This document shows, piece after piece, positions 1 through 53,735 of a DNA stretch of 53,735 nt. Each line of letters starts with the position of its first letter. Position 1 is the stretch's first letter. Origin of the DNA: Faecousia sp. (GTDB lineage: Bacteria; Bacillota; Clostridia; Oscillospirales; Oscillospiraceae); assembly GCA_045129455.1 (NCBI GenBank), contig JBGVJN010000015.1, positions 1 through 53,735 of the forward strand, written 5' to 3'. The translations under genes were made by a program, and so were the position numbers. The notes under the pieces were generated by a model. It worked only from the letters and a program-made list of their open reading frames with translations, was not told the origin of the DNA and searched no databases.

Positions 1-199
1 CAGTAGTGTCGAAGCGGTTGGAAAGGATGGATGTAAAGCGGACGATGAACTGACCCACGCTCAATTCCTCGATGTCCCTTGCCATCATTTCGGCTTTGAT
101 TTCATCCCGCAGGGTTTCGGCTTCGGCCTTTGCTTCCTCAATCAGTTCTTCCAAGTCCCGCAGGGCTTCAATTTTCGTGGTAATTTCATTTGCAGACAT
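1..199 (-). CDS. Small coiled-coil hypothetical protein of clostridial mobile elements (3' end outside window)
   Basis: AAAGGAG RBS; reads MSANEITTKIEALRDLEELIEEAKAEAETLRDEIKAEM...SNRFDTT; not in the ORF track because it is open-ended. Confidence 0.75.
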   Translation of the reverse strand, partial: MSANEITTKIEALRDLEELIEEAKAEAETLRDEIKAEMMARDIEELSVGQFIVRFTSILSNRFDTT

Positions 200-326
200 T
201 TTTCATTTCTCCTTTTATTGTTTGGTGGTTGCCGTCTTTCCGTGCTGCCTTAGCCACGCTACCAATTTCGCAAGGCGGTTTGTTTGGGCTTCGTCAACTT
301 GTCCGCTCTCATTTACAAGGATATTA

Positions 327-413
327 TAGCACGAAAAACCGTGCAAGTCTATTGACATATTGCACGAAAGTTAGTGCTTTTTACTGTGTATTTTTGCACT
401 TGATTTCGTGCAA
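327..413. promoter_or_regulatory. Three 20-bp operators T(T/A)GCAC-N8-GTGC(A/T)(A/T) between divergent genes
   Basis: TAGCACgaaaaaccGTGCAA 327-346, TTGCACgaaagttaGTGCTT 360-379, TTGCACttgatttcGTGCAA 394-413. Confidence 0.75.
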
Positions 414-457
414 CATTTCCAGTATAATATGGACAATGGGAAAGGAGGCGGTTGTTC

Positions 458-664
458 ATGCCGTTGCGATATAAAATAGATGTTCTCAACGCCTTAAAAG
501 AGAAAGGCTACAATACAAACAAAATTAGAACGGAGGGCCTGCTGAGCCAATCCACCTTGCAGAAGTTCCGGCAGCAGCAAGGTGTTTCGTGGGAAAATCT
601 TGAAACTCTCTGCCGCTTGTTGGAATGCCAGCCCGGCGATTTGCTGGAATACACTGAGGATTGA
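458..664 (+). CDS. Cro/C1-type (HTH_26-like) transcriptional regulator
   Basis: AAGGAGG RBS; 68 aa with the motif LETLCRLLECQPGDLLEY. Confidence 0.9.
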   Translation: MPLRYKIDVLNALKEKGYNTNKIRTEGLLSQSTLQKFRQQQGVSWENLETLCRLLECQPGDLLEYTED

Positions 665-825
665 CGGGGCGTATATTACAGGAAGCCAAAAGCGTCAAAT
701 CACGATAGCCGTCTAGCGTGACCGTGCCCGTTTCCCTAAGGCATTTTGTTTCCGGATTACGGTTTTCATGGCCATCATCGATAAGACCATCTCTTCCCCG
801 TCAGACGGGGATAAACGAAAAATAA

Positions 826-858
826 CGGCAGCCGTTCCGTTTTGGAACTGGCTGCCGC
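826..858 (-). terminator. Intrinsic terminator after the small ORF pair
   Basis: CGGCAGCCGTTCC/GGAACTGGCTGCCG hairpin followed by a T-rich tract on the - strand. Confidence 0.65.
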
Positions 859-861
859 CTT

Positions 862-993
862 TTATTTGAAGTCTTTGAGGATTTCCTTCATTGCTTCATC
901 GATTGTGGTTTTTAGACTCTTGTGGATGAGCGCCATTATCGTTGCTTCGAGAACACCCTTCTTGCGCTTCTTCTTTCGCCTGGATTCGTTCAT
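862..993 (-). CDS. 43-aa basic hypothetical protein
   Basis: MNESRRKKKRKKGVLEATIMALIHKSLKTTIDEAMKEILKDFK; ATGA overlap with the upstream ORF; terminator immediately after. Confidence 0.6.
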   Translation of the reverse strand: MNESRRKKKRKKGVLEATIMALIHKSLKTTIDEAMKEILKDFK

Positions 994-1154
994 TTCACGC
1001 TAACCTCACTTCTGACGATGACTTCTTCCTCGTCGTCCTGTGTGTAAAGCCGCTGCTCGACGTAGTTCTCCGTGGCGGATTTGCCGTTGAGCTGATACCA
1101 GTAGCGGGAGGGAAGCGTGCCTTGCTGATAGGAAAGTAATGTTGTAATATCCAT
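990..1154 (-). CDS. 54-aa hypothetical protein with acidic patch
   Basis: AAAGGAG RBS; MDITTLLSYQQGTLPSRYWYQLNGKSATENYVEQRLYTQDDEEEVIVRSEVSVK. Confidence 0.65.
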   Translation of the reverse strand: MDITTLLSYQQGTLPSRYWYQLNGKSATENYVEQRLYTQDDEEEVIVRSEVSVK

Positions 1155-1303
1155 CTTGGTTTCTCCTTTATATCGTATTTACGAGGGCAGCCGCAAGCGG
1201 CTGTCCCTCGCCGCTGTTAGTTTGTGGCTAAGCCACAAACTAACGCGGAACCTCCATATATTCATAAAAACCATAAGGGGGAATTTGGCCAAAGCCGCCC
1301 AAT

Positions 1304-1361
1304 CAAGTCAAACATTTCCAAGATAATAGGAGGGGTATATATTCCGGAAAAGTCTGACTTG
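1304..1361. repeat. 58-bp imperfect palindrome, copy 1
   Basis: CAAGTCAAACATTTCCAAGATAATA...TATATTCCGGAAAAGTCTGACTTG. Confidence 0.85.
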
Positions 1362-1395
1362 AAATAAAAAAGCAACTGTCGATAGTTGACAGTTG

Positions 1396-2043
1396 CTATT
1401 TCACATATTCATCTTCCAAGATGTTGATGAGTTGTTCAATCTCATCCTGATAGATTGCGTTGTTCTTCATTTTGGGTCTGCGGCAAGGGTGGCCGCCTAC
1501 ATAGTTAAACATCCGGAAATAGGCTGCATCCGTTCCCTCCTTGGGTTTGTATTCCCAGTAAATGTGCCACCCGGCGCAGTAAACTTCCTTCTTGATTTCT
1601 TCGCAGACCCGCGCCCCGTCTTTGCGCTTCTGAATTGCGTAATAAACGCAATCATCCCGGTCGAATGCAACGAAGTCAATCGTGCCTAAATACGCCACCC
1701 ACTTACCAATCGTTTTGCTGGAGGGTGGGTCTGCTTCACCTTCTTCTTTCAACTTGCTGGCCATCACCTCGTATGGTTGCGTGGCAAACTCAGGGCAGCA
1801 AAATAGATAGTAATACAGTATTTTGAGCTTCTGAAAATCTGCTTGTGCAGGGATGCCCAGGGTGGTGATACAGAACAGGCGGAAAGGGTCATTGATAGCG
1901 GTAATGGTCAGCGTATAATTCTTCCATCCATCTATGATGTATTCCACCCCATAGCCATCCAATTTCCGCTTGATGCCTTGACGGTCTTCCGTTCCAAGGA
2001 TACTAACGATTTCGTCCTTGGTATATGTTTTCAATTCCAACAT
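1396..2043 (-). CDS. Hypothetical 215-aa protein, possible winged-helix DNA-binding or replication protein
   Basis: AGGAGG RBS; HTH-like segment YEVMASKL...SSKTIGKWVAYL; function is inferred only. Confidence 0.7.
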   Translation of the reverse strand: MLELKTYTKDEIVSILGTEDRQGIKRKLDGYGVEYIIDGWKNYTLTITAINDPFRLFCITTLGIPAQADFQKLKILYYYLFCCPEFATQPYEVMASKLKEEGEADPPSSKTIGKWVAYLGTIDFVAFDRDDCVYYAIQKRKDGARVCEEIKKEVYCAGWHIYWEYKPKEGTDAAYFRMFNYVGGHPCRRPKMKNNAIYQDEIEQLINILEDEYVK

Positions 2044-2063
2044 TGCGATTCCTCCTTCTTATT

Positions 2064-2121
2064 CAAGTCAAACCTTTCCAAGATAATATAGGCTTTATAT
2101 ATGCCGGAAATGTTTGACTTG
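2064..2121. repeat. 58-bp imperfect palindrome, copy 2
   Basis: CAAGTCAAACCTTTCCAAGATAATA...TATATGCCGGAAATGTTTGACTTG; same length and arms as 1304-1361. Confidence 0.85.
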
Positions 2122-2130
2122 GTTTTGGTC

Positions 2131-2595
2131 TTATGCAGCATCACCCCGCATTTCTAAAACGGTTGCCGCCTTGACAATTTCAGGCTTGTTATAGAGGTAG
2201 AACAGTGGATTTTTTCGGAACTCGGGGAACTGCGCGATGAACCAATCCCGCACCAATGCATAACGGTTGGTCTGAATGACGGATGCCGAATACCGGAGGA
2301 AGCTATACTGTTCGAAGTAAACCTCGTTGTCCGGCAGAGCAGCCATAAAACGCTCCATATTCTCGTATTTGAGGTTCTTGAACTGATTGCAGCTAAACTT
2401 CTCACCGCTGCTGGAGGTGTAGCTGGTGGGTGTGCGGTGGCTCTTGCGCACCACGGTCAGGCCGGGGATTTCCTGCATCAGGCGGGTGTAGAGCTTGTAT
2501 TCTTTACACTCATCCGTAGGGTTGGCAATTGCATCTGCGAAGCCCTTGCTGATGGTTAGGGTCTTGTTGACAATATCCAACTTATACTTTTCCAT
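2131..2595 (-). CDS. Hypothetical protein, paralog of 2623-3096
   Basis: AAGGAG RBS; shares KT(L/I)T, L(K/N)(Y/F)xxMxxF and YxxxxxWFxxQF motifs with its neighbour. Confidence 0.8.
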   Translation of the reverse strand: MEKYKLDIVNKTLTISKGFADAIANPTDECKEYKLYTRLMQEIPGLTVVRKSHRTPTSYTSSSGEKFSCNQFKNLKYENMERFMAALPDNEVYFEQYSFLRYSASVIQTNRYALVRDWFIAQFPEFRKNPLFYLYNKPEIVKAATVLEMRGDAA

Positions 2596-2622
2596 AACTA
2601 TATTCTCCTTTTCTATTGGTTA

Positions 2623-3096
2623 TCAGGCTGCGTCGGCAGCATTGTCTTCTACGGAAGGGGTGGCGGCAGTATAAGCTACCACCAAAGAAACATTGTGGTC
2701 AGAAATGGCTTTCCGGGCTTCTGCTACATTGAAATCCTTGAACTGACCCAAGAACCATTTCTTGGTGAAAGGATACACGCTGCTACCAATCTCCTTGGCC
2801 ATCTTCTTTGCGCCCTCGTATCCATTCATAAGACTTGCGGAATTAGGCTGGATAGCGATGAACTTTTTCATCAGGTCGAAATTCAGGCCATCATAGGTTT
2901 CCTTGGCTTTGCTGCTGCGCTTCTTCTGCTCTTTGACAACCAGCTCGAAGTCAGGGTGAGCAGCCACCTTGGCAGCCAGTTCTTCGTAGATAGCTCCTTC
3001 ACCCTTACCAGCCTTGTCGAAGCTGGCCTTGGTTCCGGTGATGGTCTTGTCAACAAAGTTGATGACAAAGCGCGGTGCATTCTTCTTGTTTTCCAT
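2623..3096 (-). CDS. Hypothetical protein, paralog of 2131-2595
   Basis: AAGGAG RBS; same motifs as its neighbour. Confidence 0.8.
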   Translation of the reverse strand: MENKKNAPRFVINFVDKTITGTKASFDKAGKGEGAIYEELAAKVAAHPDFELVVKEQKKRSSKAKETYDGLNFDLMKKFIAIQPNSASLMNGYEGAKKMAKEIGSSVYPFTKKWFLGQFKDFNVAEARKAISDHNVSLVVAYTAATPSVEDNAADAA

Positions 3097-3341
3097 AATT
3101 TACTCCTTTATCTGCGGATAGGTCGCAACCCTTATTTTTATTTGAGTGGGTTTGTGTCCCTCACTCTTTACGCCCATATTATACCAAATGGGGTATCCAA
3201 TACTGTGGATACCCCAAAAAGATTTTTTACTTATTTCAGAAAATGTTTTGTGCAATTATGAATAAGAACTGTTCCAAGATGCACCGTTGTGTTCGATGAT
3301 GCCGATAAACGCTAAAAGATGTTGGGCGATGCACAAATATC

Positions 3342-3370
3342 TTGCATTTCTATTGATTTGGATATATAAT
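3342..3370 (+). promoter_or_regulatory. Sigma-A promoter pointing at the att site
   Basis: TTGCAT-N17-TATAAT. Confidence 0.6.
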
Positions 3371-3500
3371 AAATATAAAGGCATGCGGTCTGTTGCGGCG
3401 GAAAGAAAGTAGTCCCGTGAAGACAGGCCACGAAAAAGTCAGTGTTTTCAAGGGCTTCTGCGGCTGGTTAGAGCGATTACCCACGGGGCAACGCCCCGTG

Positions 3501-3549
3501 ATGCTTCACACGCATGAGGTCACAGGTTCGAGTCCTGTTGTCTCCACCA
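3501..3549 (+). other. 3' fragment of tRNA-Val(CAC) = attachment site of the integrated element
   Basis: Anticodon arm ATGC-TTCACAC-GCAT, T-arm ACAGG-TTCGAGT-CCTGT, acceptor 3' strand and ACCA; no matching 5' acceptor strand upstream. Confidence 0.85.
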
Positions 3550-3585
3550 AAAGAAAGACCACCCAACGGGTGGTCTTTTTCTTTT
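3550..3585 (+). terminator. tRNA terminator
   Basis: AAAGACCACCC-AAC-GGGTGGTCTTT followed by a T tract. Confidence 0.8.
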
Positions 3586-3786
3586 GGTGGAGAATAAACA
3601 ACGGACTCGAACCCATCTAAATGCGGCGCGGATGAGCGCCGCCGGCGAGGGCTGGACCGAGCCGCTCATTGATTTAATCGAGTCCTGTTGTCTCCTGCCG
3701 TAAGGCACAAACCGCAACCCACCCCACCCATTCGGGTGGTGTCTTTTTTTAGTGGCACAGGACTCGAACCCATTTAAATGCAACAG
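3585..3786. repeat. tRNA-associated structured repeat units containing inverted and direct copies of the tRNA-Val 3' end
   Basis: Inverted TGGTGGAGA..GGACTCGAACC 3585-3613; direct TCGAGTCCTGTTGTCTCC 3678-3695; inverted ACAGGACTCGAACC 3757-3770. Confidence 0.8.
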
Positions 3787-3817
3787 AGTGCGATTTGCTA
3801 AGGATGGAATTACCCGG

Positions 3818-4429
3818 TCAGTATTTGTAGTTCCGGAATTCATCAACACGATATTTCAAGACTTCCAAATGTGATAAATCATTTGGTACAAACAGATGAT
3901 CCTCTGTATTGCATTCCAACATAACTCGTTTGAGACACTCGCAGCTTTTTAGTGGTTCAAGAGACTTTATGATATATTTACGATCCATAGTGCTGAATAA
4001 CAGAAATTCTTCCAGCGAAGGTGCAGTAGGAAGAAGAGATAAGTCATAGCACATTTTCTTGCTTGCGGAAATAAAAATACCCTTTAAACTGTTGTTATTA
4101 CTCATATTCCAAAGAGATTTTGCAGCTCTCAAATTGTAGAAAAGCAGATATTCTACATTTTTAAGTTTCCCCAAAGCAGACAAATCCCTTACTTGTGTGT
4201 TTTGGAAAAAATAGATTGTTTTGAAGTTATCTCCATATTCCAGCACAAACTTATCGAATTCTGACTGCGTTAAGTTACTTAGCTGAACATGAGATACATC
4301 CTTATGAAACTGCATTTCTTTGTCTACATCTGCAAAATGCGTAAGAGGATTATTTGAAAAAGAAATAATCTCTTCGGAACTGTATGCTCTGCCAGAATAT
4401 AGATGAGAAATAAACTGGCTCATTTCCAA
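3818..4429 (-). CDS. Leucine-rich-repeat-like protein (low GC, foreign)
   Basis: LRR-like periodicity: DLSALGKLKNVEYL, DLSLLPTAPSLEEF, SLEPLKSCECLKRV. Confidence 0.7.
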   Translation of the reverse strand: MEMSQFISHLYSGRAYSSEEIISFSNNPLTHFADVDKEMQFHKDVSHVQLSNLTQSEFDKFVLEYGDNFKTIYFFQNTQVRDLSALGKLKNVEYLLFYNLRAAKSLWNMSNNNSLKGIFISASKKMCYDLSLLPTAPSLEEFLLFSTMDRKYIIKSLEPLKSCECLKRVMLECNTEDHLFVPNDLSHLEVLKYRVDEFRNYKY

Positions 4430-4583
4430 TCTCCCTTCGGCTTGAATTATTCACACATTCTGAAAATAATACTATCACTTTTTCTCGGGTTATTCAACTA
4501 GCACAGTGATTTATGTTCTCAAAGAGCGCACTTACTCACCACCGACTCAGCCGGTGGTGTTGCGCTATGTAGGACAACTGAGG

Positions 4584-4741
4584 AAAGGCTCCCTTGTGTA
4601 AAGGGAGCTGGCAAAAATCTATTTGATTTTTGACTGAGGGATTGTCAATCAGGCTGATGCTGCCATCGGCAATCCGCCTACTGGAACAATCCCCCAGTCA
4701 CGCTGCTCGCGTGACAGCCCCCTTTACACAAGGGGGCCTTT
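4584..4741. repeat. MITE/REP-like palindromic element with 27-bp terminal inverted repeats
   Basis: AAAGGCTCCCTTGTGTAAAGGGAGCTG ... CAGCCCCCTTTACACAAGGGGGCCTTT (2 mismatches); internal TGACTGAGGGATTG/CAATCCCCCAGTCA arms. Confidence 0.8.
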
Positions 4742-4784
4742 GGCACGGTGCAACTGGGAAAACTATCTTTGACAAATCCTGTGC

Positions 4785-4928
4785 CAGTCCGGTGGACTGT
4801 TGCTTGACCCCGGCTGGACGGGGTCAACACCTTAATTTTCGCCAAAGGCGAAAATGCAGACGAATCTCCTCAAGTCCACCGAAATCAGTAAAGGCCGCGT
4901 TTCCCAACCGGGAAACACGGCCTTTTTC
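4785..4928. repeat. Continuation of the structured repeat (CAGTCCGGTGGACTG palindrome, GGCTGGAC-loop hairpin, tRNA-like 3' end, terminator)
   Basis: Motifs shared with 3614-3695 and 48011-48197. Confidence 0.7.
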
Positions 4929-4946
4929 AGATATTCGTGTCATGCA

Positions 4947-5720
4947 TTAGTTCTGTGAATTGATTGCCTCGGTCAAGCGTGCTTCAAAACCTTCTTCATA
5001 GATGTCCTCATACAGATAATCTCGCAAAACGATCCTTCTGGGGAATTTGTCCGAGGGAAAATCAAAATAACAATCAATCTCATAAAATGGAAGCTCAGCC
5101 TCGTCCAAAGTCTTTCGCACATACAGCAGGATCTGGGCCAGGTTTGCAGGGGTGGCGCTCTTAGCGGAATACAAGTCAACATGCAACGAGATTATTCCGG
5201 CCTGTGCGCCCAAAATGGATAGATCATAAGAAGCATCCAGTTCCAGCGTATTACTGTCAATGTAGTTCTCCTTACCGTATAACGGATGCGAGTCTCGGCA
5301 CAGCAAATAGCCGCTAACGCTAATATCCTCTGCGTCGGGGATGGAAAATGAAACCGCATTGACCGCGTCTCTGTATTCGTCGGATAAGCGACCAAGGGTA
5401 TTGCTTTTGTTGGCGACTCGACGATTGTACATATTACCGCAGAGCTTCCCTATGTGATTATAGAACATTTCAAAATAACTGTCTTTACTTTTGTCTGAGA
5501 TAATTTGTACGTGATAATCCTCGCGTTTGTCGTTGTAGGCGATATATTTTATTCTGTAGTCAGAATCCGGATGGTTTTCCTTCAGATATTGCTCTGCGGA
5601 AAATCTAATAATGGCACGGGATACAGGATTTTCAGGATTCTCTTTTAAAACGGTGTCGACGATCCAACCCAGCAGCAGAACGCAAACAACAACAATTACA
5701 ACTATGCGTATCTTTTTCAT
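4947..5720 (-). CDS. Membrane-anchored hypothetical protein
   Basis: GGAGG RBS; N-terminal hydrophobic helix; AEQYLKENHP motif. Confidence 0.8.
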   Translation of the reverse strand: MKKIRIVVIVVVCVLLLGWIVDTVLKENPENPVSRAIIRFSAEQYLKENHPDSDYRIKYIAYNDKREDYHVQIISDKSKDSYFEMFYNHIGKLCGNMYNRRVANKSNTLGRLSDEYRDAVNAVSFSIPDAEDISVSGYLLCRDSHPLYGKENYIDSNTLELDASYDLSILGAQAGIISLHVDLYSAKSATPANLAQILLYVRKTLDEAELPFYEIDCYFDFPSDKFPRRIVLRDYLYEDIYEEGFEARLTEAINSQN

Positions 5721-5749
5721 TCTTATACCTCCGTCAGATGATAAGCATT

Positions 5750-6011
5750 CAGTAAACGATCCGTATACAGGGGTATCTTTTTGCCAAGAACAGCTTTGTA
5801 ACCTTGCTTACACTTACCTTACAATGATTTGCGGGTGTATACCTACAGTAATGATAACATTGGATCGTCAGAAAAGCAATCTATTTGTACTTGGTGCAGG
5901 AAACAGTGATCTGAAAAATTCCGCAGCCAAGAAGAACAACTCCCAGCAGCATCGTTAGCCAAAAGACCGGGAACGGGCGAGCCTGCTTGCTCTTGATTGG
6001 GTCTGTGTCAT
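5750..6011 (-). pseudogene. Degraded membrane-protein gene
   Basis: Strong AAAGGAG RBS and ATG give only 18 aa; a shifted frame reads FWLTMLLGVVLLGCGIFQITVSCTKYK then stops. Confidence 0.35.
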
Positions 6012-6209
6012 TGACAGTGCTCCTTTCCTGCTTTTTTTAGCACCTTACGGTGGGGCATTATAATACCTTCTATGGTAAAAAGAATATACCATTATTCCGC
6101 GGGCATATCAATGAAAGAAGGATTGTTCCATTGCTGCGTATGTGACCTATTATCCCGGACGCAGCTTTTGCGTTGAAAAAACCGACCTGCCAGATGGCAG
6201 GTCGGTTTT

Positions 6210-7730
6210 TCAACCTCTTTGGTAAAGGTAGTAGGTGTACTTGATACCACTGTAGTAGAAATCCGCGGTGCTGACGAGCGTAAAGTCGGAAGTGTCGGGA
6301 CTATAGCGGTCAAGGGTGTACCTGCGGGTGATGACGAAGTCCACCTCGCCGCTTTCGATAGCGTCCCGCTGATCATTCCACATCTGCGGGACATTGATAT
6401 TGAAGTAACAGAAATATCGGCAGCTGGGTTTTACGCCGGCCGCATAGTAAAAGCCGGAATCCAGAAAACCGTAATTGAGGATCTGGGGATCTTCCACGGT
6501 ATTTATGATCTGGGCGAACTTATACTGGGGATAATCTTCTTTTGCATAGCGCATCATATACGCGTTGCGGCTGCAGGTGAAGCTGACCGCAAACATGGCC
6601 ACAGTCAGCGACAGGATCGCTAAATTTTGCAGCCAGCGACTGTCTGCCAGCGCTTCCCGGAAAGTATCCAGCGGCAGCAGCCGCAGCAGGCGGATGACAG
6701 CGATGGGGCCGTAGACCGCAAAGGCGGCAAAGACAAATGCGTAGTAGGGGTAAGGCCGCATTCCCCAATAGGTGCCAACCACCAGCACCAGGAAAGAAAG
6801 CACCGCAGCCAGCAGGATCCGCCAGTGCTTGCGAATATCTGCCAGCAGCCCCAGGGCGCCGATGCCGATCATGGTAAAAACGGCGGCATTATTTTCAGCC
6901 ACATTGACCATGATCTGCCAATACAGCTCGATCCGGCTCACATCCTCTGTCTCCGCTTCGACGGGATAAAGGAAGATGTTGTTGTAGAAGTATACCTCGA
7001 TCAGATCCGCCACCGCGCCATGGTACAGGAAATAGGCAAAGACTACGGCGCTGACCGCGGCGATCCCCAGCAGGAAGCCTCCCACGGTGATGCCCAGCTG
7101 CTTCCACTGGGGCTTGGGGAACATATAGCTGATGAGGATATACAGGGCAAGACCCAAATAAAAGCCCAAGCCTGTGAATTTGATCCACAGGACCATGGAG
7201 GCAAAGACGCCGTTGAGGAAGGCCTCCGTAAAGGTCAGCGTTCTTTCTTCCCGGGCAGCCCGGGTGACGGAATACAGACCGTAGACCAGCATAAAGAGGC
7301 AAAGTCCTTCCGCGCTGGAGCCGTGGGAAAAGGCGGCGCTGATGGGGATCAGCGCTCCCAAAACCACGATGATCCAGTAGATCACCTTGCACTGCCCCAG
7401 ATAGACCTGGGCCAGCTTACCGCTGAGATACAGGAAAAGACCGAAACAGATGACCTCCAGGATAAAAACGCCCCAGAAGGTATCCCGGGAGATCAAAGCA
7501 GCCAGGGCATACAGGAAGTATAGCACAGGCCCTTTTTGCTCATACAGATCCATATAAGGCACCTGACCATCCAGGATCCCCCGTCCCATGGTGAAGAAGC
7601 AGTGGACATCCACCCAGTCATTCATGGCATACAGAGGGGAGCTTTTGGAGTGGATCAGCAAAAACAGGGCAGCGATCCCCATGGAGAAGAGCAGTAACCG
7701 GTGATCCCGGGATAAGCGACGAAATTTCAT
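6210..7730 (-). CDS. Polytopic GT-C-type (ArnT/PMT-like) glycosyltransferase
   Basis: Many TM helices; DWVDVHCF and PYMDLYEQKGP loop motifs. Confidence 0.75.
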   Translation of the reverse strand: MKFRRLSRDHRLLLFSMGIAALFLLIHSKSSPLYAMNDWVDVHCFFTMGRGILDGQVPYMDLYEQKGPVLYFLYALAALISRDTFWGVFILEVICFGLFLYLSGKLAQVYLGQCKVIYWIIVVLGALIPISAAFSHGSSAEGLCLFMLVYGLYSVTRAAREERTLTFTEAFLNGVFASMVLWIKFTGLGFYLGLALYILISYMFPKPQWKQLGITVGGFLLGIAAVSAVVFAYFLYHGAVADLIEVYFYNNIFLYPVEAETEDVSRIELYWQIMVNVAENNAAVFTMIGIGALGLLADIRKHWRILLAAVLSFLVLVVGTYWGMRPYPYYAFVFAAFAVYGPIAVIRLLRLLPLDTFREALADSRWLQNLAILSLTVAMFAVSFTCSRNAYMMRYAKEDYPQYKFAQIINTVEDPQILNYGFLDSGFYYAAGVKPSCRYFCYFNINVPQMWNDQRDAIESGEVDFVITRRYTLDRYSPDTSDFTLVSTADFYYSGIKYTYYLYQRG

Positions 7731-8326
7731 GAAAGCTCCTTTGTCAGCTGCTTCTTTTCGTACAGACTGTACCCTTTATCCACCAGGCAGGTGGCAAGGA
7801 AGGCAAAGCCGATGCCCATGGCCACGGAGAACAGCACATCGGTAGGATAGTGGACATACAAGTAAAGCCGGGAGAAGGCGATGAGGGTCGCCAGGATCAT
7901 TGCGGGGATGCCCCATTTCCTGCTGCGGATCAGCAGCGCCGTGGCAGCTTCAAAGGAGGCGAGGGTATGGCCGGAGGGGAAGGAATAATCGTGCAGCGCT
8001 TCGATGAGCAGCGGGATCTCCTTCTGAAAATACTCCAGCTGATAGTCGTAAGGCCGGATTCGGGCGAACAGGGGCTTCATGATCACATTGCACGCAAGCA
8101 GGCCCATCAGCAGGGCAGCGCCCATGGAAAGGCCGGCTCTGCGGTACTTGGGGAAAAACAGGAGCAGAGCTGCCAGAGCGATCCAGAAGATGCCCGCGTC
8201 ACCCAGAGCGGTGATCACCGGCATGACCGCGTCCAGCACCGGGCAGGTGAGCTTGGCAGCGATCCAATCCAGGATCGGCAGATCAAAAGCTTCCGCCAGA
8301 TAATTCATGAAAGCTTCCACGGTCAT
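7727..8326 (-). CDS. PAP2 phosphatase (undecaprenyl-pyrophosphate phosphatase-like)
   Basis: KxxxxRxRP, SFPSGH and SRLYLYVHYPTDV motifs. Confidence 0.9.
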   Translation of the reverse strand: MTVEAFMNYLAEAFDLPILDWIAAKLTCPVLDAVMPVITALGDAGIFWIALAALLLFFPKYRRAGLSMGAALLMGLLACNVIMKPLFARIRPYDYQLEYFQKEIPLLIEALHDYSFPSGHTLASFEAATALLIRSRKWGIPAMILATLIAFSRLYLYVHYPTDVLFSVAMGIGFAFLATCLVDKGYSLYEKKQLTKELS

Positions 8327-9705
8327 TCTCCCTTCTCGTTTTCAAACAGTGCGTAAAGGACCATAGGCTCCAGCGGCTTTTCGCCGGACAGGTGGACATT
8401 GCCGTTTTCGTCGGGGGTAAAGGCTACGGTCAGGGTGATCTTTCCGCTGCCGTCATCCTCCTGCAGTACCCAGCCGGCAAAGACCTTGCCCTCGGGGGCG
8501 GTGACAGTGGGCAGGGTAAGAGAGGTGCTGTTTACCTCCGCGAAGAAGGAATCTACTGTTTCTTCGCCATTTACAAAGGTCAGTCGCACCTGCTGGCGCT
8601 GCTGAGTCACATCCAGCTGAGTCATATCGCTGATGAGCCACTTGCCATCACTGTTTTTGCTGAAGAAGCAGACAGAGTCCATCACATAGTCCTTTTCGGA
8701 ACCGTCAGTACGGACAAAATGCACGGTCTGCTGAGTGCGCACGGAGAAAAGATCCTCACTGTAGCGGTAGAAGTCAGAACACTGGGTGTCGCTGATAGTG
8801 TAGCTCTGATACCGCTGCTGGATCCGAAGGATACCGGTGATGGTCTTATAGATGGCGCAGCCGGGCACAAAGTGCTGGGAAAGCCGCCAGGCGGTGGTGG
8901 CTTTGATCATATATTTGGCATAGGTGACCATGGCGGCGGAGACCTGGGTGTACTCCTCGTCGGTCATGGTGTGCGTTTCCAAAGTGGGGGCATAGATGCC
9001 GGTGACTTCATCCGGCATGGTGGGCACCTCGTTGCCTTCGCTGTCTTTGACTACCACTTCGGGGGCCACCAGCAGGTCGGTGACCAGCTGCTGCTCCATC
9101 CGGTATCCGTGAATGCCTTCGGGAAGATAGCCGCTTTCCGCCAGGGTATCCACCTTGCGCACGGTGTAGCTGTCGTCCAGGGCCACGCCGTTGATATACA
9201 CAGTATGCCCAGGCTGCTTATTTACAAGCACCTGCTGCTTCCGGGAGAAGAAAATTTCCAGCTTGCCAAGCTCCCATTCCGGGATCTCCAGATCACTGTC
9301 AGCACCGCCGGTGAGGGTGAATACGGCGATCTTCTCATCACCAAGACGGACGATGTACTTGTGGTCGCCGGAAAGACCGGCGGAGGTCTCGGTGTAGGTC
9401 AGTTTCTTACCCTTGGCAGCAGCCTGCATATAGGCGGCGTAAGCCTGCTTGCCTTCAAAGGCGGTGTCCTGAATACCGGCAAGCTCATAGATCTCAGCCC
9501 AATCCGGATCGGCAAATAAATCCTGGAAGACTTCCTGGCATTTCTGCTCCGGCTGGCTGGCTTCGTAGCGGGCAAGCCACGCTTCCAGGGGCTGCAAGGC
9601 AAAGTGCATGCCTACGAAGAACGCTACGATCACAAAAAGATAAATACTGTAGAAGATGATGGTACTTTTGCGGATGGGGCGACGGGAAGTCTGCTTTTTA
9701 TCCAT
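8323..9705 (-). CDS. Membrane-anchored extracellular hypothetical protein
   Basis: GGAGG RBS before MDKKQ; one N-terminal TM helix; overlaps or abuts its neighbours. Confidence 0.8.
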   Translation of the reverse strand: MDKKQTSRRPIRKSTIIFYSIYLFVIVAFFVGMHFALQPLEAWLARYEASQPEQKCQEVFQDLFADPDWAEIYELAGIQDTAFEGKQAYAAYMQAAAKGKKLTYTETSAGLSGDHKYIVRLGDEKIAVFTLTGGADSDLEIPEWELGKLEIFFSRKQQVLVNKQPGHTVYINGVALDDSYTVRKVDTLAESGYLPEGIHGYRMEQQLVTDLLVAPEVVVKDSEGNEVPTMPDEVTGIYAPTLETHTMTDEEYTQVSAAMVTYAKYMIKATTAWRLSQHFVPGCAIYKTITGILRIQQRYQSYTISDTQCSDFYRYSEDLFSVRTQQTVHFVRTDGSEKDYVMDSVCFFSKNSDGKWLISDMTQLDVTQQRQQVRLTFVNGEETVDSFFAEVNSTSLTLPTVTAPEGKVFAGWVLQEDDGSGKITLTVAFTPDENGNVHLSGEKPLEPMVLYALFENEKGE

Positions 9706-9707
9706 AC

Positions 9708-10799
9708 TCAGCCCTCCTCCAGCGGCCGCACCAGGAAATAGGTGGGCATTCTTCTGGGGCTTTCCTGCAGAAGGGAGTAACTGTTGACTACCTGCAGCTG
9801 GTTGGTCTCGGGATCTCTGCGGCACATGACGGTGGAGGAGCCGCCGTCCAGGTTCATGGCGTTGACAGCGCCGTACTCGATCATAATATCCGTCAGATCC
9901 GCGTAGGTAGCGCCCAGAGAGCCTACCTGCCGTCCGTCCACGCACAGAAGGATGATGGTGCCGTCAGCACGCTGACCGATGGCGGTGCGGGGGTTATAGC
10001 CGGAGTTCTGGTTATAGGCGGCCTCGTTGATCTCGCCGTTGATCACCAGCACGGGGCCGAAGCAGCAGCCGTCCCGGATCCTGAGGTCCTTGACCTTCTG
10101 GGCATTGATGGAGGTGGATACGATCAGCACATTATCCTCGTTCAGACCTACGAAGCCGTAGTAACTGGTGCCGTCGTTGAAGACGATCTTGCCCTTGGAG
10201 ACCACCATGCCACGGGGTGTGGAGCCGACATAGGAGGAGGCGGTGCCGTCATCGAAGAACGCGCCGCCATTGACACCGGCCACGGCGCCTTCTGTTTCCA
10301 TCACGGCGCTCAGGGGAAGTCCGTACTCTACCGTGGAGAAGTCATCGGTACAGGTGGCGGTATAGACTCTGGAAGGGTCTCTTACCAGCATCACATAGGC
10401 ATTATAGGTATCACCCTTGATCTCTTCGAGGCGGATCCCGTCGGGATAGTTATCCCATTCGGAGCTGCCGCCCAGGGAACTGCCGTTCTGGATCACGATC
10501 TGAGAGGTATCGGACATATCCGCAGGCAGTGTGGCGGAGACCTCTGCCCGGATATCTTCCACAGTGTCCTTGCCGATGAACAGGGCAGGGCACCACTTCA
10601 TGCCGCTGGATTCCAGCATGGACATGGTGAGGATATCCCGTGCGGAGGTGGAAGGACCGTTGAAGATCAGGTTGCAGACCATGATCAGACCCACCAGCAC
10701 CAGCATCACCAGCGTAAATACAGAAAGCAGTGTGCGCCGCAGAACTGTAAATACCACCTTGCCGGCGGTTTTCTTTTGGGATTTTGCGTTGGATTCCAT
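9708..10799 (-). CDS. Phosphodiester glycosidase (NAGPA family) protein
   Basis: GVNGGAF, NPRTAIGQ, VDGR and NLDGGSS motifs. Confidence 0.9.
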   Translation of the reverse strand: MESNAKSQKKTAGKVVFTVLRRTLLSVFTLVMLVLVGLIMVCNLIFNGPSTSARDILTMSMLESSGMKWCPALFIGKDTVEDIRAEVSATLPADMSDTSQIVIQNGSSLGGSSEWDNYPDGIRLEEIKGDTYNAYVMLVRDPSRVYTATCTDDFSTVEYGLPLSAVMETEGAVAGVNGGAFFDDGTASSYVGSTPRGMVVSKGKIVFNDGTSYYGFVGLNEDNVLIVSTSINAQKVKDLRIRDGCCFGPVLVINGEINEAAYNQNSGYNPRTAIGQRADGTIILLCVDGRQVGSLGATYADLTDIMIEYGAVNAMNLDGGSSTVMCRRDPETNQLQVVNSYSLLQESPRRMPTYFLVRPLEEG

Positions 10800-10814
10800 G
10801 TAATATTACCTCAT

Positions 10815-11912
10815 TTATTTCTCTTGATCGTTGGAACTGAACACCCAACGCTGCTGGATCACGAAGCTGACGAAGAACAGCGCCGTCATTACCAGTGCGT
10901 AGATCACACCACGCAGGAGGGTCTCATCTTCCCCGATGCCAAACAGGAGAAACAGACCGTAGGTGATGCCCATATGTGCCAGCGCCTGGGGAATCGCCAG
11001 GGCGAAGTAGCGAAGGAAGGCCCGGGTGGTATTTCCCTTGCTGTGAAATACCAGCGCCTTGTTCATGTAGAAGTTGACCACGGAGGAGATGGCTCTTGCG
11101 ATGGCAGCAGGCAGCGCTGTCAGCCAGAAGCCGGAAAGCACACTTTGAAGCAGCCCGCTAAGCAGCACAAAGATGCCTTCGTCCAGAACGGAGCTGAACA
11201 AAGACGAGGCGGTGTACTTGAAAAAGTGCGCCAGGATCAGCTTGTAGATCCGCCAGGAATCCCGCACGGCCCGGAAATGGGAGCTTTTGTTTTCCTCGAT
11301 GTAAACGGTGCGGATCTTCACTTCATCGAAGGGAATGTGCTGCTCCTTCATGGCAAGCAGCATATTGGTCTCGTATTCGAACCGCTCGCCCTTTACCTCC
11401 ACCAGCTTGCGTACATCCCCGGTGGGGATGGCCCGCAGGCCGGTCTGGGTGTCGGAAATGGTCATGCCCACGAAGGCCTTGAAGACCAGGGAGGTGATCT
11501 TGTTGCCGTTGCGGCTGCGGAAGGGTACATCCGGCTGCGTGAAGTCCCGCACGCCCAGGGTCAGATGGCCGGTCTGCAGCATGTTTTCGCTGCAGCGGAG
11601 AGTATCCTCCGGGTGGTGCTGATTGTCACCGTCCACAGTGACGAGACCCAAATGCTCCGGGCGGTTCTCCAGGAACCAGCGGAAGGCGGTCTTCAGCGCC
11701 GTGCCCTTGCCCAGATTGCAGGGATGATGGATCAGCTGCACCTGGGGATGCTCCGCGGCTTCGGTAAAATAATGAAGATTTTCCGGCTTACTGCCGTCGT
11801 TTACCAGAATGATATCGGTAAAGCCGTACTCCAGAAGCCCGTTGATCACAGTAGTGAGTTTTTCGTCGGGATCCAGAGAGGGGAGAACGACGGAAACCTT
11901 GGAAATATCCAT
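10815..11912 (-). CDS. GT2 glycosyltransferase fused to a GtrA-like flippase domain
   Basis: VNDGS, NLGKG, DGD, DTQTGLR motifs; C-terminal 4-TM domain ending QQRWVF. Confidence 0.9.
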   Translation of the reverse strand: MDISKVSVVLPSLDPDEKLTTVINGLLEYGFTDIILVNDGSKPENLHYFTEAAEHPQVQLIHHPCNLGKGTALKTAFRWFLENRPEHLGLVTVDGDNQHHPEDTLRCSENMLQTGHLTLGVRDFTQPDVPFRSRNGNKITSLVFKAFVGMTISDTQTGLRAIPTGDVRKLVEVKGERFEYETNMLLAMKEQHIPFDEVKIRTVYIEENKSSHFRAVRDSWRIYKLILAHFFKYTASSLFSSVLDEGIFVLLSGLLQSVLSGFWLTALPAAIARAISSVVNFYMNKALVFHSKGNTTRAFLRYFALAIPQALAHMGITYGLFLLFGIGEDETLLRGVIYALVMTALFFVSFVIQQRWVFSSNDQEK

Positions 11913-12006
11913 AGTAGTATCTCCTTTGTATGTAATGATAGTCAGCAATCAAGTATTATATCACAAATAGTGGCAAAAGGGAAGTGCTTGCGACGGTTTT
12001 CGATGT

Positions 12007-12795
12007 TCATTCCCCGGCGCTGATGGACCAGAGATTACGGATCTGCCCTTCGATCTGCTCATAGGACCAGAGCTTTTCGGAGTTGGCATAGCTGTTGGGA
12101 TCATTGACCCGGTATTTCCCATCCTCGATGCCTGCCAGGACGATGTAATGGCCGGAGGTGGTAAAATCTCCTGCCCGCATGGCGCAGATCACCGGCTTGC
12201 CTTCTTCCAGACTTTTGTCGATCAGCCCCTTTACCAGAGGCAGCTCCTTCACGGAAAGTCCCAGCTTCACGCCGCCTTCGCTGATCAGTGTCCAGGAAGA
12301 GCCGCTGCCGCTGACATAATAGTTGTTCTCCAAGGCAAAGCGCAGGATCTGATCCGGGGACATTGCCGGGTCATCGGTCACATACAGTGCCGCCATGGAA
12401 AGGCACACCGGGCCGCAGCCGGTAAGGGCTGCCATATCGCTGCCGTACTTCATGTAACCCCAACGCTGATCCCACTGCATCAGCAGCGGTACTGTGTCGG
12501 TTTGGAGATATTCGGTCATATCGATCACGGGGGCGGCATCCTTGGCAGCGGGATACTCCAGTACGAACTTCTCCGTTTCCGGATTGCCCTCCAGGAGGGT
12601 GATCAGGCTCTGGGGATAATCCCGCAGGGAATAGCCGTGGGTCTTTGCGTAAAGCCAGACCTTTTCCTCAGCCGTGCCTGGCTCGGGCATATAGAACATT
12701 TCATAGAACACCACACCCAGACAAAGCAGTACCAGAATGGCGCACAGGCCGCAGATCAGCAGCCGAAGGCCGCCGCGGGTAGCAGTACGGGTCAT
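12007..12795 (-). CDS. C39-like cysteine peptidase, membrane anchored
   Basis: QWDQRW, GCGP, GHYIVL and VNDP motifs. Confidence 0.85.
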   Translation of the reverse strand: MTRTATRGGLRLLICGLCAILVLLCLGVVFYEMFYMPEPGTAEEKVWLYAKTHGYSLRDYPQSLITLLEGNPETEKFVLEYPAAKDAAPVIDMTEYLQTDTVPLLMQWDQRWGYMKYGSDMAALTGCGPVCLSMAALYVTDDPAMSPDQILRFALENNYYVSGSGSSWTLISEGGVKLGLSVKELPLVKGLIDKSLEEGKPVICAMRAGDFTTSGHYIVLAGIEDGKYRVNDPNSYANSEKLWSYEQIEGQIRNLWSISAGE

Positions 12796-12928
12796 TTAGG
12801 ATCCCTCCCGGAAAAATCAGTTAACCAATACATTATAACATAGATATGCGAGATTGTCTTCTGTTTTTCACAAAAAACATAAAAAAGCAGATGCCTTTCG
12901 GCATCTGCCAATTTTTAGGGATATATTG

Positions 12929-13984
12929 TCAAAATTCCTGCACGATGGCTTCCATGGCCTGCCATTTGCTTTCCATATCCGCCACCAGCTTGAATTGCGT
13001 GCGGCAGCGGTCCAGGTTATGACCGGGCCGATGGGTAGCGAAATAATGATCGCCGTCCAGATAATCTGTCAAAAAGCGCACACCGCATTCCAGGGTCATC
13101 AATTTGGCGCCCATGGGCAGCATCCGTTTTTCCGTGGCGGTCAGATCCGGGCAGGCAGACACAAAACCCTCCGTAAAGGTTCGGAACAGAGAAAGATCCA
13201 TCTCCATTTTGGAAAGATCGGTTTCGTCCTCTGCCGCCGTGGCTGCACCGAAGCGGATGGAATCGCCGAAATCGTAGGCGCTGAGGCCGGGCATGACCGT
13301 GTCCAGATCAATGACACACAGAGGAGTCCGGGTGGCGGCATCCAGCATCACATTGTTCAGCTTGGTGTCGTTGTGGGTCACACGAAGGGGAAGCTGCCCG
13401 TTTTCCAGCATGCGCACCAGGGTGGCGGCCTCCTGCTCCCGGGCAAGGGCAAATTCGATCTCCGGCTGCACATCCTTTGCGCGGCCCATGGGATCGGCTG
13501 CCAGTACCTCCCGGAAGATCCGATAACGGTCGGCGGTGTTGTGGAAATTGGGCAGAGTCTCATGCAGCGTGTGGGCAGGGAAGTCCTGCAGCTGCTGCTG
13601 AAACGCACCGAAGGCCACTGCACTCTGGTAGAAGTCCTCCTTGCTTTCGGGAGCCTGCAGACATATGCTGCCCTCTACGAAATCATAAACTCTCCAGTAG
13701 CCGCCCTCCAGCTGCAGATAGCTTTCGCCGCCGGCGGTGGGGACAAGCGTCAGCACCCGCCGGGGATCGGTCTCCCGGTTTCTGAGGAAACCGGTGACGG
13801 CGGCGATGTTTTCCATCAGACCGGGAACATCCTTGAAGATGTGATGATTGATCTTCTGCAGGATATACCGCTTTCCGGAAGCGGTGTGCACCAGGTAGGT
13901 CTCATTGATATGTCCGCAGCCGTAGCGCTCACAGCTGATGACAGAGCCGTCCAGGGCATAGTGAGAAAGAACACGGGAAGTCAT
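12929..13984 (-). CDS. APH-family phosphotransferase (N-acetylhexosamine 1-kinase-like)
   Basis: GHINETY, HNDTKLNN, IDLDT and YDFGD motifs. Confidence 0.85.
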   Translation of the reverse strand: MTSRVLSHYALDGSVISCERYGCGHINETYLVHTASGKRYILQKINHHIFKDVPGLMENIAAVTGFLRNRETDPRRVLTLVPTAGGESYLQLEGGYWRVYDFVEGSICLQAPESKEDFYQSAVAFGAFQQQLQDFPAHTLHETLPNFHNTADRYRIFREVLAADPMGRAKDVQPEIEFALAREQEAATLVRMLENGQLPLRVTHNDTKLNNVMLDAATRTPLCVIDLDTVMPGLSAYDFGDSIRFGAATAAEDETDLSKMEMDLSLFRTFTEGFVSACPDLTATEKRMLPMGAKLMTLECGVRFLTDYLDGDHYFATHRPGHNLDRCRTQFKLVADMESKWQAMEAIVQEF

Positions 13985-13990
13985 AGTTTG

Positions 13991-15388
13991 TCACTCCTTG
14001 TCGTCCACCAGCCTGGTTTTTTCCAGGCTGACCTTGTGATAATAGATGCCGGTGATGATGCTGCACAGGAGCCAGCCGGCGGGATAGCTCATGGCGATGG
14101 GGATGATCTCATTGCAGATATTGCTCATACCCAGCAGGTACAGCTGCCGGAAGCCTACATAGCTCAGCAGCAGGATGACCATGGGCGCACGGCTGTTGCC
14201 CGCGCCCCGCAGAGCGCTGACGTAGATCTGGTTAAAGCAGCACAGGATATAGAACGGAGAGATCCACCGCAGCAGCATGCTGCCGTATTGGATGACCTCG
14301 GGCTTGTCGTTGAAGAAAGCCACCACCGGGGCGGCAAAGATTACCACCGGGATCATCATCAGGGCGGTAGCCGATACGGACAGGATCAGCGCAATGGTAA
14401 CGCCCTTTCTGGCTCTCTGGGGCTGATTGTTGCCCAGATTCTGTCCCACAAAGGTGGTAGATGCCAGAGAGATGGACTGCATGGGCAAGAACAGCAGCTG
14501 ATCCACCTTGGCATATGCGGTCCAGCCGGACATGCAGTCGGGGCCGAAATAATTGATGTAGGATTGAACGAAAATGTTGGAGAAAGATGTGATGGCCATC
14601 TGCAGCGCCGCGGGGATACCCACGGAGATGATCTTTTTCAGGATCAACCAGTGGATCTTCAGCCTGGAAAAACGCAGCCGGATGCAGCTGTCGGTGCGCA
14701 GCAGGGTGATCATCACCAGGATCGCGGAAATGCTCTGGGAGAGAATGGTCGCCAGCGCCACGCCTTCGACACCCATCTTGAGCACCAAAACAAAGACCAG
14801 ATCCAAAACCGTGTTGAGGATGGCGCAGATCACCAGAAAATAGAAGGGCCGCCGGGAATCGCCTACCGCACGGAGGATGCCGGCACCGATGTTGTAGAGC
14901 ATCAGACCCAGAATGCCGGAGAAGTATACGGTCAGATAAGTGGTGGCGTCGGGTTTGACTTCCGGGGGCATATCCATCAGCTCCAGCATGTAGGGGGTCA
15001 TGAAGATGCCGATGCCTGTGAAGGCGATGCCCATGACAAGGGTCATGACTACGGCGGTATGGACGGTGTCGTTGACCTTATCCTCCTGGTGCGCGCCGTA
15101 GTACTGGCTGATCAGTACACCCGCGCCGGAGGAAAAGCCCATAAAAAAGCCGATGAGCAGGTTGACGATGGAGCCCACGGTACCCACGGCGGAGAAGGCT
15201 TCGTTACTGACAAAGTTGCCCACCACCCAGGTGTCGACGGTATTGTAAAGCTGCTGGAAGATATTGCCGATCAGCAGCGGAAGGGCAAAGCTGACAATAT
15301 GGCCCAGGATGCTTCCCTGGGTCATATCCACATCCCGCTTTGGGCGGGAATGGCTGCGTAAAGGATGTATAAGGTGCTTTCCGGGCAT
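13991..15388 (-). CDS. MATE family efflux transporter
   Basis: GNIFQQLYNTVD, RAVGDS, GVEGVALAT motifs; start codon uncertain. Confidence 0.92.
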   Translation of the reverse strand: MPGKHLIHPLRSHSRPKRDVDMTQGSILGHIVSFALPLLIGNIFQQLYNTVDTWVVGNFVSNEAFSAVGTVGSIVNLLIGFFMGFSSGAGVLISQYYGAHQEDKVNDTVHTAVVMTLVMGIAFTGIGIFMTPYMLELMDMPPEVKPDATTYLTVYFSGILGLMLYNIGAGILRAVGDSRRPFYFLVICAILNTVLDLVFVLVLKMGVEGVALATILSQSISAILVMITLLRTDSCIRLRFSRLKIHWLILKKIISVGIPAALQMAITSFSNIFVQSYINYFGPDCMSGWTAYAKVDQLLFLPMQSISLASTTFVGQNLGNNQPQRARKGVTIALILSVSATALMMIPVVIFAAPVVAFFNDKPEVIQYGSMLLRWISPFYILCCFNQIYVSALRGAGNSRAPMVILLLSYVGFRQLYLLGMSNICNEIIPIAMSYPAGWLLCSIITGIYYHKVSLEKTRLVDDKE

Positions 15389-15443
15389 GGTAATTACTTC
15401 CTGTTTCGTTTTTTGCCATTGTAGCAGATTGCGCAGGGGAATG

Positions 15444-15604
15444 CAACCGATTTTGGGATTTTGCAGTCCGGGCAAGGGGGGGGCGGAAGCTGCGAAAACG
15501 GTTGTGCAAAGTTAACAATTCCTTTCTAGGTAAAATGTGGAAAAAGTGGAAAGTTAAATTTGCGCAACCGTTTGATTGACAGGTAAATTTTAGGATGCTA
15601 TACT
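15444..15604 (+). promoter_or_regulatory. Sigma-A promoter with LacI-family-like operators
   Basis: TTGACA(15576)-N17-TATACT with extended TG; CAACCG(A/T)TTT-like sites at 15444, 15495 (reverse) and 15565. Confidence 0.6.
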
Positions 15605-15645
15605 TAATTTACCCTATTTAAACAATAATTTAGGAGGAAGTAATT

Positions 15646-17085
15646 ATGAAGAGATTGATCGCGATCCTCGCAGTTCTGGCACTGTGCCTGAGCGTTCTGC
15701 CCATGGCTGCCTTTGCTGCGGATGCAACCTACTATGTGGCCGGCAGCTTCAACGACTGGAAAGCCGACGGCACCGCAATGACCAAGGAAGGTAATCTTTG
15801 GAAGTGCACTGTTAACATGGCTAAGGGCAAGCATGAGTTCAAGGTTACCAATGGTACTTGGAATGTGTCTTATCCCAGCGCCAATTACGCTGTGGAAGTG
15901 ACCGCTGCTTGTGATGTGACCATTACTTTTGATCCCAACAGCAAGGCGATTACTGTCTCCGGCGCTGGCCTGGCCGGTCCTGCATACTATGTGGCCGGCA
16001 GCTTCAACAACTGGAAAGCCAACGGCACCACAATGACCAAGGAAGGCAATGTTTGGAAGTGCACCATTAACATGACTAAGGGCAACCATGAGTTCAAGGT
16101 TACCAATGGTACTTGGGATGTGGCTTACCCCGGCGAAAATGTGAAGATCTCCGTTGAGACTGCCTGCGCTGTCACCATCGCATTTGATGAGACTACCAAG
16201 AAGATTACCGTTACCGGCAGCGGCCTGGCCGGCTCTGTGAAGGCTCCCGCTATTGAGTACATGGAAGTTGTGGGTGCAGGTGTAGAGGGTCTGACCTGGA
16301 ATCCCGGCTCCTCTGTGAAGATGACTAAGACCTCTGAGGGCGTGTATGTTGCTGAGTTCAATGGCGTTGCCAAGGATACCCAGCTGAGCGTCAAGTTTGC
16401 TGCCAACGGCAATTGGAACGACTACAATATCGGTGGCACCTACAATGACGACGGCACTGTTTCCGCAGTTATGTCCGGCAGCAGCACCGACATCAAGATC
16501 ACCGCTCCCTATGCCACTACCAATGTGAAGCTGACCCTGGATCTGACCCAGCTGGCTTATGCAGCCGGCACCGGCATCTCCGTCAAGGTCGAGCTGATCA
16601 ATGCCGATCCCAACACTGGGGACGACCAGGAAGAGGACAAGGAAGAAGAGAAGAAGCCCGAGGTTGAGATCACCGAGGTCACCGTTTACGCACAGGTTCC
16701 CGCTGATTGGGGTACCCCCAAGATCTGGGCCTGGGACGATGCCGGCAATGGCCTGTCCACCGTGGGTTGGCCCGGAAACCTGGATATGACCCAGGGCGAA
16801 AACGGCTGGTGGAGCATCAAGATCCCCGTGAGCATGACCAATGTGATCGTCCTCAACAGCGACGGCACCAAGCAGACCGTTGACCTCAAGGTCGAGAAGG
16901 AAAAGATGGACATCTGGGCCGCTGTTGGCGCTGCCGGTTCCGACGGCAAGTTCTCCGCGGATCTGGATTACACTGTCCCCAAGACCGGTGATGAGACCGC
17001 TCTGGTGAGCGCTGCCATCGTGATGGCTCTGGCTATCGGCGCTACCGCTCTGGTGCTGACCAACAAGAAGAAGTTCGGCATCTAA
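15646..17085 (+). CDS. Sortase-anchored non-catalytic starch-binding protein (X25-like repeats plus CBM26-like domain)
   Basis: Signal peptide; YVAGSFNxW..EFKV repeats; IWAW..WPG..GWW..QTVDL domain; VPKTG + TM helix + KKK tail. Confidence 0.75.
   Translation: MKRLIAILAVLALCLSVLPMAAFAADATYYVAGSFNDWKADGTAMTKEGNLWKCTVNMAKGKHEFKVTNGTWNVSYPSANYAVEVTAACDVTITFDPNSKAITVSGAGLAGPAYYVAGSFNNWKANGTTMTKEGNVWKCTINMTKGNHEFKVTNGTWDVAYPGENVKISVETACAVTIAFDETTKKITVTGSGLAGSVKAPAIEYMEVVGAGVEGLTWNPGSSVKMTKTSEGVYVAEFNGVAKDTQLSVKFAANGNWNDYNIGGTYNDDGTVSAVMSGSSTDIKITAPYATTNVKLTLDLTQLAYAAGTGISVKVELINADPNTGDDQEEDKEEEKKPEVEITEVTVYAQVPADWGTPKIWAWDDAGNGLSTVGWPGNLDMTQGENGWWSIKIPVSMTNVIVLNSDGTKQTVDLKVEKEKMDIWAAVGAAGSDGKFSADLDYTVPKTGDETALVSAAIVMALAIGATALVLTNKKKFGI
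15730..16233 (+). repeat. Intragenic tandem duplication, 255-bp period
   Basis: TACTATGTGGCCGGCAGCTTCAAC at 15730 and 15985. Confidence 0.9.
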
Positions 17086-17097
17086 GCCTAAATAATT

Positions 17098-17138
17098 CTG
17101 TGGGATCCGGATTTTTCCGGATCCCACATATTTTTCTT
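17098..17138 (+). terminator. Intrinsic terminator
   Basis: TGTGGGATCCGG/CCGGATCCCACA followed by a T tract. Confidence 0.8.
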
Positions 17139-17174
17139 GACTTTTTTGGGAGAATATGTTAGTATTTCCTCGCT

Positions 17175-17292
17175 CATGAGGGAGTAGCAAGCGCAAAAAA
17201 AGCGCAGCAAGTCAACATACTGGCATTTTTGCCTGGCTTGCTTTAATTTGCGAGACTCATGTATATCTGCAAAGCTATACATGGGGTCTTTA
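17175..17292 (+). promoter_or_regulatory. yybP-ykoY Mn2+ riboswitch with terminator expression platform
   Basis: CATGAG-GGAGTAGC...GTCAACATA...TGCGAGAC-TCATG; overlapping AGACTCATGTATA/TATACATGGGGTCT hairpin; lies upstream of mntP. Confidence 0.85.
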
Positions 17293-17364
17293 TATCTTGT
17301 CACAGATACTCAGGTACGGCATTTTGCGGCTGTTCTGGGTATTTTATTTTTGGAGGAAGCTTTT

Positions 17365-17949
17365 ATGGAGTGGAGCTTTGTTTTCTTCTTTAACAGTGTG
17401 CTTTTGGGTGTGGGATTGGCAATGGACGCGTTTTCTGTATCCCTGGCTAACGGCTTGCATGACCCGGGGATGAAAAAACAAAAGATGTGCGGCGTTGCCG
17501 GCTTGTTTGCCTTTTTCCAGGGTCTGATGCCTATGCTGGGCTGGATCTGCATCCATACCATCGTGCAGTATTTTACCGCTTTCGAGGCGCTGATCCCCTG
17601 GATCGCCCTTGCTCTGCTGGGTTACATCGGCGGCAAGATGATCTATGACAGCCTCAAGCACAAGGAAGCGGAAGAGGAAGCGCCGAAGGTGGGCCTGGCG
17701 GGTCTGCTGGTGCAGGGCGTAGCCACTTCCATCGATGCTCTTTCCGTGGGCTTCACCATTGCCGAATACGAATGGCTCATGGCCCTTGCCAGTGCGGCAG
17801 TGATCGCCGCGGTCACTTTCGTGATCTGCTTTGCGGGAATCGCCATTGGCAAGAAAGCCGGTACAAAGCTGGAGGAGAAAGCAGGCCTCTTCGGCGGCGG
17901 TATTCTGATCTTCATCGGCTTGGAGATCTTCATCACCAGCTGGCTGTAA
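17365..17949 (+). CDS. mntP: Manganese efflux pump MntP
   Basis: GLAMDAFSVS and ATSIDALSVG motifs. Confidence 0.92.
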   Translation: MEWSFVFFFNSVLLGVGLAMDAFSVSLANGLHDPGMKKQKMCGVAGLFAFFQGLMPMLGWICIHTIVQYFTAFEALIPWIALALLGYIGGKMIYDSLKHKEAEEEAPKVGLAGLLVQGVATSIDALSVGFTIAEYEWLMALASAAVIAAVTFVICFAGIAIGKKAGTKLEEKAGLFGGGILIFIGLEIFITSWL

Positions 17950-17983
17950 AAAGATAACGGGCGCAGTGATCTGCGCCCGTTTT

Positions 17984-18808
17984 TTATTTCCGCAATTGCC
18001 AGAAGGCTACCGCGCTGGCAGCGGCTACATTCAGAGAATCCACCCCGTGGTACATGGGGATCTTCACGGTGTAATCGCATTGAGCGATGGTCTGCTCCGT
18101 CAGCCCGTCTCCCTCGGAGCCAAGGATCAGCGCCAGCTTATCCTCGGCCATCAAGCCCGGATCGTCAATAGACACGGAATTGTCACTCAGTGCCAGCGCC
18201 GCGGTCTTGAAGCCCAGGGAATGCAGCTGTGCCATGCCCTTTTCCGGCCAGTCGCAGGTTTCCGCTCCGATGTAGGTCCAGGGGATCTGGAATACAGTGC
18301 CCATGCTTACCCGGGCACTGCGGCGGTACAAGGGATTGCTGCAGCCGGGGGTGAGCAGGATGGCGTCCATGCCCAAGGCGGCAGCGGAACGGAAGATAGC
18401 ACCCACATTGGTGGGATTCATCACATTTTCCAGGATGACGATGCGCTTCGCATCCTTCAGCACCTCTTCCGGTGCGGGCAGGGCAGGGCGGCGCATGGCG
18501 CACAGAACGCCCCGGGTCAACTGAAAACCCGTCAGCTGGGTCAGCACCTCCGGCTCGGAGGTGAATACGGGGATATCACCGCACCGGGCGATCACATCCG
18601 CAGCCTGTCCCTCGATGTGCTTGCGCTCCATCAGAAGGGACACGGGAATGCAGCCGGCATCCAGCGCCCTGTGGATGACCTTGGGACTTTCCGCGATGAA
18701 CAGCCCCTTCTCCGGCTCGAAGCGGTTTAGCAGCTGCGCCTCTGTCAGTCGGGCATATACATCCAGCTCGGGAGCGGAAAAACTTGTGATCTCAATAACA
18801 TTTGCCAT
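17984..18808 (-). CDS. TrmH/SpoU family RNA methyltransferase
   Basis: NVGAIFRSA, GSEGDGL and IPM..SLNVA motifs. Confidence 0.92.
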   Translation of the reverse strand: MANVIEITSFSAPELDVYARLTEAQLLNRFEPEKGLFIAESPKVIHRALDAGCIPVSLLMERKHIEGQAADVIARCGDIPVFTSEPEVLTQLTGFQLTRGVLCAMRRPALPAPEEVLKDAKRIVILENVMNPTNVGAIFRSAAALGMDAILLTPGCSNPLYRRSARVSMGTVFQIPWTYIGAETCDWPEKGMAQLHSLGFKTAALALSDNSVSIDDPGLMAEDKLALILGSEGDGLTEQTIAQCDYTVKIPMYHGVDSLNVAAASAVAFWQLRK

Positions 18809-19042
18809 GGTAAAACCTCATTACTGCTTGATAAGGGTATACTAGCAAATTCACAGGGAAAAGTCAAAGGGATTCGACTGCAGCGCCGAACCCCAACATA
18901 TTTACTATAGCACGGACAAATGTCCGCGTCAAGAGGAAAATGGTCAAAATAACGGAAATCATGGAATCTCACAAAATGAAATAGGTTACTTTGTACAATA
19001 TTCCGGGTTGAAATTGGAAAAAACTTGTGCTACATTATAGTC

Positions 19043-19543
19043 AGAAAGGGTGATACCGATGTACACGTAAAACCAAAGGCCGAAGCTTAACACCCAGGAA
19101 GAAGAAAATCAACCATATCAAATACGAACGCGGAATATTAAGATAATTTGTAAGAAGCAAAGATCAAAAGATCAGAAGAAAACAAAATATAGTAATATAA
19201 GCAATGTAAACGATAAGGTTAAGCTTGAGGCCACAGTACAGGAGACCCGAAAAGCTCAAAATTTGTCATTGAGCTGAAGCGGCAGACTTATTTCAGAAAA
19301 ACAGTTCCGACATACAAGAACGTCTCGCTCAGGAGATATGATGAATCAAGCATACGAATCGGAAGTAAGCTATGGATCGGGATGATGGAAGAAAGGGTCA
19401 ATAAAAGCCGCAATCTACGAAAGAGAGGTAACCAGGATGTTAGATAATAAGAACGAACAGAAATGACCCTTGGCTGTGATGGTATCGAAAGGATACAGCA
19501 GTCAAGGGTCATTTCTTTTTATGCGCCGAAGGGCGCTTTTTTT
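19043..19543 (+). ncRNA. Candidate large structured non-coding RNA with a 3-codon leader ORF (M-Y-T)
   Basis: TTGAAA-N17-TACATT promoter with extended TG; no long sense ORF; long-range helices; two terminal hairpins with U tracts. Confidence 0.55.
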
Positions 19544-19547
19544 ATGC

Positions 19548-20492
19548 TCAAATGCCGTGAGAGGCGAAGAAATCTCCCATGACCTTCAGATATTCCTCCG
19601 GAGCTGCCGGGAAGCACAGACCGTGACCGGCTCCGCCGACCAGCACAAGGGTCTTGGGGGCAGGGCAGGCATCGTGATTTTCTGCCGTCATTTGGCAGGG
19701 AACAAAGTCATCGGCATCACCGTGAGCAAAGAACACCGGGATCCTGCACTTTTTGACGGCTTCCAACGGGGAAAGCTCCTCCAAGTCAAAGCCGCCGAAG
19801 ATCAGGCCTGCCAGACGGACGAAGGGATACAGGAGTTTGGAAGGCAGCTTCATATCCCGGATCACCTTGCTGATGATGTCCCTGGCGGAGGTATAGCCGC
19901 AATCGGCGATGATGCCCACCACATTTTCCGGAAGCTCCATGCTGCCGGCCATCAGCACTGTGGCAGCGCCCATGGAGATGCCGGTGAGAATGAATTTGCG
20001 ACCCGGGAAGGTCTTTACCGCCAGGTCCACCCAGCCCAGACAATCGTGGCGCTCCTTGATGCCGAAGGTGATCACATGACCATCGCTGCGACCGCAGCCA
20101 CGCTGGTCCACCACCAGGGCGCTGCGCCCCAAAGCGAAGCAGCGCTGCACGCCGCCGCACAGATCCCGCTGGGCGATCCCCCGGTAGCCGGGCATCATGA
20201 TCTCGATGGGACTGTCGGGAGAGCATTCATAGTATTTTCCCCGGAGGGTCAGACCGTCGAAGGAGGTGATCTCCAGCTCCTGACAGGGAAGCTTGGCGGT
20301 CTCATCGGCCCAGGCACGCATCACATCATGGTAAGGTTCGTAGATCTCTCCGGGTGGAAGCGTAAATTCCCCCGAAGCATCCTCAGGCGTGCGCTTGGCA
20401 TAAAAAGCCATCCGGTAGCAGATATAGCAGATCAGAAGGATCAGCACGGCGATGCCCGCAAGGACACAGACCGCAGGGATGAAGTATTGCAT
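19548..20492 (-). CDS. Alpha/beta hydrolase
   Basis: GISMG nucleophile elbow, HGDADDFVP and AGH motifs. Confidence 0.9.
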   Translation of the reverse strand: MQYFIPAVCVLAGIAVLILLICYICYRMAFYAKRTPEDASGEFTLPPGEIYEPYHDVMRAWADETAKLPCQELEITSFDGLTLRGKYYECSPDSPIEIMMPGYRGIAQRDLCGGVQRCFALGRSALVVDQRGCGRSDGHVITFGIKERHDCLGWVDLAVKTFPGRKFILTGISMGAATVLMAGSMELPENVVGIIADCGYTSARDIISKVIRDMKLPSKLLYPFVRLAGLIFGGFDLEELSPLEAVKKCRIPVFFAHGDADDFVPCQMTAENHDACPAPKTLVLVGGAGHGLCFPAAPEEYLKVMGDFFASHGI

Positions 20493-20628
20493 ATGTTTTT
20501 TCGCCTCCAGGGCCAATTATAGCGCCGGAGAAGAGAAAATGCAACGAATATGGTCGCTGCGCAGCGGATTTTTCTTGCCAATTGGTGGAATTTAGGTTAT
20601 ACTCGCAGGAGATTGTGAGGTAGGATCC

Positions 20629-21894
20629 ATGGAAGTGAATTATAAAAACAAGAAAAGTTACAATACGGCGAAATATCCCATCCGTCAGCCTCGATTTTTG
20701 ACGGGATTGATCTGGTGTTTGTCCCGCTTTGTGCTGATCGGCAAGAAATACAAAGTGGAGAAGATCCATATGGAGGGGCTGAAGCCTCCGTATCTTCTGC
20801 TGAGCAACCACCATTCCTTCATCGATTTTGAGCTGATCGCTATGGGTACCGGTATGCAGCGGGTAAACAATGTGGTGAGCATTGACGGTTACTATCTTCG
20901 TCCCTGGCTGATGGAGTTGATCGGCTGCATCGGCACCCGGAAGTACACCACAGACCTGCATCTGGTCAAGTCCATCAACCGTGTTCTAAAGCGTGGTGAT
21001 GTGCTGTGCATGTACCCGGAGGCGAGATATTCTCCCTGCGGTGTCACCTCCTTTATCCCCGATTCTCTGGGAAAGCTGATCCGCATGAACAAGGTGCCGG
21101 TGGTGGTGGCCATCCACCATGGCAACTATCTGCACAGCCCTTTCTGGAACTTCCGCAATAAGCGCAAGGTGCCGCTGCACACCACCATGACCCAGATGCT
21201 GACACCGGAGCAGATCGCCTCCATGTCCGTGCAGGAGATCAATGATACCATCCGCAAGGCATTTGCTTATGATGAATATCAGTACCAGCGGGACAACGGA
21301 ATCCGCATTACCGAGTCTTACCGGGCCCAGGGGCTGCATAAGATCCTGTATCAGTGCCCTCACTGCGGCAAGGAGTTTTCCATGGATTCCAAGGGCACAG
21401 AGCTTTTCTGCAATGCCTGCGGCAAGCGCTGGGAGCTTCGGGAGGATGGTGCGCTGCAGGCGCTGGAAGGCGAAACAGAGTTTTCCCACATCCCCGATTG
21501 GTTCTGCTGGGAGCGGGAGCAGGTGCGCGCCCAGATCCAGCGGGGAGAGTACCGGTATGAGGATGAGGTGCAGGTATTTTCGCTGCCCCGGTGCTGGAAA
21601 TTTGAGAAGCTGGGCAAGGCCAAATTGACCCATGATGAGGAAAACGGCTTCGTACTTACCGGCCATTATCGGGGACAGGACTACCGCATTCAGCGCATTC
21701 CCGCCCGGATCAACAGCCTGCATGTGGAGTATGACTTCGGCAAGCTGCGGCCCATCGCCGATTGCTTCGACATTTCCACAGAGACGGATTCCTTCTACTG
21801 CTACCCCAGCCAGCCCAATGTGCTGACCAAGCTGGCCTTTGCCACCGAGGAGCTGTACCTGCGCAGCCAGAAGAAGGAACTGACCAAAGTTTAA
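20629..21894 (+). CDS. Lysophospholipid/glycerol-phosphate acyltransferase (PlsC-like) with Zn-ribbon extension
   Basis: NHHSFID and YPEA motifs; CPHC..CNAC. Confidence 0.85.
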   Translation: MEVNYKNKKSYNTAKYPIRQPRFLTGLIWCLSRFVLIGKKYKVEKIHMEGLKPPYLLLSNHHSFIDFELIAMGTGMQRVNNVVSIDGYYLRPWLMELIGCIGTRKYTTDLHLVKSINRVLKRGDVLCMYPEARYSPCGVTSFIPDSLGKLIRMNKVPVVVAIHHGNYLHSPFWNFRNKRKVPLHTTMTQMLTPEQIASMSVQEINDTIRKAFAYDEYQYQRDNGIRITESYRAQGLHKILYQCPHCGKEFSMDSKGTELFCNACGKRWELREDGALQALEGETEFSHIPDWFCWEREQVRAQIQRGEYRYEDEVQVFSLPRCWKFEKLGKAKLTHDEENGFVLTGHYRGQDYRIQRIPARINSLHVEYDFGKLRPIADCFDISTETDSFYCYPSQPNVLTKLAFATEELYLRSQKKELTKV

Positions 21895-21922
21895 CGAAGA
21901 TCGATAACAGAATGGAGCCAAT

Positions 21923-23101
21923 ATGACAAAATTACTGCTTCGTCTTTTTGTAAAGGACTATAAGAACAAGGATAAGCCCCGGGTGCGCAGCGGTATCGGC
22001 AAGCTGTCCGGCGCTGTGGGCATCGGCTGCAATCTGGTGCTGTTTGCCTTGAAACTGCTGGTGGGTACGATCTCCGGCTCGGTGTCCATCACGGCGGATG
22101 CTATGAATAACCTTTCCGATGCTACCAGCGCCATCGTGACTTTGGTGGGCTTCAAGCTGGCGGAAAAGCCTGCCGATGATGACCACCCCTACGGCCATGC
22201 CCGGTATGAGTACCTGTCCGGCCTGGCGGTGGCGGCAATGATCATCGTCATCGGCTTTGAGCTGGCCAAGACCTCTGTGGAGAAGATCTTCCAGCCTGCT
22301 GCCGTGGAATTTACCCTTCCTGTGGCGGTGGTGCTGCTGGGCTCCATCCTGGTCAAGCTGTGGCTGAGCCTTTTTAACAGTTCTTTGGGGAAATATATCG
22401 ATTCCTCTGCGCTGCTGGCCACTGCGGCAGACAGCCGCAACGATGTGCTGGCCACCGCGGCGGTGCTGGCGGCGGCCCTGATCGAATGGCTTACCAACTG
22501 GCGCATCGACGGCTTTATGGGTCTGGGCGTTGCCTTGTTCATCCTCTATAGCGGCGCTATGTTGGCGAAAGAGACCATCAGCCCTCTGCTGGGCGAGACT
22601 GCCAGTCCCCAGCTGCGGGAGCTGATCGTAGGGATCGTCAGCAGTGAGCCGAAGGTGCTGGGTTACCACGATCTGATGGTCCATGACTACGGCCCCGGGC
22701 AGCGCTTTGCCAGCATGCATGTGGAGATGGATCAGAAGGAAGATCCGCTGCTTTGCCATGAGCTGATCGATAATCTGGAGCGCCGCTGCCTCCAGGAGCA
22801 TAATGTACATCTGGTGATCCACTACGATCCCGTGGTCACGGGAGACGAGGAAATGGATCGGCTGAAGGCCGTGGTGGAGCAGGTACTGCGGGAAATGGAC
22901 AGCCAGATCTCCATCCATGACTTCCGCATGGTCCGTGGTACGGGCCACACCAACCTGATCTTCGATATTGCCCTGCCTGCCCAGTGGATGCCGAAGCAGA
23001 AGCAGGTGAAGCAGGCGCTGGATGCCGCGCTGGCGGAAAGGGAAGAGGGAAAGCTCTATACTGTGGTCACCTTCGACCTGGCGACCTTGAACCAATCATA
23101 A
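21923..23101 (+). CDS. Cation diffusion facilitator transporter
   Basis: ADAMNNLSD, HPYGHARYEY, DSRND and HDYGPG motifs. Confidence 0.93.
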   Translation: MTKLLLRLFVKDYKNKDKPRVRSGIGKLSGAVGIGCNLVLFALKLLVGTISGSVSITADAMNNLSDATSAIVTLVGFKLAEKPADDDHPYGHARYEYLSGLAVAAMIIVIGFELAKTSVEKIFQPAAVEFTLPVAVVLLGSILVKLWLSLFNSSLGKYIDSSALLATAADSRNDVLATAAVLAAALIEWLTNWRIDGFMGLGVALFILYSGAMLAKETISPLLGETASPQLRELIVGIVSSEPKVLGYHDLMVHDYGPGQRFASMHVEMDQKEDPLLCHELIDNLERRCLQEHNVHLVIHYDPVVTGDEEMDRLKAVVEQVLREMDSQISIHDFRMVRGTGHTNLIFDIALPAQWMPKQKQVKQALDAALAEREEGKLYTVVTFDLATLNQS

Positions 23102-23179
23102 TTTTTCTGGAAAATGTCCGCAATGTGTTGACAAATGACCGCGCGGGAGTTATAATGTGCCAAACTGAATACCGCAAAC

Positions 23180-23452
23180 AAACCGTTGATGCGGAGATAA
23201 CGGCGATGATGCCATTACAGAGAGCCCGTGGTGCTGAGAGTCGGGTATGAAACAAGTCGTCAAATGGACCGCGGAGGGCGCAGCCAAAGGCTTCGGCTCA
23301 GTATGCTGCGACGCAAGGCACGCGTCAGTTGCCGGGGATATGCAGGTATCCCGCAAAGCGCGCGGCACACAGCCGCGAATCAAGGTGGCACCGCGGATGA
23401 ATTCTTCCGCCCTTGACAGATCCTTCGTCTGTCAAGGGCGTTTTGTTTTTGG
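23180..23452 (+). promoter_or_regulatory. T-box riboswitch, Trp specifier
   Basis: AGAGA and GCTGAG stem I motifs; TGG at 23265-23267; AAGGTGGCACCGCG 23382-23395; terminator CGCCCTTGACAGA/TCTGTCAAGGGCG. Confidence 0.92.
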
Positions 23453-23483
23453 CAGAGCCATCACATCATTTGGAGGTAACACT

Positions 23484-24701
23484 ATGAACTGCGGCAATGT
23501 AAATTTTGATACCTATCTGAAAAACTATCCGGATAACAACGGTTACTTCGGAAAATACGGTGGCTGCTACATCTCTCCGGAGCTGAAAAATGCCATGGAA
23601 GAGATCACGGAAGCCTATTTTACCATCTGTAAATCTACCAGATTCATCAGTGAGCTGCGGCGCATCCGCCGGGAGTTCCAGGGTCGTCCCACACCCATTT
23701 CCCACCTGGAGCGGCTGTCTGCATCCCTGGGCAATGTGCAGCTGTATGCCAAGCGTGAGGACCTGAACCATACCGGCGCCCACAAGCTGAATCACTGCAT
23801 GGGTGAGGCGCTGCTGGCCAAGTATATGGGCAAGAAGAAGGTCATTGCTGAGACCGGTGCCGGTCAGCACGGCGTGGCGCTGGCAACGGCGGCTGCCTAC
23901 TTCGGTCTGGAATGCGACATTTACATGGGCAGCGTGGACATCAAGAAGCAGGCACCCAATGTGGCAAGAATGAAGATCCTGGGCGCCAATGTGATCGAGG
24001 TCACCGAAGGCCTGGCAACGCTGAAAGAAGCTGTGGATGCTGCCTTTGCCGCATATGCCCGGGAATATAAAGATTGCATCTACTGTATCGGCTCGGTGCT
24101 TGGTCCTCATCCGTTCCCCATGATGGTCAGAGATTTCCAGAGCGTTGTGGGCATCGAGGCCAGAGAGCAGTTTGTGAGCATGACCGGTGAGTTGCCCGAT
24201 GCAGTGGTCGCCTGCGTGGGCGGAGGATCCAATTCCATGGGTATGTTCAGCGGCTTCCTCAATGACCCGGTGGAGATCTACGGCGTGGAGCCGCTGGGCA
24301 GAGGTCCTGCGCTGGGCGACCATGCTGCCAGCCTGAAGTACGGCACAGAGGGCATCATGCACGGCTTCAACAGTATCATGCTCAAGGACGAAAACGGCGA
24401 TCCCGCGCCGGTATATTCCGTGGCCAGCGGCCTGGATTATCCCTCTTCCGGTCCGGAGCATGCCTTCCTGCATGACATCGGCAGAGTCAAGTATGATGTG
24501 GCCGATGATGAGGAGACCATCGATGCCTTCTTCAAGCTTTCCCGGATGGAGGGCATCATCCCTGCCATCGAAAGCTCCCATGCGGTGGCGTACGCCATGC
24601 GCCTTGCCAAGACGATGGGAAGAGGCTCCATCCTTATCTGCCTGTCCGGTCGCGGCGACAAGGATATGGACTATATCATTGAAAAATACGGCATCCGCTG
24701 A
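23484..24701 (+). CDS. trpB: Tryptophan synthase beta subunit (stand-alone)
   Basis: [26 protein letters not shown] and LSGRGDKD motifs. Confidence 0.96.
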
Positions 24702-24865
24702 GATGTTTTGCCGCGCTGCTTATGCAGCGCGGCTTTCTTTTTGTGTCGATAAGCGTCATTTTTCGACACTTGCACATGCTCCTCACTGAAAAGTGATTCG
24801 ACAGAATTTTAGGTTTTTCACACCTCTTGGCATGATACTCTGGGATCAAAAAAGGAGTTTTTACC

Positions 24866-25156
24866 ATGCTGGGAGACAGGATCGCACACTTGAGAAGAGA
24901 AAAAGGCTACACCCAGGCGCAGCTGGCACAACTGCTTCACATCAGCGCCAGTGCCTTGGGGATGTATGAGCAGGGGCGAAGGATACCGGGTGTTGAGACC
25001 CTGGTAGAGCTTTCCGCACGGCTGCAGGTTTCGGTGGATTACCTGTTGACGGGAAACGATTATGTTCCTTTCGAGAAAGCGGGCAGTGTGCCTGCACAGT
25101 GCTGCTGCGGCTGCCAAAGAAGAAGCTGCGGCAAACGATCGCTCGACAATTTCTGA
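24866..25156 (+). CDS. XRE-family HTH regulator with a Cys-rich tail
   Basis: TQAQLA..SALGMYEQGRRIP..VSVDYLL. Confidence 0.85.
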   Translation: MLGDRIAHLRREKGYTQAQLAQLLHISASALGMYEQGRRIPGVETLVELSARLQVSVDYLLTGNDYVPFEKAGSVPAQCCCGCQRRSCGKRSLDNF

Positions 25157-25264
25157 CACTTCCTTGCGGCTTTGCATAGGAAATCGACAAAATAAAAGAT
25201 TTCTATAGCAATTGTGCAGTTGCCTGTGCTATAATGGCTCCATACAGTGAAAGGGGCGAAAAGT

Positions 25265-26191
25265 ATGAGCATTTTGTACTTTCTTGAAAGCATCCGGATC
25301 CCGGGATTGAATGAATTTATGCTGCTGATCACCCGGCTGGGAGAAGAGACGGCATTTCTGGTGCTGGCGCTGATCGTTTTCTGGTGTGTGGATAAATATC
25401 AGGGCTACTATTTGCTGGGGGTGGGTATGCTTGGCAACCTGGCCAATCAGTTTTTAAAGATCACCTGCCGTGTGCCCAGACCCTGGGTACGAGACCCGGA
25501 ATTTACGGTGCTGGGCGATGCCAAGGAGGCAGCCACCGGCTATAGCTTCCCCAGCGGACATACCCAGACTGCCGTGGGTACCTTCGGCTGCATCGCCGCC
25601 GGCACCCGGCGCAGATGGCTTAGGATCGTTTGCATCGCCATCGCGGTGACGGTGGGTATTTCCCGGATGTATCTGGGTGTTCACTATCCTTCCGATGTGC
25701 TGGTGGGCGGCGGCATGGCGTTGGCAATGGTGCTGCTGCTGAAAAAAGTGATGATGGGAGAAAAGAAGCAGGGGATCCCTGTGGTGTTCGGCGGGCTGAT
25801 CCTGCTCAGCAGCGCATATCTTGCGTATGTTTCCCTGTATCCGTTCCCCGAAGATCTGGATGCTGCCAACTATGAGTCTGCACTGAAAAATGCTTATACC
25901 TTCCTGGGCACCAATGCCGGCGTCCTGGCGGTGTACTTTGCCGATAAGAAGCTGAACTTCCAGACCAAGGCGGTCTGGTGGGCGCAGATCCTGAAGGCTG
26001 TGGTGGGTCTTGGTTTGGTGCTTGCGGTGAAGGAAGGTATGCGTGCACCGCTGGAGGCGCTCTTTGCAGGCCATCTGGCTGCCCGTGCCGTGCGGTACTT
26101 CCTCATTGTGACGGTAGCCGGCATTTTGTGGCCGCTAAGCTTCCGTTGGTTCGCAAAACTGGGAAATAAGGGAAAGGATGCGAAAAAATGA
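25265..26191 (+). CDS. PAP2 family phosphatase
   Basis: RVPRP, SFPSGH and SRMYLGVHYPSDV motifs. Confidence 0.9.
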   Translation: MSILYFLESIRIPGLNEFMLLITRLGEETAFLVLALIVFWCVDKYQGYYLLGVGMLGNLANQFLKITCRVPRPWVRDPEFTVLGDAKEAATGYSFPSGHTQTAVGTFGCIAAGTRRRWLRIVCIAIAVTVGISRMYLGVHYPSDVLVGGGMALAMVLLLKKVMMGEKKQGIPVVFGGLILLSSAYLAYVSLYPFPEDLDAANYESALKNAYTFLGTNAGVLAVYFADKKLNFQTKAVWWAQILKAVVGLGLVLAVKEGMRAPLEALFAGHLAARAVRYFLIVTVAGILWPLSFRWFAKLGNKGKDAKK

Positions 26192-26625
26192 GCCAGATTC
26201 GAGTAAAGAAACTTTCCGAAAAGGCGATCCTGCCGACCTACGGCACGCCTTATGCCGCCGGTGCGGATCTTTATGCCTGCCTGGAGTCGCCGGTGACCAT
26301 CCAGCCGGGGCAGACCGCCTGGATCTCCACCGGGATCGCCATGGAGGTGCCGGAGGGCTGCGCGGGCCTCATCTATGCCCGCAGCGGCATGGCCTGCAAG
26401 CGTGGTGTAGCGCCTGCCAACAAGGTGGGTGTGGTGGACAGTGACTACCGTGGTCCGATCACCGTAGTTCTGTATAACCACGGCAATGAACCCCAGACCA
26501 TCTGCCATGGGGAGCGGATCGCCCAGATGATCATCACCCCTGTGCTGACACCTGCCTACATGGAGGCTGACGAACTGACGGATACGGTCCGGGATGCCAG
26601 CGGCTTCGGTTCTACAGGTAAATAA
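26188..26625 (+). CDS. dut: dUTP diphosphatase
   Basis: AGADL, RSG, GVVDSDYRG, RIAQ and GFGSTG motifs. Confidence 0.96.
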   Translation: MSQIRVKKLSEKAILPTYGTPYAAGADLYACLESPVTIQPGQTAWISTGIAMEVPEGCAGLIYARSGMACKRGVAPANKVGVVDSDYRGPITVVLYNHGNEPQTICHGERIAQMIITPVLTPAYMEADELTDTVRDASGFGSTGK

Positions 26626-26691
26626 ATAGATCGCCCTGCCGGGATCGGCAGGGCGATTTGTGTAGTCGGGATGAAAGTTGGCACATACGGC

Positions 26692-27930
26692 TTAGCCGGA
26701 AGTTTTGACTTTCTTCTGCTTCCATACGCTCCAAAGCCGGAAGCTGGTGGAGATGAGCAGAATGCTCACGGCGATCACGCCGGCGATGGCAGCGGTATGC
26801 ATGCCTTGCGAGGCAAACAGGTCCATATCTCCACGAACCGCATGGCTCATGGTATAGTACACACCGGCACCGGGGATCAGCGGGAAGATGGAGACCACCA
26901 GATAGGAGGTGGCGGGGTATTTACGCACTCTTGCCATGATCTCGGAGTACACCGAGGCGATCAGACCAGCCCAGAAATAGGCGGAAAGATCATCGCCACC
27001 CAACTGCAGCACCAGACAGTATGCTGACCAGGTGATCACACCGCCCAGTACACAAAGGATCCCGCCGGCGCCGTGGATATTGAAAAGCACCGAGAAAGCA
27101 AGGCAAGCAAGGGCACAGGGCAATGCCTGGGCAAGGATACTGTAGCTGACATTGGGATCGCTGACAGGCGCGCCCCAGAAGGTGTTGGCGCAGCCCCAGG
27201 CTGCGGCAGTGCCTAAAGATATGGCGGCGGCGATCAGCAGCACCTGCACGATCCGATTCACACCGGAGTTGGTGTCACCGTAAATAATATCCCGCATAGC
27301 GTTGGTAAACAGAAGCCCCGGTACCAGCTGCATCAGTGCGCCGATGATCACAGCGTCGGGATTTCCGGCAACACCAAGGGCGGCAAAGGCATAAGCTGCC
27401 AGTGCCATGGGGAAGGATGCGGCAATGGTGCGGAAGAACAGGTTTGCGCCCAGCTGATCGGCGATCTGTCCCAAAATACCTACCACGAGTCCGCAAATAC
27501 CGGAGCAAAGGGCATCCACAAAGGATCCGCCGAACAGAAAACAGAAGCCGAAGGCGGCAAAAAAATAGGCAACGATATTGACTGCGGCGGGGTAAGTACG
27601 CTTGCTGCGCTGCACCTCTTCCAGCCAGCTGCGGGCGATCTCCGGCGCCGGCTTTTGGGCACAGATGCGGCGGCTGAGGGCGCTGTAGCGCTCCAGGGCA
27701 TCCAGGTCATTGCCGTGGCTGCCGATGCGGCGCATCCGGGTAAGAGGACGGCCGGATACCGGCTCAATGCTGATATGCAGGCAGTTGGGGATGGCGAATA
27801 CCTCTGCTTCGATCTCATAAGCGCTGAGGATCCGGGTGATGCTTTCCTCCACACGGAAGGTCTCGGCACCGGACATGGCCAGTCGGTAGCCAATGTCGGA
27901 AGCCAGATCCAAAAGCTTGGAATACTCCAT
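26692..27930 (-). CDS. ThrE family threonine/serine exporter
   Basis: GAETFRVEE, LVPGL and PLIPG motifs; two fused halves. Confidence 0.9.
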   Translation of the reverse strand: MEYSKLLDLASDIGYRLAMSGAETFRVEESITRILSAYEIEAEVFAIPNCLHISIEPVSGRPLTRMRRIGSHGNDLDALERYSALSRRICAQKPAPEIARSWLEEVQRSKRTYPAAVNIVAYFFAAFGFCFLFGGSFVDALCSGICGLVVGILGQIADQLGANLFFRTIAASFPMALAAYAFAALGVAGNPDAVIIGALMQLVPGLLFTNAMRDIIYGDTNSGVNRIVQVLLIAAAISLGTAAAWGCANTFWGAPVSDPNVSYSILAQALPCALACLAFSVLFNIHGAGGILCVLGGVITWSAYCLVLQLGGDDLSAYFWAGLIASVYSEIMARVRKYPATSYLVVSIFPLIPGAGVYYTMSHAVRGDMDLFASQGMHTAAIAGVIAVSILLISTSFRLWSVWKQKKVKTSG

Positions 27931-28028
27931 ATACAATCCTCCAAAGGATCAATGATAGCTTCATTGTATCACAGCCCGGGTAAATTACAAGAAGAAAATC
28001 CGCCGGAGAAAACTCCGGCGGAAGAGAT

Positions 28029-28871
28029 TCACTTGCGAACGAACAGGACACCCAGGGTGCCGGGGCCGCAGTGGCAGGAAACGGTGCAGCCTGCCTGGGT
28101 CTCATAGACGGTCTCGAAGTTGCCGTAAGCGTCAATGGCATCCTTGACGGACTTCAGACACTCGTCGTTGACGGGGGTGTAGGTGAGGAACAGCTCATTG
28201 CGGATGATGTCCTCACGGTCGGCCAGGCGGTCCTTCACATAGGCGGCCAGGCACTTGGCATAGGGACCACGGTACTTCTTCACAACGCCCAGCTTGCCGT
28301 TCTTTACTTCCAGGCAGGGCTTCAGATTCAGAAGGTTGGCGCCCAGCGCAGTGGCAGCGGAGCAACGGCCGCCCTTGGCCATATACTTCAGCTGATCCAG
28401 CAGGAAGCTGGCTTCCACACGGAGGGTCAGATCATTGAGCTTGGCAGCGATCTGGTCCAGATCGTCGCACTCCTTGGCCAGGCGGCAAGCCTCCAGGACC
28501 ACAAGACCCTGGCCGGTGGACAGATTCTGGGAGTCGATGACACGGACATTGGGGAAATCCTCAGCAGCGATGCAGGCATTCTGGTAGCTGGAGGAGAAGC
28601 CGGAGCCGAGGCTGATGTGGATCACGCCGTCATATTCGCCGGCATACTTGGCGAACAGCTTCTGGTACTCGTCCACATTGTAGGCGGTGGTGGAGCAAAG
28701 GTCGCCGCCGGCTGCCACATGGGCGAAAATGTCGGCAGGGAAGATGGTCTCACAGTCGGTAAACTGCTCACCGTTCTTGATGACGGTCAGACGGGAAAGG
28801 GTGATATCATGCTCTTTCAGCTGCTCGGGGGAAAGGTCGCAAGTGCTGTCGGACAGGATCTTGATGTTCAT
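28029..28871 (-). CDS. DegV family fatty-acid-binding protein
   Basis: DSTCDL, SSSY, KGGR and HCGPG motifs. Confidence 0.93.
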   Translation of the reverse strand: MNIKILSDSTCDLSPEQLKEHDITLSRLTVIKNGEQFTDCETIFPADIFAHVAAGGDLCSTTAYNVDEYQKLFAKYAGEYDGVIHISLGSGFSSSYQNACIAAEDFPNVRVIDSQNLSTGQGLVVLEACRLAKECDDLDQIAAKLNDLTLRVEASFLLDQLKYMAKGGRCSAATALGANLLNLKPCLEVKNGKLGVVKKYRGPYAKCLAAYVKDRLADREDIIRNELFLTYTPVNDECLKSVKDAIDAYGNFETVYETQAGCTVSCHCGPGTLGVLFVRK

Positions 28872-28887
28872 AATCTTTCTCTCCTTG

Positions 28888-29250
28888 TTAGTTGGTGCGG
28901 GCCAGCGGATCCTGACCCATCATGAAGCAATTGGCTTCGACATTTTGTGTTTTCAGATAACCGGTACCCCAGTCACGCATGGCGGTGAGGATGGGCATCA
29001 AGCTGTGACCCAACTCCGTCAGAGAGTACTCCACACGGGGCGGAATGATGGGATAGACCTCCCGATGGATCAGCTTCTGCGCCTCCAGCTCCCGCAGCTG
29101 CTGGGTAAGCATTTTTGGGGTGGCGCTTTGGATGCACTTTTGCAGCTGGGAAAAACGAAGCTTGCCTTCGGCCAAATGCCAGAGGATCAGCGCCTTGTAT
29201 TTTCCGCCGATCAGATCCAGAGTTGCGGCCACGGGACAGTTTTCATTCAT
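28888..29250 (-). CDS. HxlR family winged-HTH regulator
   Basis: CPV..IGGKYK, LTQQLRELE and PPRVEYSLT motifs. Confidence 0.93.
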   Translation of the reverse strand: MNENCPVAATLDLIGGKYKALILWHLAEGKLRFSQLQKCIQSATPKMLTQQLRELEAQKLIHREVYPIIPPRVEYSLTELGHSLMPILTAMRDWGTGYLKTQNVEANCFMMGQDPLARTN

Positions 29251-29490
29251 CTGTAAAAGCACCTCCTACAGTATCCAAAAGGATAGTATAGTACAAAAAA
29301 GTACATACTTGCGATTTGGGCGTGACATGTTAGAATAGTAGCATAAAGACGGGGTAAAGTCAATATCACGCTTGTTTTCGTGAAGAAAAAGCATTTCTAC
29401 GGACGATCCTAGGTGAACGAAAATTACTTCCTGCGGATATTGATTTTGTGCGCGTTATCGTGGATAATATATGCAGAAAGAGGCGAGACG

Positions 29491-31959
29491 ATGAAGCTGA
29501 AATTTGAAGTTACGGGCATGACTTGCGCAGCCTGCAGCGCCCGTGTGGAAAAGGTTACTGCTGCCGTGCCGGGAGTTGACCGGGTGGAAGTGAATCTGCT
29601 GGCAGGCGCCATGACAGTGGAGGCGGGATCTGATAGTGTGACGGAGCAGATCATCCGGGATATTTCCGCCGCCGGCTACGGCGCGCAGCTTGCCGGTGAA
29701 AAAGCAAAGGCAGCTCCGGTTTCAACAGATGAAAGTAAGCAGATGAAAATGCGGATCATCGGCAGCTTTGCCTTCCTGGCGGTTTTGATGTATTTTACCA
29801 TGGGGCATATGGTTGGCCTTCCGGTGCCTTCCTGGTATCACGGAAGAGAAAACGCCCTGGTGGCGGCGCTGCTGCAGTTTATGCTGACCCTGCCGCCGGT
29901 GATCCTCAACAGGGTCTATTATACCCGAGGGCTGAAGGCCCTGTGGCACCGCAGCCCCAATATGGATTCTCTTATCGCGGTCGGCTCCGGCGCGGCGCTG
30001 ATCTATGGCATCGCAGCCCTGTTCGTGATGGCCTATGCCATGGGCCATGGTGACTGGCAAACCCTGGAGCATTACCGGGAAAATCTGTACTTTGAATCCG
30101 CTGCCATGATCCTCACGCTGATCACTCTGGGTAAATTTTTGGAAAGCCGTGCCAAGGGTAAGACCGGCGACGCCATCCGGGGATTGATGGATCTTCGCCC
30201 GGAGACCGCCTGTGTCTTGCGTGACGGACAGGAGCTCATGGTCCCGGCGGAGCAGGTTCGGGTAGGAGATCTGATCGTGGTCCGTTCCGGCGGGCGCATC
30301 CCCGTGGACGGCACCGTGGTGGAAGGAAGAGCCTCTGTGGATCAAAGCGCTCTGACAGGTGAAAGTGTTCCTGTGGAGAAGCTTCCCGGAGATACCGTGG
30401 CGGCTGCCACCATCAATGCCGAGGGTTATCTTGTATTCCGTGCGGATAAAGTGGGAGAGGATACCACACTTTCCCAGGTGATCCGTATGGTGGAGGAAGC
30501 CGGCGGCACCAAGGCGCCCATTGCAAGACTTGCGGATAAGATCGCGGGCATTTTCGTGCCGGTGGTCATGAGTATCGCAGCGGTGGTATTTATCGCCTGG
30601 CTGATTGCTACGGGGGATCTGGAATTTTCCTTGACGGCGGCCATTTCCGTGCTGGTCATATCCTGCCCCTGCGCTTTGGGGCTTGCGACCCCGGTAGCCA
30701 TCATGGTGGGTACCGGCCGGGGCGCCGGTATGGGCGTACTGTTCAAAAACGGTGCGGCGCTGGAGCATCTTCATGATGTGGATACGGTGGTGCTGGATAA
30801 GACCGGTACGCTGACCACCGGTGTACCCGCTGTGACCGACATCCTTCCCGGACAGGTGGCGGGTGAGGAGCTTCTGCGCATCGCCGCGGCTTTGGAGCAA
30901 AAATCCGAGCATCCCTTCGCCAAGGCGATCCTGGCAAAAGCCCAGGGGATCCCGCTGCCTGCAACCTGTGATTTTGAAACGCTGCCGGGCCTTGGGATCC
31001 GGGCACAGGTGGATGGCAAGGTCTGCTTCGGCGGAAACCGCCGACTGATGGCACAGGAGCATGTGCAGGTGCCGGAATATCCGGAGCTTGCCTCCCAGGG
31101 AAAGACACCGTTGTATTTTGCCACTTCTGAGGGCGTTTATCTGGGGGCTATCGCTGCCGCGGATACCTTGAAGGAGGACTCCGCAAGTGCTGTGGAGCAG
31201 CTGAAGGCGCTGAAGCTGCACATCGTGATGCTCACCGGCGACAATGAAAAAACCGCTGCCGCCATTGCTCAAAAGGCCGGTATCGACCATGTAGTGGCGG
31301 ATGTGCTGCCGGGAGATAAGGCCGGCGTAGTCAGCCGGCTGCGGCAGGAGGGCAAAAAGGTACTGATGGTAGGCGACGGCATCAATGATGCCCCGGCGCT
31401 GGTCACCGCGGATGTTGGCATGGCCATCGGTGCGGGTACGGATATCGCCATGGAGTCTGCCGATGTGGTGCTGATGTCCGGGTCGCTATCCGGTGTTGCC
31501 AATGCCATCCGGTTGAGCAAGGCTACCATCCGCAATATCAGGCAGAATCTTTTCTGGGCATTTTTCTATAATTGTCTTGGCATTCCTGTGGCGGCCCTGG
31601 GGCTGCTCAGCCCCATGATCGGTGCGGCGGCCATGAGCTGCAGCTCTGTGTTTGTGGTGACCAATGCCCTGCGTCTGCGAAAGTTTAAGGCAATTACCCA
31701 TTCTGACACAGAAATCACACCGGATGCGTTTGCGCCGGAAAGTATTAAGGAGGAAACGACCATGACAACAGTGATCAAAGTAGAAGGCATGATGTGCCCC
31801 CATTGCAAGGCGATGGTGGAGAAGGTCTGCAAGGCAACTGCCGGCACGGCGGATGCAGTGGTAGACCTGCAGGCAAAGACCGTAACTGTCACCGGTGAAG
31901 CTTCCCCAGACGCACTGAAAAAGGCTATCACCGATGCCGGCTACGAAGTCATCGGGTGA
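29491..31959 (+). CDS. copA: Copper-translocating P1B-type ATPase with N- and C-terminal HMA domains
   Basis: GMTCAAC, TGES, CPC, DKTGT, SEHP, GDGIND, YN, and C-terminal GMMCPHC. Confidence 0.93.
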   Translation: MKLKFEVTGMTCAACSARVEKVTAAVPGVDRVEVNLLAGAMTVEAGSDSVTEQIIRDISAAGYGAQLAGEKAKAAPVSTDESKQMKMRIIGSFAFLAVLMYFTMGHMVGLPVPSWYHGRENALVAALLQFMLTLPPVILNRVYYTRGLKALWHRSPNMDSLIAVGSGAALIYGIAALFVMAYAMGHGDWQTLEHYRENLYFESAAMILTLITLGKFLESRAKGKTGDAIRGLMDLRPETACVLRDGQELMVPAEQVRVGDLIVVRSGGRIPVDGTVVEGRASVDQSALTGESVPVEKLPGDTVAAATINAEGYLVFRADKVGEDTTLSQVIRMVEEAGGTKAPIARLADKIAGIFVPVVMSIAAVVFIAWLIATGDLEFSLTAAISVLVISCPCALGLATPVAIMVGTGRGAGMGVLFKNGAALEHLHDVDTVVLDKTGTLTTGVPAVTDILPGQVAGEELLRIAAALEQKSEHPFAKAILAKAQGIPLPATCDFETLPGLGIRAQVDGKVCFGGNRRLMAQEHVQVPEYPELASQGKTPLYFATSEGVYLGAIAAADTLKEDSASAVEQLKALKLHIVMLTGDNEKTAAAIAQKAGIDHVVADVLPGDKAGVVSRLRQEGKKVLMVGDGINDAPALVTADVGMAIGAGTDIAMESADVVLMSGSLSGVANAIRLSKATIRNIRQNLFWAFFYNCLGIPVAALGLLSPMIGAAAMSCSSVFVVTNALRLRKFKAITHSDTEITPDAFAPESIKEETTMTTVIKVEGMMCPHCKAMVEKVCKATAGTADAVVDLQAKTVTVTGEASPDALKKAITDAGYEVIG

Positions 31960-31968
31960 GGTGCGGCT

Positions 31969-32880
31969 ATGCGTACAGAGCATTATTTTGACTCCCAGGG
32001 AAAGGGTAAGATCCACTATGTAAAATGGGCACCCCAGGCCCAGCCCAAGGCCATCGTGCAGATCATCCACGGCATCGCTGAGCACGCCGGCCGCTACGAG
32101 GATCTGGCAGCTTATCTCAACTCTCAGGATATCCTGGTGGTGGCGGAGGATCATATGGGCCACGGCCTTTCCATGAAGACCGGCACCCAGGGATACTTTG
32201 ACGGCGGTTGGTTTACCGCGGCCGCGGATTGCCATAAGCTCACGGAGCTTACCATGGAGGAGTACCCCGATGTTCCCTATATCCTTTACGGCCACTCTAT
32301 GGGCTCCTTCCTGGCCCGGACACTGCTGACGGAATATCCCGACAGCGGCATTGCCGGCGCCATCATCTGCGGTACCGGCTGGATGAGCGGTGCGGTGCTG
32401 AAGGCGGGGCTGGCCGCCTGCGGTCTTCTGTGCAAGAAAGACGAAAAAGAACCCAGCCAGCTTCTCAACAAGCTGGTGTTCGGCGGCTATAACAAGCGTG
32501 TGGAGCATCAGCGTACCTCCAGCGACTGGCTCAGCCGGGATGACGGCAGCGTGGATGCCTACATCGCCGATCCTCTCTGCGGTTTTATCGCCTCTGCCGG
32601 TCTGATGCGGGATATGCTCACAGGCATTACCCATATCCAGAAACCGGAGAATCTTGCTAAGATGCAAAAGCAGCTGCCGGTATTCTTCATCGCCGGTGGG
32701 GATGACCCTGTGGGTGATTACGGCAAGGGTGTGCGGCAGGCTGCTCAGGAATTTGAAAAAGCGGGCATGGAGAAGGTTGCGATCCGGATCTATCCGCTGT
32801 GCCGCCATGAGATCCACAATGAGATCAACCGGCAGGAAGTGTACGAAGATGTTTCCCAGTGGATCGAAAGCGTGATCTGA
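31969..32880 (+). CDS. Alpha/beta hydrolase (lysophospholipase-like)
   Basis: HGIAEH, GHSMG and RHEI motifs. Confidence 0.9.
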   Translation: MRTEHYFDSQGKGKIHYVKWAPQAQPKAIVQIIHGIAEHAGRYEDLAAYLNSQDILVVAEDHMGHGLSMKTGTQGYFDGGWFTAAADCHKLTELTMEEYPDVPYILYGHSMGSFLARTLLTEYPDSGIAGAIICGTGWMSGAVLKAGLAACGLLCKKDEKEPSQLLNKLVFGGYNKRVEHQRTSSDWLSRDDGSVDAYIADPLCGFIASAGLMRDMLTGITHIQKPENLAKMQKQLPVFFIAGGDDPVGDYGKGVRQAAQEFEKAGMEKVAIRIYPLCRHEIHNEINRQEVYEDVSQWIESVI

Positions 32881-32904
32881 TCATTAGAAAAGGAAGAAAG
32901 AACT

Positions 32905-33639
32905 ATGCGTAATGTGCGCCTTGAGATCTGCTACGACGGCACAAGATATAAGGGCTGGCAGCGGCAGACGGCAACGGACAATACCATACAGGGTAAGCTG
33001 GAGGCGGTGCTGAGCCGCCTTCTGGAGCAGCAGATCGAAGTCCACGGCAGCGGCCGCACCGATGCCGGTGTCCATGCTATGTGCCAGACGGTGAATTTCT
33101 ACTGCGACAGCGATATGAGCGCCCAGGAGATTTTGTCCGGGCTGCGGCGGTATCTGCCGGAGGATATCGGCATATATTCCTGCAAGGATGTATCGCCCCG
33201 GTTCCATGCCCGGCTCAATGCTTTGTGCAAGACCTACCGCTATCGGATCTGGAACAGTGATACGCCCTGCGTATTTGACCGCAGATATGTGGCGGTGATG
33301 CCGGAGCCGCTGGATCTGCAGCGGATGCAGCAGGCAGCGGAGCATTTTTTGGGGCAGCATGATTTTGCGGCCTTCTGCACAAATAAGCGCATGAAGAAGT
33401 CTACGGTGCGCAGGATCGATTCCATACAGATCTGCCGTGAGGGGCCGGAGGTACGGATCACCGTTACCGGCAACGGCTTCCTGCACAATATGGTGCGCAT
33501 CATTACCGGCACCTTGATCGAGGTGGGCAGGGGAGAACGGGAACCGGAGAGTATCGCGCAGCTCTTTGATGGGCAGCGGATGGACACCGGCTTCCTGGCG
33601 CCCGCCCAGGGTCTGTGCCTTATGGAGGTGACATATTGA
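32905..33639 (+). CDS. truA: tRNA pseudouridine(38-40) synthase
   Basis: YDGT..GWQ, GRTDAGVHA and GFLHNMVR motifs. Confidence 0.95.
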   Translation: MRNVRLEICYDGTRYKGWQRQTATDNTIQGKLEAVLSRLLEQQIEVHGSGRTDAGVHAMCQTVNFYCDSDMSAQEILSGLRRYLPEDIGIYSCKDVSPRFHARLNALCKTYRYRIWNSDTPCVFDRRYVAVMPEPLDLQRMQQAAEHFLGQHDFAAFCTNKRMKKSTVRRIDSIQICREGPEVRITVTGNGFLHNMVRIITGTLIEVGRGEREPESIAQLFDGQRMDTGFLAPAQGLCLMEVTY

Positions 33640-33977
33640 ACATTCAGATCTTCGGAAAGTCCAAATGCTTCGACACCAAAAAGGCGGAGCGCTACTTCAA
33701 AGAGCGCAGGATCAAGTATCAGCTGATCGATCTGAACCGCTACGGTATGTCCGGCAAGGAATTCGACAGTGTCCTGCGGGCGGTGGGCGGCATCGATCAG
33801 CTGATCGATTGGGACAGTAAGTCTCCTACGGTAGTCCAGATGAAATACATGGACGATGCCAGAGCCAAGGAAGACAAGGTCTTCGACGCGCCTGAGCTGA
33901 TGAAGACCCCAGTGGTGCGCAACGGCAAGCAGGCAACAGTAGGCTACTGCCCGGAAATTTGGGCAAAATGGGAATAA
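33636..33977 (+). CDS. ArsC/Spx-like thioredoxin-fold protein
   Basis: GGAGG RBS and TTG start; KCFDTKKAERYF and TPVVR motifs. Confidence 0.85.
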   Translation: MNIQIFGKSKCFDTKKAERYFKERRIKYQLIDLNRYGMSGKEFDSVLRAVGGIDQLIDWDSKSPTVVQMKYMDDARAKEDKVFDAPELMKTPVVRNGKQATVGYCPEIWAKWE

Positions 33978-34086
33978 TACAAAAGCAGTTCTTCGAAAGA
34001 AGGACTGCTTTTTCCTGTATTTTCTGGGATAATGGCAAGAAAATCCTTGCGCATTGGTGAAAACGGTGGTAGGATAGGAGGATAAA

Positions 34087-35574
34087 ATGTCTGCGATACT
34101 GGAATGGGTCAACTCTCTGGTCTGGGGCGCGCCTGCACTGATCGCTATCCTGGCGGTGGGATTATGGCTGACGCTGCGTACCGGCTTTGTGCAGCTGCGG
34201 CTGCTGCCGGAAGCGCTGCGCCGATTCTTTCATCAGCTGCGTGGCGGTGAAAGCGCTGACGGCACGGTCTCGCCGTTCCAGGCGGTGTGTACGGCGCTGG
34301 CGGCCACGGTGGGTACCGGCAATCTTGCCGGGGTCGCCGGAGCGATGGCCATCGGCGGGCCGGGAGCCATCTTCTGGATGTGGGTCTGCGCTTTTTTGGG
34401 CATGGCCACCAAGTTTGCTGAGGCTTCTCTGGCGGTGCGATACCGGCACAGGGACGATGGCGGCGAATATGTGGGCGGCCCGATGTACATGATCCGCAAG
34501 GGTATGGGAAAGGGCTGGCACTGGCTTGCCTGGATCTATAGCTTTTTCGGGATCATTGCCGCCTTCGGTGTGGGCAATGCCACCCAGGTAAATACGGTGA
34601 TCTCCGGGGTCAATGAAGCGTTGTCAGCTTTTGGCTTCCGGCAGACATTGGAAGCAGACCTTTTGATGGGCATCGGCCTTGCGGTTCTGATCGTATCCAT
34701 GCTGCTGGGCGGCATGAAGCGCATCGGTGCCGTCGCGGAGCGGCTGGTACCCTTTGCGGCGGCAGCGTACCTGCTGCTGGGAGCGGCGGTGCTGCTGATG
34801 AAAGCGGATCAGCTTCCCGAGGCCTTTCAATCCATCTTTCTGGGAGCCTTTTCTCCCCGGGCGGTCACCGGCGGTATGGTAGGCTCAGTCTTTTCTGCCC
34901 TGCGGATCGGGGTGTCCCGAGGGGTGTTTACCAATGAGGCCGGGATGGGCACGGCGGCCATAGCCCATGCCGCAGCCCAGGTGGAGCATCCTGCCCAGCA
35001 GGGAATGATGGGCATCGTGGAGGTATTCCTGGACACGGTGGTCATCTGCACCGTCACGGCGCTTGTGATCCTGGTCAGCGGAGTGCCGATCCCCTACGGC
35101 CATGATACCGGCATGGCCCTGACCTCCCAGGCCTTCAGCTATGTTTTGGGGTCCTGGGTCAATGTGTTTCTGGCGGCAGCGCTTTGCTGCTTTGCCATCG
35201 CCACCGTCCTGGGCTGGGGGCTTTACGGCATCCGATGCGCCCAGTATCTGCTGGGACATAAGGCCTGGCGGCCCTTCGTGCTGCTGCAGGCAGGTGCTGT
35301 CATCGCCGGCGCGGTGCTGAATACCGGCACGGTGTGGCTTCTATCCGAGATCGTCAACGGTCTGATGGCCGTTCCTAATTTGATCGCGCTGGCGGCCCTT
35401 AGCGGTGAGGCGGCGCAGATCGCAAAAGATTACAAGCGTACTGGAGGTACTTATGAAGATATCCATCAATGCCAACCGCTGCGAGCCTTCGCCCATGCGA
35501 AAGTTCCACCCTCTGGCGGTGAAGGCAGAACAGCAAGGCAAAAAGATCCACCATCTGAATATCGGCCAGCCTGA
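34087..35574 (+). CDS. Alanine/glycine:cation symporter (AGCS)
   Basis: VGTGN, GGPGAIFWMW, GGPMY and FTNEAGMG motifs. Confidence 0.92.
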   Translation: MSAILEWVNSLVWGAPALIAILAVGLWLTLRTGFVQLRLLPEALRRFFHQLRGGESADGTVSPFQAVCTALAATVGTGNLAGVAGAMAIGGPGAIFWMWVCAFLGMATKFAEASLAVRYRHRDDGGEYVGGPMYMIRKGMGKGWHWLAWIYSFFGIIAAFGVGNATQVNTVISGVNEALSAFGFRQTLEADLLMGIGLAVLIVSMLLGGMKRIGAVAERLVPFAAAAYLLLGAAVLLMKADQLPEAFQSIFLGAFSPRAVTGGMVGSVFSALRIGVSRGVFTNEAGMGTAAIAHAAAQVEHPAQQGMMGIVEVFLDTVVICTVTALVILVSGVPIPYGHDTGMALTSQAFSYVLGSWVNVFLAAALCCFAIATVLGWGLYGIRCAQYLLGHKAWRPFVLLQAGAVIAGAVLNTGTVWLLSEIVNGLMAVPNLIALAALSGEAAQIAKDYKRTGGTYEDIHQCQPLRAFAHAKVPPSGGEGRTARQKDPPSEYRPA

Positions 35575-36658
35575 CCTTCCTACACCGGAGGCGTTCTATG
35601 AGGCAGTGCGGGGCTTCCGTTTTGACACCCTTTCCTATGCCGCGTCTCCCGGTATGCCGGTGCTGATCGATGCGGTGCGTGGCTACTACGATAAGCTGGG
35701 TGTTTCTCTGGATCCCCAGGATGTGCTGATCACCACCGGCGGCAGCGAGGCGCTGCTGCTGACCTGCCTGAGCATCCTGGATCCTTATACGGAGGTCATC
35801 ATTCCCGAGCCTTACTACCCCAACTACACCACCTTCGTCCATGCCGCCGGCGGCCGGATCCGTGCGCTGCCCACCAGCGCTGAGGAAGGCTACCGCTACG
35901 CTGACCGTAAGCGGATCGAAAGCCTCATCACCAAAAATACCCGTGCCATCCTCATCACCAACCCCGGCAATCCCACCGGTGTGGTGCTGAGCAAGGAAGA
36001 GATGCGCATGATCGCGGATGTGGCCAAGAAGCACGATCTGTACCTGATCAGCGACGAGGTGTACCGGGAATTCTGCTATGATGACAAGTTCGGCATCCCC
36101 ACCATGGCCCATTTCGACGATATCAGCGACAATTTGGTGATCGTGGATTCCGTGTCCAAGCGGTTTTCCGCCTGCGGCGCCCGTGTGGGCTGCGTGGTCA
36201 CCAAGAATAAGGAGCTGCAGCAGGCGCTGCTGAAGTTCTGCCAGTCCCGCCTCAGCGTTGCTACCATCGACCAGATCGGCGCGGCGGCACTGTATAGCGT
36301 GGGCCCGGAATTCTTCGCTGCCAGCAAGGAAGAGTACCGCAAGCGCCGTGACCTGGTGGTAGCCCGGCTGCGCCGGATCCCCGGTGTGCAGGTGGAGGAG
36401 CCGATGGGCGCCTTCTATCTCATGGCAGGCTTGCCTGTGGATGACGCGGATAAGTTCCAGAAGTGGCTTCTGGAGGAGTTTGACGACCAGGGAGATACGG
36501 TCATGTTCGCTCCCGGCGCTCCCTTCTATGAAACTCCCGGCAAGGGCATCAACGAGGTGCGTATCGCCTATGTCCGTGACGCTGCTGAGCTGGAGCGTGC
36601 CATGGAGCTGCTGGAAAAGGGCATCGCAAGATACCAAAAGGAAGTTATGGGTGAATAA
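35453..36658 (+). CDS. Class I/II PLP-dependent aminotransferase (aspartate aminotransferase-like)
   Basis: NIGQPD, NPGNPTG, SDEVY and SVSKRFSACGARVG motifs. Confidence 0.92.
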   Translation: MKISINANRCEPSPMRKFHPLAVKAEQQGKKIHHLNIGQPDLPTPEAFYEAVRGFRFDTLSYAASPGMPVLIDAVRGYYDKLGVSLDPQDVLITTGGSEALLLTCLSILDPYTEVIIPEPYYPNYTTFVHAAGGRIRALPTSAEEGYRYADRKRIESLITKNTRAILITNPGNPTGVVLSKEEMRMIADVAKKHDLYLISDEVYREFCYDDKFGIPTMAHFDDISDNLVIVDSVSKRFSACGARVGCVVTKNKELQQALLKFCQSRLSVATIDQIGAAALYSVGPEFFAASKEEYRKRRDLVVARLRRIPGVQVEEPMGAFYLMAGLPVDDADKFQKWLLEEFDDQGDTVMFAPGAPFYETPGKGINEVRIAYVRDAAELERAMELLEKGIARYQKEVMGE

Positions 36659-36697
36659 AATTCAGCCGCACAGGGAATGCCTGTGCGGCTGCTGCTA

Positions 36698-37102
36698 TTA
36701 TTCGATGGTGATTTCTTCGACCCGGTCGGAAAGCAAGGTGCCTTCCCATTCGTATTGCAGACGGATCACTACGGATTCATAGTTTTCTATATCGTCAAGG
36801 ATCAGCCACTTGTCCGGCAAGAGGGCCTTTCCCTCCAGAAGATTTGCTGTGCTGCCGTCAGATGCACGGGCGGTAACGGAAGCATAGAATCCTTCCATGG
36901 GCATATTCCCGGGCAAGGCGATGGCGATATGCTTGTTTCCGTCAGAGTGGTATTCGATAGATACAGCTTCCAGATGATCAAGGCCACCCAAATAAAGCAA
37001 CTCTTCGGGAGGACAGGTGGAGGAAAGTTCTGCAGCAGCGCAACCGGTAAACAAGAGAATAACCAGTATTGAAATCAAAAGCTGCGTCGGAAATCTGTTC
37101 AT
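36698..37102 (-). CDS. Hypothetical lipoprotein
   Basis: AAAGGAGG RBS; lipobox FTGC. Confidence 0.65.
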   Translation of the reverse strand: MNRFPTQLLISILVILLFTGCAAAELSSTCPPEELLYLGGLDHLEAVSIEYHSDGNKHIAIALPGNMPMEGFYASVTARASDGSTANLLEGKALLPDKWLILDDIENYESVVIRLQYEWEGTLLSDRVEEITIE

Positions 37103-37223
37103 ATTTAAGCCTCCTTTGAATCGGGATTGTGCAACATACATATATTATTTTGCATTTTTATTTTATCATATGTTTAATATGATGTCAATTAAAATGGCGT
37201 GCTTTGCAGCACGCCATTTCTGT

Positions 37224-38420
37224 TCAGTTATTGTTTTCGGTAATAGTCAGACTGTTGCCATCAGCACTGATCACATAGCTCTTCACCTCGCCGCCGCTGC
37301 GGCAGGTAAGCAGCAACTGCTGGCCGTCGGCAAAGGGATAGTGGATCACCACCGCGTCACCTGCGCTGATGCAGTTGGCGGCGAAGACGGTATCGGCGCT
37401 CTGCCCGGGCAGGCTTTCCGTGCCGTTCAGCTGCAGGCGCACATCATAGACGATGGTGTCGCAGCTGAGGATAATGGCATCCGCCTCCGGATCCAGCAGT
37501 ACCTCGCTGAAGTGCCCGAAATCGTCCAGATTCGCACTGCCAAACCACTGCACCGCAGCTTCGCCGGCTACATCCGAGGTCTCACCGGGGAACAGATCAT
37601 TGCGCAAAATGCCCAGCAGCCGGGAGTAGGGAACGGTAGCGAAGACTGCGCCCGTGGAGTATGGAGCGATGTCATAGGGGGCAAAATAGAAGCAAAGACC
37701 TTCGGCGGAGAAGTACCAGGTGGCCTCCTGCTGCAGGTCGGATTGGAAGCGGCGGGTGATGGTGTCGGCATAGTCGCTGTATAGCTCCTCCGCTCTTTCT
37801 CCCAGAACTTCAACAAGCGCCTGGCACAGCCGGTCAGCCGCGTCACTTTCCTCCGTGAGGATCTGGCCCAGAGTCATCACATTGCCGGTGAGCAGATCGT
37901 AGTTGACGCAGGTGTTGGTCACCTCGGCACGGACATCCCCGGTGAAGACGGTCTCGGTGCCCAGAAGGCTCACTACGGTCTTATCGATACGGGTGGGAGT
38001 GTAGAGGATCTGGCAGTAGTATTCTTCCCAGCTTTCTCCGTCCACATAGGATTGCTGGGCAAGATCCCGGATATCCTCGTAGCTTGCGGTGTTGGCATCC
38101 ATTCGCTGGAGAAGATCCAGGACGATCCGCTCGTTGATCTGGGCGCTGCCGCAGTCCAGCACCACATCCTGGAAAATGTGAGAGTAGATCACGGTGCCGT
38201 CCTCAGCAAGGTCGGACTCGGTGATCAGCGGCAGGCTGATGCTGACCATATTCACAGGATCCCAGACAATAGGCTGGGAGCTTTCCTGGGAAGACCCGGT
38301 GCTTTCCTGGGTGGAAGGCTCCGTAGGCTCCGGCAGTGTCCACACGCCGGTCACTAGCAATGCCAGTGCCACGCAAAGGGCCAGCGCCAGCACCGGCAGA
38401 ATATATAAAAGCTTTCTCAT
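37224..38420 (-). CDS. Membrane-anchored RsiV/DUF3298-like protein
   Basis: NYDLLTG..L..I and FYFAPYDIAPYSTG motifs. Confidence 0.75.
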   Translation of the reverse strand: MRKLLYILPVLALALCVALALLVTGVWTLPEPTEPSTQESTGSSQESSQPIVWDPVNMVSISLPLITESDLAEDGTVIYSHIFQDVVLDCGSAQINERIVLDLLQRMDANTASYEDIRDLAQQSYVDGESWEEYYCQILYTPTRIDKTVVSLLGTETVFTGDVRAEVTNTCVNYDLLTGNVMTLGQILTEESDAADRLCQALVEVLGERAEELYSDYADTITRRFQSDLQQEATWYFSAEGLCFYFAPYDIAPYSTGAVFATVPYSRLLGILRNDLFPGETSDVAGEAAVQWFGSANLDDFGHFSEVLLDPEADAIILSCDTIVYDVRLQLNGTESLPGQSADTVFAANCISAGDAVVIHYPFADGQQLLLTCRSGGEVKSYVISADGNSLTITENNN

Positions 38421-38554
38421 AGTATCCTCCTTGGGTCACGGGTACTGCCCACAGTATAACATAGTTCGACACATTTCGCAACTGATGATTTTCTGGCCGG
38501 TTTTTACTTGACAAGCAGGCTAAATCGATGGTAAAATGTTCCCGTATAGGCCCT

Positions 38555-38746
38555 GCAATGAACGGAAAGAGTAGCAGAATCCGAACCGACAGAGAGTGGA
38601 TGCCGCCGGCTGAAAGCATCCGCAGGGGAGTGGCTGCGAAAGTGCGTCCGGGAGCGGGAAAGTGAATCACGAGCGATAAATGAGAGTGGAACCGCGAGTC
38701 TTTGACCCGCCTCTTGTACCTGGGGTATAAGAGGCGTTTTTTATTT
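38555..38746 (+). promoter_or_regulatory. T-box riboswitch, Cys specifier
   Basis: AGAGAG and GGCTGAA motifs; TGC at 38643-38645; GAGTGGAACCGCG; terminator CGCCTCTTGTAC/GTATAAGAGGCG. Confidence 0.92.
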
Positions 38747-38773
38747 GTAAATTATGATTGGAGGAATCCTGTT

Positions 38774-40189
38774 ATGTATCTGTATAATTCCCTGTCCCAT
38801 AAGAAGGAACTGTTCGTTCCCAATGATCCCAACCTGGTGAAGATGTATACCTGCGGCCCTACCGTATATCACTATGCCCATATCGGCAACCTGCGCACCT
38901 ACATCATGGAGGATGTGCTGGAGAAGTCTCTGCGGTATCTGGGCTACAATGTCAAGCGCGTCATGAACATCACCGATGTGGGCCATCTGGCCTCCGACGC
39001 GGATACCGGCGAGGATAAGATGCTCAAGGGTGCCAAGCGGGAGAATAAGTCCGTCATGGACATCGCCCGCTACTATACCGATGCCTTCTTTGCTGATTGC
39101 GAGAAGCTGAACATCAAGAAGCCCGATGTGATCGAGCCTGCCACCAACTGCATCGATGCCTACATTGAGATGGTCCAGAAGCTGCTGGATACCGGTAAGG
39201 CTTACTTCGTGGGCGGCAATGTGTATTTCGATACCTCTACGCTGGATAAGTACTATGTATTCAATGACCATGATGAGGAAGATCTGGCCACCGGCGTCCG
39301 TGAGGGCGTGGAGGAGGATACCAACAAGCGCAATAAGAATGACTTCGTCCTGTGGTTTACCAAGAGTAAGTTTGAAGACCAGGCGCTGAAGTGGGATTCT
39401 CCCTGGGGCGTTGGCTATCCCGGCTGGCATATCGAATGCTCCTGCATTTCCATGAAGCACCTGGGTGAAGATCTGGATATCCATGCCGGCGGTATCGACA
39501 ATGCTTTCCCGCACCATACCAATGAGATCGCCCAGTCCGAAAGCTACCTGGGACACAAGTGGTGCAACTACTGGTTCCATGTGCATCATCTGAACACCGA
39601 TACCGGTAAGATGAGCAAGTCCAAGGGTGAATTCCTCACGGTCTCCCTGCTGGAAAGCAAGGGCTACGATCCCATGGCCTACCGCCTGTTCTGCCTCCAG
39701 AGCCACTACCGCCGCAACCTGGTGTTCAGCTGGGAGAATCTTGACAATGCGGTGGTCGCCTACGACAAGCTGATCGCCAAGATCGCCACGCTGAAAAATG
39801 ACGGGGAAGTGGATGCCGATGCCCTTTCCAAGCTGACCGAGCGCTTTGTGGGCGCACTGAACGGCGACCTGAATACCTCTCTTGCCATCACCGCGTTGTA
39901 CGATGTATTGAAGGCCAAGTGCAACGATGCCACCAAGCTGGCAGCGCTGGCAGATTTCGATAAGGTACTGTCTTTGAACCTGCTGGGTGCCGCGGAAAAG
40001 CTGGCAAAGAAGCAGGCAGAGGAAGAAGCTGCCAACGCCGATCCTGAGATCGACGCGCTGGTGGCTGCCAGAACTGAGGCCAAGAAGGCCAAGAACTGGG
40101 CAGAGGCTGACCGGATCCGTGATGAGCTGAAGGCCCGCGGCATCGAGATCATCGATACTCCCCAGGGCGCCAAGTGGAGAAAAGTATGA
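38774..40189 (+). CDS. cysS: Cysteine--tRNA ligase
   Basis: CGPTVY, HIGN, PGWHIEC and KMSKS motifs. Confidence 0.97.
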   Translation: MYLYNSLSHKKELFVPNDPNLVKMYTCGPTVYHYAHIGNLRTYIMEDVLEKSLRYLGYNVKRVMNITDVGHLASDADTGEDKMLKGAKRENKSVMDIARYYTDAFFADCEKLNIKKPDVIEPATNCIDAYIEMVQKLLDTGKAYFVGGNVYFDTSTLDKYYVFNDHDEEDLATGVREGVEEDTNKRNKNDFVLWFTKSKFEDQALKWDSPWGVGYPGWHIECSCISMKHLGEDLDIHAGGIDNAFPHHTNEIAQSESYLGHKWCNYWFHVHHLNTDTGKMSKSKGEFLTVSLLESKGYDPMAYRLFCLQSHYRRNLVFSWENLDNAVVAYDKLIAKIATLKNDGEVDADALSKLTERFVGALNGDLNTSLAITALYDVLKAKCNDATKLAALADFDKVLSLNLLGAAEKLAKKQAEEEAANADPEIDALVAARTEAKKAKNWAEADRIRDELKARGIEIIDTPQGAKWRKV

Positions 40190-42720
40190 AGCTTCTGATC
40201 CTGGACGGTAATTCCGTTATCAACCGGGCATTTTTCGGTGTCAAGCCCCTTACCACACGGGAGGGGCTTTATACCCATGCCATTTTCGGATTTCTGAATA
40301 TCCTGGAGCGGATGGAAAAGGAAGAGCAGCCGGAAGCGGTGTGCGTTGCCTTTGACCTTCACGGCCCCACCTTCCGTCACCTGCGCTACGATGGCTATAA
40401 GGCCACCCGTCATGGCATGCCCGAGGAGCTGGCGATGCAGATGCCGGTGATGAAGGATGTACTGCGGGCCATGAATATCCCCATCTACGAATGCCAGGGC
40501 TGGGAAGCGGACGATGTGATCGGCACAGTGGGCCGCATCTGCAGCAATAACGGCTGGGAGTGCGTGGTGGTCACCGGTGACCGGGACAGCTTGCAGCTGA
40601 TCGATGAAAATGTCCATGTGAAGCTGGTCATCTCCCGCCCCGGGCAGACTACGGCAACCCTCTACACGGAAGAAAAATTCCGGGAGGAATACGGCTTCGA
40701 GCCCAAGAAGATGGTGGATTTGAAGGCGCTGATGGGCGATTCCTCCGATAATATCCCCGGCGTTGCCGGTGTTGGCCCCAAGACGGCCACGGAGCTTTTG
40801 CTGAAGTTCGGCTCTCTGGACGGAGTTTACGAAAACCTGCAGGATCCCTCCATCCGTCCCAAGCTGCGGGAAAAGCTGGAGGCAGGCAAGGAAAATGCCT
40901 ACCTTTCCTATGAACTGGCCACTATCGTCTGCAAGGCGCCCATCGACTTTGAGCCGAAGGATGCCATCGTGCAGCCCTATAACCGGCCGGAATTGTATCA
41001 GCTGTTCCAGAAGCTGGAGTTTATCCGGCTGATCGACAAGTACGGCCTGCGTGGCGCGGAAGCGGAAGTGCCCAAGGCCCAGATCAAGACCGATGACAAG
41101 CCCCTGCCGCGGCTGGATAGTGTCCCGGCGGACGCACAGCGCCTGGCGGTGTATATCGCCCCGGACGGCTCTTTGGGCATCGCCTGCGAAAAGGGTGTAT
41201 GCGCCCTGACACCTATGGAGGCTCAGATGGGATTTGAGCTGCCCACGGCTGGTGATGTCATCCTGCATGATATGAAATCCACCCTGCACACTCTGGATTC
41301 CATGGGTATCCAGGTGGGAGCCTGCGTTTTCGATACCGCGCTGGCTGCCTATGATCTGAGTCCTTCCCAATCGGATTATCCCGTGTCCAAGCTGGCTACC
41401 ACCTTCCTGGGGATCAGCGTGGAGGACGGCGATGCTGCCGCCTGCGCCGAGGCCGTGTGGAAACTGCAGCCGGTGTTGCTGGAGGAACTGCGCAAACAGG
41501 AAATGGAGCAGCTGTATTTTGACATCGAACTGCCCCTTTGTCCGGTGCTTTACCGGATGGAAAAGGAAGGCATCGCCATCGATGAGGCGCAGCTGCAGCA
41601 GTTCGGCACTATGCTTGCTCAGCGGATCGAAGCTTGCGAGGCGCTGATCTATAGCTATTCCGACGGCCCGTTTAATATCAATTCCACCCGTCAGCTGGGA
41701 GAGCTGCTCTTTGAGAAGCTGGGCCTGCCCCCGGTGAAGAAGACCAAGACCGGCTACTCCACCAATGCGGATGTGCTGGAAAAGCTGAAAAACAAGCACC
41801 CCATCATCCCCGCCATCATGGACTACCGGATGCTGACCAAGCTGAAGTCTACCTATGCCGACGGTCTTATGAAGGTCATCTGTGAGGACGGCCGCATCCG
41901 TACCACCTTCCAGAACCTGGTGACGGCCACCGGCCGTTTGTCTTCCACAGAGCCGAATTTGCAGAATATCCCGGTGCGCACTGATCTGGGTGCGGAGATC
42001 CGGAAGATGTTCGTACCCAAGCCCGGCTGTGTGCTGGTGGATGCGGACTACAGCCAGATCGAACTGCGGGTGCTGGCCCATATCGCCGACGATAAGGTGA
42101 TGCGTGATGCCTTCATCAGCGGCCAGGATATCCACACGGTCACTGCTTCCCAGGTGTTCGGCGTTGCCCCCGAGCAGGTGACGAGCCTGCAGCGGCGGCA
42201 TGCCAAGGCGGTGAATTTCGGCATCGTTTACGGAATTTCGGAGTTTTCCCTGTCGGAGGACATCGGTGTCAGCCGCTGGGAGGCTAAGGAGTATATCGAG
42301 AATTATCTGACCAACTATTCCGGCGTCCGCAGCTATATGAAGCGGGTGGTGGAGGAGGCCAGAGCGGCCGGTTTTACCAAAACCATCTATGGCCGCAAGC
42401 GGGATATCCCGGAGCTGAAGAGCAGCAACTTCAACATCCGCCAGGGTGCGGAGCGCATCGCGCTGAATACCCCCATCCAGGGAACAGCGGCGGATCTGAT
42501 CAAGCTGGCCATGATCCATGTGGACAAGGCCTTGCGGGAAAGCTACCCGGAGGCAAAGCTGCTGCTGCAGGTCCATGACGAGCTGATCGTGGAATGCCCC
42601 GAGGAGATGGCGGAGGAGGTTGCCGCCCTGGTCAGCACCCAGATGCAGCAGGTGGCGCAGCTGAGCGTGCCGCTGACCGCGGAGGCAAAGTACGGAAAGA
42701 GCTGGTATGACGCAAAATGA
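40186..42720 (+). CDS. polA: DNA polymerase I
   Basis: EADDVIG, GDSSDNIPG, TGRLSS, DYSQIELR and QVHDEL motifs. Confidence 0.97.
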   Translation: MKLLILDGNSVINRAFFGVKPLTTREGLYTHAIFGFLNILERMEKEEQPEAVCVAFDLHGPTFRHLRYDGYKATRHGMPEELAMQMPVMKDVLRAMNIPIYECQGWEADDVIGTVGRICSNNGWECVVVTGDRDSLQLIDENVHVKLVISRPGQTTATLYTEEKFREEYGFEPKKMVDLKALMGDSSDNIPGVAGVGPKTATELLLKFGSLDGVYENLQDPSIRPKLREKLEAGKENAYLSYELATIVCKAPIDFEPKDAIVQPYNRPELYQLFQKLEFIRLIDKYGLRGAEAEVPKAQIKTDDKPLPRLDSVPADAQRLAVYIAPDGSLGIACEKGVCALTPMEAQMGFELPTAGDVILHDMKSTLHTLDSMGIQVGACVFDTALAAYDLSPSQSDYPVSKLATTFLGISVEDGDAAACAEAVWKLQPVLLEELRKQEMEQLYFDIELPLCPVLYRMEKEGIAIDEAQLQQFGTMLAQRIEACEALIYSYSDGPFNINSTRQLGELLFEKLGLPPVKKTKTGYSTNADVLEKLKNKHPIIPAIMDYRMLTKLKSTYADGLMKVICEDGRIRTTFQNLVTATGRLSSTEPNLQNIPVRTDLGAEIRKMFVPKPGCVLVDADYSQIELRVLAHIADDKVMRDAFISGQDIHTVTASQVFGVAPEQVTSLQRRHAKAVNFGIVYGISEFSLSEDIGVSRWEAKEYIENYLTNYSGVRSYMKRVVEEARAAGFTKTIYGRKRDIPELKSSNFNIRQGAERIALNTPIQGTAADLIKLAMIHVDKALRESYPEAKLLLQVHDELIVECPEEMAEEVAALVSTQMQQVAQLSVPLTAEAKYGKSWYDAK

Positions 42721-43160
42721 TCCGATATGAATTGATGAATGAAGCCCATGTGGCTCAAATCGCCCAGCTGGAAAAGCGCTGCTTTTCCGATCCCTGGAGT
42801 GAGAACAGTATCCGCAGCGAGCTGACCGGCCGCCTTTCCCTGTGGGTGGTGGCGCTGGTCGGCGACACGGTTGCGGGCTATATCGGCTCCCAGAGCGTGC
42901 TGGGAGAATCGGATATGATGAATGTGGCAGTGGCACCGGAGTACCGCCGCCGGGGCATTGCCCAGGCGCTGATCCTGGAGCTGATCCGCCGCCTTTCCCA
43001 GCAGGGAAACCGCAGTCTGATGCTGGAGGTGCGTGCTTCCAATACCCCTGCCATCACCCTGTACCATAAGCTGGGCTTTGCCCAGGTGGGTCGCAGACCC
43101 AACTATTACCGAAATCCCAAAGAGGATGCACTGATCCTGAGAAAGGAGTGGGAAGTATGA
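42717..43160 (+). CDS. rimI: Ribosomal-protein-alanine N-acetyltransferase
   Basis: NVAV..RRRGIA, LEVRASN and RPNYY..EDA motifs. Confidence 0.92.
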   Translation: MIRYELMNEAHVAQIAQLEKRCFSDPWSENSIRSELTGRLSLWVVALVGDTVAGYIGSQSVLGESDMMNVAVAPEYRRRGIAQALILELIRRLSQQGNRSLMLEVRASNTPAITLYHKLGFAQVGRRPNYYRNPKEDALILRKEWEV

Positions 43161-44173
43161 ATATTCTGGCAATTGAATCGTCTTGTGATGAAACTGCCGT
43201 AGCCATCGTCCGTGATGGAAGAGAAGTGCTTTGCGATTGTATTGCTTCCCAGGTGGAGCTGCACCGGATCTACGGCGGCGTGGTGCCGGAGATCGCCTCC
43301 CGCAAGCATATGGAGGCCATCTACGGCCTTGCGGAGGAAGCTCTGGAGAGAACGGGGCTGACCCGCGGAGATATCGACGCGGTGGCCGTGACCTATGCGC
43401 CCGGTCTCATCGGCGCGGTGCTGGTAGGCGTGAATTTTGCTAAAGCAGCTGCGCTGGCGCTGAATAAGCCTCTGATCCCGGTGCATCATATCCGTGGCCA
43501 TATCGCTGCCAACTATATCGCCTATCCGCAGCTGGAGCCGCCGTTTCTGTGTTTGGTGGTCTCCGGCGGTCATACCATGATCGTCCATGTGGAGGACTAC
43601 ACCAAAATGCGCATCCTGGGCACGACCCTGGACGATGCCGCCGGTGAGTCTTTCGACAAGGTGGCAAGAGTCCTGGACATGCCCTATCCCGGCGGCGCTG
43701 CCCTTGACCGTACGGCCCAAGGCGGCAACGACCAGGCCTATCCGCTGCCCAGAAGCAAGCCCGGCGCCAATCCCTATGATATGAGCTTTTCCGGCTTGAA
43801 GACGGCAGCGCTGAACCTGATCCACCATGCCGAGCAGGTAGGGGAGCAGTTGGATATTCCCGGCCTGTGCGCATCTTTCAGTGCGGCGGTGTCCGATACG
43901 CTGGTACCCCGTGTGGTGATGGCGCTGGAGGAGACAGGCCTGAAAAAGGTCGCGGTGGCCGGCGGTGTGGCTGCCAACTCCCGGATCCGGGCGGATATCC
44001 TGGCGGCAGCTGAGAAACTGGGAGCGCAGGTGTATATGCCGCCCCTTTCCCTGTGCGGCGACAACGCTGCCATGATCGGCGCCCAGGCGTACTATGAGTA
44101 TCTGGCGGGAAATACCGCGGATATGAGCCTCAACGCCTACGCTACCAAGTCCATTCTTGGAGAAACTATCTAA
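43157..44173 (+). CDS. tsaD: tRNA N6-threonylcarbamoyltransferase TsaD
   Basis: ESSCDET, GGVVPEIASRKH, SGGHT, DDAAGE and DNAAMI motifs. Confidence 0.96.
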   Translation: MNILAIESSCDETAVAIVRDGREVLCDCIASQVELHRIYGGVVPEIASRKHMEAIYGLAEEALERTGLTRGDIDAVAVTYAPGLIGAVLVGVNFAKAAALALNKPLIPVHHIRGHIAANYIAYPQLEPPFLCLVVSGGHTMIVHVEDYTKMRILGTTLDDAAGESFDKVARVLDMPYPGGAALDRTAQGGNDQAYPLPRSKPGANPYDMSFSGLKTAALNLIHHAEQVGEQLDIPGLCASFSAAVSDTLVPRVVMALEETGLKKVAVAGGVAANSRIRADILAAAEKLGAQVYMPPLSLCGDNAAMIGAQAYYEYLAGNTADMSLNAYATKSILGETI

Positions 44174-44205
44174 TACAGAGTGCAGGAGATTCGAGGATCT
44201 CCTGC

Positions 44206-44512
44206 ATTTTTCTTTGTATTTTTCTATATACATATACATTATGTATAAACAGATTATGGAAATTCGGGAATACGCCAAAAATATGTGAAAATTGTTTGAA
44301 TTATCTGTGAATTGACAGAAAAACCCCAATTTCGACAAGGGAGAAAATGGGGTAACAGCTGTGGAAAAGTCTGTGGAAAGTGTGAATAACTTTTTGAATA
44401 AGCCGGTTATTTTGGTGTTATGGTAACGGTATTCAGTAAACCTATTCACGAAATTTTGAACTTTTTAAGGAAAAATGTCGAAAAATGTCCCAGGTTTTTC
44501 GGGTTATCCACA
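44206..44512. promoter_or_regulatory. AT-rich DnaA-box cluster with two Spo0A boxes
   Basis: TGTGGAAAA 44360, TGTGGAAAG 44372, TGTGAATAA 44381, TTATCCACA 44504 plus degenerate boxes; TTCGACA 44331 and TGTCGAA 44476. Confidence 0.7.
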
Positions 44513-44597
44513 GCCTCCTTTCCGGCGGGGTGGGTTTGTTGACAAAAGGAGACCTCCGTGCTACAATCCTCGTAAATTCTATGGGAGGTGGGGAAGT

Positions 44598-45089
44598 ATG
44601 CTGATCCTTGCAAAGAATATGTCCCAGCTTCGCTTTGGCAGTCTTATGGAAGTGTATACGGAAGGGAATCGGGAAAACGGCGCGGATCTCTATGCCCACC
44701 TTCCCTCTGAGCAGGCGCTGGCCCAGGCGGAGCAGGACTTTTACCAGTACCTCAGAGAAGTGTTCTTCCCAACGGATGGGGTCGTATACGCCATCTGGGA
44801 GGCTGAGGGAAGATATGTCAGCGCCCTGCGCCTGGAGCCATACCGGGATGGTTTGCTTTTGGAGGCGCTGGAGACAGCGCCGGATCAGCGCAGAAAGGGC
44901 TACGGAAGAAGGCTGATCCTGTCCGTGCAGGAGCAATTCCCCGGCGTGAAGATCTACTCCCATGTGCATAAGCGGAATCTTCCGTCCCTGGCGATCCATG
45001 AAAAGTGCGGCTTTCGCAGGATCTCGGAGCAGGCGGTGTATATCGACGGCTCTGTCAACAGCCGCGCCTGCACCCTTTGTTATGAATAA
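44598..45089 (+). CDS. GNAT family acetyltransferase
   Basis: RRKGYG and NLPSLAIHEKCGF motifs. Confidence 0.88.
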   Translation: MLILAKNMSQLRFGSLMEVYTEGNRENGADLYAHLPSEQALAQAEQDFYQYLREVFFPTDGVVYAIWEAEGRYVSALRLEPYRDGLLLEALETAPDQRRKGYGRRLILSVQEQFPGVKIYSHVHKRNLPSLAIHEKCGFRRISEQAVYIDGSVNSRACTLCYE

Positions 45090-45131
45090 AAGCGCAGCCT
45101 TCCTTGGGTTTAAGACCGGGAAGGCTGCGAT

Positions 45132-45764
45132 TTATTTTGTTGTCCGATAAGTAAATAGGTCAAACTGCTCGATACCCATAGAGAAAAGAAAATCACGACT
45201 TTTCTGTCTTTGCTTTTCCGTGTTGTAGTCGGGGATCAACGGGACTCTTACGATGATTCTTTGCGGTCCAATGAGTTGGAGTAGTTTCTTTAGATTCTCT
45301 ATCATGAGTTGGTTGTTCCTGCCGGTGTATTTTAGATAGACCTCCGGGTCAGTATCCTTGCAATCCACATAGAATACATCGATGCATTCGGCGGCTACAG
45401 CTACATTCTCCCAAGGTACGGCAAGAGAAGTTTCTGCGCAAAGATGCCAGCGATCACCGCAGAGCCTGCGAAACTCCTGCAAAAAAGGTGCATACAGCAG
45501 AGGCTCTCCGCCGCCGAAGGTGATCCCGCCGCCCGTGGCAAGAAAGTAAAGATCATCGATCCGAACCTTATCAAAGAGCTCTTGCGCTGTCATCTCTGTG
45601 CGCTTGGTATCTGGCGAATAAGAAAATGGATTGATGCACCATTTGCAGCGCAGCGGGCAGCCGTGAAAGCAGACAAGGGTAGTGATGCCCTGACCGTCGG
45701 TTTGCATCCGATGTCTTGCCCAGGCGATCACAGGCGCGGTCATGCGCGGATCACCATCCGCCAT
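45132..45764 (-). CDS. Radical SAM protein, PFL-activase-like
   Basis: DGQGITT, GCPLRCKWCINP, GGITFGGGEP and RVPLIP motifs. Confidence 0.9.
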   Translation of the reverse strand: MADGDPRMTAPVIAWARHRMQTDGQGITTLVCFHGCPLRCKWCINPFSYSPDTKRTEMTAQELFDKVRIDDLYFLATGGGITFGGGEPLLYAPFLQEFRRLCGDRWHLCAETSLAVPWENVAVAAECIDVFYVDCKDTDPEVYLKYTGRNNQLMIENLKKLLQLIGPQRIIVRVPLIPDYNTEKQRQKSRDFLFSMGIEQFDLFTYRTTK

Positions 45765-46170
45765 CGGTGCTCTCCTGTGTGGGGTCCGGCACAAGGTCAC
45801 CCATCAGTTCGTAGTCTCCGGGTTCCGGGATCTCGCCCATGTCAGGCAGCTCTGTGTTTTCCGGCGTAACGATCTCACTTTCTGCTGGTGGGGCCATCAT
45901 TCCCTGAGTAGCGCCGATAGGTGGTGAATCACAGCCGACTGTACCTACCATAAGTGTTGCTGCTAACCCGGCAATTGCGATGGCTTTTCCCATTGCCTGC
46001 CGCTTTCTCAGTTCGTCCTCAAGATAGCGCAGTTCAGCCTCACATTTGGGGCAGGTACCGCTACACTCACCTTGAAACTTACATTCTGTGGCAATGTATT
46101 CGATTTCGTTATCCTGTGCGATCTGCCTGCGAATATCCTTGAGGATCTTGCATTTACTCTTTCCGTTCAT
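45751..46170 (-). CDS. Cys-rich N-domain membrane/lipoprotein with acidic tail
   Basis: CKILKDIRRQIA..CKFQGECSGTCPKCEAE; hydrophobic segment ending TVGC. Confidence 0.8.
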   Translation of the reverse strand: MNGKSKCKILKDIRRQIAQDNEIEYIATECKFQGECSGTCPKCEAELRYLEDELRKRQAMGKAIAIAGLAATLMVGTVGCDSPPIGATQGMMAPPAESEIVTPENTELPDMGEIPEPGDYELMGDLVPDPTQESTDGGW

Positions 46171-46396
46171 AACCCTGCCCCTTTCAGTAATAATATCCTT
46201 CCGATTTAGATACGAAGCAACCTGCGATTTTGCTCACTGAAATTTCCGCGGAGACATTGTTGATACAAACATCATATCATGGTATCCTTTGCAGAGCAAG
46301 AGGATTCTGGAAAAGAACCATTTTATCTTGACTATTTACGGCGAAAAAGATACAATCTGTTGTAGATAATACAGAAACGGGCTGAGGTGATATGTC

Positions 46397-47080
46397 TTGA
46401 AACAGTACAAATATCAAATGCACGCCCATACCCATCCCTGCAGCGCCTGCTCCCGTCTGTCTCCGGAGGAGCTGGTGGAGAGCCTGCGTGCCGGCGGGTA
46501 TGCCGGCTGCGTGATCACCAATCATTTCCTTCACGGCAATACCGGCATCGACCGCCGCCTTGCCTGGGAGGATTTCGTGGCATACTACGAAAGAGACTAC
46601 CTGGAGTGCAAAGAACTGGCGAAGAAGTACGATATCGACATCCTGTTTGGTGTAGAGGAGGGCGTTGGCGGCGCTTTGGAGATCCTTTGCTACGGTATCA
46701 CGCCGGAGCTTCTGTACCGCAATCCCAAGCTGGCTGATGGCAAGCTGAAGGATTGGTACCGGGTGATGAAGGCTGAGGGGGCTGTGTGCATCCAGGCCCA
46801 TCCCTATCGGGAACGCAACTATATTCCTCAGCCGGGTCTGCTTCCTTTGGAGCTGATCGACGGTATTGAGATCACCAACACGGGCAATATGGAAAAGAAC
46901 AATCTGGAAGCGGAAGAGGCTGCCAAGGAGCACCCGGAATGGATCCTGGTGGCCGGCGGCGATTGCCACACGGTGGACCGGGTATGCAGTGGCGGCATTG
47001 CCACCAATGTGCGTATCCGCACCGAGCAGCAGCTGGCGCAGGTGCTGCGATCCGGGGAATTCTCTTTGATCACAAAATAA
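46397..47080 (+). CDS. PHP-domain metallophosphoesterase
   Basis: HAHT, TNH, AHP and GGDCH motifs. Confidence 0.88.
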   Translation: MKQYKYQMHAHTHPCSACSRLSPEELVESLRAGGYAGCVITNHFLHGNTGIDRRLAWEDFVAYYERDYLECKELAKKYDIDILFGVEEGVGGALEILCYGITPELLYRNPKLADGKLKDWYRVMKAEGAVCIQAHPYRERNYIPQPGLLPLELIDGIEITNTGNMEKNNLEAEEAAKEHPEWILVAGGDCHTVDRVCSGGIATNVRIRTEQQLAQVLRSGEFSLITK

Positions 47081-47113
47081 GAAAACAGCCATCCGACGGA
47101 TGGCTGTTACTTT

Positions 47114-47890
47114 TTAGTTGGTTACCTTGGTGCGAAGGGGCAGCAGCTTGCTGACGCAGCGGCTGAGCAGCCGGTGCAGCCAGTAGCACCCGATCACAAA
47201 GGCCAGATCCAGAGTGATAACGATAAGCACATATAGTACCTGGGTCAAACCAGTGCCCAGGACACCCTGCAGGTTTTGCCGCACCTGCTCCAGAGGAGCA
47301 ATGTTGCACTGGTAGAAATTATTGAAGTTGGTTTTTAACAGCTGGGCTGCGGTGGCACCGATGACGCAGTAGGTGAGCGTGGCCAAAGCGACCGGCTTCT
47401 GCTCCGCGGCGCTGCCGGGAGTGTAAAGCTCCAGCATCAGGATCAAAAGGTACGCAAACAGGGCAATGTTGTGGAAGGCTACCGTGTGGAAGGAGAAGAA
47501 ATCGTCAAAGAAATGCTCGATATTGTATGCGCTGTAAATGAGGTCCGGGTAGATGACGGTCAGCAAGAAAACGGACATGGCATATACGGATCCAATGGCA
47601 CGGACATTCTGCCGATGCTTGCCGTTGTAGAATGCCATCAGCGGCAGCATCAGGATCAGCAGGGAGCAAAAATGCAGGGGGATGTGGTAAAGGTCATAGC
47701 CCCGTGCCATAGAGATCGTTTGCTTAGCGATCTCCAAAAGCAGAATGCAGACGGCCACGATCTGCAAAGGAATTCTGCGGACCTTATTGGATTTGCCTGC
47801 AAGCAGATAACGAAGAGCAACGGCTGCGATGACCATAATGATCACGGCGGGAAGCAAAGTATGCACATGGGCGGGAGTCCAGAGCTGCAT
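47114..47890 (-). CDS. YwaF-like integral membrane protein
   Basis: PLHFCS, FH...H and NFNNF motifs; multiple TM helices. Confidence 0.75.
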   Translation of the reverse strand: MQLWTPAHVHTLLPAVIIMVIAAVALRYLLAGKSNKVRRIPLQIVAVCILLLEIAKQTISMARGYDLYHIPLHFCSLLILMLPLMAFYNGKHRQNVRAIGSVYAMSVFLLTVIYPDLIYSAYNIEHFFDDFFSFHTVAFHNIALFAYLLILMLELYTPGSAAEQKPVALATLTYCVIGATAAQLLKTNFNNFYQCNIAPLEQVRQNLQGVLGTGLTQVLYVLIVITLDLAFVIGCYWLHRLLSRCVSKLLPLRTKVTN

Positions 47891-48010
47891 GATCTCACCT
47901 CGTTGGAAGAATATCAACACCATTTTAGCAAAGGGGAAATGGAAATACTATAGGGGCTTTCCTAAGATATTCTTAAGTTTTGTCGGATTATGTAAGAATT
48001 GGGAAACAGG

Positions 48011-48263
48011 AAACAGTCCACCGGACTGTTTTTTGGTCCGCCTTTCGAGTCCCATCTCTCGCAAATTACCAAAAAAGAACATCACCCAAAGGGTGCTTGA
48101 GCAAATGAAAGTCAGATCTTATCCACATCCCTACGGGATGCGTCTAAGATCTGAGGGACTCTCCCACGGCGGGAAAACAGTCCCCCGGACTGTTTTTTGA
48201 TCCGCCTTTCGAGTCCCATCTCTGCACAAAAAATGAGCCGCCCCGAAGGGGCAGCTCATTTTT
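48011..48263. repeat. Two repeat units behind tRNA-Leu, each with an inverted copy of the tRNA 3' end and an ACAGTCC/GGACTGT palindrome
   Basis: AAACAGTCC(A/C)CCGGACTGTTTTTTG.TCCGCCTTTCGAGTCCCATCTCT at ~48011 and ~48175. Confidence 0.85.
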
Positions 48264-48346
48264 TGGTGCGAGAGATGGGACTCGAACCCACACGGCGAAA
48301 CCACACGCACCTCAAACGTGCTTGTCTACCATTCCAACACTCTCGC
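48264..48346 (-). tRNA. tRNA-Leu(GAG)
   Basis: GCGAGAG acceptor, anticodon loop TTGAGGT, long variable arm, GGTTCGAGTCC, encoded CCA. Confidence 0.96.
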
Positions 48347-48457
48347 GAACGCTTGAATATTATACCACAGTTGCACCTTTTGTCAATATCTTTTTATGAA
48401 TCTCTTGCAAATCCTGCCTTCCTTTGCTACACTATGGAAAAAGAGAGGAGTGGCGAA

Positions 48458-49189
48458 ATGACACGGTTTTTTGTATCCGAAGACGAGCTTCAGCCGGATT
48501 TTTTGGTGCTGACGGGGGAAAATGCCCAGCATGCCAAGGTCCTGCGGCTGAAGGAAGGGGAGGAAGTTCTGGTCTGTGACGGTGAGGGCAGGGAGTGCCT
48601 GTGCGCCATCAGCGATGTCAGCCCGGGGCAGATCAGCCTCGTGGTAAAAAAGCGGCAGGAATCGGCCTCAGAGGCCTGTGTGAAGGTCAGCGTCTACATG
48701 GCCTACCCCAAGTCAGACAAGCTGGAGCATGTGATCCAGAAGGCAACGGAGCTGGGCGCTTATGAGATCGTGGCATTTCCTTCTGCCCGGTGCATTTCCC
48801 GCCCGGATGAGAAGAGCATTTCCAAGAAGCTGGAGCGCTGGCAGAAGATCGCGGCCTCAGCGGCGGAGCAATCCGGCCGGGGCAGGATCCCGAAGGTTCT
48901 GACCCTTCCCAGCTACAAAGCGGCTTTGGAGCGTGCCGCACAAGCTGATAAGGCCCTTCTGTTTTATGAAAATGAGCAGGCTACGACTCTGCGCATGGCC
49001 CTCAGTGCCGGCACTTATGAGACGGTCAGCCTGCTGACAGGCCCGGAAGGTGGCCTGGAGGTTTCCGAGGTGCAGCAGGCACAGGCTGCCGGGCTGCAGG
49101 TATGTACCCTGGGCAAGCGGATCCTGCGCTGCGAGACGGCACCGTTGTGCGCCCTGTCTGCGGTAATGTATGATGCCGGAGAATTCTAA
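48458..49189 (+). CDS. rsmE: 16S rRNA m3U1498 methyltransferase
   Basis: HAKVLR, QKATELG, AEQS, GPEGG and LGKRILRCETA motifs. Confidence 0.95.
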   Translation: MTRFFVSEDELQPDFLVLTGENAQHAKVLRLKEGEEVLVCDGEGRECLCAISDVSPGQISLVVKKRQESASEACVKVSVYMAYPKSDKLEHVIQKATELGAYEIVAFPSARCISRPDEKSISKKLERWQKIAASAAEQSGRGRIPKVLTLPSYKAALERAAQADKALLFYENEQATTLRMALSAGTYETVSLLTGPEGGLEVSEVQQAQAAGLQVCTLGKRILRCETAPLCALSAVMYDAGEF

Positions 49190-49227
49190 AGAAAATTGCC
49201 GCCCTTTTGGGCGGCAATTTTGCGTAT

Positions 49228-50064
49228 TTACTGCTTGTTGATATTGACATCGCCGGAAACGGTTTCGGCATGGATCTGGCAGCTGCCGTCGCCATAGACC
49301 AGTTTTCCGTTGCGGTTGTCGGTGGGCAGAGCTGTATGAAGATCACCGCTGGTGCTGTCCAGCTCCACTGTGAAGCCCAGACCGTCCGGGAGAGTCACAG
49401 TCATATCTCCGGAGACGGACTCTAAGTTGATCTTTTGGACCGTTGTGCCCAGCAGCCGAATGCTGCACTCTCCCGATACAGATTCGCACTCAAGCTCCTG
49501 TACTTCTCCGAAAAATTCCACTTCTCCGGATACCGTGTTGATGGACACTTCTTTGGCGTTGCATTCCACGGTGCAGGCAGCGGATACACCTTCCAGCTCA
49601 ATTTCATCCGCCTGCAGACCTTGAATACTGACTTCGGCGGAGACAGTGGTCAGCTGGAAGCTGCCGCATTCCCAATCTGCCGGGATATCCACCTGCAGCG
49701 TCTTGTTGGGGGTAGAGACGAAGCCGATATTCAGCTTGGGCTTGCTGTATTTGATGATCAGAGTATTGCCCTTCTGCTCCCATACCATGCGAAGATCCTC
49801 GCCGGCATTGCCCGACTCATGGAAGCGGATCTTCTGAGAATCGTCGGCAGCAGTGCGCACCTGGATGTCACCGGACACCCATTCGATATGGATGTTTTGG
49901 ATCTGTGAGGCATCCACAGCACCGTCGCCGGTGATATACTCCCCGGAAAAACCGCCCAGATCAAAGCGCACCTGTCCCACACCCAGCATGCTGAGCAGGA
50001 TGCCTGTTAGCAGCAAGATCACAATGGAATATAGAACGATGCGGATCACAGCATTGGTTTTCAT
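49228..50064 (-). CDS. DUF4097 family beta-repeat (adhesin-like) protein
   Basis: N-terminal TM helix; repeated xxTVSG/ESVSG units. Confidence 0.85.
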   Translation of the reverse strand: MKTNAVIRIVLYSIVILLLTGILLSMLGVGQVRFDLGGFSGEYITGDGAVDASQIQNIHIEWVSGDIQVRTAADDSQKIRFHESGNAGEDLRMVWEQKGNTLIIKYSKPKLNIGFVSTPNKTLQVDIPADWECGSFQLTTVSAEVSIQGLQADEIELEGVSAACTVECNAKEVSINTVSGEVEFFGEVQELECESVSGECSIRLLGTTVQKINLESVSGDMTVTLPDGLGFTVELDSTSGDLHTALPTDNRNGKLVYGDGSCQIHAETVSGDVNINKQ

Positions 50065-50210
50065 TACTTTTTTGCCTCCTTCAGATCAAAGCAGGCATTG
50101 ACCAGCCCCTGAACAGCTGCCATGATGGGGAAAATCAGCCAGGTGATGTACCATGCCTGAGTGGAAATGCTGACAGCAAAGTATATGACAAGAACGATGG
50201 CGTTATAGTA
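50064..50210 (-). pseudogene. C-terminal remnant of a membrane protein gene coupled to the DUF4097 gene
   Basis: YYNAIVLVIYFAVSISTQAWYITWLIFPIMAAVQGLVNACFDLKEAKK*, preceded by an in-frame stop; TAATG overlap. Confidence 0.55.
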
Positions 50211-50287
50211 TCATGCAGTACCTCACCTGTCATGGTATCTCGCAAAAAATAATTGCAGGGCGCACATGGGTACGCCCTGCAATATTA

Positions 50288-51367
50288 TCATACTTTCTGC
50301 TCGCAGTAGATGCAGCGGTGGATGCCGGCAGCGGCATCGGTCACCCGGCACACATGGGGCAGCTCCTGCTCCACGGCGCTGATGCACTTGGGGTTGCGGC
50401 ACACACGGTCATACACAAGCCCCTCGGTGTCGATGGCTTCCGGCTGCGGATCTTTTGCTTCCTCCAGAAGCATCAGGATCAGCGCCATGCGCATATACTT
50501 GCCGTTGAGCGCCTGGCGGAAGTAGGCGGCTCTGGGATCGTCGTCCACCTTCACGCTGATCTCATTGACACGGGGCAGGGGGTGCAGTACGCACATATTC
50601 TCCTTGCCCAGCTTCATCTTCTCCGTGTCCAGCACATAGCTGTCCTTCAGCCGCTCGTATTCCTCGGCACTGTCGAACCGTTCCCGCTGGATGCGGGTCA
50701 TGTACAGCACATCCAGCTTGGGCATGGCCTCCTCCAGAGAGAAGACCTCCTCATAGGGGATACCGTGCGCGTCCAGCACATTGCCCCGGATATACCCGGG
50801 CAGCCGCAGCTCCTCAGGGGAGATCAGCACGAAGCGGATGCCGCTGTAGCGGGCCATGGCTTCGATGAGGGAATGGACGGTGCGGCCGTACTTCAGATCG
50901 CCGCACAGGCCGATGGTCAGATCCTGCAGCCGACCCATTTCACGGGAAATGGTCAGAAGGTCTGCCAGGGTCTGGGTGGGGTGGTTATGGCCGCCGTCAC
51001 CGGCATTGATCACGGGAACGGTGGCATTGCGGGAGGCCACATAGGGAGCGCCCTCTCGGGGATGGCGGATGGCCATGATATCCGCATAGCACGACAGGAT
51101 CTTGGCGGTATCTGCCATGCTCTCACCCTTGGCGGCGGAAGAAGAGCTGGCTTCGGAGAAGCCGATGACGCTGCCGCCCAGCTCCAGCATGGCAGCTTCA
51201 AAGCTCAGCCGGGTGCGGGTGGAGGGCTCGAAGAACAAGGTAGCCAGCTTCTTATAGCGGCACGCCTCCCGGTAATTTTCGGGATGGGCAATGATGTCCT
51301 TGGCGGTGGCGATCAGCTGATCCAGCTCTTCTACGGAAAAATCCAGAATACTGATCAGACTTCTCAT
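50288..51367 (-). CDS. pyrB: Aspartate carbamoyltransferase with a fused PyrI-like Zn-binding C-terminus
   Basis: [12 protein letters not shown] and HPLPR motifs; tail CRNPKCIS...CIYCE. Confidence 0.95.
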
Positions 51368-52020
51368 GCCTTCGCTCCGTTCACTGCCAGATAATTCTTG
51401 ATCCGGGTCACATTTTCCTCGTTAGCGGGGTCCTCTTCCAGGTACTCGATGATGTCATACACATCCACCACGGAGTATACGGGGAAGCCGAACTGCTCCT
51501 CGATCTCCTGCATGGCACCCTTTTCGCCCTGGCCCTTTTCCTTGCGGTCGACCATGATGAAGGTGGCAGCTACCTTCACGCCCTCCAGGGCGCTCAGGAT
51601 CTGCATGGATTCCCGGATGGCGGTACCGGCGGTGATCACATCCTCGATGATGACGATCTCCTGGCCGGCCTGGGGCACATAGCCCACGAATACGCCGCCC
51701 TCACCGTGATCCTTCACTTCCTTACGGTTGAAGAAGAAGGGAACATTCAGACCGTTCTTGGACAGAGCCACGGCAGCGGAAACCGCCAGGGAAATGCCCT
51801 TGTAGGCAGGTCCGTAGAGGACAGCGTCCTTCTTGCCCAGCTTATCGAAGTAGGCCTTGGCGTAAAATTCGCCCAGCTTTGCGATCTCGTCGCCGGTCTT
51901 GATCATGCCGGCGTTGACGAAATAGGGGATCTTACGGCCGGACTTGGCGGTGAAATCACCGAACTTCAGCACACCTGCGCTCTGCAGGAACTGGATAAAT
52001 TCTCTCTTGTAGCTTTCCAT
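51364..52020 (-). CDS. pyrE: Orotate phosphoribosyltransferase
   Basis: [17 protein letters not shown] and IEDVITAG motifs. Confidence 0.96.
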
Positions 52021-52032
52021 GGTGGATCCTCC

Positions 52033-52731
52033 TTAGTCGCAGAATTCGGCAACGCAGCGCTCGTAGGCAGCCACGGGGTCGGCAGCGGCGGTGATGGGAC
52101 GGCCCACCACGATGTAGTCGGAGCCGATGGCCTTGGCGGCGGCGGGGGTCATGACACGCTTCTGATCGCCCACATCGCCGTCAGCAAAGCGGACACCGGG
52201 AGTGATGGTCAGGAAGCTCTTGCCGCAGCGCTCATGCACCTTGCCGGCCTCCAGGGGGGAGCAGACGATGCCGTCCAGGCCGCTTTCAGCGGCGCAGGAT
52301 GCATAGTGCATGACAACTTCGTCAATGGGGGCGTGGATCATCAGATCGTTTTCCATGCTCTCCTGGTCAGTGGAGGTCAGCTGGGTCACGGCGATCAGCA
52401 GGGGACGGGTGCCGTCCTCCCGGGTCAGACCCTCCAGAGCAGCCTTCATCATGTTCTGGGTGCCGGCGGCGTGGAGGTTGGTGATGTCCACATCCCGACG
52501 GGACAGAACGGACATTGCCTTCTTAACGGTGTTGGGGATGTCGTGCAGCTTCAGATCCAGGAAAATCTTGTGGCCTCTGGCCTTGATCTCCCGGACGATC
52601 TGGGGACCTTCGGCATAGTAAAGCTCCATGCCGATCTTCACGAAGGGCTTTCTGCCGGTGAACTTATCCAGGAAGTTCAGGGTGGCTTCACGGCTGGCGA
52701 AGTCACAGGCTACGATTACGTCTTTTCCCAT
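52033..52731 (-). CDS. pyrF: Orotidine-5'-phosphate decarboxylase
   Basis: [15 protein letters not shown] and VVGRPI motifs. Confidence 0.96.
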
Positions 52732-53639
52732 CAGTGGGCACCTCCAATAATATCTTTTAATGCTTCAATTCTGTACTTTTTCATCACGGCAGGAAGATCC
52801 TCAACGATCTTCTTGCAGGCAAAGGGATCCACCAGGTTGGCAGCGCCCACCTCTACGGCGGTAGCACCGGCCAGCATCAGCTCGATCACATCCTCAGCCT
52901 TGCTGACACCGCCCATACCCACGATGGGGATCTGCACGGCTTCATACACCTGGTATACCATCCGTACCGCCAGAGGCAGCAGCGCAGGGCCGCTCATGCC
53001 GCCGGTCTTGTTGGCAATGATGGGCTTTTTCCTGCCCAGATCGATGCGCATACCCAGCACTGTGTTGATGAGGCTGACGGCATCGGCGCCGCCTTCCTCC
53101 ACCGCACGGGCGATGGCGCAGATATCGGTGACATTGGGGCTGAGCTTCACGATCACAGGCTTGGTGGTGACGGCCTTGACCGCCTGAGTCACCTCTTTGG
53201 CGCAGCCGGGGTCAGTACCGAAGCTCATTCCGCCGCCGTGGACATTGGGGCAGGAGATATTTACTTCCAGCCAGCCCACCTGCTCCTGCTTATCCAGCTT
53301 TTCGCAGGTCTTCACATACTGTTCGATGGAGAATCCGGAAACATTGGCCATCACCGGCTTATGGAAGAATTCCTTCATTTCCGGCAGTTCATGGGCGATC
53401 ACATGATCTACACCGGGGTTCTGCAGACCTACCGCGTTGAGCATACCACCGTCAAACTCGGCGATGCGGGGCGTGGGGTTGCCGAACCGGGGATCCAGAG
53501 TAGTGCCCTTGAAGGAGAAAGTACCGAGACAGTTGATGTCGTAAAGCTCCGCGAACTCCTTGCCGAAGCCGAAGGTGCCGGAAGCGGGGATCACCGGATT
53601 GCTAAGCTCGATGCCGCAAAGATTGACCTTTGTGCTCAT
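52731..53639 (-). CDS. pyrD: Dihydroorotate dehydrogenase, family 1B catalytic subunit
   Basis: [24 protein letters not shown] and GGMSGP motifs. Confidence 0.96.
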
Positions 53640-53735
53640 CCGAACACCTCCTCACGCGCAAATACCGGGCCGTCCTTGCAGACCCGCTTGTAGCCGGCGT
53701 TGGTCTGGATGGTGCAGCCCATGCAGGCGCCGAAG
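53636..53735 (-). CDS. pyrK: Dihydroorotate dehydrogenase electron-transfer subunit (3' end only)
   Basis: FGACMGC..RVCKDGPVF; ATGA overlap with pyrD. Confidence 0.9.
   Translation of the reverse strand, partial: FGACMGCTIQTNAGYKRVCKDGPVFAREEVFG

Follow-up and report, generated by a model that had tools for sequence, protein, structure and literature searches.

The locus and its transcription

The window, that is the whole stretch of 53,735 nucleotides from Faecousia sp. that was analysed, carries a module of two divergent promoters. A divergent SpoU methylase gene flanks it on one side and an alpha/beta hydrolase gene on the other, the latter being convergent as an earlier note, made from the sequence alone, had reported. 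The features of the module are:

18860..18897, minus strand: predicted tiny RNA (~30-38 nt) with 5' GUUGGG, a 10-bp GC-rich hairpin and an imperfect U tail
18904..18932, minus strand: P2, divergent sigma-A-type promoter (TTGACG, TG, TATAGT), predicted +1 G at 18897
18955..18999, plus strand: inter-promoter boxes, consensus TTCT..TTTTGCACAA and TTTgTACAA, fixed relative to P1
19008..19036, plus strand: P1, extended sigma-A-type promoter, predicted +1 A at 19043
19043..19070, plus strand: cassette 1, an extended imperfect SD at the predicted 5' end and a start-(1-2 codons)-stop micro-ORF (MYT*)
19071..19418, plus strand: variable A-rich folded spacer with stem D1 (19078-19232), rod D2 (19279-19411) and an apical hairpin (19322-19337)
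19419..19466, plus strand: cassette 2 (core), a bulged SD GAAAG-N-GAGGT and the 9-codon ORF MLDNKNEQK* (ORF2, 19437-19466)
19459..19522, plus strand: intrinsic terminator, whose 5' arm runs from nt +23 of ORF2 and holds the ORF2 stop codon
19523..19545, plus strand: second, back-up terminator, outside the family model

This two-promoter architecture is close to certain. The earlier note had placed exactly the promoter (TTGAAA at 19008, TGCTACATT at 19028-19036), the ribosome-binding site (AGAAAGGGTGA at 19043-19053) and the micro-ORF ATG TAC ACG TAA (19059-19070). It had the ribosome-binding site serve only this MYT ORF and passed over both the second SD with its 9-codon ORF at 19419-19466 and, at 18932-18860, the divergent promoter that nearly all copies have, together with its predicted tiny RNA. 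A promoter scan of the window returned 5 sites compared to 2.0+/-1.4 in shuffles, weak evidence when taken alone; P1 is settled because 108/108 copies of the family keep the same -35/17/-10 layout. The 17-nt spacer is thus invariant, TG is found in 103 copies, and the predicted start is an A in 97% of 157 copies. An alternative -10 at 19036-19041 overlaps P1.

The A bias described for the region was recovered (41% A compared to 18-23% in the flanking genes), and the RNA as a whole folds with a z of -4.9, the spacer by itself with -2.1. Several helices proposed in the earlier note were predicted with high pairing probability, namely 19078-19091/19218-19232 (0.93-1.0), AGCTCAA/TTGAGCT (0.95) and GCGGC/GCCGC (1.0). 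The ~125-nt A-rich segment within the first of them was predicted to be largely paired and not an open loop, TTCCGA pairs with 19377-19383 and not with TCGGAA at 19359, and GACCC/GGGTC holds for its terminator copy only, the internal pair (19244/19395) being missing from the ensemble. The terminal stem at 19459-19516 is present (-35 kcal/mol) with 19 bp in place of 18, and the second terminator is, as claimed, a hairpin with a U tract at 19523-19545.

Eight of 23 metatranscriptome-type runs were compared with the window at contig level. In the runs of one study (study code P1), contig depth, a poor measure of level, was 19,232-24,900 (X1) and 26,581-28,576 (X2) over the unit, compared to 0-12.5 and 0-88 in the flanks. 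In runs X5, X6, X12, X7 and X15 (study codes P2, P3, P4 and P7), contigs were confined to 19054-19469 at a depth of 6-40, with little or no contig coverage on either side. Run X19, the kind of which is unrecorded, gave a flat depth of 8-36, and X15 also contained a relative with both cassettes on a single 198-nt contig. Combined, contigs from five studies, which carry neither strand, ends nor true level, demonstrate that a unit of ~480 nt is transcribed. The huge depth comes from one study (X1, X2), the unit's own contigs lying at 6-40 in the other four, and is a strong hint that the long RNA is highly abundant in one setting. The family also shows signs of very high abundance in rumen samples, and this unannotated RNA may take a visible share of gut metatranscriptome reads. 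Among the flanking genes, the highest contig depth in X2 (up to 88) was that of the gene at 15646-17085 (+), which encodes a 479-aa surface protein with, by eye, repeated YYVAGSFN domains and a sortase-like tail.

A family of long RNAs in gut Clostridia

The long RNA belongs to a conserved family of uncultured gut Clostridia that is absent from Rfam and has more than 200 distinct copies. BLAST of the unit against 36 genomes of the same genus gave matches in 27, always at its two ends and never in the middle. A search with a pattern of the 3' part returned 121 loci, mostly labelled Faecousia, Oscillospiraceae and Acutalibacteraceae, with an estimate of ~360 stretches in GTDB. With a covariance model, the genome counts of which are floors, the family was found in 18/150 genomes of the order and 13/150 of the class (a few weak hits included) and, at the level of the phylum, in one Clostridia genome plus one weak hit among 150; one hit of the model, L194, is an ordinary gene start. 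Several copies per genome are frequent, at times in tandem. Plasmids and named phages gave no copy, and four viral pattern searches gave 0, 1, 0 and 1 hits, with two copies in IMG/VR. An IMG/VR contig (L214) carries a minimal copy of the whole module in an integrase-bearing element; the genes seen there by eye are two probable WYL-type genes, a probable exonuclease and the integrase. Two copies in assemblies labelled Bacteroidaceae and Collinsella (L035, L059) are close to the Clostridia copies L036, L116 and L141, and these labels likely reflect mis-binned contigs or transfer. Genome G000 contains on more than 20 contigs an REP/MITE-like family of GC-rich palindromic repeats of ~50-130 nt (C65:22615-22672, C23:2573-2626).

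Upstream neighbour genes lie on the same strand in 49 cases and on the opposite strand in 51, downstream ones in 52 and 54, and the 207 neighbour proteins fall into 117 clusters of mixed function. Since the neighbours are random in strand and mixed in function, the module is neither a leader nor part of an operon, and it is insulated by terminators on both sides. A leader-peptide attenuator or riboswitch was rejected for want of a co-directional downstream gene of consistent function (52 same-strand vs 54 convergent), which agrees with the earlier note. Its view of a stand-alone RNA likewise held, both in the random neighbours and in the contigs confined to the unit. No Cas family was found among 46 neighbour proteins covering all 36 multi-member clusters and a few of the 81 singletons.

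The lack of a match to known RNAs was confirmed with the Rfam 15 covariance models at gathering threshold: on the window and 20 loci (nearly all homologues) they returned only a T-box and a tRNA, both outside the module, with sub-threshold miRNA hits on the terminator and no hit on the predicted tiny RNA. The T-box leader (RF00230, 98 bits) lies at 23177-23417 (+) of the window before a gene that by eye is tryptophan-synthase-beta-like. As the note had it, tmRNA and 6S RNA were excluded: ARAGORN found no tmRNA at the locus and a true tmRNA elsewhere in 4/5 carrier genomes, and the fold has no RF00013 match, a separate 6S gene being present in 5/5 carriers (3 above cut-off). On the Rfam result, Skipping-rope and DUF3800 RNAs were rejected as well. 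No description of the family was found in the literature covered; a prior listing is possible in the supplement of PMC5737381 and in files 7 and 8 of that of PMC8040213, of which 8 files had no hit to the motif.

Carriers and non-carriers were compared for two proteins, non-carrier status being a floor with 25-33 candidates scored per genome. HPF is present in 28/35 carriers vs 35/41 non-carriers, and Spo0A in 35/35 vs 39/41. Because carriers keep HPF, the module does not replace protein-based hibernation, and replacement of HPF was rejected; so was a link to Spo0A, on its own counts.

The spacer is the variable part. The distance from the predicted start to SD2 is 40-619 nt (median 194), the shortest copies have 45 nt between the start codons, room for two ribosomes, and in some the spacer is ~13 nt. 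Family-wide it is 37% A with a moderate fold (median z -1.8), often a rod with a covarying apical hairpin (apical pair of D2 C-G in 41 and U-A in 25 of 69, among 247 copies). RNAalifold on a MAFFT alignment gave no consensus structure, and the single-sequence z of D2 had a median of -0.4. The description as a large structured ncRNA was an overstatement, because the large structured middle is dispensable (start-to-start distance down to 45 nt). That the spacer acts as a protein sponge of CsrA or Hfq type, or derives from a decayed gene, is scarcely probable. Its A content, the GGA motifs of the window copy and the presence of Hfq are in keeping with a sponge, but a CsrA sponge of the CsrB/RsmY type is excluded, CsrA being found in 0/5 carrier genomes, and in some copies the spacer is down to ~13 nt. 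Start-to-start distances modulo 3 (40/33/35 of 108) indicate that no frame is kept, against a decayed protein gene.

Two ribosome sites and a terminator

The conserved core of the long RNA is not MYT but the second ribosome site together with its 9-codon ORF, which extends into the terminator. Its layout is an SD GAAAG-N-GAGGT followed by an ATG and eight further codons, and the stop codon lies within the terminator's 5' arm. Among 234 anchored copies, 216 have nine codons and 220 start with ATG; three distant copies have a GTG one codon earlier, and the exceptions in length are whole-codon indels. As the first sample had been chosen on the sequence of cassette 2, the counts were repeated on sets chosen otherwise. 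Of 62 cassettes picked with a 5' pattern, 37 had a called terminator and 36/37 of these an SD-led ORF of 8-11 codons that ends in the terminator arm; among the 26 without an ORF call, 14 had a hit to the 3' profile and 12 had no more than 388 nt of sequence. In the set chosen by the divergent promoter, 29/30 had an SD-led 8-11-codon ORF ending in the terminator arm.

The terminator stem is supported by covariation, with 14/17 pairs changing on both sides and 97.8% of cells paired. The stop codon of ORF2 and its partner are TGA-TCA in 76, TAA-TTA in 46 and TAG-CTA in 10 of 145 copies, the two changing together while a stop is kept. In ordinary genes of the same genome that have a terminator, the arm overlaps the stop in only 7/141. 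A minus-strand ORF of 74 aa (19288-19512) has no SD, and its ATG exists only if the plus-strand stop is TGA.

SD2 is interrupted by a bulge: it is A, C or T in 200/200 copies and G in 1/30 of the divergent-promoter set, and its longest perfect run against the 16S tail of genome G045 is 5-7 nt. The bulged form precedes only 4 long ORFs of the genome vs 236 for AAGGAGG, and the stretch from SD2 through ORF2 is predicted to be largely unpaired. An ordinary gene start at G000:C80:5540-5600 (+; SD, MPDTKTN) resembles cassette 2 over 13 nt of SD plus several codons, probably by chance.

These counts place the start, stop, length and frame of ORF2 under selection, and its residues only partly. Codons 2, 3 and 5 change conservatively (L/I/V, D/E and K), which fits a role of the peptide, and two subfamilies, MLD[TNI]K.. 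and MIEPK.., occur together in G006, G026 and G028. The module could then be a micro-gene whose long RNA is a highly stable mRNA encoding a functional peptide of nine residues, M-[LIV]-[DE]-x-K-x-x-x-K, in two subfamilies that co-occur at times. In favour of this, length is strongly conserved apart from whole codons, changes at Leu2 are mostly synonymous or to Ile/Val and those at Asp3 to Glu, and a rough dN/dS over 27 distant copies is 0.48 vs 1.8 and 2.8 in the other frames. However, a codon model on 154 sequences gave an omega of 0.69 with a lower value in the +2 frame (0.24-0.33), in codons 4, 6, 7 and 8 it is the second or first base that varies most, the rare TTA (third-rarest codon of the genome) is retained, and there is neither a signal peptide nor a recurring modifying enzyme, transporter or receptor among the neighbours. 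The constraint on peptide sequence is therefore weak; we consider the micro-gene rather unlikely and the peptide itself probably incidental.

Cassette 1 is an accessory, optional part. The predicted (unmapped) start falls on the first base of SD1, 15-17 nt before the ATG, and a stop follows within three sense codons in 102/109 copies, all three stop codons being used. The residues vary freely. Among 30 copies chosen by P2 alone, hence independently of MYT, the micro-ORF is present in only 20 and absent or extended in 10. Pairing of SD1 with the 16S tail of an order-level relative is predicted at -13 kcal/mol, and its longest perfect run against the tail of G045 is 5-10 nt (8 in 55/109). Codon 2 of ORF1 is in most cases TAC, which ranks 35th of 61 when codons are counted from the rarest, and codon 3 is A-N-G with N free, AGG in 46/84. 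Read-through of the MYT stop into a 68-codon frame was rejected, this frame not being conserved, as was long-range pairing of ORF1 with the bases before SD2, for which 109 copies show no covariation.

RNase J is present in 5/5 carriers, and by analogy the cassette fits a ribosome roadblock against this enzyme; such 5' SD roadblocks are described for STAB-SD, ermC and hbs (PMC3997798). The family shares with them a strong SD at the predicted 5' end in RNase J organisms, and differs in that its SD carries a start-stop ORF and precedes a non-coding spacer rather than a gene. The same SD with a start-stop cassette (MIY*) lies at G000:C71, ~16790-16850 (-), ~60 nt before the SD of an AT-rich gene, the product of which is probably secreted; cassette 1 is, judging from this copy, possibly a general 5' stabiliser.

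The claim that the RNA engages ribosomes is very likely right in view of this design, the main site being the second SD and 9-codon ORF and not MYT. Among known RNAs, the long RNA works like rreB and resembles RosA, and it belongs to neither. The RNAs rreB and rreR are small mRNAs of Alphaproteobacteria with an extended SD and a conserved tiny ORF, stand-alone and without conserved context (PMC5711450), as are the transcripts here. The rre RNAs have one perfect SD of 16-17 nt leading into a GTG (PMC5711450). The family has instead two interrupted SDs, with a longest perfect run mostly of 6-8 nt where rre RNAs have at least 16 nt of perfect 16S complement, and it starts mostly with ATG and not with a GTG that overlaps the SD. 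It differs further in that the stop lies within the terminator, the spacer varies and a partner promoter faces the other way.

RosA of Bacillus subtilis has SD-like purine tracts and a ribosome-occupied ORF of 7 codons (PMC8216469). The family is likewise a Firmicute RNA with SD-like G-rich regions and a short ORF; it differs in the selected length and stop of the ORF, in copy number and in its divergent tiny RNA, and the module's own genome gave no C-rich partner. In a RosA-like manner, both SD/start regions could pass for the initiation regions of mRNAs and titrate a C/U-rich small RNA. In RosA the 7-codon ORF lies under the key site (PMC8216469), SD2-ORF2 is largely unpaired in the prediction, and Hfq is present in 4/5 carriers. 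We nevertheless regard such a sponge as improbable: no partner RNA was found in the module's own genome (72% complete), a free bulge base suits the 16S tail better than a Watson-Crick partner, and an in-frame stop inside the terminator would not be needed. The best antisense target in the own genome (-42 kcal/mol vs -33 to -38 in 4 shuffles) was rejected as the reverse strand of an ordinary gene start.

The explanation that we favour, tentatively, is that the module makes a decoy mRNA that loads ribosomes, is protected at the 5' end and is under the cis control of its partner promoter P2. A ribosome cycling on the 5' start-stop cassette would keep RNase J from degrading the RNA in the 5'-to-3' direction; this would account for the high level, the optional cassette and its free residues. 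The 3' cassette would recruit a ribosome through a deliberately imperfect extended SD. With the arm starting at +23, this ribosome would initiate on ORF2 without touching the hairpin, and it would dwell there because a stem of 17-19 bp must unwind before the stop. The function would be the act of translation more than the 9-residue product, with ribosomes held or cycled and decay of the long RNA coupled to its own translation. Against a decoy stand the conservative changes at codons 2, 3 and 5 and, by analogy, the growth result with rreB: its overexpression did not slow growth, and ribosomes were argued to far outnumber rreB (PMC5711450).

The purpose of small ribosome-docking RNAs such as rreB is an open question, and the family is a further case of this known, unexplained kind. 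It makes the question testable with a short synthetic cassette, because it offers hundreds of natural variants, minimal versions of ~140 nt and two paralogue classes.

The divergent promoter P2

Conservation extends 110 nt upstream of P1 and includes P2, which in the window matches 10 of 12 consensus positions and in 143/157 copies 10-12 of 12. P2 was found in 137/142 non-redundant copies vs 4.5% in shuffles; conversely, its pattern occurs in 60/120 genomes of the genus, with no hits in the controls, and of 33 sites, 30 lead to a long RNA, one is cut off and two sit in the rpoB leader in antisense orientation. Co-occurrence of P2 with the long RNA thus holds both ways (137/142 and 30/33). P2 and P1 are offset by 77-79 nt in 124 of 157 copies and by 87-89 nt in another 25, a difference of one helical turn, and the extra bases of the longer class fall between P2 and the two boxes fixed to P1. 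In the window copy box 1 is degenerate and box 2 lies at 18990-18998. Box 1 is exact to the DnaA-box consensus in 22/157 copies vs 1.4 when shuffled; the palindromic site of a dimer would fit equally well. When the genome was scanned with its matrix, the hits formed no coherent regulon.

Downstream of P2 come TGTTGGG, then a GC-rich hairpin and then a U tract. A terminator lies no more than 89 nt from the predicted P2 start in 111/157 copies (2% in shuffles), mostly at 25-35 nt. The resulting tiny RNA is predicted only, being too short to appear in contig data. Its GUUG is kept at 89-97% per base even where unpaired, and its hairpin varies with pairing kept; its length, stem start and loop are variable and 46/157 copies have no called terminator. 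The tiny RNA may be made for its own sake and regulated jointly with the long RNA, for instance as a protein-bound 5'-triphosphate hairpin or a pre-tRNA-like minihelix. The kept GUUG and hairpin pairing would agree with this, as would a pre-tRNA-Leu with a predicted GUU leader under the same P2 pattern (L381). The variable length, stem start and loop and the copies without a called terminator argue against it, and the one-helical-turn rule points to DNA geometry and not to an RNA product, which makes this very unlikely.

The tisB/istR and CreTA systems consist of long and short RNAs back to back in an insulated unit, with an SD, a start and a very short ORF, and CreT and the bar minigene are toxic by sequestering tRNA. 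By their likeness, the module could be an RNA toxin-antitoxin or addiction unit, with toxicity residing in the long RNA or its minigenes and the divergent tiny RNA acting as antitoxin. The layout is that of tisB/istR, terminators lie on both sides, the copies are multiple and patchy with shifting positions, one of them in an integrase-bearing element, and ORF1 codon 3 is AGG in 46/84. Still, binding between tiny and long RNA comes out about as strong for non-cognate pairs as for cognate ones (cognate vs non-cognate: seed -10.1 vs -10.1, whole RNA -19.6 vs -19.5), complementary covariation is absent, and an antisense role of the tiny RNA was rejected on these grounds. Unlike type I systems, which have a complementary antitoxin RNA and a small hydrophobic toxin ORF, the family has no hydrophobic ORF, ORF2 being polar. 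CreTA, which lies in CRISPR-cas loci, has an obligatory pair of rare codons after the start; here codon 2 is mostly TAC, the middle base of codon 3 is free and ORF1 is absent or extended in 10/30. The presumed toxin RNA looks abundant, and copies are found on no plasmid or named phage and only two in IMG/VR. An addiction unit thus has little probability.

We prefer to see P2 as part of the control of the decoy RNA. Compared to 109 strong promoters, the predicted +1 is unusually uniform, with G in 95% for P2 vs 39% and A in 97% for P1 vs 42%. Among tRNA promoters, 16/20 have a G at the +1 place of P2 or the next one, and 5/10 hits of the P2 pattern outside the family are tRNA promoters. In B. 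subtilis, promoters starting with +1G fall and those with +1A rise in the stringent response (PMC3113569). The module resembles these classes in its near-consensus promoter with predicted G start and its partner with predicted A start; here the two stand back to back in a fixed phase, and a hairpin is all that the G promoter is predicted to produce.

P2 may, then, serve as a nucleotide gauge, a suggestion that we make with reserve. Starting with G like tRNA promoters, it would make a throw-away hairpin while P1 starts with A. During growth, P1 would be kept in check by RNA polymerase sitting on P2 at a fixed face of the helix, and starvation would lift this restraint; this is proposed because the +1G and +1A classes respond oppositely as GTP falls and ATP rises. 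Against the gauge, the -5T of Bacillus rRNA promoters is not conserved in P2 (T in 35%), and the promoters upstream of three G045 rRNA operons have no G at the +1 place of P2, which does not support a start sequence common to P2 and rRNA promoters. The invariant GUUG could instead be the seed of a trans-acting RNA. The complete chain, in which a dummy stable-RNA promoter gauges GTP and switches on an RNA of housekeeping abundance that parks two ribosomes each, is doubtful as a whole; if true, it would mean RNA-based storing or throttling of ribosomes in slow-growing gut Clostridia.

P2 is kept at whole-turn spacing across families of Clostridia, and in the literature we found no precedent for a divergent promoter at such a spacing whose sole predicted transcript is a terminator. 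As a nucleotide gauge it would be a new regulatory part.

P2-like promoters were also seen away from the module. At L346:1430-1541 and L371 (G570:C70, G009:C54), the rpoB leader contains such a promoter, with the TGTTGGG start, in antisense orientation and head to head with the promoter of rpoB, and similar hits of the P2 pattern were found in G521, G539, G027, G537 and G550; feedback on RNA polymerase synthesis by transcription interference is possible there. Other promoters with an immediate terminator-like hairpin, unrelated to P2 in sequence, lie at G000:C6:412 (+) and C74:6525 (-).
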